42,208 bases of DNA from Promethearchaeati archaeon (GTDB lineage: Archaea > Asgardarchaeota > Heimdallarchaeia > Heimdallarchaeales > Heimdallarchaeaceae), in assembly GCA_013166775.1 (NCBI GenBank), contig JABLTJ010000030.1, positions 1 through 42,208 of the forward strand, in the 5' to 3' direction. How positions within the stretch are numbered: position 1 is the first letter of the stretch; every line of letters starts with the position of its first letter. The notes under the pieces are model-generated. The model made no database searches, was not told where the DNA came from, and was given only the letters and a program-made list of their open reading frames with translations. The position numbers and the translations under genes were made by a program. Shown one piece after another: positions 1-42,208 of this stretch.

Positions 1-4
1 GAGT

Positions 5-1030
5 GTGAATTATCCTCATATACTCAAATATCTTCGTCTGGCTAGTAGAGATGTCGAATCTCCCTCCGCGACCAATCTCTTTATTGTGCATGCAAAATCA
101 GAAAATGCAGAAGGGTGGTTAGGGTTACTTAGCCCAATTGACGATATCAATCTCAAAGAAATGGAAGCACTATTGAGACTTAAAATTGATGATATACGAT
201 CCTTTAGTCACTATCACAAAGATTTGTCTCCAATTGAAACTTTACAAAGAAAGAAGCAAGAAAGACAAATAGTGGAAGAGGAAATTAAAAAAGAAGAAGA
301 AGAAGAATTAAAACCAAAAGGTGTCTTGAGCAGATTTTTTGGAATCTTTAAGAAGAAGAAGAAAAAGAAAGTGAAAGCTCCTTCAAAACCTATTATTAAG
401 GTTCAACCTTTTGATACTTGGACAAGACAAATACTTGACGAGTTAATTATTGCAAGTGTATCTGGTATTGGACTTGGATTAGAAGTATATGATTCATATC
501 GAGAAGATGCTTACGTAATCAGCGGAGTAATTGAATCATTAAAACGAAAAGAACAACCAACATTTATTGCTGAAGAAGATCGGGGAGAAACACGCCCCAC
601 AACATTTTACTCAGAAAAATCTATTAATTTTCCATCAGAGTTTCTAGATCCTATAATCAGTGTTTTAGATATAGCAAAAATCTTTATTCCAGCAAGTACA
701 AAGAAGAGCATAACCTCAATCATACCTGAAGAAGCGTTCTATGAAGTAAAAGCTAATCCCGAGATGTTTAGATTAGTAGAGTTTGTAAGTGAAGAAAAAG
801 TAGTTATTGGAATTTTAGCAGAAATAGAAGAACAAACTGCAATAACTTATGCTAGAGGAGAACCAAAATATCAAAGACGTTCAATACAGAGAAAAGCCAG
901 AGAAATCTTACATGCGAGGAGAGTAAACAATATTATTGATTCTGGAAAAAGGACCCTTTCACGTGAAATTGATTGGGATACTGTTAATGTGAGTTATGAA
1001 GAACGACCATTGTTTTATTTGAAGGAATAA
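5..1030 (+). CDS. Hypothetical protein, probably 5'-truncated by the window edge; contains E-rich and K-rich low-complexity stretches
   Basis: 341-aa ORF; the frame stays open to the left edge (AGT codon at 2-4 precedes the GTG); T-tract follows at 1065-1078; no recognisable motif. Confidence 0.8.
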   Translation: MNYPHILKYLRLASRDVESPSATNLFIVHAKSENAEGWLGLLSPIDDINLKEMEALLRLKIDDIRSFSHYHKDLSPIETLQRKKQERQIVEEEIKKEEEEELKPKGVLSRFFGIFKKKKKKKVKAPSKPIIKVQPFDTWTRQILDELIIASVSGIGLGLEVYDSYREDAYVISGVIESLKRKEQPTFIAEEDRGETRPTTFYSEKSINFPSEFLDPIISVLDIAKIFIPASTKKSITSIIPEEAFYEVKANPEMFRLVEFVSEEKVVIGILAEIEEQTAITYARGEPKYQRRSIQRKAREILHARRVNNIIDSGKRTLSREIDWDTVNVSYEERPLFYLKE

Positions 1031-1162
1031 AATCAAAGAAATCATCCTAAATAGAACATCTGTCTTTTTTTTTCTTTTGCGGATAAAAGTATTATAAACT
1101 ATATAATAAACAAAGAGAAGATTCTTACGAAGAGTCTCAGAAGGGGCTAGGGGACTATATTC

Positions 1163-1960
1163 ATGAACGAACTAGAATCTAATGCTAAATTTTTCTTTAT
1201 TAAAGGAAAAGAGGATTTTAACAATGGTAAATATCAAGACTGCATTCGTAACTTAATTTATGCCCAAGAAATGTTTACTTCTATGGGAAATAAAGAACAA
1301 TCTGCCGAAAGTCTCTTCATAATTGCAACTGCTTATTCCAATATTAATCAGCTCTCCCAAGCTCGACAAATTTACTCCCAAGCTTTTTCCAGATACAAAG
1401 ATCTTAACAAGCTAGATAGAATCGGTGAGTGTTCGTATAAATTGGGAGAGATTTACAGAACTGAAGGAAACTTCAAAAAAAGCAAGCAGTATTTAGCTGA
1501 AGCTATTGAAGCATTTACTAAAATGAGTAATATTGAAAAACTTGCAGATACTTGGAAAGAACTAGGTGTTGCCTATCAAACTAGTCTTGACGAGGGATCT
1601 GCTAATCCTAATCATTCCATTAACGCTTACAAGACTGCTATTTCTTACTATAAGAAATTGAAAGTTTATAACAAATTAGCTGAAACACAATACGACTTAG
1701 GTCAACTATTGCTATCTCAAAGTAAATTTAATGATGCTTTAAAAGTTCTTTCTGAGGCTCTCAACTATTATACTAAACAGAAGGATGATGATAACATCAT
1801 CACTTTGTTTATCTTGATTGGTAGAGCTTATTTCAACATGGGTAAAAAACCTAAAGCAAGAGATTATATGTATAAAGCTGTCGAATATATGAGACAAGCT
1901 CAATATTCTCCTGAGAGAATTAATGAGATTAAGAAATCCATTTTTGCCATGTTAGGATAA
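1163..1960 (+). CDS. TPR-repeat protein (all-helical, SNAP/TPR_12-like)
   Basis: Repeating approx. 40-aa helical units with TPR pattern (e.g. YKLGEIYRTEGNFKKSKQYLAEAI; YDLGQLLLSQSKFNDALKVLSEAL); TATA-like TATTATAAA upstream near 1090. Confidence 0.85.
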   Translation: MNELESNAKFFFIKGKEDFNNGKYQDCIRNLIYAQEMFTSMGNKEQSAESLFIIATAYSNINQLSQARQIYSQAFSRYKDLNKLDRIGECSYKLGEIYRTEGNFKKSKQYLAEAIEAFTKMSNIEKLADTWKELGVAYQTSLDEGSANPNHSINAYKTAISYYKKLKVYNKLAETQYDLGQLLLSQSKFNDALKVLSEALNYYTKQKDDDNIITLFILIGRAYFNMGKKPKARDYMYKAVEYMRQAQYSPERINEIKKSIFAMLG

Positions 1961-1963
1961 ACT

Positions 1964-3562
1964 TCATTTATTTTTGTAAAAGGGAGTATAAGTTATTTCA
2001 ACATCATCGCTTGTAACTAGAAATTCAATTTCTTTAAACTTATGAGGTGCCCTTATTAAATCAAAAAGAAATCTCATGTCAAAATCTTCCAAGTGTTTCT
2101 CCTTTTGCATAGTTTTAGGAACAATGTGCCCTAAAATCTGATATCCTGAAAAAATTTTCTTACCTCTTTTGATATTTTTCTCATCCATTGTAGTTCCAGC
2201 TAAAAGAAGAGATTGTACTTCATCATTCTGTGTTATAGCGTTTATACAGAATATTTCCAAATTATTTATCAGTTCCTTATTGCTTTTCTGAAATGTTAGA
2301 GCAACGATGTTCTTTTGAATTTCATACTTCTCTTTTAGAATATCTAAAAGATTGTTAGCTACATATTTTCGTTTTATAGAAAAAGCTGCATCTGAATCAC
2401 TTACAGCATTTTGAAAAGATATTGTAACTTCTTTTTTATCACTTAAGAGACTCTTCGAACTGGTTTTTATTGCTAGATTCTTTAAGTTCTGCGAGGTTTG
2501 AGGAGAAGAATCTAAATCATAAAGCATTGAGACTCCTATTGAATTTGAAAGGATATAAGCCATACCTTTCTTTATTTTTCTTTGTTCTTCATCTTTTATG
2601 TAGTTTACAAATTCAAGAGCCTTTTCAAAATACATCAAAGCATATTGAAAATTTTTGTAATCACTAATACCTCGTCCCAACGCAGAATAATAGAGAGATT
2701 TTTTGTTTGCATTTAAGCTTTCAATATATTCTAGAATTTTGTTCATAGAATTTTCAACTAAAGTGTCTGATAATTTCAGAAAACTTGCTAAAATCGAGAG
2801 ACGACGTGTTGCTTCATAATCATTTGATAATTGTTTTAAAGCTCGTATAACAACTGAAACACCCCTCAGTATAGTACCTTTATATTTTGATGCAACGACT
2901 AATCCAGGATTTTCTGAAAACACTTGAAGAAAGTAATCAGTTGGCATTAGAAGTCTCTCGTTAGGATAAGGTTTTTCGGAAATTGTTTCGATGACATTCT
3001 TACAATATTCGGCAGCTTTGTTATGTTCTTTTTTGAAAAAATGAAATAGTCCTAAATTAATGTTACAGAACACAATATTCTCGTAGATACTATGTTCTTC
3101 CGATAATTCTTTTGATTTATACAAATATTCTACTGCTTTATCCTTGTTAATAGTTCTATTAATAATAAACAACAGATTAAAAATCCTTATACTCAAACCT
3201 GGATCTTTCAACTTGGAAGCTATAGTTTCAGCTTTAACGACAGCTTTCTCTGCGCCTTCATAATCATTTGATAAAAGAAAAGAATCAGCAAGTCTTAGAT
3301 AAAACTCTGCATGATATTTTACTGGAACTTGAGGTAAAATTGCTTTTATTGAACGCAGAACAATGAGAGCTTCAGTTCGTTCTTCTTTATTAAGTAATTT
3401 TTTGGTTTCTACCAATAAATACTCTACGAAATTATTCTTAGAGAGTTTTTTATCTAATCCTAATTGAGTTAAAATCTCTTCATAGCTTTCTCTCTCATTT
3501 ATTTTACTGGCTAGGATTTGTGGTTTAATTGACTTAAAGTAATTATGAGGAGCTACAGTCAT
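1964..3562 (-). CDS. TPR-repeat protein with an unassigned C-terminal alpha/beta domain
   Basis: 532 aa; TPR-like units (FYLRLADSFLLSNDYEGAEKAV; INLGLFHFFKKEHNKAAEY; YSALGRGISDYKNFQYALMYFEKALE); convergent with the previous gene, 3-nt gap. Confidence 0.75.
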   Translation of the reverse strand: MTVAPHNYFKSIKPQILASKINERESYEEILTQLGLDKKLSKNNFVEYLLVETKKLLNKEERTEALIVLRSIKAILPQVPVKYHAEFYLRLADSFLLSNDYEGAEKAVVKAETIASKLKDPGLSIRIFNLLFIINRTINKDKAVEYLYKSKELSEEHSIYENIVFCNINLGLFHFFKKEHNKAAEYCKNVIETISEKPYPNERLLMPTDYFLQVFSENPGLVVASKYKGTILRGVSVVIRALKQLSNDYEATRRLSILASFLKLSDTLVENSMNKILEYIESLNANKKSLYYSALGRGISDYKNFQYALMYFEKALEFVNYIKDEEQRKIKKGMAYILSNSIGVSMLYDLDSSPQTSQNLKNLAIKTSSKSLLSDKKEVTISFQNAVSDSDAAFSIKRKYVANNLLDILKEKYEIQKNIVALTFQKSNKELINNLEIFCINAITQNDEVQSLLLAGTTMDEKNIKRGKKIFSGYQILGHIVPKTMQKEKHLEDFDMRFLFDLIRAPHKFKEIEFLVTSDDVEITYTPFYKNK

Positions 3563-3620
3563 TAATGCTGATATAAAATGAGGAAATAAATCTGTTTTGA
3601 TTCATTTCTTTAAAAATAAA

Positions 3621-5141
3621 TTACTCTTTCAACTGTTTCTTTATTTCTTTCTTTAGCTCAGAAATTGAAACAATTTTCTGATCTCCAGTTCTTAAATCCC
3701 TTATTGTCACATTGTTTTCTGCCAAATCTCTTTTCCCTATAATTACCATTAACGGAATATTCCTACTACCTGCATCCTCTAATTGTCTACTTAGATTCCA
3801 GTTCAAGGGATTAAAAAGTACTGAATAGTCGTTTCGGAGTTTATTTGCGATTTCAGAAGTTTCAGCTAGGACGTCTCTTGATATATGAGCTACGTAGATT
3901 TTTGCTGGAGAAGAATATTCCTCAAACCTTCCAAGATGTTTTAGTATTGAGTGCAAGACTGTTTCTCCCATACCAATTCCAGTTGCTGGAATTAGACCTC
4001 CACCAAAGCTTTCAACTAATCTATCATATCTTCCTCCACCGGCTATAGCCCTAACTACATATCCTGTTCTGTCAAAGAATTCATACACGATTCCAGTATA
4101 GTATTCTAATCCTCTCGCTATAGATGTATCATATTCACAATTTTCTATTACATTAAACAGTTCAAGAAAATAAGCTAGTTCTTCTAGATTCTTCAGAGCT
4201 TTCTCTGATTTTTCACCAATATCCAGTTCCTTTAATTTAAGAAGTACATCTTTTGGTTTTCCTCGTATTGTGACGAAAGTATAAAGCTTAGCTGCTTGTT
4301 CTGAGGTTAAACCAATTTCAATAAATGCTGTTTTTAAACCGTCTTCTTCAATAGAATTAAGTTGATCTAGATATTTAAATAGAATTGATTGCTTTTTTAT
4401 TTCTGAATAATCTTCCTTTATTTCAGGATCCTGTTGCCAAATTGTACGTAATTTAAGTGCAAAATCAGTAACTTCTCTTTTCTTTGGATTCTTTCCTGTC
4501 TCAGCTTGGATATCTTTTTTAATTTTCTTTTCAAGTGCAGTTTGAAGGTGTTTTGCTCTAGCATCTACTGCTCTGATGACATCAACATAGTTGGGTGCTT
4601 TAATATATTCAATGAAACCCTGGAGAAGTTCTCTACTGTTAACTACACAAATAAATTCTCCATCTTCTAATCCTGCAGTTTTTATGATATTCACTGAAAG
4701 GGCGATAATCTCTGCGTCTGCAGCAGGGTGATCTATACCAATGATATCTGCATTAAACTGATAATGTTCCTTGACTCTACCCCTTTGTGGTGTTTCATCT
4801 CTGAAAACTCTAGGAATGCTATACCATCTCATTGGTTTAGGATATCTTTGATGTTGATTTACTACGAGCCTAGCTAATGATGGAGTTAGTTCAGGACGCA
4901 GAACTAATTTTCTGTTTTCTCTATCGAAGAGTCTATAAGTTTCATCAACTAATTCCTGACCAGATTTATACTCTATAAGTTTCGCAAATTCAACTGTTGG
5001 ACTTTCATATTCTTCATAACCAAACTTACAGGAAACTGAATGCATTGCATCAAAAATAACTTTATATTCTGCACAATCTTCAGGATAAAAATCTCTGAAA
5101 CCCTTGATTCCTTTTAGTATTTCTTTTAGCTCTGAATCCAT
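3621..5141 (-). CDS. hisS: Histidyl-tRNA synthetase
   Basis: GFRDFYP, LRPELTPSLAR, FRDETPQRGRVKEHYQFNADIIG (motif 2), ARGLEYYTG, AGGGRYD, C-terminal anticodon-binding domain. Confidence 0.97.
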   Translation of the reverse strand: MDSELKEILKGIKGFRDFYPEDCAEYKVIFDAMHSVSCKFGYEEYESPTVEFAKLIEYKSGQELVDETYRLFDRENRKLVLRPELTPSLARLVVNQHQRYPKPMRWYSIPRVFRDETPQRGRVKEHYQFNADIIGIDHPAADAEIIALSVNIIKTAGLEDGEFICVVNSRELLQGFIEYIKAPNYVDVIRAVDARAKHLQTALEKKIKKDIQAETGKNPKKREVTDFALKLRTIWQQDPEIKEDYSEIKKQSILFKYLDQLNSIEEDGLKTAFIEIGLTSEQAAKLYTFVTIRGKPKDVLLKLKELDIGEKSEKALKNLEELAYFLELFNVIENCEYDTSIARGLEYYTGIVYEFFDRTGYVVRAIAGGGRYDRLVESFGGGLIPATGIGMGETVLHSILKHLGRFEEYSSPAKIYVAHISRDVLAETSEIANKLRNDYSVLFNPLNWNLSRQLEDAGSRNIPLMVIIGKRDLAENNVTIRDLRTGDQKIVSISELKKEIKKQLKE

Positions 5142-5220
5142 TATTAGATCAAGTTAAGGAAAAATGAAAAATATTTAACACTATTGTTCAAGTTTAATTT
5201 TCTTTTAAAACAAAAGAACC

Positions 5221-6207
5221 TTAAAAATAATCATCAACCATAGAAATTTCAAACATTGGTTGCTCCTTTACCGACCAGAAGGATTGCTTGTCAATCATAT
5301 ATTTGATTAGATAACTTGTTAGATCTGACTCTGAAAGATGTTTTCCTTTTTCAGTTCTTAATCCATGAATCTCTTTTACAAATTCAGTAAGTAATTTCAT
5401 AAGAAGGTTGGTTCCTTTGAAATCTTTACTTTCAGTAGTGACTAACCAACAAGATGTTTGACTATCAGCTGCCATAACTATTTGTCGGCTTTTAAACCTC
5501 ATATATTCTAGAATGGATTCGTCTCCATCCGCGAATTTGTATCGAATAACAGGATATAAGCCTTTATCAATTAAAGTGGGTTCTGGACTTCTAATTCTTG
5601 CTTCAACAATTCCTTGTTCTGTCTTGATATATGCTACAAAGTAATCAACAGCGATTCCAACGCTAATTAAATTCTCAATAATAGTATTAGCTAACCAATC
5701 TACTGTTTTCTTGATGTTTTTTCCTGTTATGGGAGAGATAGAGAAACATTCTATTCCACTAATGTTACCAGTAGTTTGGAAAATTTTACTTATGGATTGG
5801 ATGGTTTTACTATCAATTGACCTATCCCATGTGTTTATCAAAACTAAAACAGGGGATTGTTTCTTGATCCATTTTAGTGCGCGTACAAACCAGGTTTTTG
5901 ATTCATCTATTCTTTCTTCATTGGTTGCATCAACAACATAAATCAAAGCATCAGATTTAGAGATATAACTTTCCCATAAAGATTTTCTAAAAGGTTCTTG
6001 TCCCCCCAAATCTGTCAATCCAAGTCTAAGACCATCAATTTTTATGATTTCCTGATTAATTCCAAAAGTTGCGTAAGTTTCATGAATCTCTTCATGGAGA
6101 AGCTTATTAATAATTAGAGTCTTCCCTACCCCATCTAATCCTGCAACAGAGACAGTTAAATCTCTAGAGGACAGAGTCCAATCATTTCCATAGTTTGGCT
6201 CCAACAA
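5221..6207 (-). CDS. Arf-family small GTPase fused to a C-terminal longin/roadblock-like domain
   Basis: G1 GLDGVGKT, G2 TFGIN, G3 DLGGQ followed by FRKSLWESY, YVVDAT, atypical G4 NTWD, G5 SPITG; approx. 150-aa C-terminal extension with a beta-beta-alpha-beta-beta-beta-alpha-alpha pattern. Confidence 0.85.
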   Translation of the reverse strand: MLEPNYGNDWTLSSRDLTVSVAGLDGVGKTLIINKLLHEEIHETYATFGINQEIIKIDGLRLGLTDLGGQEPFRKSLWESYISKSDALIYVVDATNEERIDESKTWFVRALKWIKKQSPVLVLINTWDRSIDSKTIQSISKIFQTTGNISGIECFSISPITGKNIKKTVDWLANTIIENLISVGIAVDYFVAYIKTEQGIVEARIRSPEPTLIDKGLYPVIRYKFADGDESILEYMRFKSRQIVMAADSQTSCWLVTTESKDFKGTNLLMKLLTEFVKEIHGLRTEKGKHLSESDLTSYLIKYMIDKQSFWSVKEQPMFEISMVDDYF

Positions 6208-6394
6208 ATTGTTTCACTTTTTCTGATTCATATCAATATGTAAAGAATCGCCAGAATAACCCCAGTACATTTTAGGTTTACACTTTTAAAAACATTCTGA
6301 ATCAGATATCCGCAATAAAAGAAGACTCAAAATTATTAAAGATTTCTCAGGGTGTTTAAGATTAGAAAAATAAACTGTAAATTTTTTTGCTAAT

Positions 6395-6410
6395 CGGAAA
6401 ATATATATAA
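6395..6410 (+). promoter_or_regulatory. Putative BRE + TATA box of the thermosome gene
   Basis: CGGAAAATATATATAA about 60-75 nt upstream of the ATG at 6471; SD-like GAGGT at 6459-6463. Confidence 0.6.
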
Positions 6411-6470
6411 CAGAGAATAACACCCTAAAACGAAATTAAGTTACTCAAGAAGATATTTGAGGTAGTTAAA

Positions 6471-8093
6471 ATGTATGGTCAACCTGTTTATATATTAAAG
6501 GAAGGAACCGAAAGAACTCGAGGTAAAGATGCCCAGAGGAATAATATCACAGCCGCAAGAGCTGTTTCTGAAGCAATTCGTTCTGCTTTAGGTCCAAAAG
6601 GAATGGACAAAATGTTGATTGATAATTTTGGTGACACCACAGTTACTAATGATGGTGCAACAATTTTAAAAGAAATTGAAGTTAGTCATCCAGCTGCTAA
6701 ATTTGTTATTGATCTTGCAAAAACTCAAGATCAAGAAACAGGTGATGGAACTACAACTGTTGTAGTTATTGCAGGAGAATTACTAAAGCAAGCAGAAGAT
6801 TTATTGGATTTGGATATTCATCCTAGCTCTATTATTGAAGGGTATAAGTTAGCTCGTTTTAAAGCGGAAGAAATTTTGAATGAAATGTCAAAAGAAGTTG
6901 CATTTGACGATGTAGAAACACTCAAATTTGTTTCACAAACATCCATGTCTTCTAAAATAATCAGTGGTGAAAAAGAGGCTATGTCGGAAATAGTTGTCGA
7001 AGCTGTTAAAGCTGTAGCAGAAGAAAAGAAAGGAGAAATGTTCGCTGATATTGATAACATTCAAATTCAAAAGAAGAAGGGTGGAAGTTTAGTAGATACA
7101 CAATTAATTGATGGAATAATTTTGGATAAAGAATTCGTTCATACTGATATGCCAAAAAAAATTGAAAATGCTAAACTCTTACTCATAGACAAAGGACTTG
7201 AGCTGAGTAAAACAGAAATAGACGCAAAAATCAATATTACAAGTCCTGATCAAATTCAAGCATTCTTGGATAATGAACATGAAATGTTAAAAGAAATGGC
7301 AGATAAGATAGTCGAATCTGGTGCCAATGTTGTTCTTTGCCAAAAAGGAATTGATGATATAGTACAACACTATCTAGCTAAGAAAGGAATTTCAGCTGTT
7401 CGTAGAATAAAGAAAAGCGATATGGAAAAACTCGCTAAAGCTACTGGAGCTAAAATCACTACAAGCTTAGAAGACCTTGGTAAGTTTTTAGGAAAAGCAC
7501 AAATTGCTGAAGAGAAATCTATTGGTGATGATAATATGATTTTCATTACTGGATGCACAAATCCTAAAGCAGTCTCTATTATCATTCGTGGCGGAACAGA
7601 GATGATTGTTAATGAAGCAGAGAGAGCGATACACGATGCTTTGTGTGTTGTTCGTCAAGTAATCCATGACAAGAAGGTTGTTCCAGGTGGTGGTGCTCCA
7701 GAAATTCGCATAAGCCAAAAACTTAACGAATTTGCCATGGGTCACACAAGTAAAGTCCAACTAGCAATTGAGAAGTTCGCAAAAGCTATGGAAATAATAC
7801 CCAGAACTCTAGCAGAGAATGCGGGATTAGATCCAATCGATGTCCTTTCCGAACTTCATGTTCAACATGCAAAGAATGGTCATGTTTATGGTGTTAATCC
7901 TTTTGCTGCAAAAGTTGATGATATGGCAAAACTCAATGTTTGGGAACCTATTTCAGTAAAGAATCAAGCAATAAGTAGTGCTGCTGAAGCTGCTGAAATG
8001 ATCCTAAGAATAGATGATGTTATCGCTGCTAAAGAGCTATCTGGTGGTGGAATGCCCCCTGGTGGTCCAGGCGGAATGGACGAGGATTATTAA
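6471..8093 (+). CDS. ths: Thermosome subunit (group II chaperonin)
   Basis: LGPKGMDKM, TNDGATIL, GDGTTT, VPGGGAPE, ILRIDDVI, GGM-rich C-terminal tail. Confidence 0.98.
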   Translation: MYGQPVYILKEGTERTRGKDAQRNNITAARAVSEAIRSALGPKGMDKMLIDNFGDTTVTNDGATILKEIEVSHPAAKFVIDLAKTQDQETGDGTTTVVVIAGELLKQAEDLLDLDIHPSSIIEGYKLARFKAEEILNEMSKEVAFDDVETLKFVSQTSMSSKIISGEKEAMSEIVVEAVKAVAEEKKGEMFADIDNIQIQKKKGGSLVDTQLIDGIILDKEFVHTDMPKKIENAKLLLIDKGLELSKTEIDAKINITSPDQIQAFLDNEHEMLKEMADKIVESGANVVLCQKGIDDIVQHYLAKKGISAVRRIKKSDMEKLAKATGAKITTSLEDLGKFLGKAQIAEEKSIGDDNMIFITGCTNPKAVSIIIRGGTEMIVNEAERAIHDALCVVRQVIHDKKVVPGGGAPEIRISQKLNEFAMGHTSKVQLAIEKFAKAMEIIPRTLAENAGLDPIDVLSELHVQHAKNGHVYGVNPFAAKVDDMAKLNVWEPISVKNQAISSAAEAAEMILRIDDVIAAKELSGGGMPPGGPGGMDEDY

Positions 8094-8100
8094 TTCCATA

Positions 8101-8138
8101 TCTTTTTTCTCTTTTATTCTTCATTTTTTTGCTTTTTC
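8101..8138 (+). terminator. Oligo-T tracts, probable archaeal intrinsic terminator of the thermosome gene
   Basis: TCTTTTTTCTCTTTTATTCTTCATTTTTTTGCTTTTTC immediately after the stop codon. Confidence 0.6.
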
Positions 8139-8188
8139 AAGGAAATCATTATTAATTATTTGACATAATAAAACAATTGAATAGAGAA

Positions 8189-8528
8189 ATGGAAGAGCAT
8201 GAAATAATAACTGATATAGAAAAGTTAACACCAGAATGGTTAACGAATATCTTCAAGAGTAATGGTTACCTCAACAAAGAAGAATTACAGCAATTACTAG
8301 TAGAAATACACTTGATGCATTTTCTTCTAATATAAATGCTTTGGAGTTAACTTTTTCAGAAGACGATCAGATGAAATCTGAATCCTTAAAAGCGATTATA
8401 AAAGCAGCTTCACCCAAAACCAAACATAGTCAATTTTTTAGTAAAAAAAAGTGGAATTTTATTATCTCGTTGCTGGACAGTTGAGTGGAAAATTAATTCC
8501 GAAATGCTATGATGCAAAATATTCTGAT
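8189..8528 (+). pseudogene. N-terminal remnant of an APH/EcKinase-like phosphotransferase with two frameshifts, truncated
   Basis: Across three frames it reads MEEHEIITDIEKLTPEWLTNIFKSNGYLNK / RITAITSRNTLDAFSSNINALELTFS...IIKAASPK / VEFYYLVAGQLSGKLIPKCYDAKYSD; TPEWLT and (E)VxFY...PxCYxA are typical of this family; frameshifts near 8279 and in the A8 run at 8443-8450. Confidence 0.65.
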
Positions 8529-8786
8529 ATCCTTGCTTTTCAGCTTTGTTTTTCAACGCTTTGATTACCCTTTCATCAGAATCTACAGAGTAGACTTTTC
8601 CTTCAAATCCAAGGTTTTAGTCATATGGAGTGAATAATAGCCCAGACCACAACCAAGGTCAGCAACTATTTGACCTGATTTAATATATGGTTCAACGAAT
8701 TTTTTAGGAGGTTCAAACATCCTTGCGATTTTATGTGAAAACAATGAAAATTGTTTATCTTGTTTCTCTTTCTTAATACTCATCAC
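8518..8786 (-). pseudogene. Class I SAM methyltransferase remnant, frameshifted and truncated
   Basis: Motif I VADLGCGLGYYS; after a frameshift near 8615 it continues LGFEGKVYSVDSDERVIKALKNKAEKQGYQNI and then runs into the kinase remnant. Confidence 0.75.
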
Positions 8787-8810
8787 AAAACAACCTGATT
8801 ATCTATAAAT

Positions 8811-9023
8811 TCAATCATAGGTTTTGAGTGCTTTGGTAATTTTATCAATCATATCGTTTGTAACTTTATTTGATTCAAGCTCAACAATAGAAACCCATGT
8901 TGAATAAGCTGCTTCTCTCACTTTTTGATTCTTATCTTTTATGCCATCCACTATAACATCCACTATTTCAGGGGTAAGTTCTAGTGTACCATCTGATTTG
9001 AGTTTTTGAGGAGTATAGGACAT
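8811..9023 (-). CDS. Small HEAT-repeat-like protein (70 aa)
   Basis: IVDVIVDGIKDKNQKVREAAYSTW fits the HEAT consensus LxxxLxDxxxxVRxxA; TATA-like element upstream on the minus strand (about 9044-9056). Confidence 0.6.
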   Translation of the reverse strand: MSYTPQKLKSDGTLELTPEIVDVIVDGIKDKNQKVREAAYSTWVSIVELESNKVTNDMIDKITKALKTYD

Positions 9024-9189
9024 TGTCTAATTTGTATCTAAGTATATATCTTAAAAAATCTTTTCCATTCTTCTCTAAAATGGAATATTTTGGTGTTTTT
9101 GGACTTTCCTGAGGTTTTGTAATGCAAAATTAACCAAATTCTTCTGCAGAAGATGGAAGTTATTTGGAAAAAAGAAAGAGAAAATGTCT

Positions 9190-10377
9190 CTATTCTTTGG
9201 TCATAAGTGCTATTTTTTTTGCAAGTTCTTTAGCTTGCATTAATACTTCTTTAGTAGCTGATCCTCTAAATTCAAGAAGTGGTTCTATTACTTCCCAATC
9301 TAGTTCTTTTAGTTGCTCTGCAGCTTGGTGTAAAGCTCTGCCACTCCACATAGAGGAACCAAAGAAACCAACTATTCTTTCTCTGAGGTTTTTCCTCTTC
9401 ATAAGATGGAGATAGTATGATGCACCTAAGAAAGGTCCGCCATCATATGTTGGAATTCCTAAAATAACTGCTTTATTTTTCCATGATTCTTTCAATAGAT
9501 AACTTAAATGGTGTCTTGAAAATTCCAGAACAGTAACTGGTACTCCTGCTTCCTTTACCCCCTCCACAACATATTCCACAACTTGTTTAGTATTTCCATA
9601 CATAGAACCCCAAATAACTGCAACACCAGGTTGTGCTTTTCTTGCAGACAAATCGATGTAAAGATCTATAATACGTTTAGGATTTTTTCTCCACACTATT
9701 CCATGAGCTGGAGCAATCATCTTTATTTCGAGACCTGACAATTTATCCATAGCTTTTTGTACATATTTAACATATTTCGCCACAATATTACTGAAGTATC
9801 TAATTGTTTCTTCAAAATATTCATCAGGATTTACTTCATCATCAAATATTCCAACATCTAGGGCTTTATATGATCCAAATGCATCACATGAAAAAAGAAT
9901 CTGGTCTTTTGTATCATACGTTACCATTGTTTCTGGCCAATGAACCAATGGATCCATATAGAAAACTAGCTCTCTACCTCCTAAATCAAGCTTTTCTCCT
10001 TCACCTACAACAATAATATTTTCTGTTATTTTGTATAGATAGTCTGTCATATCTTTAGCTTTCTTTGAGCAGATAATAACTGCTTGTGGAGCTTTTTCTA
10101 ATAATCTTAAAAGAGAACCACTATGATCTGGTTCAAGATGATTTAATACTATATAATCAATTTTATCAAAGGACGTAACTTTTTCAATATTATTTAGAAA
10201 TTCATCAACAAAAAGAATTTTCACTGTATCAATTATAGCAGTTTTTTCCCCTTGTACAATATAACTGTTGTAACTTACACCTTCAGGTATAGGCCATAAT
10301 CCTTCAAATAATTCTGTTTCATAATCATTTACGCCTATGTAACAAACTCCTTCTGTTATTCTTTTCATATTGCACAC
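9190..10377 (-). CDS. fprA: Flavodiiron protein (FprA, type A flavoprotein); start may be the ATG at 10368
   Basis: GVSYNSY, HLEPDHSG, HWPETM, SCDAFG, APAHG, flavodoxin SMYGNT and W-SG motifs. Confidence 0.96.
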   Translation of the reverse strand: MCNMKRITEGVCYIGVNDYETELFEGLWPIPEGVSYNSYIVQGEKTAIIDTVKILFVDEFLNNIEKVTSFDKIDYIVLNHLEPDHSGSLLRLLEKAPQAVIICSKKAKDMTDYLYKITENIIVVGEGEKLDLGGRELVFYMDPLVHWPETMVTYDTKDQILFSCDAFGSYKALDVGIFDDEVNPDEYFEETIRYFSNIVAKYVKYVQKAMDKLSGLEIKMIAPAHGIVWRKNPKRIIDLYIDLSARKAQPGVAVIWGSMYGNTKQVVEYVVEGVKEAGVPVTVLEFSRHHLSYLLKESWKNKAVILGIPTYDGGPFLGASYYLHLMKRKNLRERIVGFFGSSMWSGRALHQAAEQLKELDWEVIEPLLEFRGSATKEVLMQAKELAKKIALMTKE

Positions 10378-10406
10378 ACTCGTTTATTTGTTTCTTCTTA
10401 AAATTA

Positions 10407-10432
10407 TGATTGAAATCAGAAACTTTCAATCA
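10407..10432. promoter_or_regulatory. Perfect 9-bp inverted repeat (candidate operator) between divergent fprA and the radA-like gene
   Basis: TGATTGAAA-N8-TTTCAATCA. Confidence 0.45.
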
Positions 10433-10525
10433 ATCAATTTTCACTCTACTAGTTGATATAAAAATTTTAGTACCTATCGATTAATTCCATAACTTACAGA
10501 TTCTATCATATTAGACAAAAGACTT

Positions 10526-11506
10526 ATGAGCAGAGTAAACATTAAATCAACTATAAAAATGCAAATTGAAGGAATCAAAAAAGTTATTATTGAGAAACTG
10601 GAAAAAGCTGGTTTCACAATTGAGAGTTTAGCTATTTCCACATCAGATGAGATAATCTCCAAAGTTGAAATCAAAGAAAAGGAAGCTATTGATATTATTC
10701 AGAAAGCTCAAAACGCTCTAGGTGTTCAACCTCTTACAGCACTTAAATTTCTAGAATTGGAGAGTAAGAGAGGAAAAATTACTACTACTTCTAATGAGCT
10801 AGATGGTATCTTAGGTGGAGGAATCTGGACACAAGAATTAACTGAAATTGCAGGAGGATTTGGTTCGGGAAAAACTCAATTATGTTTCCAGCTTTGTATC
10901 AATGTTCAATTACCTAAAGAGGAAGGAGGATTAGATGGCAATGCATTTTTCATAGATACAGAAAGGACATTTTCTCCAAGAAGAATTGTTGAGATGGCAA
11001 GTTACAGGGAATTAGACGTTGAGAGCATTCTAAATAACATCTACATTGGTTCAGCACTAAACACAAGTCATCTCTTCAGTATAGTCGAACAACTGAACGA
11101 CACAATTCCAGAGAAAAATATCAAATTACTCGTTGTAGATTCTTTCGCATCTCATTTTCGTTCCGAATACATTGGAAAAGGACGTCTTGTTGAAAGACAA
11201 CAAAGGATAATGCAAATCGCTGAACAATTAATAGCTCTTGCAGTAAAGTATGATATAGCAGTAGTAGTCACGAACCAAATTATTGCAAATGTAGAAGAGT
11301 TTCTTTTTGGAAGTCCAGAAGAACCGGCATTAGGATTTGCATGGGCCCATAGACCTCAACAAAGGTTATTCTTACGAAAATCGCGTGGAAGTTCAAGAAT
11401 AGCAAGACTTTTTGATAGTTCTAGAATGCCTGAGAGGGAAGCACTATTCTATGTTACAGAAAGTGGTATAACTGATGCTCCATTCCCTACAGAGTTCTAT
11501 AGTTAA
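10526..11506 (+). CDS. radA: RadA/Rad51-family recombinase, divergent paralog
   Basis: N-terminal HhH-like domain, LDGILGGG, Walker A GGFGSGKT, FIDTERTF, Walker B LLVVDS, SHFRSEY, TNQ; the FxxA and L2 motifs are altered. Confidence 0.9.
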   Translation: MSRVNIKSTIKMQIEGIKKVIIEKLEKAGFTIESLAISTSDEIISKVEIKEKEAIDIIQKAQNALGVQPLTALKFLELESKRGKITTTSNELDGILGGGIWTQELTEIAGGFGSGKTQLCFQLCINVQLPKEEGGLDGNAFFIDTERTFSPRRIVEMASYRELDVESILNNIYIGSALNTSHLFSIVEQLNDTIPEKNIKLLVVDSFASHFRSEYIGKGRLVERQQRIMQIAEQLIALAVKYDIAVVVTNQIIANVEEFLFGSPEEPALGFAWAHRPQQRLFLRKSRGSSRIARLFDSSRMPEREALFYVTESGITDAPFPTEFYS

Positions 11507-11526
11507 TATAAAGAAACAGAATATTA

Positions 11527-11811
11527 TCATTCAGCTGTTGTTGAATAGACTTTGGTTCTTCTTGAGCTGATGATTCTCTTAACGATGTTATTAGCTTCTG
11601 CTTCTAGAAGTATCTTTTTTGCTGTACTTACTCGGATACTATATTTATCAGCAAGGTATGAAGGTGTAATGCCTTTAGCTCGTTTTAATTCATCGTCGAT
11701 TTTCTTCTTTGTATCTTCATCTGGAACAAGATCTCTTATTACTGGAATGAATTCAACAACTAATCCGAATTTCTTCTTCTTCCTAACTACTTTGCGTTCT
11801 TGTGCTGACAT
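11527..11811 (-). CDS. rps25e: Ribosomal protein eS25 (S25e)
   Basis: Basic N-terminus, ITPSYLADKYSIRVSTAKKIL winged-helix, ...RRTKVY. Confidence 0.88.
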   Translation of the reverse strand: MSAQERKVVRKKKKFGLVVEFIPVIRDLVPDEDTKKKIDDELKRAKGITPSYLADKYSIRVSTAKKILLEAEANNIVKRIISSRRTKVYSTTAE

Positions 11812-11931
11812 TATTCTCGATTTTGGGTTTAAATTCTTGTTTTTAAGTTATTCGATTGGCTAGGTTTTTGGATATTAATTATCTAAATTTCAATACCACA
11901 ATCTTGATAATATTAAGAACAAAGAGGACTT

Positions 11932-12924
11932 ATGGAAAAATTAGAGATTCTGTTGGACACATTGAAAGGTCAGAATTCTGAACGCGCTTTGTTTAGTTTA
12001 TGGAAACATTTTCCTTATGATGATAGAGATCCGATCAAATTAGCAGAAACTCATGTTAAATTTTATCATCGTCATGACTTTGATTTGATGAAAATATCTC
12101 CCCACGGTCGTTATCCTGTTGTTGATTTTGGATGCAAGGTTGATGAAGAATATGATTCTATTACTGGAAGCACTAGATGCAAAGAATGCACAATAAAGAC
12201 TCTTCAAGATTGGGAGGTATTAGAGCCAGTAGACACTAGTGAGGGTGAATTTGGAAAGCAATTACAATCAGTAAAGCAGATTCATAAGGAACTTGAATTT
12301 CTTCCTAAAATGATGACTGTGTTTTCTCCTTTGATGGTTGCATCAAAAATGGATAATAATCTTGTAAAAAATCTTAGAGAAAAACCTGATACCATGATGG
12401 ATGCATTGCACACTCTTCAAGACACTATGGTAGAATTTGCCCTCTCTTCATTAGATGAAGGAGCAGAAGGTATTTTTCTTGCATCTCAACATCTAAGAAA
12501 GACAAAATTAAATTGGGATGAAGTTGGAAAGTTTGAAGTTTCTTTTCTTAAGAAAATTATAAATCAACTCAAGAAAAAAGCTGATTTTATGGTTCTTCAT
12601 GTCCATGGTCAAGAAATAAAATTCAAAGAAGCTTCAGAACAGCTTAATGTTGATGCACTAAATTGGCATGACCAACTAACATGGCCATCGATGAAGGAAG
12701 CAGCAGAGATGTTTGATAAAGGATTATTTGCAGGTATTGATGAAACGCAAACACTTGTTGATGGAGATGTTCCAAATATTGTCAAAAATATCCAAAATGC
12801 TATTAAGGTTTCAGAGGAAAATGAGAGAAGAATAATAATAGCACCTGGTTGTGTGATTCCAATAACAGCTTCAGACAAATCCATTGATGCTATTTCAAAC
12901 GTATTCAAAAATCTTAGAAAATAG
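11932..12924 (+). CDS. Uroporphyrinogen decarboxylase (URO-D/MtaA)-superfamily protein
   Basis: WKHF, TVFSPL, GAEGIFLA, VLHVHG, LNWHD, AGIDE, IIAPGCVIP. Confidence 0.85.
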   Translation: MEKLEILLDTLKGQNSERALFSLWKHFPYDDRDPIKLAETHVKFYHRHDFDLMKISPHGRYPVVDFGCKVDEEYDSITGSTRCKECTIKTLQDWEVLEPVDTSEGEFGKQLQSVKQIHKELEFLPKMMTVFSPLMVASKMDNNLVKNLREKPDTMMDALHTLQDTMVEFALSSLDEGAEGIFLASQHLRKTKLNWDEVGKFEVSFLKKIINQLKKKADFMVLHVHGQEIKFKEASEQLNVDALNWHDQLTWPSMKEAAEMFDKGLFAGIDETQTLVDGDVPNIVKNIQNAIKVSEENERRIIIAPGCVIPITASDKSIDAISNVFKNLRK

Positions 12925-12933
12925 GTGCATTAA

Positions 12934-13587
12934 ATGAATGAGGAAGAACAGAAAACAGCTGTAATTTCAAGGAAACCAACAAGATTTGGTTGGAAAGATT
13001 TCATCCTAAATTTATGTTTTAGTTCAATCATGATAGTAAGTATTTATTTCTTTGATATAAGAGAAAGACCTGAAGATCTTGTTATTTTAGCTACTAGCAT
13101 TGTAGTTACTGTTCTTCCTTTACTTCTTTTTTCAGTAAGAGTATTCCATGAACTATCTTATGGAAGAGATTACATTGAAATTAGAGGAGATGTGCTTAAA
13201 TATCGCTCATCACCCCTTTTAACAACAGGTTTGCGTTTGAAAAAAGGTGAGATTACTCTAAGGGAAATAAGGAAGTATGGATTATCGAAAATACCTCGAA
13301 AATTATCTTTAGATCTCTGGAAACATAAGAAAAAAGCTATGCTTGTAATCTCCCTTAAGAGCGGTAAAGAACATTTCATTGGTGAGTATATAGACAATGA
13401 TGACTTAGCTGAAATTTGTGTTCATATACAGAACATCTACCCAAAAGCTAAACTAATCACAAACCTTTCTGAAGACTACCCAGAGCTTGCTAAAAAACAT
13501 GCAAAATTAGAAACAGCAAAGAAATTAAAGAAACTTGAAGAAGAAGAAGAAGAGGAACCAGAAGGTGCAGGATTTAGACGAAGGTAG
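12934..13587 (+). CDS. Two-TM membrane protein with a probable PH-like cytosolic domain and an acidic tail
   Basis: Two hydrophobic segments (aa ~22-40 and ~50-69) followed by a beta-rich region ending in a helix (LVISLKSGKEHFIGEYIDNDDLAEICVHI); SD GGTG upstream. Confidence 0.6.
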   Translation: MNEEEQKTAVISRKPTRFGWKDFILNLCFSSIMIVSIYFFDIRERPEDLVILATSIVVTVLPLLLFSVRVFHELSYGRDYIEIRGDVLKYRSSPLLTTGLRLKKGEITLREIRKYGLSKIPRKLSLDLWKHKKKAMLVISLKSGKEHFIGEYIDNDDLAEICVHIQNIYPKAKLITNLSEDYPELAKKHAKLETAKKLKKLEEEEEEEPEGAGFRRR

Positions 13588-13635
13588 GGAAAGTATCTCA
13601 ATTCTTATTAATGAAATTCAATAGAGAAATAATAG

Positions 13636-14700
13636 ATGGCACTTATACGAACTGATAATTTTTCAACAACAAAGGGTAATATTGCTGTATTAGAATTTGG
13701 ATCTACTATTCAAAATATAGTTGTGATAGATCCTTCTCATCCAGAAGAACCTTTGAGATTTGAACGTTTTTATCTTCCATTAAGAACCAGAGTATCAGAA
13801 TTAGAAGGTACATTGAAAACACTTCTTCGTTCTTATGCAGATTATAAGATAAGAAAATTCATCTTAACAATAACTAGTTCGTTTTTCTCTTCACCAAAAG
13901 AAACTGTTGAGTATGTAGTCGATTCTGTTACCAAGTTTATTCTACCTGCAAATATAGTATGTTATACAATTGACGGTAATTTCATTTCAGTAGAAGCTGC
14001 TTTAAGAGTCCCACATAAAATAGTATCTGCAGGATGGAAAGCACTTGGCTTGGGTATCTGGAATCTAATTCAGAAAGATGCATTAATCGTGGATTTCTCT
14101 ACTAGGACAACAAGCTTCATTCCATTAAAAGAGGGAAGAATACAATCGCTATCACTATCTGATTATGAAAGAATCAAGAACAATGAGATTCTCTATTTTG
14201 GTCTACTAGAGACTAATGCAGCATTCATTCAACCAAATCTTGAATATGATGGAAACATTTACAATTTACCCTTTGAAACGTACTCTCAAACAGCTGATAT
14301 CTTTCTGATAACTGAAGATCTACATACCACAGATTATATTGTTGACACTTCTGATAAGAAAGCTAAATTTAAGGAAGATTCATTAAATAGACTCAAAAAT
14401 ATGTTGCGTATCACTGATGATTCCTTTGATGATTATGAGTTAATTAAGATCGCCCACTTACTCAAAACAAAGTTGCTAGAGAAGATAAATCAGAATATTA
14501 GAAGAAAGTTATTTGAGAACGAACTCAAAGTAATTATTCTAACGGGAATAGGTTCGAATATACTTTACCAATATCTTAAAAACAAGAATGAATACGACGA
14601 AATTATTCAGGCAACAGATGTTATACGAACAGCAGAAATTAATCCCTCCTTCTGTTTAGCGTATCTTTATGCATCACAGAAGATGATGACAGATGGCTGA
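13636..14700 (+). CDS. MfnF-like / H4MPT-linked C1-transfer (hydantoinase A, ASKHA fold) protein with degenerate catalytic motifs
   Basis: Colinear with the family pattern: YLPL, VSAGWKAL (cf. SANW), LIVDFSTRTTSFIPL (cf. VDIGSTTTDIIP), SDYERI...EILYFGLLET (cf. DxxRL...ELVYxGxxRT), TADIF, DYIVDTSD, ILTGIG. Confidence 0.7.
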   Translation: MALIRTDNFSTTKGNIAVLEFGSTIQNIVVIDPSHPEEPLRFERFYLPLRTRVSELEGTLKTLLRSYADYKIRKFILTITSSFFSSPKETVEYVVDSVTKFILPANIVCYTIDGNFISVEAALRVPHKIVSAGWKALGLGIWNLIQKDALIVDFSTRTTSFIPLKEGRIQSLSLSDYERIKNNEILYFGLLETNAAFIQPNLEYDGNIYNLPFETYSQTADIFLITEDLHTTDYIVDTSDKKAKFKEDSLNRLKNMLRITDDSFDDYELIKIAHLLKTKLLEKINQNIRRKLFENELKVIILTGIGSNILYQYLKNKNEYDEIIQATDVIRTAEINPSFCLAYLYASQKMMTDG

Positions 14701-15931
14701 AAGAGCAGATCTTAGAAACAGAATTAACGTGATGTTATTTCATTTTGATCAAAGGCTTGGCCCTAGGTTATTGTTTAATGTTGCAGAGATACAAGATGAA
14801 AGAATAACTGCTTCACTAACCAGATTAATGGATTTCAATTTTTTGGAAGAGCATAGAGCTTTTGTCAATGCAATGGCTAACGTTGTATATTCAAGTATGT
14901 TTTTCTCTATCCCTAATCCCCTAGCTCGTGGAGGAGCAGAACAATTTATGCTTTCCTTTGTTATTTTTGATCCAACTATTACAGAATATCTAACAATTTC
15001 TTCATTAGAAGAAGAAATGTCGAAGACCATAAGCAAACTAATCGAACTTTCTGAAATGTTCATAATAATCACTTACTCCAAACCTATTCTAGATGATTTT
15101 CCTGAAGTTGATAATTGCTTAAGCTCGTTAAGAAACAATGCAATCAATATCTTTCAAGAGCTTTTCTACGGTCAATTCGAAGGGAGAAAAGATGCAATTT
15201 CTCAAATATTAGGGAAAATTGGCTATGAAGCTGGAAAAGCAATTTTGTCAAGATTAAAACCAGAACATTCTGATTCGTCTAGAACCTATTTGGATGCGAT
15301 ATTAAGATCTCCTACTGTAAATAGATGGGGTGTCATCAATATACTTCACTTTGATCCTGATGAAAAGGTTGCAACTGTTTCTCTCAAAAACTCTATTTGG
15401 ACCGATTCTCTTGGTGTAATAGCTACAAAAGCTTGTGCATATATAGAGGGGATGCTTGAAGCTATTTTCAGTCAAATTCTAGGAGAACCTATTGTTAGTA
15501 ATGAAATGAGATGTGCAGGAGAATACAGCTATGTCCAAGATTGTATTTTTCAGATTGCACCAAGAGGTGTGAATAGGGAAACAATTTCCTACAGAGAAGA
15601 TCAAACAATTCGAGAGATGGGAATCAGTGATAGGAAAGAAACAATTAATCTAATTAAGCAAGATATTGGAGAACAAATTTATCAGGATTTAGATCCCATG
15701 ATTAAGCTAATTCAATTATTCAACAAAGCTCCTTTTATCTCAGATTTCTTTTTTGATGAAACAAAATTCCTTGTAGTTTGTAATTATTGGAGATATCCTG
15801 ATGAAATAATCTGCAATTCTTGTGAGAAATGGTTGAAAAAATCAAGTCAGGTTCAAGTTAATTTAACAAAAAGCAAACACAGAATTTGTGAAATAACTTA
15901 CGAAACTGAAGAGGAAAAAATTGAAAAATAA
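14693..15931 (+). CDS. Folliculin/SMCR8-like longin (uDENN) domain fused to a V4R domain and a Cys-containing C-terminal domain
   Basis: N-terminal LFHFDQRLGPRLLF ... FFSIPNPLARGG..FMLSF; V4R pattern IGYEAGK...WG.I.I...V.L.NS.W...CAYIEGML.AIFS.ILG...EMRC...CIFQI; overlaps the upstream gene by 8 nt. Confidence 0.75.
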   Translation: MAERADLRNRINVMLFHFDQRLGPRLLFNVAEIQDERITASLTRLMDFNFLEEHRAFVNAMANVVYSSMFFSIPNPLARGGAEQFMLSFVIFDPTITEYLTISSLEEEMSKTISKLIELSEMFIIITYSKPILDDFPEVDNCLSSLRNNAINIFQELFYGQFEGRKDAISQILGKIGYEAGKAILSRLKPEHSDSSRTYLDAILRSPTVNRWGVINILHFDPDEKVATVSLKNSIWTDSLGVIATKACAYIEGMLEAIFSQILGEPIVSNEMRCAGEYSYVQDCIFQIAPRGVNRETISYREDQTIREMGISDRKETINLIKQDIGEQIYQDLDPMIKLIQLFNKAPFISDFFFDETKFLVVCNYWRYPDEIICNSCEKWLKKSSQVQVNLTKSKHRICEITYETEEEKIEK

Positions 15932-15990
15932 TTTTGCAAAAAATTGTTACGAATACTCTCCAAAACTTTTTATCTTAGTTAAATTGAGAT

Positions 15991-17538
15991 ATGCTGCTTG
16001 CTATGAAATATGATGTCAATGATTCTTCTGTAAATGCAGAGGATGAAACTGTAGCCTCAGAACTTCAAGAGCCTGACAAACCTCCATCATCTAAAGAATT
16101 AAGCATAGCAGTTTTAATAACCTCAATTGGAGTGGGTATTTTCATAGCTTCAATTGATGGTACTATTACTAATGTTTCCCTTCCCGTAATAGCGAATGAT
16201 CTAGAAGTAGAACAGAATATTGCTCAGTGGGTAATTTTAGCTTACCTTTTAACCTTAATTGGCTTTACAGCTATTGCCGGTGATCTAGGAGATAGATTTA
16301 GTAATAAAATCATTTTACAAATCGGAACAGCGATTTTCGTTGTAGGATCTCTTTTTTGTGCATTGTCAACAACTTTGCTTTGGTTGGTTTTAGCAAGAAT
16401 ACTCCAAGCTTTAGGTGCTTGTTGTGGGATGGCAAATGGTACTGCAATAATTACAAGATTCACAACGAAGGAAAATAGAGGAACAGCATTAGGATTAAAC
16501 GCATTAATTATAGCAGCAGGTATCACAGTAGGACCCATTCTAGGTGGATTGTTAACAGATAAATTCGGATGGCCAAGTATATTCTACATAAACATACCAC
16601 TAGGGATAATTGGTTTAGCTTACGTGCAGTTTGCTATTCCAAAAACACCACCGATGCAAGAAGAAAGAAGAGAAGCAGATGTAATTGGTTCAGTAAGTTT
16701 CATGTTGTTTCTAACTCTATTGGTCTTCAGTTTAACGGTTTTTGTAGATGAGAACATTCCAAACCCAGAGATATGGGGAGGAATAGGTATAGCTACGAGC
16801 ATTGTTTTATTCGTTATATTCATCCTCTGGGAAAAGAGAACGAAGAAACCTATAATAGACCTTAATATGTTCAAGAACAGAAGATTCGCTTTTGGTATTC
16901 TAGCTGCTGTTTTAGCTTATCAAAGCTTGAATGTTATTTTCTACCAACTACCTTTCTATTTAAGAGAAATGCAAAATATGGAAATTATACAAATAGGATT
17001 GGTGATCATTGGAGCACCAGTTGGGATGGCTATCGTTGGACCTTTTGCTGGCAAACTTTCAGATAGAATAGATCCTAGACTAATAGCATCAATAGGGATG
17101 ATTGGAATTACGATTGATCTAATGCTATTAGCAATTTTCCTAAAAGAAGATACTTCATATTGGTTCTTTATAATAGCAGCACTTATTCTAGGGATGTCGC
17201 TAGGAGCGTTTATCTCACCAAATTCTAATTCCATTATGTCAGCAGCTCCAAAAGATAAATTAGGTGTTGCAGGTGGCCTTATGAATCTATCAACACAAGT
17301 TGGATTCAGCATAGGAACAGCTTTGTCAACTGCAGTATTCTTTATACTGAGAAACACTTTTCAAAGAAATAATGGATTACCAGCTAAGGATCCGATAAAT
17401 TACATCCCCGCTATGAAAATCATGTTTGCTATTTTTGTTGGCGTAGGAATATTAGCAGTGTTTGTATCATACCTTAGAGGTCCAGAAGAAGGGAAAAAAG
17501 AGCTAAAACTTAAATTTCTCAACAAAGATGAGAACTAA
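15991..17538 (+). CDS. MFS transporter, DHA2 (EmrB/QacA) family, 14 TM
   Basis: IDGTITNVSLP, GDLGDRF (motif A), LARILQALG, GPILGGLL...WPSIFYINIPLG, GKLSDR. Confidence 0.93.
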   Translation: MLLAMKYDVNDSSVNAEDETVASELQEPDKPPSSKELSIAVLITSIGVGIFIASIDGTITNVSLPVIANDLEVEQNIAQWVILAYLLTLIGFTAIAGDLGDRFSNKIILQIGTAIFVVGSLFCALSTTLLWLVLARILQALGACCGMANGTAIITRFTTKENRGTALGLNALIIAAGITVGPILGGLLTDKFGWPSIFYINIPLGIIGLAYVQFAIPKTPPMQEERREADVIGSVSFMLFLTLLVFSLTVFVDENIPNPEIWGGIGIATSIVLFVIFILWEKRTKKPIIDLNMFKNRRFAFGILAAVLAYQSLNVIFYQLPFYLREMQNMEIIQIGLVIIGAPVGMAIVGPFAGKLSDRIDPRLIASIGMIGITIDLMLLAIFLKEDTSYWFFIIAALILGMSLGAFISPNSNSIMSAAPKDKLGVAGGLMNLSTQVGFSIGTALSTAVFFILRNTFQRNNGLPAKDPINYIPAMKIMFAIFVGVGILAVFVSYLRGPEEGKKELKLKFLNKDEN

Positions 17539-17560
17539 AGAGGGAAGAAAAAATCGTCTA

Positions 17561-18193
17561 CTATAATTTCTTTTTAGCTATATATTCTATCATTCCTAAA
17601 TTATCTACCCATCCTTCATTTTTTAGCAAAATCCATTTTCTTATAGAGATGAAATCAAAATTTTCAAAATACATATCCGCTTCCCTATCTTCATAATACG
17701 AATGAAGGACGTCTTCACCAAATTCCTTTTGTAAGAACTCTCCTTTCTCCATTTCTTTTCCTTCCCCATACCCTACACAGTCATATGAAGGAAAATTAGT
17801 GAAGATTAAACCCCCAAGTATCAACACTCTTTCCATCTCTTGAATAGCTTTACCTACTTCTTTTTTACTCATATGAAAAATCGTGTGATGACTAAAAACA
17901 AAACTAAAGGATTCATCTTCATAAGGTAGCTCTTTCATATCTCCTTTGATAATATTAAAATCCATATTATTCTTCAGAGCAAATGCTTCTGCTCTTTCTA
18001 TTTGACTGTCTAAGATCTCTATACCATGAGTTTCATAACCTTCTACAAAGAAAATTGCCAGGGGAGGAGAACCACCACCTGCTCCACAATCAAGAATTTT
18101 TTTGGGTAAATTGCTTTTATTGCATTCGTTTAGAAAATCAAAAACGGGTGTATCTCTTCTGTGTAAACTCAACATAATAACACAAGAACTCAA
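17561..18193 (-). CDS. Class I SAM-dependent methyltransferase (start uncertain)
   Basis: ILDCGAGG, GDMKELPYEDESFSFVF, MERVLILGG. Confidence 0.9.
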   Translation of the reverse strand: MSSCVIMLSLHRRDTPVFDFLNECNKSNLPKKILDCGAGGGSPPLAIFFVEGYETHGIEILDSQIERAEAFALKNNMDFNIIKGDMKELPYEDESFSFVFSHHTIFHMSKKEVGKAIQEMERVLILGGLIFTNFPSYDCVGYGEGKEMEKGEFLQKEFGEDVLHSYYEDREADMYFENFDFISIRKWILLKNEGWVDNLGMIEYIAKKKL

Positions 18194-18236
18194 TTGACAC
18201 TTATGATTTTTTCTATGAAATTAAAGACTACTCTAA

Positions 18237-19226
18237 CTAGTTTTCTTTCTTATAACATTTGTATGATTCTCGTAAAACTTCCTCAAAAGATATCTGAGTT
18301 GAGACCCCTAATTTCTTTTCAATCTTCTCTGTATTCACAAGTCTTGATTTTCCCATTTGTTTAACTCTGTATCTATTCAATAATGGTCTTTTCTTGACGA
18401 GTTTCCACTGCAACTCGCCTATCAACCCCACAATCATAGCGATTTTATAATTTAGATTGTAAGAATCAAATTCTGTATTACTTATTTTAGCTGCAGTTTC
18501 AAATAATTCCTTATTTGTTACTTGAAAACTAGTATGATTAAATGCTTCCCCTTTTGCTTCATCTAATTCTTCCATTTTCATCAAAGATTCAATTATATCA
18601 AAGACATAGCTATAAGCATAAACAACATTGTCTCCATTTATTAAAGGAATTTTCTTTCCACTCTCAACTAATTTGAATATATTGGGGATCCAATGTGGAT
18701 CTCCAGGGCCAAAAATTCCAGGAGGTCTTAAAACTGAAGCTTTAAAGCCAAATTCTTCAGCAAACTTGAAAACTTCTTTTTCACCTAGGTATTTACTTTC
18801 TCTGTATCCTGGAATTAAATCAACTTCATAATCCTCATCTATAGGATAATCAGGTAAGTTAAAACCAAAAATACCCAAAGTGCTCATATAAATGAAAGTG
18901 TTTGAGCCAGCATCAACAAACTCCTCCAGTAAATTTTTTGTTCCCAGATGATTTATTTTGTAAAAATTCGATAAAGGTGCTAGATCGTCGACAATCGCAG
19001 CAAGATGAAAGACAGATTCAATCCCATCAAAACATCCCTTAAGACTAGCTTTTGAACTTACATCGCCAAAAATGAAATTTATTTCATATTTTTCATACTC
19101 CTTACACATTTCCCTTTCATGAGGAAGAATTAGTGCAGATAAGTCTTTATTTGGATATTTACTTCTTAGCTCTCTGACAAGATGAGAACCAAGAAAACCA
19201 GTTAAACCAGTAATCAGAATGGACAT
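18237..19226 (-). CDS. Extended SDR, NAD-dependent epimerase/dehydratase (3-beta-HSD-like)
   Basis: ITGLTGFLG, VFHLAA, INHLGTKNLL, YMST, YRESK (YxxxK), LRPPGIFGPGD; ATG at 19226 preferred over GTG at 19250. Confidence 0.92.
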   Translation of the reverse strand: MSILITGLTGFLGSHLVRELRSKYPNKDLSALILPHEREMCKEYEKYEINFIFGDVSSKASLKGCFDGIESVFHLAAIVDDLAPLSNFYKINHLGTKNLLEEFVDAGSNTFIYMSTLGIFGFNLPDYPIDEDYEVDLIPGYRESKYLGEKEVFKFAEEFGFKASVLRPPGIFGPGDPHWIPNIFKLVESGKKIPLINGDNVVYAYSYVFDIIESLMKMEELDEAKGEAFNHTSFQVTNKELFETAAKISNTEFDSYNLNYKIAMIVGLIGELQWKLVKKRPLLNRYRVKQMGKSRLVNTEKIEKKLGVSTQISFEEVLRESYKCYKKEN

Positions 19227-19272
19227 ATCGAGTATTGATAAAGTCTTCACAAGTTAAAAATACTTCTATAAT

Positions 19273-19357
19273 TTTGAAAATAAAGTAGAAATTTTCCACT
19301 TTTTAAAGACTAAGAAAAATTTAAACCTATAATTTTTCCATCTTCTATGGAGTTTAT
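19273..19357 (-). repeat. Decayed duplicate of the fhs 3' end and its terminator
   Basis: 19318-19357 matches 20220-20259 at 32/40 nt; TTTGAAAA(T)AAAGTAGAAA at 19273-19291 matches 20188-20205. Confidence 0.75.
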
Positions 19358-19426
19358 ATTATTTACAAGTAGCAACTCTTTCTTTTATAATTTGAAAAAT
19401 TGTAAATAGATTCTTCTTCAGAATCA

Positions 19427-20137
19427 TTATAATGATTTTCTCCTTTTCTTTCGAAAAGCAAGGTACGAGGATACTAGTAACAGAACAATTAGATAAGTGT
19501 AAGAATATGATATTGTAAATGTTTGACGTTCATTATCTTCGTTATTGGTATCTGTATTGGGTTCTTCTTCAGGAAACGTAAAGGTTGTATTAGCACCATT
19601 ATGAGTTATTTGAATATCGGAACCATTAACTGCAATTTCAGAGGTAAAATGGTGGTAGTTATGTTGTTCTTCATACTCAGCTAAAAAAATCCAAACTGTG
19701 TAGTTACCATTAGGAAGAGCTTCCAAAGTATCATTTACAGAGAATGTAAAAGTTAGTATTCCTTCAGTAATTCCAGGATTAATGGTGTGATTTGTGAAAG
19801 CATCACCACAAAGACTTGGACCCCCCCTTACTTGACCAAAATATTGTTCATTTTCAAATGATAGATTTCCAGTCACAAAAACAAGACAAGTGGTTGAGGT
19901 ATATATATACAAAATTCTACCAGAGGGATTGATGATCTCAAAAGTGTATTCAAACTCAAAAAAAGTCCATTTAGGGTAGTTTTCTCTATAAATCAATTCT
20001 GGTGGAAGAACTATTTCTGTCATACGAGTATATATTGTATATTCAGAAACAGTTGCTTGAGGTAAAAACAAAGAGAAAGAAAGAGTAATTGAGAAGATAA
20101 TACAAATAGAAGGAAGATGTTTGAGCATTCCATTCAT
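19427..20137 (-). CDS. Secreted, C-terminally membrane-anchored surface protein
   Basis: N-terminal signal peptide, beta-rich extracellular body with NxT/S sequons, acidic linker, C-terminal TM followed by RKKRRK. Confidence 0.8.
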   Translation of the reverse strand: MNGMLKHLPSICIIFSITLSFSLFLPQATVSEYTIYTRMTEIVLPPELIYRENYPKWTFFEFEYTFEIINPSGRILYIYTSTTCLVFVTGNLSFENEQYFGQVRGGPSLCGDAFTNHTINPGITEGILTFTFSVNDTLEALPNGNYTVWIFLAEYEEQHNYHHFTSEIAVNGSDIQITHNGANTTFTFPEEEPNTDTNNEDNERQTFTISYSYTYLIVLLLVSSYLAFRKKRRKSL

Positions 20138-20217
20138 CTAGAAAACTAAGTATGATTCACTATTAAATCTAATCATAAAAGAAATTATTTGAAAAAAAGT
20201 AGAAAGGGGGTTAAAAA

Positions 20218-21909
20218 TTAATTCAAACCTATAATTTCTCCATCATCTGTAAAGTCCATTCGTTCTGCAGCGGGGACAGGAGGTAAACCAGGTATAAGGA
20301 ACATACTGCCACAGACAGGAACGATGAAACGAGCACCAGTATATAAACGAACCTCGTCTACATTAAGTGTCCAATCAGTTGGAGCACCCATTGTACCAAC
20401 TTTATCAGTGATACTGAGCTGAGTTTTGGCCATACAGAGAGGCAAATCAGTGAAACCGAGTTTTTCTATATAAGCGATATCTTGTAAAGCTTGAGGAGAG
20501 TATTCAACTTCCTTTGCACCATAGACTTTTTTAGCGATTTTCTCAATTTTAACTTTGATGGGATCAGAGAATTCATAGGCAAATCGAACATCACCTGAAC
20601 CCTTTTCAATAGCTTTGAGAACAGCTTCAGCTAGTTCGAGACCACCTTCACCACCTTTCATGAAAACTTCACTAACAGCGGCTTCAGCTCCTAGCTCTTC
20701 ACATTTATTCTTAATCCAATCAATCTCTTCATCACTATCAAAGGGGAAACGATTGATAGCGACAACAGGAGGAATATTGAATATATTGAGCATATTATCA
20801 AGATGTTTTTCAACATTGGTAAAGCCCTTGGCCAGTTCCTCCATATGAACATTCTTAGCTTCGTCTAAGCTTTTGATACCACCGTGGAGCTTAAGAGCGC
20901 GAGCGGTAACGACTAAGACAACAGTAGAGGGGAGAGTATTGTACTGGCGTGCAACAATATCAACGAATTTCTCAAAACCTAAGTCAGCAGCAAAACCACC
21001 TTCAGTAAGAGTGTAATCAGCTAATTTGAGGGCTAACTTTGTTGCAATAATACTGCTATTTCCGTGTGCAACATTCGCAAAAGGCCCGGCATGTATGAAT
21101 CCTGGTACTCCTTCGAAATTCTGCACTAGGTTTGGTTTTATTGCATCTTTTAGTATTAGCACCATTGCTCCTACTGCTTTCAGATCTTTTGCATATACTG
21201 CTTTATCTTCATATGTGTATCCTACTAGTATATTTCCTAATCTTTCTCTTAGTTCGGCTACATCTGCTGACAATGCTAGTATCGCCATTATTTCTGAAGC
21301 TGCTGTAATTACGAAACCTGTGTTTCTTATATCCCCACCCATTCTTCTTCCACCAAGACCTATAATTATGTTTCTTAACGCCCTATCATTCACGTCCATT
21401 GTTCTTGGCCAAGTTACTTTTGTTGGATCTATTGTTAGTTTATTTCCTTTTGTTAAGTGGTTATCTATCATTGCAGCTAATAAGTTATGAGCAGATGTTA
21501 CTGCATGTAGATCTCCTGTAAAGTGCAGATCTATATCCCACATTGGAAAGACTTGTGATTGTCCTCCTCCTGTAGCTCCACCCTTTATTCCAAATGTTGG
21601 TCCCATACTTGGTTCTCTTATAGCAAACATTGCTTTCTTACCAATTTTTTGTAATGCTTGAGAAAGGCCTATTGTTGTAACAGTTTTACCTTCACCTGCT
21701 CTTGAAGCAGTCATTGCTGTAACAAAAATCAATTTTCCGTTTGGCTTATCTGATTTTAGTATTTTTAGCATTGTTTGGTAGTTTATTTTTGCTACATACT
21801 TTCCGAATTGCTCGAGGTCTTCTTCTTCCAGACCTACTTTTGCAGCAATCTCCCTAATATTTTTCATGTCTTTTTGTTTTTCTTGTGCAATTTCTATATC
21901 AGTTTTCAT
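20218..21909 (-). CDS. fhs: Formate--tetrahydrofolate ligase
   Basis: AGEGKT, REPSMGPTFGIKGGATGGG, LHFTGDLHA, HAGPFANVAHG, TEGGFAADLGFEKF, CMAKTQLS, PGLP; ATG at 21909 preferred. Confidence 0.97.
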   Translation of the reverse strand: MKTDIEIAQEKQKDMKNIREIAAKVGLEEEDLEQFGKYVAKINYQTMLKILKSDKPNGKLIFVTAMTASRAGEGKTVTTIGLSQALQKIGKKAMFAIREPSMGPTFGIKGGATGGGQSQVFPMWDIDLHFTGDLHAVTSAHNLLAAMIDNHLTKGNKLTIDPTKVTWPRTMDVNDRALRNIIIGLGGRRMGGDIRNTGFVITAASEIMAILALSADVAELRERLGNILVGYTYEDKAVYAKDLKAVGAMVLILKDAIKPNLVQNFEGVPGFIHAGPFANVAHGNSSIIATKLALKLADYTLTEGGFAADLGFEKFVDIVARQYNTLPSTVVLVVTARALKLHGGIKSLDEAKNVHMEELAKGFTNVEKHLDNMLNIFNIPPVVAINRFPFDSDEEIDWIKNKCEELGAEAAVSEVFMKGGEGGLELAEAVLKAIEKGSGDVRFAYEFSDPIKVKIEKIAKKVYGAKEVEYSPQALQDIAYIEKLGFTDLPLCMAKTQLSITDKVGTMGAPTDWTLNVDEVRLYTGARFIVPVCGSMFLIPGLPPVPAAERMDFTDDGEIIGLN

Positions 21910-22093
21910 AGTAATCATCACTTAAACTTATTAATTGAACTCATTTTTAGGTATGGATTAAAAAGTATTTAGATAGACATAGAAAATGAATATTTTTTTC
22001 AAGTTTTTTGCAGTTTCACAATTTTTTTTCTGCCTATTATTGGACAAATAGATACGTTCTAAAATAACCGTGGGCAGTTAGTGGTAGAAGATA

Positions 22094-23023
22094 ATGAAAT
22101 GTGAACATCCTGACTGTGGCGCTGAAGCTGATATTCTCTTCTATTGTCGTTATTGTGGTGGATCTTTCTGTGTAAACCACCGTGATTCCAATATGCACAA
22201 ATGCTCTCCACAACAGAAAAGTGAGCAAACAACTGGCACTTCTCCTGAAGAAGCTGTTAAACAGTTTGTTTATAGAGCAGCTCAAGCAGCCCAACAAGCA
22301 CAAGCTCAACAACAACCTACACCTGTAACTTTCGCTAGTGAAGAAGAGCAAAAAAAGTATATCGAACAGCGATTAGTAAAATCTAGTGGCCTCTTCTCAT
22401 TAGGAAGTGAGTTAGTGGATATTATCTTTGGATTTGCTTTAATTGTTCTAGTTTTCGGTTTCTTTCAATACTTCTATAGAGAGGATAACAAATGGTGGGG
22501 TTTCCTTCTTTCAGCTGTTCTCGTAGGCACAGCATTTCTTCCACACGAACTAGCCCATAAAATTGTAGCAATGATGAGAGGACAGTTTGCACGATATATC
22601 CTCTGGGTTAGGGGAATGATGTTTACATTACTTACATTGATTATAGGAATAGGTTTGATAGTACCAGGTTTTGTTGCAATTGTGCCTATGAGTAAACAAA
22701 TGGACAAGAGAGATATAGGTTTAGTTTCACTGGCTGGACCAGCTACAAATGCTGTGATTGGATTAGTTAGCATAATCTTTGGTTTTCTAACACATTATGG
22801 AGTGATTCCTCTAGCTGGGCTAGCAGCATCACCGAATATCTTCATCTTAATCGCTCAATTTAATGCTCTAATTGCTCTCTTTAATTGTCTTCCAGTTTGG
22901 CAACTTGATGGAGCTAAAATTCTTAAATGGAACAAAATCATCTATTTCGTTCTCGTAGCAATAAACGTAGCTATTGCAATACCTACATTCATTCTTAATC
23001 CAGGATTTTTAAACGTCACTTAA
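22094..23023 (+). CDS. AN1-type zinc finger fused to an M50 (site-2) intramembrane metalloprotease
   Basis: C..PDC...CRYCGGSFCVNHR...HKC; HELAH; AGPATN; FNCLPVWQLDG; Q/A-rich linker. Confidence 0.9.
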   Translation: MKCEHPDCGAEADILFYCRYCGGSFCVNHRDSNMHKCSPQQKSEQTTGTSPEEAVKQFVYRAAQAAQQAQAQQQPTPVTFASEEEQKKYIEQRLVKSSGLFSLGSELVDIIFGFALIVLVFGFFQYFYREDNKWWGFLLSAVLVGTAFLPHELAHKIVAMMRGQFARYILWVRGMMFTLLTLIIGIGLIVPGFVAIVPMSKQMDKRDIGLVSLAGPATNAVIGLVSIIFGFLTHYGVIPLAGLAASPNIFILIAQFNALIALFNCLPVWQLDGAKILKWNKIIYFVLVAINVAIAIPTFILNPGFLNVT

Positions 23024-23077
23024 TGTCAAATAAAGATACAAACAAAAAAGATAATTACCTTAAGAATAAATATTTAC

Positions 23078-23140
23078 TGAGGATGAACAAGGCATTACTG
23101 AGAGCTTTTGCTCTATGACGAGTCATAGTTAGTCTGAAAC
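23078..23140 (+). ncRNA. Dual-guide box C/D sRNA predicted to target 23S rRNA (helix 69 and the helix 70/71 region)
   Basis: Box C AGGATGA (23080-86), guide ACAAGGCATTA, box D' CTGA (23098-101), hairpin GAGC-TTTT-GCTC, box C' ATGACGA (23115-21), guide GTCATAGTTAGT, box D CTGA (23134-37); the guides are complementary to conserved LSU sequences AAUGCCUUGU and UAACUAUGAC. Confidence 0.85.
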
Positions 23141-23203
23141 TTTAAGATCAAATTACCTAATTTGAATCCTTTTTTTTCAAAATAGTTTCATTTGATAATA
23201 TAT

Positions 23204-24328
23204 TCATAGCTTTCTATATTCTTTACCATCTATCCAAAAAGCATTGTGACCCTTTTTTCTCAGTGTTTCTAAATTATTAAATCCTAGAATCGACATTACA
23301 GTTTTCATTTCAAAGATATACGAATTCAAATAAGATATTAGTTCTTCTTTCCCGCCCTTTGCAACTGCTCGTAGTGCAGGAAGAGCAAATGCCACATAAT
23401 TCCCACCAAATACAAGAGCTTTAATAGCGTCGAGACCACTCCAAATACCTCCAGAAACTATAGTTTTCTTTATATCAACTGGGGATTTCCTTGCAAGCCG
23501 AATAAAATTTCTAATAGAGGGATAACCAAAGTTCAAATAATTCCTAGCTTCTTTTAAAGATATTAAAGTTGGAACTCCAAGATTTAAAAAGGAATCAGAA
23601 AGATAATTAAGATTAGGATTTCGTGCAGTTTCTATTTTTTTCCAATTGGTACCTCCTGCTCCAGCAATGTCAAGAGCATAGAATTTTAATTTATGGAGTA
23701 AAAGCATATCATTATGAGAAAAACCAGAACCCACTCCTTTAACAATAAGAGGTGATTTTAATGACACTGATAGATTTTCAAGGGCATCAAAAATTGCTGA
23801 AAATTTTCTAGTTCCCTCTTTTTGAATCAATTCTTGCATTGGATTTATATGAACTGCTAATGCGTTAGCGTTTATCATCTCAATCGCTAGTTCTGCCTCT
23901 TTTAATCCATAACCTTCTAAGAATTGTGCTATTCCCAAATTAGCAATCAGTGGTATGTTTGGAGCTTTATCACGTACTTGAAAGGTTTTAGCAAGCTCAG
24001 GATTTTCAAATGCAGCTCTTTGCGAGCCAACACCCATTGCGATGTTTTTTTCTTGGCAGACTTCAGCAATTATTTTATTATATTTCTGACCTAGCTTAGA
24101 ACCTCCTGTCATCCCTGATATTATTATTGGATATGTTATTGTTTTTCCCAGAAAATCTGTAGATAAATCGATATCATCAAAGTTTTCAGTACGAATTACA
24201 GAGTTTATTTTCAACCTCACAATTTCAAAACCTGTTGTGATGGTATCATAAGTAACATCTTCTTCTATACATAGTCTAAGATGATCATCTTTACGTGGTG
24301 AGGTTTCAGATTTTTCTACAGAATTCAT
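23204..24328 (-). CDS. fni: Type 2 isopentenyl-diphosphate delta-isomerase
   Basis: RKDDHL, ISGMTGG, GVGSQRAA, IANLG, HINPMQELIQKEG, AGAGGTNW, SGGIWSGLD; true start is the ATG at 24328 rather than 24457. Confidence 0.95.
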   Translation of the reverse strand: MNSVEKSETSPRKDDHLRLCIEEDVTYDTITTGFEIVRLKINSVIRTENFDDIDLSTDFLGKTITYPIIISGMTGGSKLGQKYNKIIAEVCQEKNIAMGVGSQRAAFENPELAKTFQVRDKAPNIPLIANLGIAQFLEGYGLKEAELAIEMINANALAVHINPMQELIQKEGTRKFSAIFDALENLSVSLKSPLIVKGVGSGFSHNDMLLLHKLKFYALDIAGAGGTNWKKIETARNPNLNYLSDSFLNLGVPTLISLKEARNYLNFGYPSIRNFIRLARKSPVDIKKTIVSGGIWSGLDAIKALVFGGNYVAFALPALRAVAKGGKEELISYLNSYIFEMKTVMSILGFNNLETLRKKGHNAFWIDGKEYRKL

Positions 24329-24471
24329 AAATATAGTTAATATCGGGTAAATAAAAAGTTTGTACATGTGAGATAGAGAGATAAATATTTGAGCAATTTT
24401 GTATCCAACAGAAAAGTTCAATAGAAAGAAAGAACATAAAGGAAAAAAATTAGGCATTTGAGTGAGTAAAA

Positions 24472-24732
24472 ATGGAATTCTGCCCAGAATGTGGAAAACT
24501 GCTTATTCCTAAGAAAAAGGGAAAATCTAGATTGTTGGTTTGCGCTAAATGTGGGTACGAAAGCAAATTGTCCGGAAATGACGCTTATGAGGTTTCTGAC
24601 GAAGTTCAACATAAGCCAAGTGAGATAACTGAAGTTGTTGTAGTTGAAGGAGAGGAAGGATTGACAGAAGCTGAACTTGAAGAAAGACGTGAGAGATTTA
24701 TAGAAGGTATAGATTTCTTTGAAACAGAATGA
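24472..24732 (+). CDS. TFS/RpoM-family paralog with the N-terminal zinc ribbon only (no C-terminal ribbon)
   Basis: MEFCPECGKLLIP...CAKCGYE followed by a linker and an acidic helical tail; no second CxxC pair and no QxRxADE motif. Confidence 0.8.
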   Translation: MEFCPECGKLLIPKKKGKSRLLVCAKCGYESKLSGNDAYEVSDEVQHKPSEITEVVVVEGEEGLTEAELEERRERFIEGIDFFETE

Positions 24733-24744
24733 TCTGAACGCAAA

Positions 24745-25677
24745 ATGAAAGATTCAATCCAACATAAACCAACTGTTATGATTAGATTTTCAGAGATAGC
24801 TATCAAAAGTTCAAAGACTCGAAGGTGGTTAACTCAAAGGTTAGTTAACCATATCAAATATGTGTTGAATTTAAAGAGCATTAAGAATTTTGAAGTCATA
24901 AATGATTACAGCAGATTGTTTGTTGAGTCGGATGAACCTGAGCTAATAAGTAAGTACATATCAACTTTAATCCCTGGAACAGCGAGTCTAAGTATTGTTC
25001 ATAAATGCAATACGGATATTAAGGAAATGGAGATGATTATCGATGAATTTTACAAAGACAATATCAGGAGTAGCGAATCTTTTTCAGTCAAAGTGAGAAG
25101 AACAGGAAATCATCCTTTTACAAGTGTTGAATTAGCAGCTAAACTCGGGGAGTATATTATTAACAGCAATTCAGACATTCAATTGAAAGTGAATCTTACT
25201 AATCCTGATTATACGCTACGCTTTGATGTTAGAGAGGAAACAACTTACATTTTCGATGAAATTAAATCAGGTTTAGGTGGTTTACCTGTTGGATGTCAAG
25301 GAAACGTTCTAGTTCTTATAAGTGGAGAAGAAGAAGATTTAGCAAACATAATACAGCTTTACAAAAGAGGAGCGAACACGATGATTTTTTCAATCTGTAA
25401 AAGAGAAAATCTGTCGAAGAAGTTTATTAATCAAATTGAAGAAATACTAATTTTGCAACCAAAAATAAGGAAATTACAGCACAAAATATTCTATGGAGAG
25501 AATGAGCTCGATATTCAAGAAATTATTGATTATTACAGCAAATTTGAGTGTAAAGGGATTTCAGTTTCGAATACGTTATTCAATAAGGTTTCGTCTATGT
25601 TTCCTGTAACCATACCTTTGTTTGTTCCTCACTTAGTTACAGCTATAAATAGAAAGGATTTACAAAATTTCATTTAG
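24745..25677 (+). CDS. ThiI-like THUMP-domain protein with a degenerate PP-loop
   Basis: IRFSEIAIKS, THUMP SFSVKVRRTGNHPFTS...VNLTNPD, GLGGLPVG; the PP-loop reads SGEEED instead of SGGxDS. Confidence 0.85.
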   Translation: MKDSIQHKPTVMIRFSEIAIKSSKTRRWLTQRLVNHIKYVLNLKSIKNFEVINDYSRLFVESDEPELISKYISTLIPGTASLSIVHKCNTDIKEMEMIIDEFYKDNIRSSESFSVKVRRTGNHPFTSVELAAKLGEYIINSNSDIQLKVNLTNPDYTLRFDVREETTYIFDEIKSGLGGLPVGCQGNVLVLISGEEEDLANIIQLYKRGANTMIFSICKRENLSKKFINQIEEILILQPKIRKLQHKIFYGENELDIQEIIDYYSKFECKGISVSNTLFNKVSSMFPVTIPLFVPHLVTAINRKDLQNFI

Positions 25678-26297
25678 TGTGAACTTAGGGAAACGCGTTT
25701 AATTTCACCTTCAGGATTTGTTTCTGTAAAAACAATACCTTGGAATTTTTCAACTTTTATTTTCTCTTTTTTCCAGATATCTGTGGACAAATAAGCTTTT
25801 CTACAAGTATATGATATATATTCTTCTACATCCCAATCTTGTTCCACAGGAACCTGAGGTAGCAAAAGTCCTGAAGTTCTTCCATATTTAACAATGAGGC
25901 CATCACCTGGAATTGTGATATTATTCAACAATTCTTCAGGACTATTATAGATAATCTCCTCAGGAGGAGTAAGAACGGTTACTTCGAAGATTAATGAAGA
26001 TAATTCCTTTTTCTGTACTGGATCAAATCTTGGATCATTTAGAGTAGAATCTCTTGCTAAATCAATTACTTCTTCGAAAAGAGGTTTTATTCCTATTGGG
26101 TATCCTATACAACCTCTTAAATGGGCTTCATCTCCAATCCTCGTTTTTACTGTAACAAAAACTCCAGTAGTAAATTTAGCTTGTTCAGGCATTGGGGATA
26201 TAGGATTAGGTTCTTTTCCTTCACATATCCAACTTTTTGCAGAAAATCTGGCTAATTTTACTAAATAGATACCAGTTTCATCTTTTACGTCCATCAA
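25674..26297 (-). CDS. AMMECR1-family protein
   Basis: GVFVT, LRGCIG, DPRF, EVTVLTPP, GLLLPQV. Confidence 0.95.
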   Translation of the reverse strand: MMDVKDETGIYLVKLARFSAKSWICEGKEPNPISPMPEQAKFTTGVFVTVKTRIGDEAHLRGCIGYPIGIKPLFEEVIDLARDSTLNDPRFDPVQKKELSSLIFEVTVLTPPEEIIYNSPEELLNNITIPGDGLIVKYGRTSGLLLPQVPVEQDWDVEEYISYTCRKAYLSTDIWKKEKIKVEKFQGIVFTETNPEGEIKRVSLSSH

Positions 26298-26785
26298 ACA
26301 TTCCCCTTTTCTACTCTTTCAATGATTCTTTTAATATCTTCCCAATGACTACCTAACCAATAAATCTTATCACACTCGTTACATTGCCAAAAATCATCAT
26401 AATGTAGTGTGGTTCCTTTAGGAATTTTATCTATTATTTCTTCTTTTTCCTTTTTGCTAATATCTCCATTACATAGACTGCATAACATTTCTTTTGGGGG
26501 TACTTCAAATTCTATTTCAAGATTGGTTTTCAATACTCTCAACTGTTCTTCTATGCTTGAAGTAGGCATTGAATATGCCTTTACATTTTGTTTTTGACAT
26601 TTATCTATTACTTGTTTGGACTGAGAAAGAACAATTAAATCATTTTTTTGCGCTGTTTTTATCATCACATCAACAGTTTCTTCTGAACGATAAAGTGTGC
26701 TGTAGCCGAAAAAGCGAAGAAACCTTGAGAGCTTTCCAAGCATAGAGTCAGCGTAGAACCTTAACATTGTTTCACTAAGTATCAA
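26294..26785 (-). CDS. Mut7-C (PIN-fold + zinc ribbon) family protein
   Basis: FYADSMLGKLSRFLRFFG, CSLCN, FWQCNECDKIYWLGSHW; 4-nt overlap with the AMMECR1 gene. Confidence 0.9.
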   Translation of the reverse strand: MILSETMLRFYADSMLGKLSRFLRFFGYSTLYRSEETVDVMIKTAQKNDLIVLSQSKQVIDKCQKQNVKAYSMPTSSIEEQLRVLKTNLEIEFEVPPKEMLCSLCNGDISKKEKEEIIDKIPKGTTLHYDDFWQCNECDKIYWLGSHWEDIKRIIERVEKGNV

Positions 26786-26864
26786 TTATTTTAACGAGAT
26801 AAAAATCTTCTTTAGATTCGTCTTTCTAAAGCAATAATGAAGTACTGAATGGAAATTCCGTTAA

Positions 26865-27428
26865 TTATCCTTCAACACTACTTTCCTGCATTTCTTCAGG
26901 AGCACAATTGGGGCACATGTAAAGACCTTTAACAAAAATTAATTCATCAGAGTATTCTTTACAATCATCACAATAACCAGCGAAATCCTCTTTTAACTCA
27001 GATTCTTGATCTTCACTCATAAATCTGAGATATTCTTGTTCCAGAAGAATCAGTTGTGGAACAACTTTGAAGATGTCAGTATCAGTACAAATTCCTTGGA
27101 GTTTTCCATCAGAACCAGTGACCACAAGATGTCGGATACCATCTTTAAACATGGATTGCATAGCTTGAATAATTGAGAGATTTGGGGATGCAGAAATTAG
27201 AGGTGATGACATAATCTTGCCAGCTATGACATTTTTAGGATCAGCGTCTTTTGCTAGTACGTGTCTAATTAGATTCTCCTTTGTAATTATTCCTACTGTT
27301 TTGCCTTTTTCGTCTAGCACAACTACTGAACCTATTTTATTCTCTATCATCAGTTTTGCACAGATGTCAGCAGAAGTTGTTTTTGTCACTGTTATTACAT
27401 TTTTTGTCATTATTTCTTTAACAGCCAT
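26865..27428 (-). CDS. CBS-domain pair protein with a C-terminal zinc ribbon
   Basis: VKEIMT...IGSVVV...GIITKENL; IMSSPLI...IRHLVV...GICTDTDI; GYCDDC...CPNC; ATG at 27428 preferred. Confidence 0.92.
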   Translation of the reverse strand: MAVKEIMTKNVITVTKTTSADICAKLMIENKIGSVVVLDEKGKTVGIITKENLIRHVLAKDADPKNVIAGKIMSSPLISASPNLSIIQAMQSMFKDGIRHLVVTGSDGKLQGICTDTDIFKVVPQLILLEQEYLRFMSEDQESELKEDFAGYCDDCKEYSDELIFVKGLYMCPNCAPEEMQESSVEG

Positions 27429-27544
27429 TTCGAATTTTCTTTCGTCAAAGATAGATTTCAAATCTTACACCTTTTATTGCGTATATGACAATAATTTCAC
27501 ATACATTTAAAGGTTTTACATTGGTTTTTAAACATCTTCTTAAT

Positions 27545-29560
27545 CTATTGGATGATTACAGAATCCCCTGGAATAAAGGGTAGAATATCATTTACGGTTA
27601 AATTCTCAATTTTGTATTTCTGTTCATCTGAGCTTCTTTTAAAAAAGATATTTAGAAGTTCTTTAGCTATTTTTCCTTTAGGTGTTTCTCCAGGTTTAAT
27701 TTGCATGAAAATATCTGTTCTATTCTCAACACTAGCAGCTGGTCCTCCAATTACTTGAGCGTTCTGCTCAAGAAACAAAATACCTATTGTATGATTAATT
27801 TCTATGCTTTTTAGGTAATTTTTTTCACCATAAATCATCACAGAACCTTTTGGTAAGTATTGCCCGGATGGGGGAGTCAAACTAACTTGATCAGGTAGAA
27901 CATAGTAAACATCACCAACTAGTTTCTTATCCTTCCATAAACTGGAGTAATTTAGAGCAAATGCTGCTACTTCTGCAAGACATTCTTCTGATATATTATC
28001 CTGACCATCTTTGACTACTACGAATGGTGCCCCATGAACATCTGCATGGAAAAAGAGATCATCATCATCAAGATAGGTCTTCAATATTCTTTCATTGGTT
28101 TTTAAATCAGTCCCCCCTATGATTATATGATCCCCACAAATGAACCAATGGAATTTTTCATACCACTTCTTGCTTCTTTTAATAGCTAAAGGTTTAGTTT
28201 CGACTTCTTTAACTATTACATCTTTCTTATCTTCGATATCTTTTATTTGCTTCTTACTTCTTTCAATTGCAGCTTTGGCTCCAGGTATTTTTCTTCTTGC
28301 TTTCTTGGATTTTTCATAGAAACTATTTGCACTATCAGCTACTGAAAGAGTAAAGTCAAGTTCAATCACTTCTTCAATGTTTTTTGTTTCATCTCTTAGT
28401 TTTATCCAAATCTGTTTGTTTTTTGCTTCTAGTTTTTCTAATATTCCAGCTGAAGGGATACCTTTCTTCTTACCTTCTGTAAGTTTCTCTTCAATTTCAC
28501 TCCAAGGTATATCAGCCTGTCTAGCATTTACAATTGTGGTTAAGAGCTCATCAACTAAAGCAAAATTTGCATATAGGAGATCTCCCTTTCTCTTCTCATC
28601 TTCTTCTTGTTTAATTAGATTAATTAAATGTGATTCTTGACTATCTAATGTTTTTTGAGATTTGGTTATTTTTCCAGTTACTTCACTTTTATCTTCGGTG
28701 TATTCAGGTTCTTCTTCTTGAGAAGAAAAGAATTCATCTAACGATTCATTAAAGGACTCAACTTCTTGTACCTCCAAATCATTGTATTTAGTAACAGGAA
28801 CTGGAGTTATATCCACAATTTCATCTTCATCTAAATATTGAACAAATTCATACTCTTGATTCTTTATGACTTGCTGTAGTTCCTGGATTTTTTCAAATAG
28901 ATGCTTTATTTCTTCTTGACTCAAATCTTCAATTTTCGTTGTTGTAATGTTTGCTTTTGAGACTATATCTTTTGAATATAAAGGACCAAGTCCTAATATA
29001 TTGTTTAAAACTGGAGTAATTTTCCCTTGAGAAGTTGTAAGTGTTTTGAAGAAAGTTTCTTCATCAAGAGTCAATATATTATCATCAGAGGAGGGAGGAA
29101 ATTTAAAAAGACGACCAGGATGAACATCTCTATCTTTCATCCTCCTATATCTATAAGCTAGAATTATCTTATTATTTGGTCCAACAAGTATAATGTTTCC
29201 TTCTCCAAACAACTCAAACACAAGCTTATAGAAACCATCTTTGTATGCTATTTCGAAAACAATCACTCTATCCATTTTTCGTTGATAGAATTTATTGACT
29301 GGAAGATCTCGGATATGTTTACGTAGAGATAGAATCTTATTATTTGGTGTAACTGGTTTCTTACGTAAGAATTTTGTAATATGAAATCTCTTCCCTAGAT
29401 CAAAAATGATTTCGAAAGGAGCTTCTGCTGACTTACGGAACCGTAATAGTACTAGATTATCACCAATTGAATAAATATTATTAACCCAACTATTGATCGT
29501 CTTTGGCCGTATCTCAGCGACCAACGCGGCTATATCAAGACTGGATAACGACGTTTTCAT
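27545..29560 (-). CDS. rqcH: Archaeal Rqc2/NEMF (RqcH, NFACT family) ribosome quality-control factor
   Basis: LRKHI...MDRVI...LVFELFGEGNIIL, coiled coil, WYEKFHWF, FFHADVHGAP, QVSLTPPSGQYLPKGSVMIYG; ATG at 29560 preferred. Confidence 0.95.
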   Translation of the reverse strand: MKTSLSSLDIAALVAEIRPKTINSWVNNIYSIGDNLVLLRFRKSAEAPFEIIFDLGKRFHITKFLRKKPVTPNNKILSLRKHIRDLPVNKFYQRKMDRVIVFEIAYKDGFYKLVFELFGEGNIILVGPNNKIILAYRYRRMKDRDVHPGRLFKFPPSSDDNILTLDEETFFKTLTTSQGKITPVLNNILGLGPLYSKDIVSKANITTTKIEDLSQEEIKHLFEKIQELQQVIKNQEYEFVQYLDEDEIVDITPVPVTKYNDLEVQEVESFNESLDEFFSSQEEEPEYTEDKSEVTGKITKSQKTLDSQESHLINLIKQEEDEKRKGDLLYANFALVDELLTTIVNARQADIPWSEIEEKLTEGKKKGIPSAGILEKLEAKNKQIWIKLRDETKNIEEVIELDFTLSVADSANSFYEKSKKARRKIPGAKAAIERSKKQIKDIEDKKDVIVKEVETKPLAIKRSKKWYEKFHWFICGDHIIIGGTDLKTNERILKTYLDDDDLFFHADVHGAPFVVVKDGQDNISEECLAEVAAFALNYSSLWKDKKLVGDVYYVLPDQVSLTPPSGQYLPKGSVMIYGEKNYLKSIEINHTIGILFLEQNAQVIGGPAASVENRTDIFMQIKPGETPKGKIAKELLNIFFKRSSDEQKYKIENLTVNDILPFIPGDSVIIQ

Positions 29561-29778
29561 TGAAATCTCACATGCAATGAAATGTAAATACACTTAAGGA
29601 TTACTAATACTGTCCTTGCTATTTGTACGAATTAAGTGAAATCAATTTACTTTACTTGCAGAATTGTTTAAGAACTTGAAAAAACTATAAACATAAAACT
29701 ATTAAAAGGGTAAAATTGCTTTAGCAACACTGACTAATTACAGAAGTTTGCTTATTCAAAATACAACGGTGAGTGAAT

Positions 29779-30141
29779 ATGAACATAGATATGAATAAAA
29801 TATTCAACAGAATTAAAGAGATTTTTAAACCAAAGAATATTGCGGAAAAAATCAGAAACATGCCAAGATTGGATCAAGTTTACTGGTCTAAAGTAGTTGC
29901 AGCAATTTTAATAGGTATAATTTTTGGAGTAAGCAATTTTTCAAACTGGCCGGCAGTTCTTGTAATGTTTGCAATTTATGTACTGATATCCGGAGGTTGG
30001 TGGTTAGCCGTAAGGAAAACTGAACCAGGGATTAAGGTTCGTTCATATTTCTTGAAAGGATTAATGCAATATTTGATTACAGCAATCGCTTTGTGGACAT
30101 TAATACTGAACATGATGTATATTCCACCTGCAGACTTCTGA
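29779..30141 (+). CDS. EMC6/Rab5ip(OPTI)-like three-TM protein
   Basis: YWSKVVAAILIGIIFG...W...YVL...YF..GL..Y...LWTLILN parallels the EMC6 pattern; SD GGTGA at 29768-72 favours the ATG at 29779. Confidence 0.7.
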   Translation: MNIDMNKIFNRIKEIFKPKNIAEKIRNMPRLDQVYWSKVVAAILIGIIFGVSNFSNWPAVLVMFAIYVLISGGWWLAVRKTEPGIKVRSYFLKGLMQYLITAIALWTLILNMMYIPPADF

Positions 30142-30193
30142 AGAATAAATCTTTATTTCTTCTTAATAAAATAGAAAATTGCAGAGGATGTTT

Positions 30194-30502
30194 ATGAGTT
30201 CCAAAAATCAAAAAAAACCAAAAAAGGAAGAGGAAGTAGAAACCAAGCTTCCAATAGCTCAACGCAAATATTTCAATCTTATTTATAGCATTGTTGTTTT
30301 TGTTTTATTTGGAGTAGGTGTGATTCTAATAGCTCTATCATACAGTATTTTGCAAGAAGGATATACTATATTCATTGCATTTGGAGTTCTAGGTCTAGCA
30401 ATAATACTCTTTACTATGCGATCTTCTTTCCGACATTCTGCTCCACAACCTTCTGAGGAAAAAGAAGAGAAGGATGAAGGTCTCAAGATGAGAAATAGAT
30501 AA
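30194..30502 (+). CDS. Small two-TM membrane protein with charged termini
   Basis: Two hydrophobic helices (LIYSIVVFVLFGVGVILIALSY; YTIFIAFGVLGLAIILFTM); ATG at 30188 or 30194. Confidence 0.7.
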   Translation: MSSKNQKKPKKEEEVETKLPIAQRKYFNLIYSIVVFVLFGVGVILIALSYSILQEGYTIFIAFGVLGLAIILFTMRSSFRHSAPQPSEEKEEKDEGLKMRNR

Positions 30503-30604
30503 TCTAAGTTTTGTTTCACAACATTTTACACAAAGTTTATCTTTTGTAATACGTTAGGGATACTAACAATAAAATATCCCGACACAAATCCTAAAGTGAA
30601 GAAA

Positions 30605-30967
30605 ATGGAAAATTTCACCTTTCAAGAAAAAGTTGGAAAGTTTTTAAAACGTTATGGAAATGTGAAAAAACTAGGCTTAGGTCGTTTTGAGGAGCACAAT
30701 AGAATATTACCATTTATTGTGGAAAATGAAGATCAAAAATTCGCTGTATTTGCGTTTCACTGGAAAAAGAGCATAGGAACTAATACAATCATTAGAACTG
30801 AACATCGAATTAGTGAAATGAACTGTGATGGTGCTATCATAATAGGCAACAGATTTTCACAAAATTCCTACGATATGGTAAGTGATGCCAATAAAAAAGG
30901 TCGAAAAAGCATAATTCTTATTAAAACAACCGAATTGGATGAAATTCTAGGTATTGACAGCGCATAA
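30605..30967 (+). CDS. Stand-alone Mrr/restriction-endonuclease-like (PD-(D/E)xK fold) protein with a degenerate active site
   Basis: WKKSIGTNTI...CDGAIIIGNRFSQNSYD...IILIKTTELDEIL matches the C-terminal half of Mrr_cat; catalytic D and (Q/E)xK positions absent. Confidence 0.6.
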   Translation: MENFTFQEKVGKFLKRYGNVKKLGLGRFEEHNRILPFIVENEDQKFAVFAFHWKKSIGTNTIIRTEHRISEMNCDGAIIIGNRFSQNSYDMVSDANKKGRKSIILIKTTELDEILGIDSA

Positions 30968-31154
30968 TTTTAACGAAAATTTAATTGAATAAACAACAAC
31001 ACGCAATAATAAATCATATTTTTGTTTATTTAAATTTTTTTTACACCTATCTAAGATTTATTTGGTCACACATTTATTTAATTTATTCGAAATTTGTATA
31101 ACAAAAGACGACAGAAACTTTAAAATAGTTATCGCGCTAAAAATATTAGACACA

Positions 31155-31823
31155 ATGATTTCTTTGATTCGTGAACCTCTATCCAAAGTTGTAAGACCAA
31201 TCGTAATTTTCTTTGCAAAACTTGGAATTCACCCAACAGCATTTACCGTAATGGGACTTCTATTATCAATCTCAGCTGGTGTCCTTCTAGGTTTAGATTT
31301 TTTTCTTGAAGGATTTATTGTAATTTGGCTCGCAGGCGCTATGGATTTTCTTGATGGTGGTGTTGCAAGATATCGTGGATTAGATTCAGAGAAAGGTTCG
31401 TTTCTGGATAGTATCTTTGATCGTCTCAGTGATCTAGCAGTATTCGTTGGGATTATCTGGAGTGATCCTGTTGACGGGGTTACAGGAATGATTATGGTAG
31501 GATCTGCTTTGATGATAAGTTATATTAGAGCTAAAGGCGAAAGTGTTGGAGTAAAAAAAATGGCAGTAGGATTAATGGAAAGAGCAGAAAGATGGTTAGG
31601 ATTAATGATTTTGCTCTTTGTTTCTCTGATGGTTCCAAATCAGGCATTTATCAATCCTATCTATACTATCCAGGGAATTGAAGGGTTTGAAGGCATATCT
31701 TATTTCTCAATTGGATATATGATTTTAACTGGATTATGCGTCATTACAGTTATACAACGATTCATCTATGTCTCAATACAATTAACAAAAGAAGAGGCAG
31801 TAAAAGACAGTCAGAAAATATAA
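31155..31823 (+). CDS. pgsA: CDP-alcohol phosphatidyltransferase (archaetidylinositol-phosphate synthase/PgsA-like)
   Basis: DFLDGGVARYRG..SEKGSFLDSIFDRLSD signature; SYIRAKGES; GLMERAER; ATG at 31155 preferred. Confidence 0.93.
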   Translation: MISLIREPLSKVVRPIVIFFAKLGIHPTAFTVMGLLLSISAGVLLGLDFFLEGFIVIWLAGAMDFLDGGVARYRGLDSEKGSFLDSIFDRLSDLAVFVGIIWSDPVDGVTGMIMVGSALMISYIRAKGESVGVKKMAVGLMERAERWLGLMILLFVSLMVPNQAFINPIYTIQGIEGFEGISYFSIGYMILTGLCVITVIQRFIYVSIQLTKEEAVKDSQKI

Positions 31824-31965
31824 CTGAAAAAAACTAACCAGTCTGTATAAAGAATTCTACTTAAATAGCTTATTTTGTTACAAAAACCCTTTAAAACAGA
31901 GAAATAGCCCGAAGGGGAAACGTTTTAAACCCATTCATCATGTGAACTTCAGATATGGTGATTTT

Positions 31966-32289
31966 GTGTCCAATAGCAATTATTCAAACAAAAGGACAAA
32001 AAAGAACATCAACGATTTGAAAGGAGAAATCCAAAAAGAATCAATAAAAGATTTCTCCCAAACACAAGATATCGTTAAAGCACTTTCTGCTGAAATAGGA
32101 TCGTTGGTTGAACAATTTCTTGATTCTATCTACAATGTTGAGATAGCAGATAAGTTTGCAGATTCAATTATTCTTATCTACAACAAACTCAAAAAAGAAG
32201 GGATAACAAAGAAAACAGCTGAGAAAATCCTCTGTGAGTATTCAGCTAACGTTGATAAGTTCGCTTCCATGTTGAAGAAAAAAGAGTAA
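31966..32289 (+). CDS. Small helical hypothetical protein
   Basis: SD GGTGA precedes the GTG at 31966; ends with YNKLKKEGITKKTAEKILCEY. Confidence 0.7.
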   Translation: MSNSNYSNKRTKKNINDLKGEIQKESIKDFSQTQDIVKALSAEIGSLVEQFLDSIYNVEIADKFADSIILIYNKLKKEGITKKTAEKILCEYSANVDKFASMLKKKE

Positions 32290-32346
32290 AGTAGTATAGA
32301 TACAATGATACATTCATTAAGTTTAAACTAAAGTAAAGGTGTAGCA

Positions 32347-32649
32347 ATGGGGATATTCTCAATATTCAATCCCATAGCAACGATTGTTTATGGTTTGATT
32401 ATAAGGATAAAATTCAGCTGGTTTTCAAGAAAGAAGAGAAAGAAGAAGAAAACTACTCGACTCTTTCTTGAAAAAAAACTATATGGGAAGGGATTAGAGG
32501 ACAAAATTGTAGAGCGAATTATTGATAATTATCTTAGGTTCGGAGAAACGATTTTTAACAGACAAATTATCCATGCAGCATTTAGTTTAAACAGGACTCT
32601 AGATCCTAAAAAGGCTCAACAAAAGAATAATAGAAGAATCTTGCAATAG
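32347..32649 (+). CDS. Small basic hypothetical protein with an N-terminal hydrophobic segment
   Basis: SD AGGTG; KKLYGKGLEDKIVERIIDNY resembles the motif in the upstream gene. Confidence 0.65.
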   Translation: MGIFSIFNPIATIVYGLIIRIKFSWFSRKKRKKKKTTRLFLEKKLYGKGLEDKIVERIIDNYLRFGETIFNRQIIHAAFSLNRTLDPKKAQQKNNRRILQ

Positions 32650-32724
32650 AGTGTTTGGTGCTGTAGATTCGTCCTTTTCGCAAACTTTATTTTATATTGG
32701 AATATACCGCCCTTGGGTTATTCT

Positions 32725-33411
32725 ATGTCAAAACCAAGAAAACATAAGGGAGAGACAATCTATAATTATCTTCCAGAATATTTACCTTCTATAAATACTG
32801 TGAATCCAATTTTTGTGAAACTACCTTCTGATAGAAAAGATACCAGATTGAAAGATGTTGAAAGAGAAATAATACAATATTGGGAAATTATTCATCCTCT
32901 TGTTAGAGAATATGTTGTAATGCTAACAAAATATGTAAATGACTTAGGTGAGGGAACAGAGGAAGTTGATCATCTCAAAAGATCTTTAGAGTTGGAGATT
33001 AATAATTCAGCAGAATTATCAGATGAGAATCGCAAATTGAAAGCCCATATTTCAGATTTGGTCATTGATAAAAAGGGATTAGATGAAAAAATACAAGATA
33101 TGATTAAGGCAAGACCTTCGATTACTCAAGAGGAAGTTAGAGCTTTGAAAATGTTGACTTCATCGCAATATGATGTCTCATCAAACGATCTTGAAAACTT
33201 GTTGAAACAAGCTGTTCAAGAAGTTAAAGAGAGTGAAGAAATTAAGAAGGCGAGAGAAGAGAGAGACAAGATGCAAAAAGAGCTTGAGGAAGCAAAAAAT
33301 AACTTCGAGAAGATACAAGAAGAAGTTGGAGAAACATTTCAGAAAAAATTGCTAGCAAGTCAAGCCAGAATTGATGAATTAGAAGAGGAACTAGAAAAGC
33401 TACGAAACTGA
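32725..33411 (+). CDS. Coiled-coil protein, probably co-transcribed with the Rab-like GTPase
   Basis: Long heptad E/K/L-rich segments; 3-nt gap to the next gene. Confidence 0.8.
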   Translation: MSKPRKHKGETIYNYLPEYLPSINTVNPIFVKLPSDRKDTRLKDVEREIIQYWEIIHPLVREYVVMLTKYVNDLGEGTEEVDHLKRSLELEINNSAELSDENRKLKAHISDLVIDKKGLDEKIQDMIKARPSITQEEVRALKMLTSSQYDVSSNDLENLLKQAVQEVKESEEIKKAREERDKMQKELEEAKNNFEKIQEEVGETFQKKLLASQARIDELEEELEKLRN

Positions 33412-33414
33412 TAC

Positions 33415-34155
33415 ATGGTGAGAAAATTGAGCAAATGGAATTTTAAGGTTGTATTAGCTGGCGATGGTGCTGTTGGGAAGACTTCAATTCGTGAGAGATA
33501 TATGGGTAAAGGATTCTCTTCAGATTATCTCAAAACGATTGGAGCAGACTTTGCTAGTAAAAAAGTAACTGTTGAGGATAACCAAATATCCTTCCAAATC
33601 TGGGATTTAGCAGGACAAGATAGTTATCAAGCTGTGCGAGGAACATTCTATAAAGGAGCAATTGCAGCACTTATGGTTTTTGATGTTCAAGATTCAACTA
33701 CTCTGACGAATGTGAAGAATTGGGTAGAAGAAGCAATTAAAGGTTCAAATAACAGTATTTTGACTTATTTTATTATTGCAAACAAAGTTGATCTAGTTGA
33801 TAAAAGAAGAGTTTCAAGAGAAATGGCTTTAGATTTCTGCTCTCGTATAGATGCTGAAACAGGAATTAGATTCTATTATTGTGAGACTAGTGCACTTTCT
33901 GGACAAAATATACAAGAAACATTCGATTTTCTCGCAATAAAACTCTTAGAAGCAAATAATATGAAAATCCTCAAAAAACCTCCTTCAGTTGAAGGAATCA
34001 TAGATACTAAAGAGCTGAAGCAAGAGATATTACCTTCCAATGATGAGTATGCTTCTAAAAAGGAGATTGAGAATTTAGAAAACAGAATCAATAAACTTGA
34101 GAAGAAACTAGACACTATGCAAGCTATATTAACTAAAATAATTGAAAGAATATAG
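33415..34155 (+). CDS. Rab-like small GTPase with a C-terminal coiled coil
   Basis: GDGAVGKT, YLKTIGADF, FQIWDLAGQ, FYKGA, MVFDV, NKVD, ETSA; tail KEIENLENRINKLEKKLDTMQAIL; no C-terminal Cys. Confidence 0.93.
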   Translation: MVRKLSKWNFKVVLAGDGAVGKTSIRERYMGKGFSSDYLKTIGADFASKKVTVEDNQISFQIWDLAGQDSYQAVRGTFYKGAIAALMVFDVQDSTTLTNVKNWVEEAIKGSNNSILTYFIIANKVDLVDKRRVSREMALDFCSRIDAETGIRFYYCETSALSGQNIQETFDFLAIKLLEANNMKILKKPPSVEGIIDTKELKQEILPSNDEYASKKEIENLENRINKLEKKLDTMQAILTKIIERI

Positions 34156-34161
34156 TAAAGA

Positions 34162-35421
34162 TTATTTAGTAACCTTTGTTCCACAATCAGTACAAAATTC
34201 CGCTTCATCAATTAATATTGTTGAGCAGGTTGGGCACAATTCTTCTCTTTCAGGATGATTACTAAAAAGATCTTCATTATTTTCGTTATTATTGCTAATT
34301 GTTTTAGGATTCAATTGATTTTTTATCCACAAGACATCTGGAGGTTCAATATATTCCAGTATGAGCTTCTCATAGTAAGCAAAAGAACAAACATCACTTA
34401 AGGAAACGAAAGCTAAATTCAGAGTTAGAAGTATTGCCATGAAAACGAATAGAACAATACTCCAAGTAGAAATTGTAGGGATGAAATCGGGTGAGAAAAT
34501 ACCTGAAAATGCTTCAATAATAAAGCTTAAACTTGCTATAATGAAAACAGATGGTAATAGAAATGTGAAACCAATTAATTCGAGACTCCTTTTTAGGCTT
34601 AGCTTTGGGAATTGACTGGCATCATGCAGATTTTGTATCACACTTGAATCTCTTAAAGAACTTAGAATCTTCGAGATTCTTAAGGGGGGAGATACTATGG
34701 ATATCATTACTACTAAAATAATTGAAAGAGCATATATTGCAGTTGTTGGGTTGATAACTGAAGACATGCTTTTGATTACGCCATAACATGCAGCAACAAT
34801 TAATCCTATAGTAACAAGATGAATACCTTGGAGAGGTAAATATGAGAGAAAACTCTTCCTATTTATCTTAATCCCTATTTCTTTCTTCTTTTCAAGAATA
34901 ACAGCAGTTTTCTGATTTAATGCATAAGTTGTAAAAGAAGAAAAGATTAGAGAGACTAGTAAAATAGAACGAACCGTCCATAATGATGAAACCAAATTAA
35001 AAACCATTGTTCCTATCAAACCGACTTGTACAAGAAGAAGAATAGCTGATACAAAGCTTAATGATCCTATAATAAGCATATCAATGATAGTTAGCTTCTT
35101 GACAATATCATAATCTACTCTTAATGGTTTATGATTATCGCTGTAGTTAATCTGTCCTTTCATTTGCAGAGGTATAATCGAATCTGTTAGCTTCCAAGCA
35201 TATTGAGAATCTCCTGTAAAATCCTCGTTTTTTGCAGTACTTGTTTCAACAGGTTCATCTCTAAACACTGGTTTATGTGAAGGGCTTTGAAATGTGTGAT
35301 AAGCAGGAGATGCTGGGGTTTCAGGATTCTCAGAGACTTGTGTCTGAAGCTCAGTACCACACACGGGACAGAATATCACTTTAGGAGGTAATATCGAATA
35401 ACAAATAGGACACTTCTTCAT
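34162..35421 (-). CDS. Multi-pass membrane protein with double zinc ribbons at both termini
   Basis: N-terminal CPIC...FCPVCG, C-terminal CPTC...FCTDCG, about 6 TM segments; ATG at 35421 preferred. Confidence 0.85.
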   Translation of the reverse strand: MKKCPICYSILPPKVIFCPVCGTELQTQVSENPETPASPAYHTFQSPSHKPVFRDEPVETSTAKNEDFTGDSQYAWKLTDSIIPLQMKGQINYSDNHKPLRVDYDIVKKLTIIDMLIIGSLSFVSAILLLVQVGLIGTMVFNLVSSLWTVRSILLVSLIFSSFTTYALNQKTAVILEKKKEIGIKINRKSFLSYLPLQGIHLVTIGLIVAACYGVIKSMSSVINPTTAIYALSIILVVMISIVSPPLRISKILSSLRDSSVIQNLHDASQFPKLSLKRSLELIGFTFLLPSVFIIASLSFIIEAFSGIFSPDFIPTISTWSIVLFVFMAILLTLNLAFVSLSDVCSFAYYEKLILEYIEPPDVLWIKNQLNPKTISNNNENNEDLFSNHPEREELCPTCSTILIDEAEFCTDCGTKVTK

Positions 35422-35580
35422 AGAAATGTTACTCACCCAGTTTATCTTTAATTTATTATTTATAGTGTTCAGCAATACCTACATATTATGAGAGGGATAA
35501 TCTATTCGATAGAAATTGCAAAATCCCCATTTCGAGCACTTTAAATAATTCTTTGTTGGAATCTAATTTGGTTACTATAA

Positions 35581-37059
35581 ATGGACAATTCTCCTCAAGA
35601 TGAACCTCAAACATTCGCAAGCTTTCTAAATTTAGTTAAGAAACTTGAGAAAGTTATCCAAGAAACTCCAGAACTATCCAAAGAAGAGAAAGTAAAAGAG
35701 GAGGATTCCAAAGGCATTAGTGGAGATATATCAGCTTCTGAAGAACTTGCATCTGCACAAATAGTAAAAGAAAGCGAGCTAGAAGAATTTGAAAAACACA
35801 CTGATAAAATAAAAAAAGAAGAGGGAGAAATAAAAATTAAAGAAAAGAGTAAACTGAAAGAAGGTACGATCGAGTATCTACTAAAGATAGAGGAACAATT
35901 AATTCAGTATTATTCAGGTACGGAAGTACAGTTAGAAGATTTTTATTTCAAGATTGAAGATATAAGTGACGAACAGATAGTTAGAAAGATAAAATCGAAA
36001 TTTCATTCCTTGGAAAACATTTCTATTAGAAAAAAACTCAACTTAGGATTTCCTTTTGCTCTGTTCAAGATTGATGGTAAATATAAAATCACAGTTCCTA
36101 TTAGCACAGGAGAGATGGCTATACCTGCATATGTGGAAGGTTCAAGAAAACATCTTAAACTGCAATCAATTGGATCTAAAGATATACCATCCTTAGACTC
36201 AAACGAGATTAACATCTGGAATCAAGCAATGAGTAAATTACAGTTGAAAATTGCGCAGATACTTAATTTTAAGGCAAAAGATGACCTTAGAAAAATAAGT
36301 CCAAAAGATATACAATTAGTTGATGCAGATATTCTTACAATTCAAGAATTCATCAAAGGATATGAGAAAAAAATAATAGACGTGAAAAGCTTCAGTAATG
36401 AAATTTACACCTTTCTAGATGAATTAAAACAGAAAATTCCAGAGGGAGAAGGAATATGGAAGGATTTTGAAGAATTTCTTGAAGCTTCAACAAATCTGAA
36501 AGAACAAATAGCAAGTTTACAGAAAAAACATAAAGAATTAAGCAAGGAAACACAGATTGAGTATCTGAAACTAAGAAAAGATCAAAGACAGATTAATGGA
36601 AAAACGAAGAGATATAAAATAGAAGAAAAAAGAGGGAAGGAAATAACAAGAGAAAAGAAAAAGGCTTTAGTCACAAACTTAAGAGAATTTCAAAGCAAGA
36701 AAAAACATCTGCAAAGAGACATAGATAAAGCAAAAGAGATTCAAGATACAGTTGATTTATGGAATGAAATCTTGTTGTCAGAAGACCAGCAAACTGCAAC
36801 ACAAAAAATAAGAGAAAATTATGACTTAGCATTGTTTTCATCTATTAATGGATTGTTGGAAGAAGGAGCAGGAGAAGACATCTTTGGTAAAATCAGAGAA
36901 TTTGAAACATCTATTGATCAAATTACCATTCATGTAATTTATATTCCAGCAATAATTTGTGAGTTTAGAGCTGTTCAAAACGAGAAAAAGATTGAAGGAA
37001 AAATGGCTTACTTTAATTTAACAAAAGAAATTACGTTCTTCAAACCAGCTTTAGTATAA
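35581..37059 (+). CDS. Hypothetical coiled-coil protein (492 aa)
   Basis: Acidic N-terminus, beta-rich segment, long central coiled coil, beta-rich C-terminus (HVIYIPAIICEF). Confidence 0.8.
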   Translation: MDNSPQDEPQTFASFLNLVKKLEKVIQETPELSKEEKVKEEDSKGISGDISASEELASAQIVKESELEEFEKHTDKIKKEEGEIKIKEKSKLKEGTIEYLLKIEEQLIQYYSGTEVQLEDFYFKIEDISDEQIVRKIKSKFHSLENISIRKKLNLGFPFALFKIDGKYKITVPISTGEMAIPAYVEGSRKHLKLQSIGSKDIPSLDSNEINIWNQAMSKLQLKIAQILNFKAKDDLRKISPKDIQLVDADILTIQEFIKGYEKKIIDVKSFSNEIYTFLDELKQKIPEGEGIWKDFEEFLEASTNLKEQIASLQKKHKELSKETQIEYLKLRKDQRQINGKTKRYKIEEKRGKEITREKKKALVTNLREFQSKKKHLQRDIDKAKEIQDTVDLWNEILLSEDQQTATQKIRENYDLALFSSINGLLEEGAGEDIFGKIREFETSIDQITIHVIYIPAIICEFRAVQNEKKIEGKMAYFNLTKEITFFKPALV

Positions 37060-37101
37060 TAAAAGATAAATTCGTTTGTATAATAAAAGATAAATTCGTT
37101 T
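37054..37101. repeat. Perfect 24-bp tandem duplication spanning a stop codon
   Basis: GTATAATAAAAGATAAATTCGTTT at 37054-37077 and again at 37078-37101. Confidence 0.95.
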
Positions 37102-37150
37102 TTTATGCCATTAAACACATTTATTAGTGCATCTTTTTTTGTTTATTCAG

Positions 37151-37942
37151 ATGACGAAAAACATTGTGGTCTGTAAAAACCTAACAAAAACGTTTCAAGT
37201 GGGTAATAGCACAGTTCAGGCAGTTAACGGATTGTCTGTAAATTTCAAGGAAGGTGAATTCTCTTCAATTGTAGGACCAAGTGGGAGTGGGAAGACTACA
37301 CTGTTAAATCTTATCGGAACACTAGAGATTCCAACCACTGGAAGCATTACCATAAATGGAACTAATTTAAACAAACTTACTAAAGCAGATTCACCTAAAT
37401 CTGCATCTAAGAAAGGATTCATGGGAACGATTAAATCTTTACAGAGGAGACAGATTACATCAGAATTAACTAACTTCAGAAGAAAAAATCTAGGGTTCGT
37501 TTTCCAATTCTTTAACCTAGTTGAAGGATTAACAAGTTTTGAAAACATAGAATTACCTCTAGTATTCGATTCTATACCATTCGAAACCAGGAAAAAGAAA
37601 GTCGATGGAATTATTGAAGAATTTGAATTAGATTATCTTAGGGAGAAATTCCCAGAAGAATTGAGTTCAGGAGAAAGACAAAGAGTAGCAATTATGAGAG
37701 CCCTGATAAATGATCCATTCTTGCTTCTAGCGGATGAGCCAACGGGAAACCTGGATACGAAAACAGGACAAACAATACTGGATTTATTTCAAGACCTTAA
37801 CAAAGAAAAGGGTACTGCAATTATTCTAGTAACTCATGATCTCTCAGCAGCAAAAAGAGCAAGAAGAATTTTGCATATGCATGATGGGAAAATTTCTTTT
37901 GATCAAATCAACGAGGAACCTGTTCAAGAGGAAGTAGAATGA
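37151..37942 (+). CDS. ABC transporter ATP-binding protein, LolD/MacB-like
   Basis: GPSGSGKT, GFVFQFFNL, LSSGERQRVAI, LLADEPTGNLD, VTHD; ATG at 37151. Confidence 0.95.
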   Translation: MTKNIVVCKNLTKTFQVGNSTVQAVNGLSVNFKEGEFSSIVGPSGSGKTTLLNLIGTLEIPTTGSITINGTNLNKLTKADSPKSASKKGFMGTIKSLQRRQITSELTNFRRKNLGFVFQFFNLVEGLTSFENIELPLVFDSIPFETRKKKVDGIIEEFELDYLREKFPEELSSGERQRVAIMRALINDPFLLLADEPTGNLDTKTGQTILDLFQDLNKEKGTAIILVTHDLSAAKRARRILHMHDGKISFDQINEEPVQEEVE

Positions 37943-38140
37943 TTCAACTGAGAATGTATTCTAAACCAGTTAGAATGCTTTTTCACGGTATCGGCAGAGA
38001 TAGACCGTGAATTAAGAGATATATATACTTTTTCCATTGCCTCTTCATAAGTCTTATAAAGGCATGTTAGTCATTTTTTCATAACACTGAGTGAAAATTA
38101 CTCCATAAAGTGTTAAAAATATTCTTCGCGGAGTATTATC

Positions 38141-39148
38141 ATGTCGCTAAGAGGTTATATAATTAGAAGAGTCATTTATATAGTCCCAATTATGCTAGGC
38201 GTAACTTTGATGAACTTTACACTAATTAACATAAGTCCAGGAGATCCAGTAATTATACGGATTGGGCTTATACATTGTGAAACAGAAGATTGTTACAACG
38301 CTGCGTATAACAGAGAAGCAATATCAATGGGATTATTAGATAGTGATCTATATACAGTACCTTGGTTTAAACGATATGTCGACTTTGTGAGTGATCTGCT
38401 TAGGTTAGATTTTGGAACTAGCTGGTATTATACTAAAGCGGGTACAGGTAGACCGATAACACAAATTATTCAAGAACATGCAAAATATACTATTATTTTG
38501 AATGTAGTATCATTTTTGATGTCATTATTGCTAGCTACAGCAATAGGAGTGGTTTCATCCACAAGACAAAATTCGTTCTGGGATAGATCGTTAACTATTG
38601 CAATGCTACTTGGATACGCTATGCCCCTATTTTGGTTGGCAAAATTAATTATGCTAGTATCATATTATCTATTCGATTTCACTGGAGTAGCAGAAGGGGA
38701 TGCGTTCACAGAACCGATCTTGCTGAATGGGCAGTTTTACAAATATCTGATACTGCCAACGCTAGCACTAACAATTGGAGGGCTAGTATTTATGGCAAGA
38801 TTAGTACGATCTCAGCTGCTGGAAATCTTAAGACAAGATTATATTACGACGGCGAAAGCGAAAGGTCTAGACAGCAGAGCAGTAATTTACAAACACGCTT
38901 TTAGGAATGGATTATTACCAATAGTTACAATCATTGGAAGCTCCTTGCCAGGATTACTAGGAGGATCAGTCATGATCGAACGAGTCTTCGGTTGGCCAGG
39001 TCTAGGAACAATATTCCTCAACGGAGCCTTGTTCCGGGATTATCCTTTGATGATGGCTACGAACACGATCTTTCCGTTCCTTTTCCTAATAGCTAGGTTA
39101 CTGACGGACATTACGTATGTATTCATTGACCCGAGGATTAAATATTAA
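38141..39148 (+). CDS. oppB: Oligo/dipeptide ABC transporter permease (OppB/DppB)
   Basis: YIIRR, PGDP, DFGTS, EILRQDYITTAKAKGL...KHAFRN, IERVFGWPGLG, DPRIKY. Confidence 0.95.
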   Translation: MSLRGYIIRRVIYIVPIMLGVTLMNFTLINISPGDPVIIRIGLIHCETEDCYNAAYNREAISMGLLDSDLYTVPWFKRYVDFVSDLLRLDFGTSWYYTKAGTGRPITQIIQEHAKYTIILNVVSFLMSLLLATAIGVVSSTRQNSFWDRSLTIAMLLGYAMPLFWLAKLIMLVSYYLFDFTGVAEGDAFTEPILLNGQFYKYLILPTLALTIGGLVFMARLVRSQLLEILRQDYITTAKAKGLDSRAVIYKHAFRNGLLPIVTIIGSSLPGLLGGSVMIERVFGWPGLGTIFLNGALFRDYPLMMATNTIFPFLFLIARLLTDITYVFIDPRIKY

Positions 39149-39157
39149 GGTGAGTAG

Positions 39158-40225
39158 ATGGCAACTATTGAAAATATTGAAACTGATGAATTCATTTTAG
39201 ACGAAAAAACCTTAAGAGAAATCGAAACCATGAAAGGTGCCGGTCAATGGTCGATTGTTTGGAGACGTATCAAGAAAGACAAAATGGGGATGTTAGGTCT
39301 CTATATTGTTATTTTTCTTATACTCATGGCTTTTGCCTCATGGATACTTCTTCAATTCGATACATGGTTAACCAAGCCAGAAGTAGGGCTTCTTTGGGGA
39401 AATCCAGACAACCCTGCAAGTCTAAATAATCTGTATATTGAATTATGGATACCTGGACTAAACAAAGCAAATCCTGTAGTTTTATTCAACCACCCAACCT
39501 ACCAGTTCGCTGATCAAGTAAAACTTCCACCATCATTTATGCACCCATTTGGTACAGATGCCAATGGTCAAGACATGTTATCCAGAGTTTTCTTTGGAGC
39601 AACAAATTCATTAGCTCTTGGTTTTATAGGTCAGATGACCACTGTAGTCATTGGAACGGTTTTAGGTTCCATTGCTGGTTTTTACGGAGGAATTATTGAC
39701 GACATTCTACAAAGGGTAATCGAACTACTGTACTCTATGCCCCAATTTATTTTGATGATCTTCATCATCGTTCTATTCGAAGACATTAAAGTGCCGGGTG
39801 GTAAGTATGCAGTAGTAGTTATTTTCTTCGCCCTTATCGGGTGGGGAGGAACGGCGTTGATTATTCGGTCAAACTTCTTCTCGCTGAAAGAACAGGATTT
39901 CGTGGAGGCAGAACGGGCGCTCGGAGCGTCGGATTTGAGGATTATCTTCAAACATATTCTGCCGAATTCACTAGCACCGTTGATTATTATCGTAACGCTA
40001 GGTATAGCAGGAACAATCTTTTTGTTCGCAGCCTTAGCCTTCTTCGGCTTTGGTGACGCAACCATTGTTTCCTGGGGTGACGATCTTAATAAATGGCAAG
40101 ATCAATTGCTAGAGTATCCGTGGATGCCAATGTTCCCGGCTTTGTTTATTTTCTTTACGGTATTAGGATTCAATCTATTTGGTGACTCTTTAAGAGATGC
40201 TTTAGATCCAAGACTGAAGGATTAA
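39158..40225 (+). CDS. oppC: Oligo/dipeptide ABC transporter permease (OppC/DppC)
   Basis: HPFGTDANGQD, DFVEAERALGASDLRIIFKHILPN, GFNLFGDSLRDALDPR; SD AGGTGA. Confidence 0.95.
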   Translation: MATIENIETDEFILDEKTLREIETMKGAGQWSIVWRRIKKDKMGMLGLYIVIFLILMAFASWILLQFDTWLTKPEVGLLWGNPDNPASLNNLYIELWIPGLNKANPVVLFNHPTYQFADQVKLPPSFMHPFGTDANGQDMLSRVFFGATNSLALGFIGQMTTVVIGTVLGSIAGFYGGIIDDILQRVIELLYSMPQFILMIFIIVLFEDIKVPGGKYAVVVIFFALIGWGGTALIIRSNFFSLKEQDFVEAERALGASDLRIIFKHILPNSLAPLIIIVTLGIAGTIFLFAALAFFGFGDATIVSWGDDLNKWQDQLLEYPWMPMFPALFIFFTVLGFNLFGDSLRDALDPRLKD

Positions 40226-40230
40226 GAACC

Positions 40231-40277
40231 CTTCTTTCAAATCCTTTTTTCTTTTTCACTTCGTTTCTTTAGTGGGA
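40231..40277 (+). terminator. Pyrimidine/T tracts, probable terminator after oppC
   Basis: CTTCTTTC...CCTTTTTTCTTTTTC...TTTCTTT directly after the stop codon. Confidence 0.5.
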
Positions 40278-40455
40278 TAATTTTCTCTCCTTTTTTAATC
40301 AATTTACAGATTATAGTTTGATAAGCTACTCTTGCTTATCATATCCTTTGGTAGACTATATTTCCAAAACGGATGTAGACCATTCAAAGGGAGGGGGATT
40401 TTTTTCTGAAAATTTTTGTGTATTTAAAGTAATTTGCTTATAATATATTGGGAAA

Positions 40456-41235
40456 ATGACAACTATCACAAACAAAATACATTTGGAACCTATAACCATT
40501 GAAAGAAGCGTTACCGATACTCCTCTTTTTTTAATCAACGGTAGACTCGAACGATTGGATTGGCGCAAGAACCAACACCATTTCTTCAGATTTCTTGAAG
40601 AGCTGCCTAAGATACTTAGAAGAGATGTTCCCGAGAATGTATTCAATGAAGTAATGCTGCACTATCAGAACCTCAACAATCTTTTACTCGAGAGTCATCT
40701 CCATGATGAGAGTTTCAATAATGGAAATATGCTAACCTACTTTTTAGCTTTATTAGAATATCACACAACGCTTCATGGTAGAGAGATTCAGTTCAAGAAT
40801 CTCAGACGTATCTTTAGATTATGGGGTATTGACGATAACTTTACTTTCTATTTGCGAAGGATAACCCAAGCTAGAGAAAGATTGGAAACCGCTGAATTAC
40901 TTAAATTTGACCCACTTAGCTCCCTCGATGAACTCCAGAAGAAGATTAACCACCTCATTGATTATTTATCCCTTAAACTTCCTATCAAGAATGATGATCT
41001 TGAGAGAATTAGAGAAAGGGTTACAAAACTCCTTGACAAACGTATCATTCCCTATGCAAGTATACAAGATGCCGGACTTACAATGATAGTTGCATCTTTC
41101 CCAGAATATCTAGAAATTCCCGCTCTCAAGCTCTACTTCTTGCTGAATCTTAGAGAAGAATTGAAGGTAGATTTGAATGCTCTGAGAAAAAGAGTGCAAA
41201 GATACAGAGTGAGACTTAAGGAAAAGAATCTTTGA
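40456..41235 (+). CDS. All-helical protein, possibly a highly divergent TFB/TFIIB cyclin-fold paralog lacking the zinc ribbon
   Basis: Intact 259-aa ORF; weak colinearity with the TFB core, including terminal HTH-like LNLREELKVDLNALRKRVQRY. Confidence 0.5.
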   Translation: MTTITNKIHLEPITIERSVTDTPLFLINGRLERLDWRKNQHHFFRFLEELPKILRRDVPENVFNEVMLHYQNLNNLLLESHLHDESFNNGNMLTYFLALLEYHTTLHGREIQFKNLRRIFRLWGIDDNFTFYLRRITQARERLETAELLKFDPLSSLDELQKKINHLIDYLSLKLPIKNDDLERIRERVTKLLDKRIIPYASIQDAGLTMIVASFPEYLEIPALKLYFLLNLREELKVDLNALRKRVQRYRVRLKEKNL

Positions 41236-41327
41236 TTTCAAATAAATCTAAGTAAAGTTTATAGGTGTTTTTACACTTAATTTCCTAGGTCTGTGGTAGG
41301 TGGAATAATGAGTAGAAGTAAGTATGC

Positions 41328-42208
41328 TTGTTGTTTTGTCTATTTCTTGTTCTTCTTAATGCTAGTATTATTTACGCAGCAGAAATCCCTCCTGAAGAAC
41401 CCTTTTTCACCTTAACTCTTGTTGCAAACCCTCTGTATGAATCTGCTGAATATGCACTTTTGGTTGCTGATTATTTAAAGGATATCAACATAATAGTTGA
41501 TATTCAGTATTCTACTGAAATACCACCCTTACGCAACTCTAACTGGGATTTACTTTTTGGGGAGTTTCCTTGGAAATCAGAAAAAGAAGATATGCGATCA
41601 ATGTTTACTGAGGATGGAGCACTTAACATATTTGGTTTAAATACTGAAATTCCTTATGGCAATGAAAGCGAACAGTTGCAAAATTTGGCTATTTCCACAT
41701 CTGATCCTGATGAAGGATTCAATGCACTTGATGATTGGTGTAAACTTCTTATGGATAAGATCCTCCCCTTTTTACCTTGCTTTGGTCCAAGAATGTATAA
41801 TGCTATCTGGTCTAATATCGAGGAGTATGATATGAGATGGGGACTTGCTGAATCTTCACCATATATGAACTATAATGGTTATCATGAAATGCAAGAATCC
41901 CTTGATGAGTTCAACTTTGCAGATTCTATGTTTCAGGATTTAAATCCTTTATCTAGTGATGATGATGCAAGTGATTTCATCATAAGTCTAATAACAGAAC
42001 CTTTGCTCATTTGGAGTCCTGATAATGCCCCACTTAAATTCGGACTGATTGTTGACTGGGAACAAATTGCAGATGATCATTTCAAATTTTACATGAGAGA
42101 TAACATTTTCTGGAACCCATCATATAACATAACTTTGAACCATGATGATTCAATGCCTATAGAAAGTTCTCCATTTATGTACGGATTAAAGGGAGAGCAC
42201 AGCAATGG
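41328..42208 (+). CDS. Family 5 (OppA/DppA-like) solute-binding protein, partial and running off the window; missing from the ORF track
   Basis: Open frame from TTG 41328 to the end: signal-like LLFCLFLVLLNASIIYA, then VADYLKDINIIVDI, LLMDKILPFLP, DLNPLSSDDDAS..IISLITEPLL, GLIVDWEQI..DHFKFYMRDNIFW. Confidence 0.85.
   Translation, partial: MLFCLFLVLLNASIIYAAEIPPEEPFFTLTLVANPLYESAEYALLVADYLKDINIIVDIQYSTEIPPLRNSNWDLLFGEFPWKSEKEDMRSMFTEDGALNIFGLNTEIPYGNESEQLQNLAISTSDPDEGFNALDDWCKLLMDKILPFLPCFGPRMYNAIWSNIEEYDMRWGLAESSPYMNYNGYHEMQESLDEFNFADSMFQDLNPLSSDDDASDFIISLITEPLLIWSPDNAPLKFGLIVDWEQIADDHFKFYMRDNIFWNPSYNITLNHDDSMPIESSPFMYGLKGEHSN

Follow-up and report, generated by a model that had tools for sequence, protein, structure and literature searches.

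A gene cluster fixed in the Heimdallarchaeaceae and its longin–V4R protein, a candidate ligand-switched GTPase activator

Nutrient signalling at the lysosome of eukaryotes is under the control of longin GAP complexes (folliculin, GATOR1 and C9orf72–SMCR8). In eukaryotes, a longin GAP acts in a heterodimer with a second, different longin protein, as in FLCN with FNIP, NPRL2 in GATOR1, and SMCR8 with C9orf72. Three further proteins, Sestrin, CASTOR and SAMTOR, feed GATOR. A GP motif together with an arginine forms a pair that is described as specific to GAP longins and as also present in heimdallarchaeial longins, of the “FLCN/SMCR8-type”; the GP motif is reported to be absent from the longins of TRAPP, and the majority of longin platforms are GEFs (PMC12290439, Traffic 2025). 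The TRAPP core is a multi-subunit GEF in which Bet3-family proteins and the longins Bet5, Trs23 and Trs20 act jointly on a small GTPase. The V4R domains of PoxR, MopR, DmpR and XylR are N-terminal sensors of sigma-54 activators, for which the zinc ligands C149/E172/C175/C183 have been reported. A Heimdall longin–TRAPPC3 fusion, MBD3190748.1, was presented by Tran et al. 2024 (PMC10933270, Fig. 9g and Supplementary Fig. 10g), in a paper which does not discuss gene neighbourhood, the GP/Arg motifs or a C-terminal cysteine module.

The locus described here lies in a window of 42,208 nucleotides, i.e., the whole stretch of DNA that was analysed. Four co-oriented open reading frames (g1–g4), all on the + strand, occupy positions 11932-15931 with spacings of 9, 48 and -8 nt, g4 beginning 8 nt before g3 ends. 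This layout, first described in a sequence-only reading of the window, was reproduced:

11932..12924, + strand: g1, 330 aa, URO-D/MtaA-like TIM-barrel enzyme, apparently intact (Pfam PF01208)
12934..13587, + strand: g2, 217 aa, membrane protein with a two-helix hairpin and a PH-like domain (AF2 model, fold matches)
13636..14700, + strand: g3, 354 aa, divergent MfnF/TIGR03123-like ASKHA protein (NCBIfam scores, PDB 3c0b)
14693..15931, + strand: g4, 412 aa, longin + V4R + four-cysteine protein (fold searches, alignment)

The same reading had assigned domains to the four products, and profile, fold and motif evidence shows that it was right about each of them. Comparison with two close genomes gave dN/dS values of 0.02-0.15 (0.12 for g1, 0.08-0.15 for g2, 0.11-0.13 for g3 and 0.02-0.03 for g4, which is under the strongest constraint of the four). 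As these values show purifying selection on all four, g1–g4 are real genes.

The g4 protein comprises three regions, with the following features:

14705..15166, + strand: longin domain, residues 5-158 (VIA structure search, 21-sequence alignment)
14759-14764, + strand: GP motif, G23-P24 (alignment)
14927-14929, + strand: Arg79 (alignment)
15170..15577, + strand: V4R/TRAPPC3-fold domain, residues 160-295 (VIA structure search, zinc-site pattern)
15578..15928, + strand: C-terminal module, residues 296-412 (alignment, AF2 secondary structure)

In the VIA structure search, the longin domain of g4 matched a Lokiarchaeal longin (8yqg) with a Z score of 11.7, Lst4 with 11.0, and FLCN (6nzd_H) and a GATOR1 chain (7t3b_C) with 10.4 each. 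The SNARE longin Sec22b, with a Z score of 10.1, is tied with the GAP longins; therefore, the longin fold alone cannot single out the GAP class. Residues G23, P24, R25, R79, G80 and G81 are invariant in the 21 aligned sequences, including a homologue from family f2 of 27% identity. In the AF2 model of g4, G23-P24 are at the start of the strand comprising residues 23-30, which is strand 2, and R79 (within ARGG) is in the loop joining strands 64-74 and 82-92. We presume that R79 is the counterpart of FLCN R164, NPRL2 R78 and SMCR8 R147, judging from its position in the loop and from the resemblance of its local sequence to that of FLCN. The GP motif and R79 of g4 match the motif pair given for GAP longins (PMC12290439), and this invariant pair is consistent with the GAP-type longin domain that had been proposed for g4.

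The g4 protein resembles the longin GAPs in its longin fold (Z 10-11), in having a GP motif before strand 2 and, presumably, in its conserved loop arginine in the same sheet, and it comes, as do the longins described in Traffic 2025 (PMC12290439), from the Heimdallarchaeia. It differs from the longin GAPs in being a single chain, with a V4R domain and a four-cysteine module and without a DENN domain; in that a search of its own genome with g4 as query found only one such longin; and in that there was no match of g4 to Pfam Folliculin (PF11704) at E values up to 0.1, nor of its longin profile to PDB sequences at E values up to 10. Folliculin PF11704 is given for 23% of the members of a Heimdallarchaeota cluster that is a structural neighbour in the ESM-Atlas. 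The GAP activity of g4 is a prediction.

The V4R domain of g4 has its best structural matches (Z 13-14) among the sensor domains of PoxR, DmpR and MopR, whereas Bet3 and Trs33 match with a Z score of about 12. Pfam V4R (PF02830) scores 25.6 bits on g4 (E 1.3e-5), which is under the gathering cut-off of 31, and this family is given for homologues of g4 in the source databases. A putative zinc site is formed by C248, E271, C274 and C284, with the spacing C-x22-E-x2-C-x9-C. This spacing and the order of the residues (a cysteine in a helix, then Glu-x2-Cys and a further cysteine in a hairpin) match those of the zinc ligands of XylR, PoxR, MopR and DmpR, and the AF2 model places them in the equivalent helix and hairpin. 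The V4R domain of g4 is predicted to be stabilised by zinc and to have a pocket of the type that takes phenolics or lipids as ligands. What distinguishes g4 from the PoxR group is its output domain, which is a longin.

The combination of a longin with a Bet3 fold in one chain can also be read as a minimal platform resembling the TRAPP core; instead of a GAP, g4 would then be a GEF, or a scaffold, that serves a Rab-like GTPase. TRAPP contains the same two folds, the Z score of about 12 extends to TRAPPC3 as well as to Bet3 and Trs33, most longin platforms are GEFs, and the Heimdall fusion was read in this way by Tran et al. 2024. Against this, g4 was rejected as a TRAPP-type longin on account of its GP motif, which is reportedly GAP-specific and absent from TRAPP longins and is, together with R79, invariant in g4; and its V4R domain is closer to the bacterial sensor type, the zinc ligands of which it has kept. 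We consider a TRAPP-like role for g4 to be very unlikely.

The C-terminal module of g4 consists of helices followed by two β-hairpins, with four invariant cysteines (C363, C374, C377 and C399). A feature search of the Atlas yielded no usable fold match for this module, and the structure searches barely covered it. Only two clusters of full-length g4 were found among 1.84 billion representative proteins. MBD3190748.1, which has an N-terminal longin followed by a TRAPPC3/V4R fold and is from a Heimdall archaeon, very probably belongs to the g4 family, although it is not among the cluster members listed. The architecture and the motifs of g4 are already published (Tran 2024; Traffic 2025).

From these features, we infer that g4 is probably a ligand-gated regulator, of the GAP kind, of an Arf- or Rag-like GTPase. 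The reading that we favour, with a confidence slightly better than even, is that g1–g4 are a family-fixed cluster of the Heimdallarchaeaceae, the parts of which have separate histories, and that g4 is a longin-based, ligand-switched GTPase activator. In such a mechanism, g4 would dimerise via its longin domain, its V4R domain or both; a small hydrophobic ligand would enter the V4R pocket and shift the geometry of the longin platform; and this change would switch the Arg79-dependent activation of a small, Arf- or Rag-like GTPase whose gene lies outside the cluster, elsewhere in the genome.

Gene g3 matches PDB 3c0b (TIGR03123) with an E value of 1e-27, and shares the fold and overall layout of the MfnF/TIGR03123 proteins of methanofuran biosynthesis. 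It differs from them in scoring far under both cut-offs (149.7 bits compared with 244.1 for TIGR03123, and 137.8 compared with 520 for MfnF, NF040623) and in the replacement of conserved acidic and glycine residues in its motifs. The canonical motifs of Asgard MfnF-like proteins are DxGGANTK, TAELxD, DxGSTTTD and LRT; across the Heimdallarchaeaceae, g3 has instead DFGxTTQK, a non-acidic stretch, (D/E)FSTRTTS and LET. A search of three Heimdallarchaeaceae genomes for FTR, an enzyme of the methanofuran pathway, was negative, which is a further difference from the setting of MfnF. MfnF-like homologues occur in 138 of 300 Asgard genomes, and g3 is the sole MfnF-like gene in its own genome. Judged by its sequence, g3 is an orphaned MfnF-like protein, which has lost the canonical phosphate-motif residues and is still under selection; the earlier description of it as degenerate was borne out by the family-wide replacements. 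As the reading frames of g3 and g4 overlap in two genera, g3 may assist g4 as an accessory protein or by presenting a ligand to it.

Gene g1 matches Pfam URO-D (PF01208) with an E value of 6.5e-25 and 88.3 bits, exceeding the gathering cut-off of 23.9. It could not be identified as MtaA/CmuA or HemE, as it falls far under the NCBIfam cut-offs (45.8 compared with 235 for TIGR01463, 31.9 compared with 400 for MtaA, and 17.8 compared with 303 for HemE). Its orthologues (33-43% identity) are present in 138 of 300 Asgard genomes, and the residues invariant across them are W24, H26, D31, K54, H223-x-H225, N244-W245 and P305-G306-C307. The H-x-H ... PGC pattern appears to resemble the H-x-C ... C zinc motif of MtaA. 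Apparently, g1 is an intact enzyme that is Asgard-wide.

The AF2 model of g2 (pLDDT 73.9) has an N-terminal strand, hairpin helices at residues 20-43 and 49-76, and a β-sandwich with a C-terminal helix, followed by an acidic/basic tail at the C-terminus. A structure search with this model gave middling matches to the PH superfold (Z 7-8.5), and clusters named DUF304 and PH_40 are among the nearest to g2 in the ESM-Atlas. A Pfam search with g2 gave no match, bPH_2 (PF03703) included, and hhalign of g2 against a true bPH_2 protein gave a probability of 0.2. All 28 Heimdallarchaeaceae genomes have the gene, and the sister family f3 has weak matches in 4 of its 11 genomes; beyond these two families, no homologues were found among 300 Asgard genomes. 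At all four sister-family loci, the g2-like gene is paired with a gene for an AN1 membrane protein, the orthologue of which overlaps g4 in other genera of the Heimdallarchaeaceae. The older partner of g2 is an AN1-zinc-finger, S2P-like membrane protein.

The order g1-g2-g3-g4 was found in every Heimdallarchaeaceae locus examined, representing five genera. The spacing of g1 and g2 is 2-14 nt, or a 4-nt overlap, in all genera sampled; in two genera, g3 and g4 overlap, and in the remaining ones 42-147 nt separate them; and the gap between g2 and g3 reaches 176-272 nt in genus g10. Co-translation, at least of these two pairs, is suggested by the start/stop overlap of g3 and g4 in two genera and by g1 and g2 being no more than 14 nt apart in any genus; in this genome, g1–g4 probably share a transcript. 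On both sides, the flanks of the block vary: upstream, PK_C is found in place of RadA/S25e in genus g11, and the downstream gene changes. In some genera, a fifth gene overlaps g4; in this genome, it has moved to another contig, and all of g1–g4 have been kept.

This order could simply have been inherited in a slowly rearranging family, by genes with unrelated functions, with g4 acting alone or with partners encoded elsewhere. The block is part of a longer region of more than 13 unrelated housekeeping genes that is collinear across the Heimdallarchaeaceae, the phyletic ranges of g1–g4 differ, and the fifth gene has been relocated without the other four. The genes that follow downstream (fhs, AN1-M50, FMN_dh, THUMP, AMMECR1, Mut7-C, CBS) keep their order across the family just as well, so that synteny carries no information at this depth. 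However, the spacing that suggests co-translation does not sit well with mere neighbourhood, nor does the coincidence of the limits of the block with rearrangement breakpoints on both sides. Such a neighbourhood of unrelated genes is possible, and we doubt it.

The sequence-only reading had joined the four genes into a single membrane-tethered module, with g2 as the anchor, and with the dead enzyme g3 and the V4R domain sensing a cofactor or metabolite that g1 makes or handles and gating the longin GAP, as a prokaryotic counterpart of sensor-GATOR/FLCN-Rag signalling. Consistent with this are the tight spacing and single orientation, the order held in five genera while both flanks change, the constraint on g3 despite its replaced catalytic-type motifs, and the GAP-type motifs of g4. 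The natural substrate of MfnF has a phenol group and V4R domains of the PoxR type bind phenols, so a shared class of ligand is conceivable. The evidence from outside the family points the other way. No two of g1–g4 were adjacent in the loci examined outside the Heimdallarchaeaceae; in the genomes checked there, the g1 and MfnF-like homologues, each so widespread among Asgard genomes, lie some 100 kb from each other or on separate contigs. The neighbours of g1 orthologues vary from locus to locus; one distant full-length homologue of g4 has other neighbours, without g1, g2 or g3 alongside; g2 has another gene as its conserved partner in the sister family; and the wide g2–g3 gaps in genus g10 weaken the link within the family itself. 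The synteny is shallow: the order has held in all five genera sampled of one family, operon-type linkage was seen at no locus examined outside it, and the four genes differ in their evolutionary histories. For a functional coupling of g4 to g1–g3, family-level gene order is the sole support, and a single module of all four appears unlikely.

The window also contains the two small GTPases and the fhs gene that had been reported in it:

5221-6207, - strand: Arf-like GTPase, context gene
20218-21921, - strand: fhs, context gene
33415-34155, + strand: Ras/Rab-like GTPase, context gene

The Arf-like and Ras/Rab-like GTPase genes are 5.7 and 17.5 kb from g1–g4, respectively, behind unrelated genes. 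As the genome has 33 Ras-superfamily matches, and about 0.36 would be expected per 42 kb, two in one window have a chance of about 5% and are only mildly unusual.

A parallel with FLCN/GATOR signalling is a hypothesis. At its most far-reaching, g4 would be a metabolite-gated GAP for a Rag/Arf-like GTPase, with the constrained pseudoenzyme g3 as its ligand sensor and g2 as its membrane tether, all in one operon. This we regard as a long shot; if true, the relation of g3 to g4 would parallel that of Sestrin, CASTOR and SAMTOR to GATOR, and nutrient signalling by FLCN/GATOR1 would have a forerunner in the Archaea.

The origin of the longin GAP complexes is an open question, on which g4 bears: under very strong selection, it links a longin of the GAP type directly to a domain with a pocket for small molecules. 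It offers a compact and expressible test case for whether GAP activity and its control by a ligand arose before eukaryotes, and for which GTPase is the target. The neighbourhood supplies candidate partners for g4, with g3 first, followed by g2 and the AN1, S2P-like membrane protein.

Four co-oriented open reading frames (ORFs) stand in succession within the window:

11932-12924, + strand, ORF of g1, URO-D-like
12934-13587, + strand, ORF of g2, two-TM/PH-like membrane protein
13636-14700, + strand, ORF of g3, MfnF-like
14693-15931, + strand, ORF of g4, longin-V4R fusion

The spacings of 9, 48 and -8 nt and the shared orientation are exactly those of the sequence-only reading. The 5′ flank of the block holds the RadA gene and a small opposite-strand ORF (11527-11811), which occupies the site of the ribosomal S25e gene in relatives; the 3′ flank is an MFS transporter gene, and G+C is about 33% across the region. 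The four are real genes: comparison with two congeneric genomes gives dN/dS values of 0.12 (g1), 0.08-0.15 (g2), 0.11-0.13 (g3) and 0.02-0.03 (g4). A Shine-Dalgarno-like GAGG/GGTG is found 5′ of g1 and of g2, the 48-nt gap between g2 and g3 lacks T runs of at least five residues, and a T5 run follows 3′ of g4. These intergenic signals are compatible with a single transcript in this genome, without proving one. A search of the entire window against Rfam gave no match at gathering scores.

As predicted from its model and motifs, g4 encodes a strongly constrained GAP-type longin joined to a zinc-containing V4R pocket domain. The AF2 model (pLDDT 73.8) has three parts. Residues 5-158 adopt a longin fold, whose VIA matches are a Lokiarchaeal longin (Z 11.7), Lst4 (11.0), FLCN and a GATOR1 chain (both 10.4) and, just below these, Sec22b. 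Residues 160-295 form a V4R/TRAPPC3 fold, with Z of 13-14 to the sensor domains of PoxR, DmpR and MopR and of about 12 to Bet3 and Trs33. Residues 296-412 comprise helices and two hairpins with four invariant cysteines; the structure searches, which hardly reached this part, identified no fold for it, and the ESM-Atlas feature search gave no usable match.

Two motifs of the longin part, G23-P24-R25 and R79-G80-G81, are invariant across 21 aligned homologues, including one from another family that is 27% identical. The GAP longins have been described as carrying a GP motif immediately ahead of strand 2 with an arginine finger nearby, a signature missing from TRAPP and other longins and found in heimdallarchaeial "FLCN/SMCR8-type" longins (Traffic 2025, PMC12290439), and g4 fits this description. 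R79 would be equivalent, residue by residue, to the eukaryotic arginine fingers; the conditional is kept because no sequence profile tied g4 to Folliculin (in the Pfam search) or to PDB entries. The profile of the longin domain, searched against PDB sequences, gave nothing at E up to 10. In the V4R part, C248, E271, C274 and C284 match the zinc ligands of XylR, PoxR, MopR and DmpR in both spacing and secondary-structure position. A longin combined with a Bet3 fold can also be read as a TRAPP-like GEF, a reading that lost weight when g4 was confirmed to have both a GP motif and a zinc site of the sensor type. The predicted role of g4 is most likely to regulate an Arf/Rag-like GTPase under the control of a ligand.

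The architecture and motifs of g4 have been published already. Tran et al. 2024 (PMC10933270) described one Heimdall protein in which a longin at the N-terminus is followed by a TRAPPC3 domain at the C-terminus. Members of the g4 family occur in Ca. Heimdallarchaeum endolithica and aukensis and in AB_125, the original Heimdall genome; their database labels are all "hydrocarbon binding", V4R-domain or hypothetical protein. In a set of 1.84 billion representative proteins, only two 50%-identity clusters contain full-length g4, and the second of them belongs to another family, where unrelated genes adjoin it and ESCRT-I/II genes are near. The sole distant full-length homologue (L021:3667-11084, a locus in another family; 27-29% identity) lies between an ATC_hydrolase-like gene and Tsr3, less than 5 kb from UEV-like, Vps28-like and EAP30/Vps36-like (ESCRT-I/II) genes.

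Three further genes of the window had been noted alongside the block:

5221-6207, - strand, Arf-like GTPase
33415-34155, Ras/Rab-like GTPase
20218-21921, - strand, fhs

Neither GTPase gene adjoins the block. With 33 Ras-superfamily matches in the 3.85-Mb genome, the presence of two such GTPases within 42 kb is only slightly out of the ordinary (roughly 5% under Poisson expectation). As a conserved neighbour, the Arf-like gene was rejected, since it accompanies the block only in the genera labelled g1 and g10 and not in other genera. Its product, of 328 amino acids, has a C-terminal extension of about 150 amino acids. Three further GTPases of the genome (G000 C16:92819-93304, C97:59100-59594 and C97:81739-82209) are likewise roughly 330 amino acids long and carry C-terminal domains. 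Asgard Arf-family proteins about 347 amino acids long are among the ESM-Atlas neighbours of the g4 longin domain, suggesting that GTPase-longin fusions exist, and the window's Arf-like GTPase may be a client or partner of g4.

The stretch from g4 to fhs (15991-20137), with the MFS transporter, a methyltransferase, an epimerase and a 236-aa ORF, is genus-specific; in other genera either an AN1-zinc-finger gene or fhs directly comes after g4. In another genome of the same genus, the 3′ end of fhs is present a second time as a decayed copy (L024:9231-9437), in agreement with an earlier remark on an insertion footprint at 19318-19357. Elsewhere in the window, a 122-aa ORF (29773-30141) matches Pfam EMC6 at 29.5 bits (cut-off 23.3); EMC6 is a subunit of the ER membrane protein complex. 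In the 1.1 kb between the thermosome and FprA-like genes (8094-9189), no ORF of at least 90 aa was found; the short frames there, one of them a 67-aa piece whose GxGxG stretch is methyltransferase-like, may be decayed genes.

The product of g1 belongs to the URO-D superfamily (Pfam, 88 bits), falls far under the NCBIfam cut-offs for MtaA/CmuA, MtbA and HemE, and has no match among PDB sequences. Of 300 Asgard genomes sampled, 138 carry a single-copy orthologue with 33-43% identity. Because a set of polar residues, among them H223-x-H225, N244-W245 and P305-G306-C307, is invariant in the alignment across these orthologues, g1 looks like an intact enzyme; the H-x-H ... C pattern may form a putative MtaA-like metal site.

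The product of g3 scores below the cut-offs of both TIGR03123 (149.7 bits) and MfnF (137.8 bits) and matches the structural-genomics entry 3c0b (E 1e-27). In the Heimdallarchaeaceae proteins, aligned with canonical MfnF-like proteins from other Asgard lineages, the DxGGANTK, TAELxD, DxGSTTTD and LRT motifs are replaced by family-conserved residues. In the window's genome g3 is the sole MfnF-like gene, and the methanofuran-dependent FTR was not found in three Heimdallarchaeaceae genomes, one of them closed (3.3 Mb); FTR is present in two other Asgard genomes that carry canonical MfnF-like genes. Thus, g3 is orphaned and remodelled, yet under constraint, and is plausibly a pseudoenzyme.

The product of g2 has no Pfam match. 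In its AF2 model (pLDDT 73.9), a short strand at the N-terminus leads into a helical hairpin (20-43, 49-76), after which come a beta-sandwich and a C-terminal helix; residues 78-200 are taken as the cytosolic part. The top structure matches are the PH-superfold domains of CARMIL, neurobeachin, TFIIH p62 and FACT, at a middling Z of 7-8.5, and clusters named DUF304 and PH_40 are among its nearest language-model clusters, so that "two-TM/PH-like" seems, with modest confidence, a fair label. No similarity was detected by hhalign between the g2 family and a true bPH_2 protein. Such a canonical protein does stand beside a g1 orthologue in one sister-family genome:

L089:5592-7291, canonical bPH_2 protein (PF03703, E 3e-19) directly 5′ of the g1 orthologue

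It was found at none of 18 other loci of g1 orthologues, and an ancestral pairing of URO-D and PH proteins was set aside as chance. The domain assignments of the sequence-only reading were correct and rather perceptive.

Outside Heimdallarchaeaceae, g2 has, among 300 Asgard genomes, only weak homologues, in one sister family, where an AN1-zinc-finger multi-pass membrane protein is encoded immediately 3′ of it at four of the four loci examined:

L095:6445-7931, weak g2 homologue and AN1 membrane protein
L096:1334-2783, the same pair
L097:4095-5568, the same pair
L098:6696-8115, the same pair

In other Heimdallarchaeaceae genera, the gene for the closest relative of this AN1 protein shares 8 nt with the end of g4:

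L027:9229-10230, AN1 gene overlapping the end of g4, other Heimdallarchaeaceae genus

The protein from these genera carries HExxH and P..DG motifs and is M50/S2P protease-like. In the window's own genome, the AN1 gene is on a separate contig with unrelated neighbours (G000 C102:59848-60750). The PH-like and AN1-S2P-like proteins may be a conserved membrane pair.

The four genes had been proposed to form one membrane-tethered, metabolite-sensing module that gates the longin GAP, to be checked by synteny and interfaces. The order g1-g2-g3-g4 is held at every Heimdallarchaeaceae locus examined, in five genera. The g1-g2 spacing is always 2-14 nt or a 4-nt overlap, the g2-g3 gap ranges from 45 to 272 nt, and g3 runs into g4 in two genera and is separated from it by 42-147 nt in the remaining ones. 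The flanks vary: in one genus PK_C stands upstream in place of RadA/S25e, and what lies downstream differs among genera. At family depth, however, the conserved order tells little, because the downstream run of fhs, AN1-M50, FMN_dh, THUMP, AMMECR1, Mut7-C and CBS is just as collinear family-wide. Beyond Heimdallarchaeaceae the linkage dissolves: MfnF-like homologues, like those of g1, are present in 138 of 300 Asgard genomes, and in the genomes checked the two are on separate contigs or about 100 kb apart, the neighbours of the g1 orthologue differing. The complex prediction for g3 and g4, both given as alignments, scored 0.00 (mark 0.32) and is evidence for neither side.

Since a weak g2 homologue is paired with an AN1 gene in the sister family, and the relative of that AN1 gene overlaps g4 elsewhere and has moved in this genome, the block looks like a mosaic that comprises an older pair of g2 and the AN1 protein, the pan-Asgard enzyme g1, and a younger g3-g4 pair set between these. 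Perhaps the four genes also form a functional module, a hypothesis for which shallow synteny is the support. The main item of interest is g4, and the block is of value mainly as a well-defined experimental target.

Follow-up and report, generated by a model that had tools for sequence, protein, structure and literature searches.

Our analysis indicates that the window, the whole 42,208-nucleotide stretch of Heimdallarchaeaceae DNA studied here, very probably carries an independently transcribed box C/D sRNA gene, whose RNA of about 58–60 nt would guide methylation of two nucleotides in the 23S rRNA of its own host, the equivalent of E. coli A1913 and the G at the position equivalent to 1940. 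The comparison of related genomes points to a genuine box C/D sRNA, absent from earlier catalogues and belonging to a family that appears to be spread through the Asgard archaea, and the coincidence of its helix 69 target with a site guided by snoRNAs in eukaryotes is well supported by the alignments. Our literature searches found no dedicated study of Asgard box C/D sRNAs. Taken alone, the sRNA would be a normal housekeeping RNA; the A1913 equivalent, placed at the tip of helix 69 and in intersubunit bridge B2a, is a candidate for a site that was already RNA-guided in the archaeal ancestor of eukaryotes.

Anatomy of the locus and its complementarity to the host 23S rRNA

An earlier note, made from the letters of the window, had described a full C–guide–D'–hairpin–C'–guide–D layout between two convergent genes. 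Both parts of this description agree with what we read on the plus strand: the elements follow one another in that order (Table 1), and they sit in the 180-nt gap between two ORFs that end towards each other. The spacers measure 11 nt from C to D' and 12 nt from C' to D. In C', a C replaces the U at the usual U.U-pair position. Using the b/n pair numbering of the K-turn (PMC6009581), our own reasoning would place the nucleotide in which box C departs from the consensus as the third bulged nucleotide of the K-turn, outside the G.A pairs.

No convincing terminal stem flanking boxes C and D was seen by eye in the window's own sequence or in the family orthologues. The fold energy of the sRNA is no better than that of shuffled sequences (z = -0.7), a result that is usual, and uninformative, for the box C/D class. 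Two tiny ORFs, of 31 aa and of 23 aa, that overlap the sRNA were rejected as an explanation of the locus, because conservation tracks the boxes, guides and stem and not the codons, and because their starts lie in unconserved sequence. Elsewhere in the window we noted genes for a protein with a THUMP/ThiI-ferredoxin-like domain, possibly a tRNA-modifying enzyme (24745–25677, plus strand), and for a formate-tetrahydrofolate ligase (20218–21921, minus strand).

Table 1. Elements of the sRNA locus and its surroundings (positions in the window)
Feature	Position	Strand	Description
Upstream neighbour	22094–23023	+	Membrane protein with AN1 zinc finger and peptidase M50 segment (Pfam); syntenic in all family loci examined
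Putative promoter	23043–23057	+	A-rich BRE-like run, then TATA-like octamer (23050–23057); putative function
Core of the sRNA (boxes C to D)	23080–23137	+	Block conserved according to BLAST and the covariance model; transcription start predicted within a few nt of 23080
Box C	23080–23086	+	RGGAUGA, one departure (position 2, G for U) from RUGAUGA
D' guide	23087–23097	+	11 nt; positions 2–11 upstream of D' pair with own LSU 2039–2048
Box D'	23098–23101	+	CUGA
Internal stem-loop	23102–23113	+	4 bp and UUUU loop, directly 3' of D'; canonical stem of the C'/D' K-turn
Bulge and C' core	23114–23121	+	Three-nt bulge (23114–23116) and core GACGA; full C' AUGACGA at 23115–23121
D guide	23122–23133	+	12 nt; core UCAUAGUUAG pairs with own LSU 2012–2021
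Box D	23134–23137	+	CUGA, invariant among orthologues
T8 run	23170–23177	+	33 nt after box D; likely archaeal transcription stop, as read from sequence
Downstream neighbour	23204–24457	-	Type 2 isopentenyl-diphosphate isomerase (fni; TIGR02151, 334.8 bits, over the cut-off); syntenic across the family

The host genome, assembled in 115 contigs (3.85 Mb), contains one 23S gene and one 16S gene, and its 23S (contig C52:4985–8366, plus strand) carries the complements of both guides, as the earlier note had predicted for a 23S lying outside the window. Each guide forms ten consecutive Watson-Crick pairs with this rRNA, to which the D guide adds a G.U pair at LSU 2011, with 27 nt separating one target from the other. 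The pairing that had been written for the D' guide proved exact. For the D guide, the proposed target region stands and the register of the pairing was one nucleotide off: the 5'-most G of this guide is left unpaired because the host 23S has G, not C, after ...AUGA, and the duplex gains one pair at its opposite end compared with the earlier version, which had been written from a eukaryote-type target. Under the +5 rule, by which the target is the nucleotide that faces the fifth guide base counted upstream from D or D', the D guide points to LSU A2015 and the D' guide to LSU G2042, both within their duplexes. Alignment with the E. coli 23S identifies A2015 with A1913, in the loop of helix 69, and G2042 with position 1940, which is a U in E. 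coli; these are the two targets first named, the A1913 equivalent and a G at the 1940 equivalent.

The two guides found no complement in the host 16S, and no target of at least 7 nt in the 32 predicted tRNAs, and their 10-nt target sequences occur elsewhere in the genome at about the chance rate. On contig C52 the 16S gene (99–1611, minus strand) and the 23S gene lie on opposite strands, about 3.4 kb apart, and thus do not form one operon. The 23S match extends over 3382 nt against a model of 2987 positions, which suggests expansion segments.

How much of this complementarity could be expected by chance was estimated within the same genome. About 1% of 200,000 random genomic 12-mers reach a complement of at least 10 nt in the two rRNAs of the host. 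The loose pattern 'GAUGA ... CUGA' occurs 2687 times in the genome, and 54 of these pairs have one guide with a rRNA complement of at least 10 nt, against about 54 expected. Only the sRNA locus has, among the 2687, both guides at this length, and a strict four-box pattern matches this locus and nothing else genome-wide.

Conservation in the family and distribution beyond it

A BLAST search of 40 related genomes with a 101-nt query recovered the locus in 21 of the 24 congeneric genomes, and the aligned part, query positions 21 or 22 to 78, starts at box C and stops at box D. Measured against the window, these congeneric sequences are 91% identical in the core, and in the flanks 32–36% (about 34%). 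When a covariance model was built for the sRNA, it found a match in 27 of the family's 30 genomes, representing all five genera and including Ca. Heimdallarchaeum, and none in 16 genomes from the other three families of the order. The same two genes flank the sRNA in all family loci examined, although their proteins are only 50–65% identical to those of the window. In one congeneric genome, two identical copies of the sRNA stand on separate contigs; the gene may have been duplicated, or the bin may contain redundant strains.

The constraint within the block is unequal. The GAUGA of box C and the CUGA of box D are invariant in all orthologues; the longer GGAUGA core of box C is invariant among the 21 congeneric sequences, and the sister genera, in four genomes, have the canonical RUGAUGA. 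The ten-nucleotide core of the D guide is invariant in every family genome with a match (about 27–28 of 30). The D' half varies more: box D' reads CGGA, CAGA or CCGA in some relatives, C' reads UGAUGA or UGAAGA, and the D' guide, although four of the five genera retain it, has degenerated in six genomes that form a subclade of the genus and in another genus of the family (one genome). The 23S target of the decayed guide is unchanged in these genomes or altered at a single base, so that the D' site may be little used or even dispensable. When we looked for other rRNA targets of the decayed guides, only short matches appeared, and these were outside the rRNA.

The internal stem covaries in the family, where it takes the forms GAGC/GCUC, GAGU/ACUC and GUCU/AGAC, and appears as GGAC/GUCC in Thorarchaeota. 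In the wider alignment three of the four stem pairs show double (compensatory) changes, and 97.6% of the stem cells are paired against 26–46% when the partner strand is slid, in an alignment that was fitted to the model and so leans towards the structure. Three unpaired nucleotides separate the stem from the GA of C', a topology that matches a complete K-turn. Since D' and C' are joined by a covarying stem, the motif is a true K-turn and not a K-loop, which bears out the suggestion that this stem is more elaborate than the minimal K-loop.

Beyond the family, a scan of species representatives with C', the D guide and box D in the register of the sRNA returned 44 loci. Most of them are labelled Heimdallarchaeota, among them the complete genomes of Ca. 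Heimdallarchaeum endolithica and Ca. H. aukensis; the remaining loci belong to MAGs of Thorarchaeota, Njordarchaeota and Promethearchaeota (Loki), to a few MAGs of Nitrososphaerota and Crenarchaeota, and to two bacterial matches, where about 17 would be expected by chance. Most archaeal loci have a suitably spaced box C, and the matches in Bathyarchaeota and Thermococci show no clear one. The D guide recurs in one register in MAGs of Thor, Njord and Loki and in a few of TACK, within the groups in which a search for orthologues had been suggested.

Of 399 genomes sampled from the phylum, 111 contain the guide pattern, and about 40, scattered over the sample, contain a reversed control pattern. 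The guide pattern is concentrated: it occurs in 26 of 30 genomes of the window's family, in five of five of one small family, and in 59 of 89 of the last three families. Among 53 genomes from the other families of the Heimdall class, a broader covariance model had a match in one and none in the remaining 52, a result that is subject to strict filters, incomplete MAGs and possible drift of the guide and that we do not read as absence.

Possible expression, proposed mode of action and competing readings

In all congeneric orthologues an A-rich run and a TATA-like octamer are fixed 22 nt upstream of box C, the 22 nt that separate the octamer from the box vary freely, and a TATA-like sequence is found at the matching place upstream of the sRNA in the other genera. 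In archaeal promoters the TATA box is centred near -26/-27. From this spacing, transcription is predicted to start within a few nt of box C (23080), which would fit the missing terminal stem. T-runs lie 20–40 nt downstream of the sRNA in most orthologues. A genome-wide search with the promoter motif gave 46 matches, the motif being of too low complexity for the number to inform. Of the public sequencing runs that contain the stretch, one is a marine metatranscriptome, and runs with small shares of it were not taken as evidence of habitat. The metatranscriptome has one matching contig of 213 nt that is 100% identical to the window and covers 22976–23188; the flanking genes are otherwise uncovered between 22400 and 23900, which we do not take as silence. 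As assembled contigs show neither the ends nor the strand of a transcript, and carry-over of DNA is possible, we treat this contig as a weak hint that the sRNA is expressed.

The genome also encodes the proteins with which such an RNA would assemble: the genes for Nop (Nop5; 224 bits) and fibrillarin (316 bits) adjoin on contig C94, and there are two genes of the L7Ae family. We propose that L7Ae would bind the sRNA at two K-turns, the terminal C/D motif and the internal C'/D' motif with its 4-bp hairpin stem, and that the bound RNA would then recruit Nop5 and fibrillarin. The D guide would pair with the helix 69 loop of the nascent 23S and bring A2015 into the active site of fibrillarin for 2'-O-methylation, and the D' guide, pairing 27 nt further on, would be aimed at G2042. 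Simultaneous pairing at both sites may in addition aid the folding of domain IV.

It could be argued that only the D guide directs methylation, the complementarity of the D' guide being a leftover or a contact for tethering or chaperoning, and G2042 being unmethylated. We consider this rather unlikely. It would account for the degeneration of the D' guide in two sublineages whose 23S target is unchanged or nearly so, for the non-consensus D' box of several relatives, for the different neighbouring positions to which the D' of other Asgard lineages is directed, and for the lack of a Nm at the equivalent position in yeast (2283 by offset; table in PMC5699541). However, the window's own copy combines a perfect CUGA at D', a perfect 10-bp duplex and a well-formed C'/D' K-turn, and most genera have kept the guide. 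A related proposal would make the sRNA a folding chaperone of the rRNA, in which pairing across the helix 69–71 region is what is selected and methylation is incidental or absent; the closeness of the two targets would suit it, and archaeal double guides to nearby sites have been argued to assist folding (PMC6009581; PMC4644070). Yet the D' pairing can vanish while the sRNA persists, and the D guide strictly keeps its register to box D in the family as well as in Thor, Njord, Loki and TACK, a register that site-specific catalysis requires and simple pairing does not, which argues against the chaperone reading and leaves it, in our view, very unlikely.

Two other readings dispense with a guide RNA. 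The block lies on the same strand as the upstream M50-like gene, 56 nt past its stop, the metatranscriptome contig begins within the 3' end of that gene, and L7Ae is known to bind K-turns in mRNA (PMC5539422); the block might then be a conserved 3'-UTR, a terminator or an L7Ae-binding regulatory element of that gene, with no stand-alone RNA. We hold this to be highly improbable, given that a TATA-like element is conserved at promoter distance whereas the sequence from the stop codon to the TATA is not, that two guides complementary to rRNA are unexpected in such an element, and that contigs cannot define the ends of a transcript. Mere chance resemblance in AT-rich intergenic DNA is barely conceivable and is in effect already refuted by the comparative data: loose C...D pairs are indeed frequent, and one guide with a 10-nt match to rRNA is found as often as chance predicts, but here both guides match, their targets are adjacent, the block is exactly conserved, the stem covaries, and all this holds family-wide and beyond. 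We retain the double-guide box C/D sRNA as the preferred reading.

Relation to other archaeal and eukaryotic guide RNAs

The Heimdall sRNA resembles the sR families of Pyrococcus, Sulfolobus and Pyrobaculum in its four boxes, its spacers of about 12 nt and the +5 rule, in having D and D' targets close together in one rRNA, in its use of the helix 69 hotspot, in the occasional decay of one guide, and in its L7Ae, Nop5 and fibrillarin partners. Methylation is known to concentrate in helix 69 in archaea, where it is predicted to be guide-directed in hyperthermophiles and Pyrobaculum, and archaeal double guides commonly target nearby sites (PMC4644070; PMC6009581). One-sided decay of guides is known in Pyrobaculum families, and the exact sites of guided methylation are reportedly for the most part unconserved between distant archaea (PMC6009581). 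Unlike these families, the Heimdall sRNA has a linker formed by a 4-bp stem and loop instead of the typical short K-loop (PMC6009581), a G at position 2 of box C within the genus, and no clear terminal stem.

The versions from Thor, Njord, Loki and TACK share with it the core of the D guide, the 2-nt offset to box D and a C' placed directly upstream, and those of Thor and Loki also share the D'–stem-loop–C' design. In Thor, however, terminal stems of 4–6 bp are present, as terminal stems are in Loki, and the D' boxes are degenerate: in six Thor loci they read YUAG, not CUGA, by the GGAC/GUCC stem. The Thor D' guide complements the GGUAGCCAA stretch (about E. coli 1929–1937) with one G.U pair, and the D' guides of Thor and Loki alike are complementary to rRNA immediately upstream of the D' target in Heimdall. 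In Njord and TACK, the sRNA differs from that of Heimdall in another D' guide and a shorter linker.

On the eukaryotic side, the earlier note had equated the A1913 target with the site of yeast snR63 and human SNORD46, and the literature corresponds: Am2256 of yeast 25S, two nucleotides before the pseudouridines 2258 and 2260, is assigned to snR63 (PMC5699541), and Am3739 of human 28S, in the helix 69 loop, to SNORD46 (PMC8677024). The same nucleotide is targeted by Dictyostelium DdR4, whose Rfam model also has the same guide core ahead of box D. Rfam gave no match in the window at gathering thresholds. With E-value reporting it gave sub-threshold, snoRNA-like matches only, of which the best near-miss was DdR4 (19.8 bits against a threshold of 70 bits, E 1.2, aligned over guide and boxes only), and snR63 and SNORD46 gave no match at E values up to 10. 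Outside the guide and boxes, there is no significant similarity to these three eukaryotic RNAs, which are longer. An internal D'–C' stem is common in eukaryotic snoRNAs. The Heimdall D' target, position 1940, is not among the yeast sites listed (PMC5699541).

Guidance of A1913 in one register in several Asgard and some TACK lineages, and also in yeast and human, would make this position a candidate ancestral RNA-guided modification. That the genes themselves descend from one ancestor is a different claim. The A1913 target is nearly universal, so identical guides would be expected with or without shared ancestry and are no proof of descent; we regard as quite unlikely that the Asgard/TACK helix 69 guide and snR63, SNORD46 and DdR4 derive from one ancestral guide RNA gene. 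If they did, a snoRNA lineage could be traced across the transition from archaeon to eukaryote, and the internal D'–C' stem would be a shared ancestral trait.

The host of the Heimdall sRNA, an AT-rich Asgard archaeon from marine sediment, differs from the hosts of the archaeal sR families, and the motif scans of its genome gave almost no other obvious double guides. The alignments and covariance models of the sRNA offer a validated seed with which Asgard guide RNAs could be catalogued. The scans of this genome also turned up a C...D pair on contig C78 (minus strand, reverse-complement position 44807), whose 12 nt next to box C are fully complementary to the host 16S near 634; this pair may encode a further guide RNA or be a coincidental match. 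Contig C65 (minus strand, reverse-complement position 66778) has a C...D candidate of 49 nt in which box C is canonical and the first guide is complementary over 11 nt to the host 16S at about 989.
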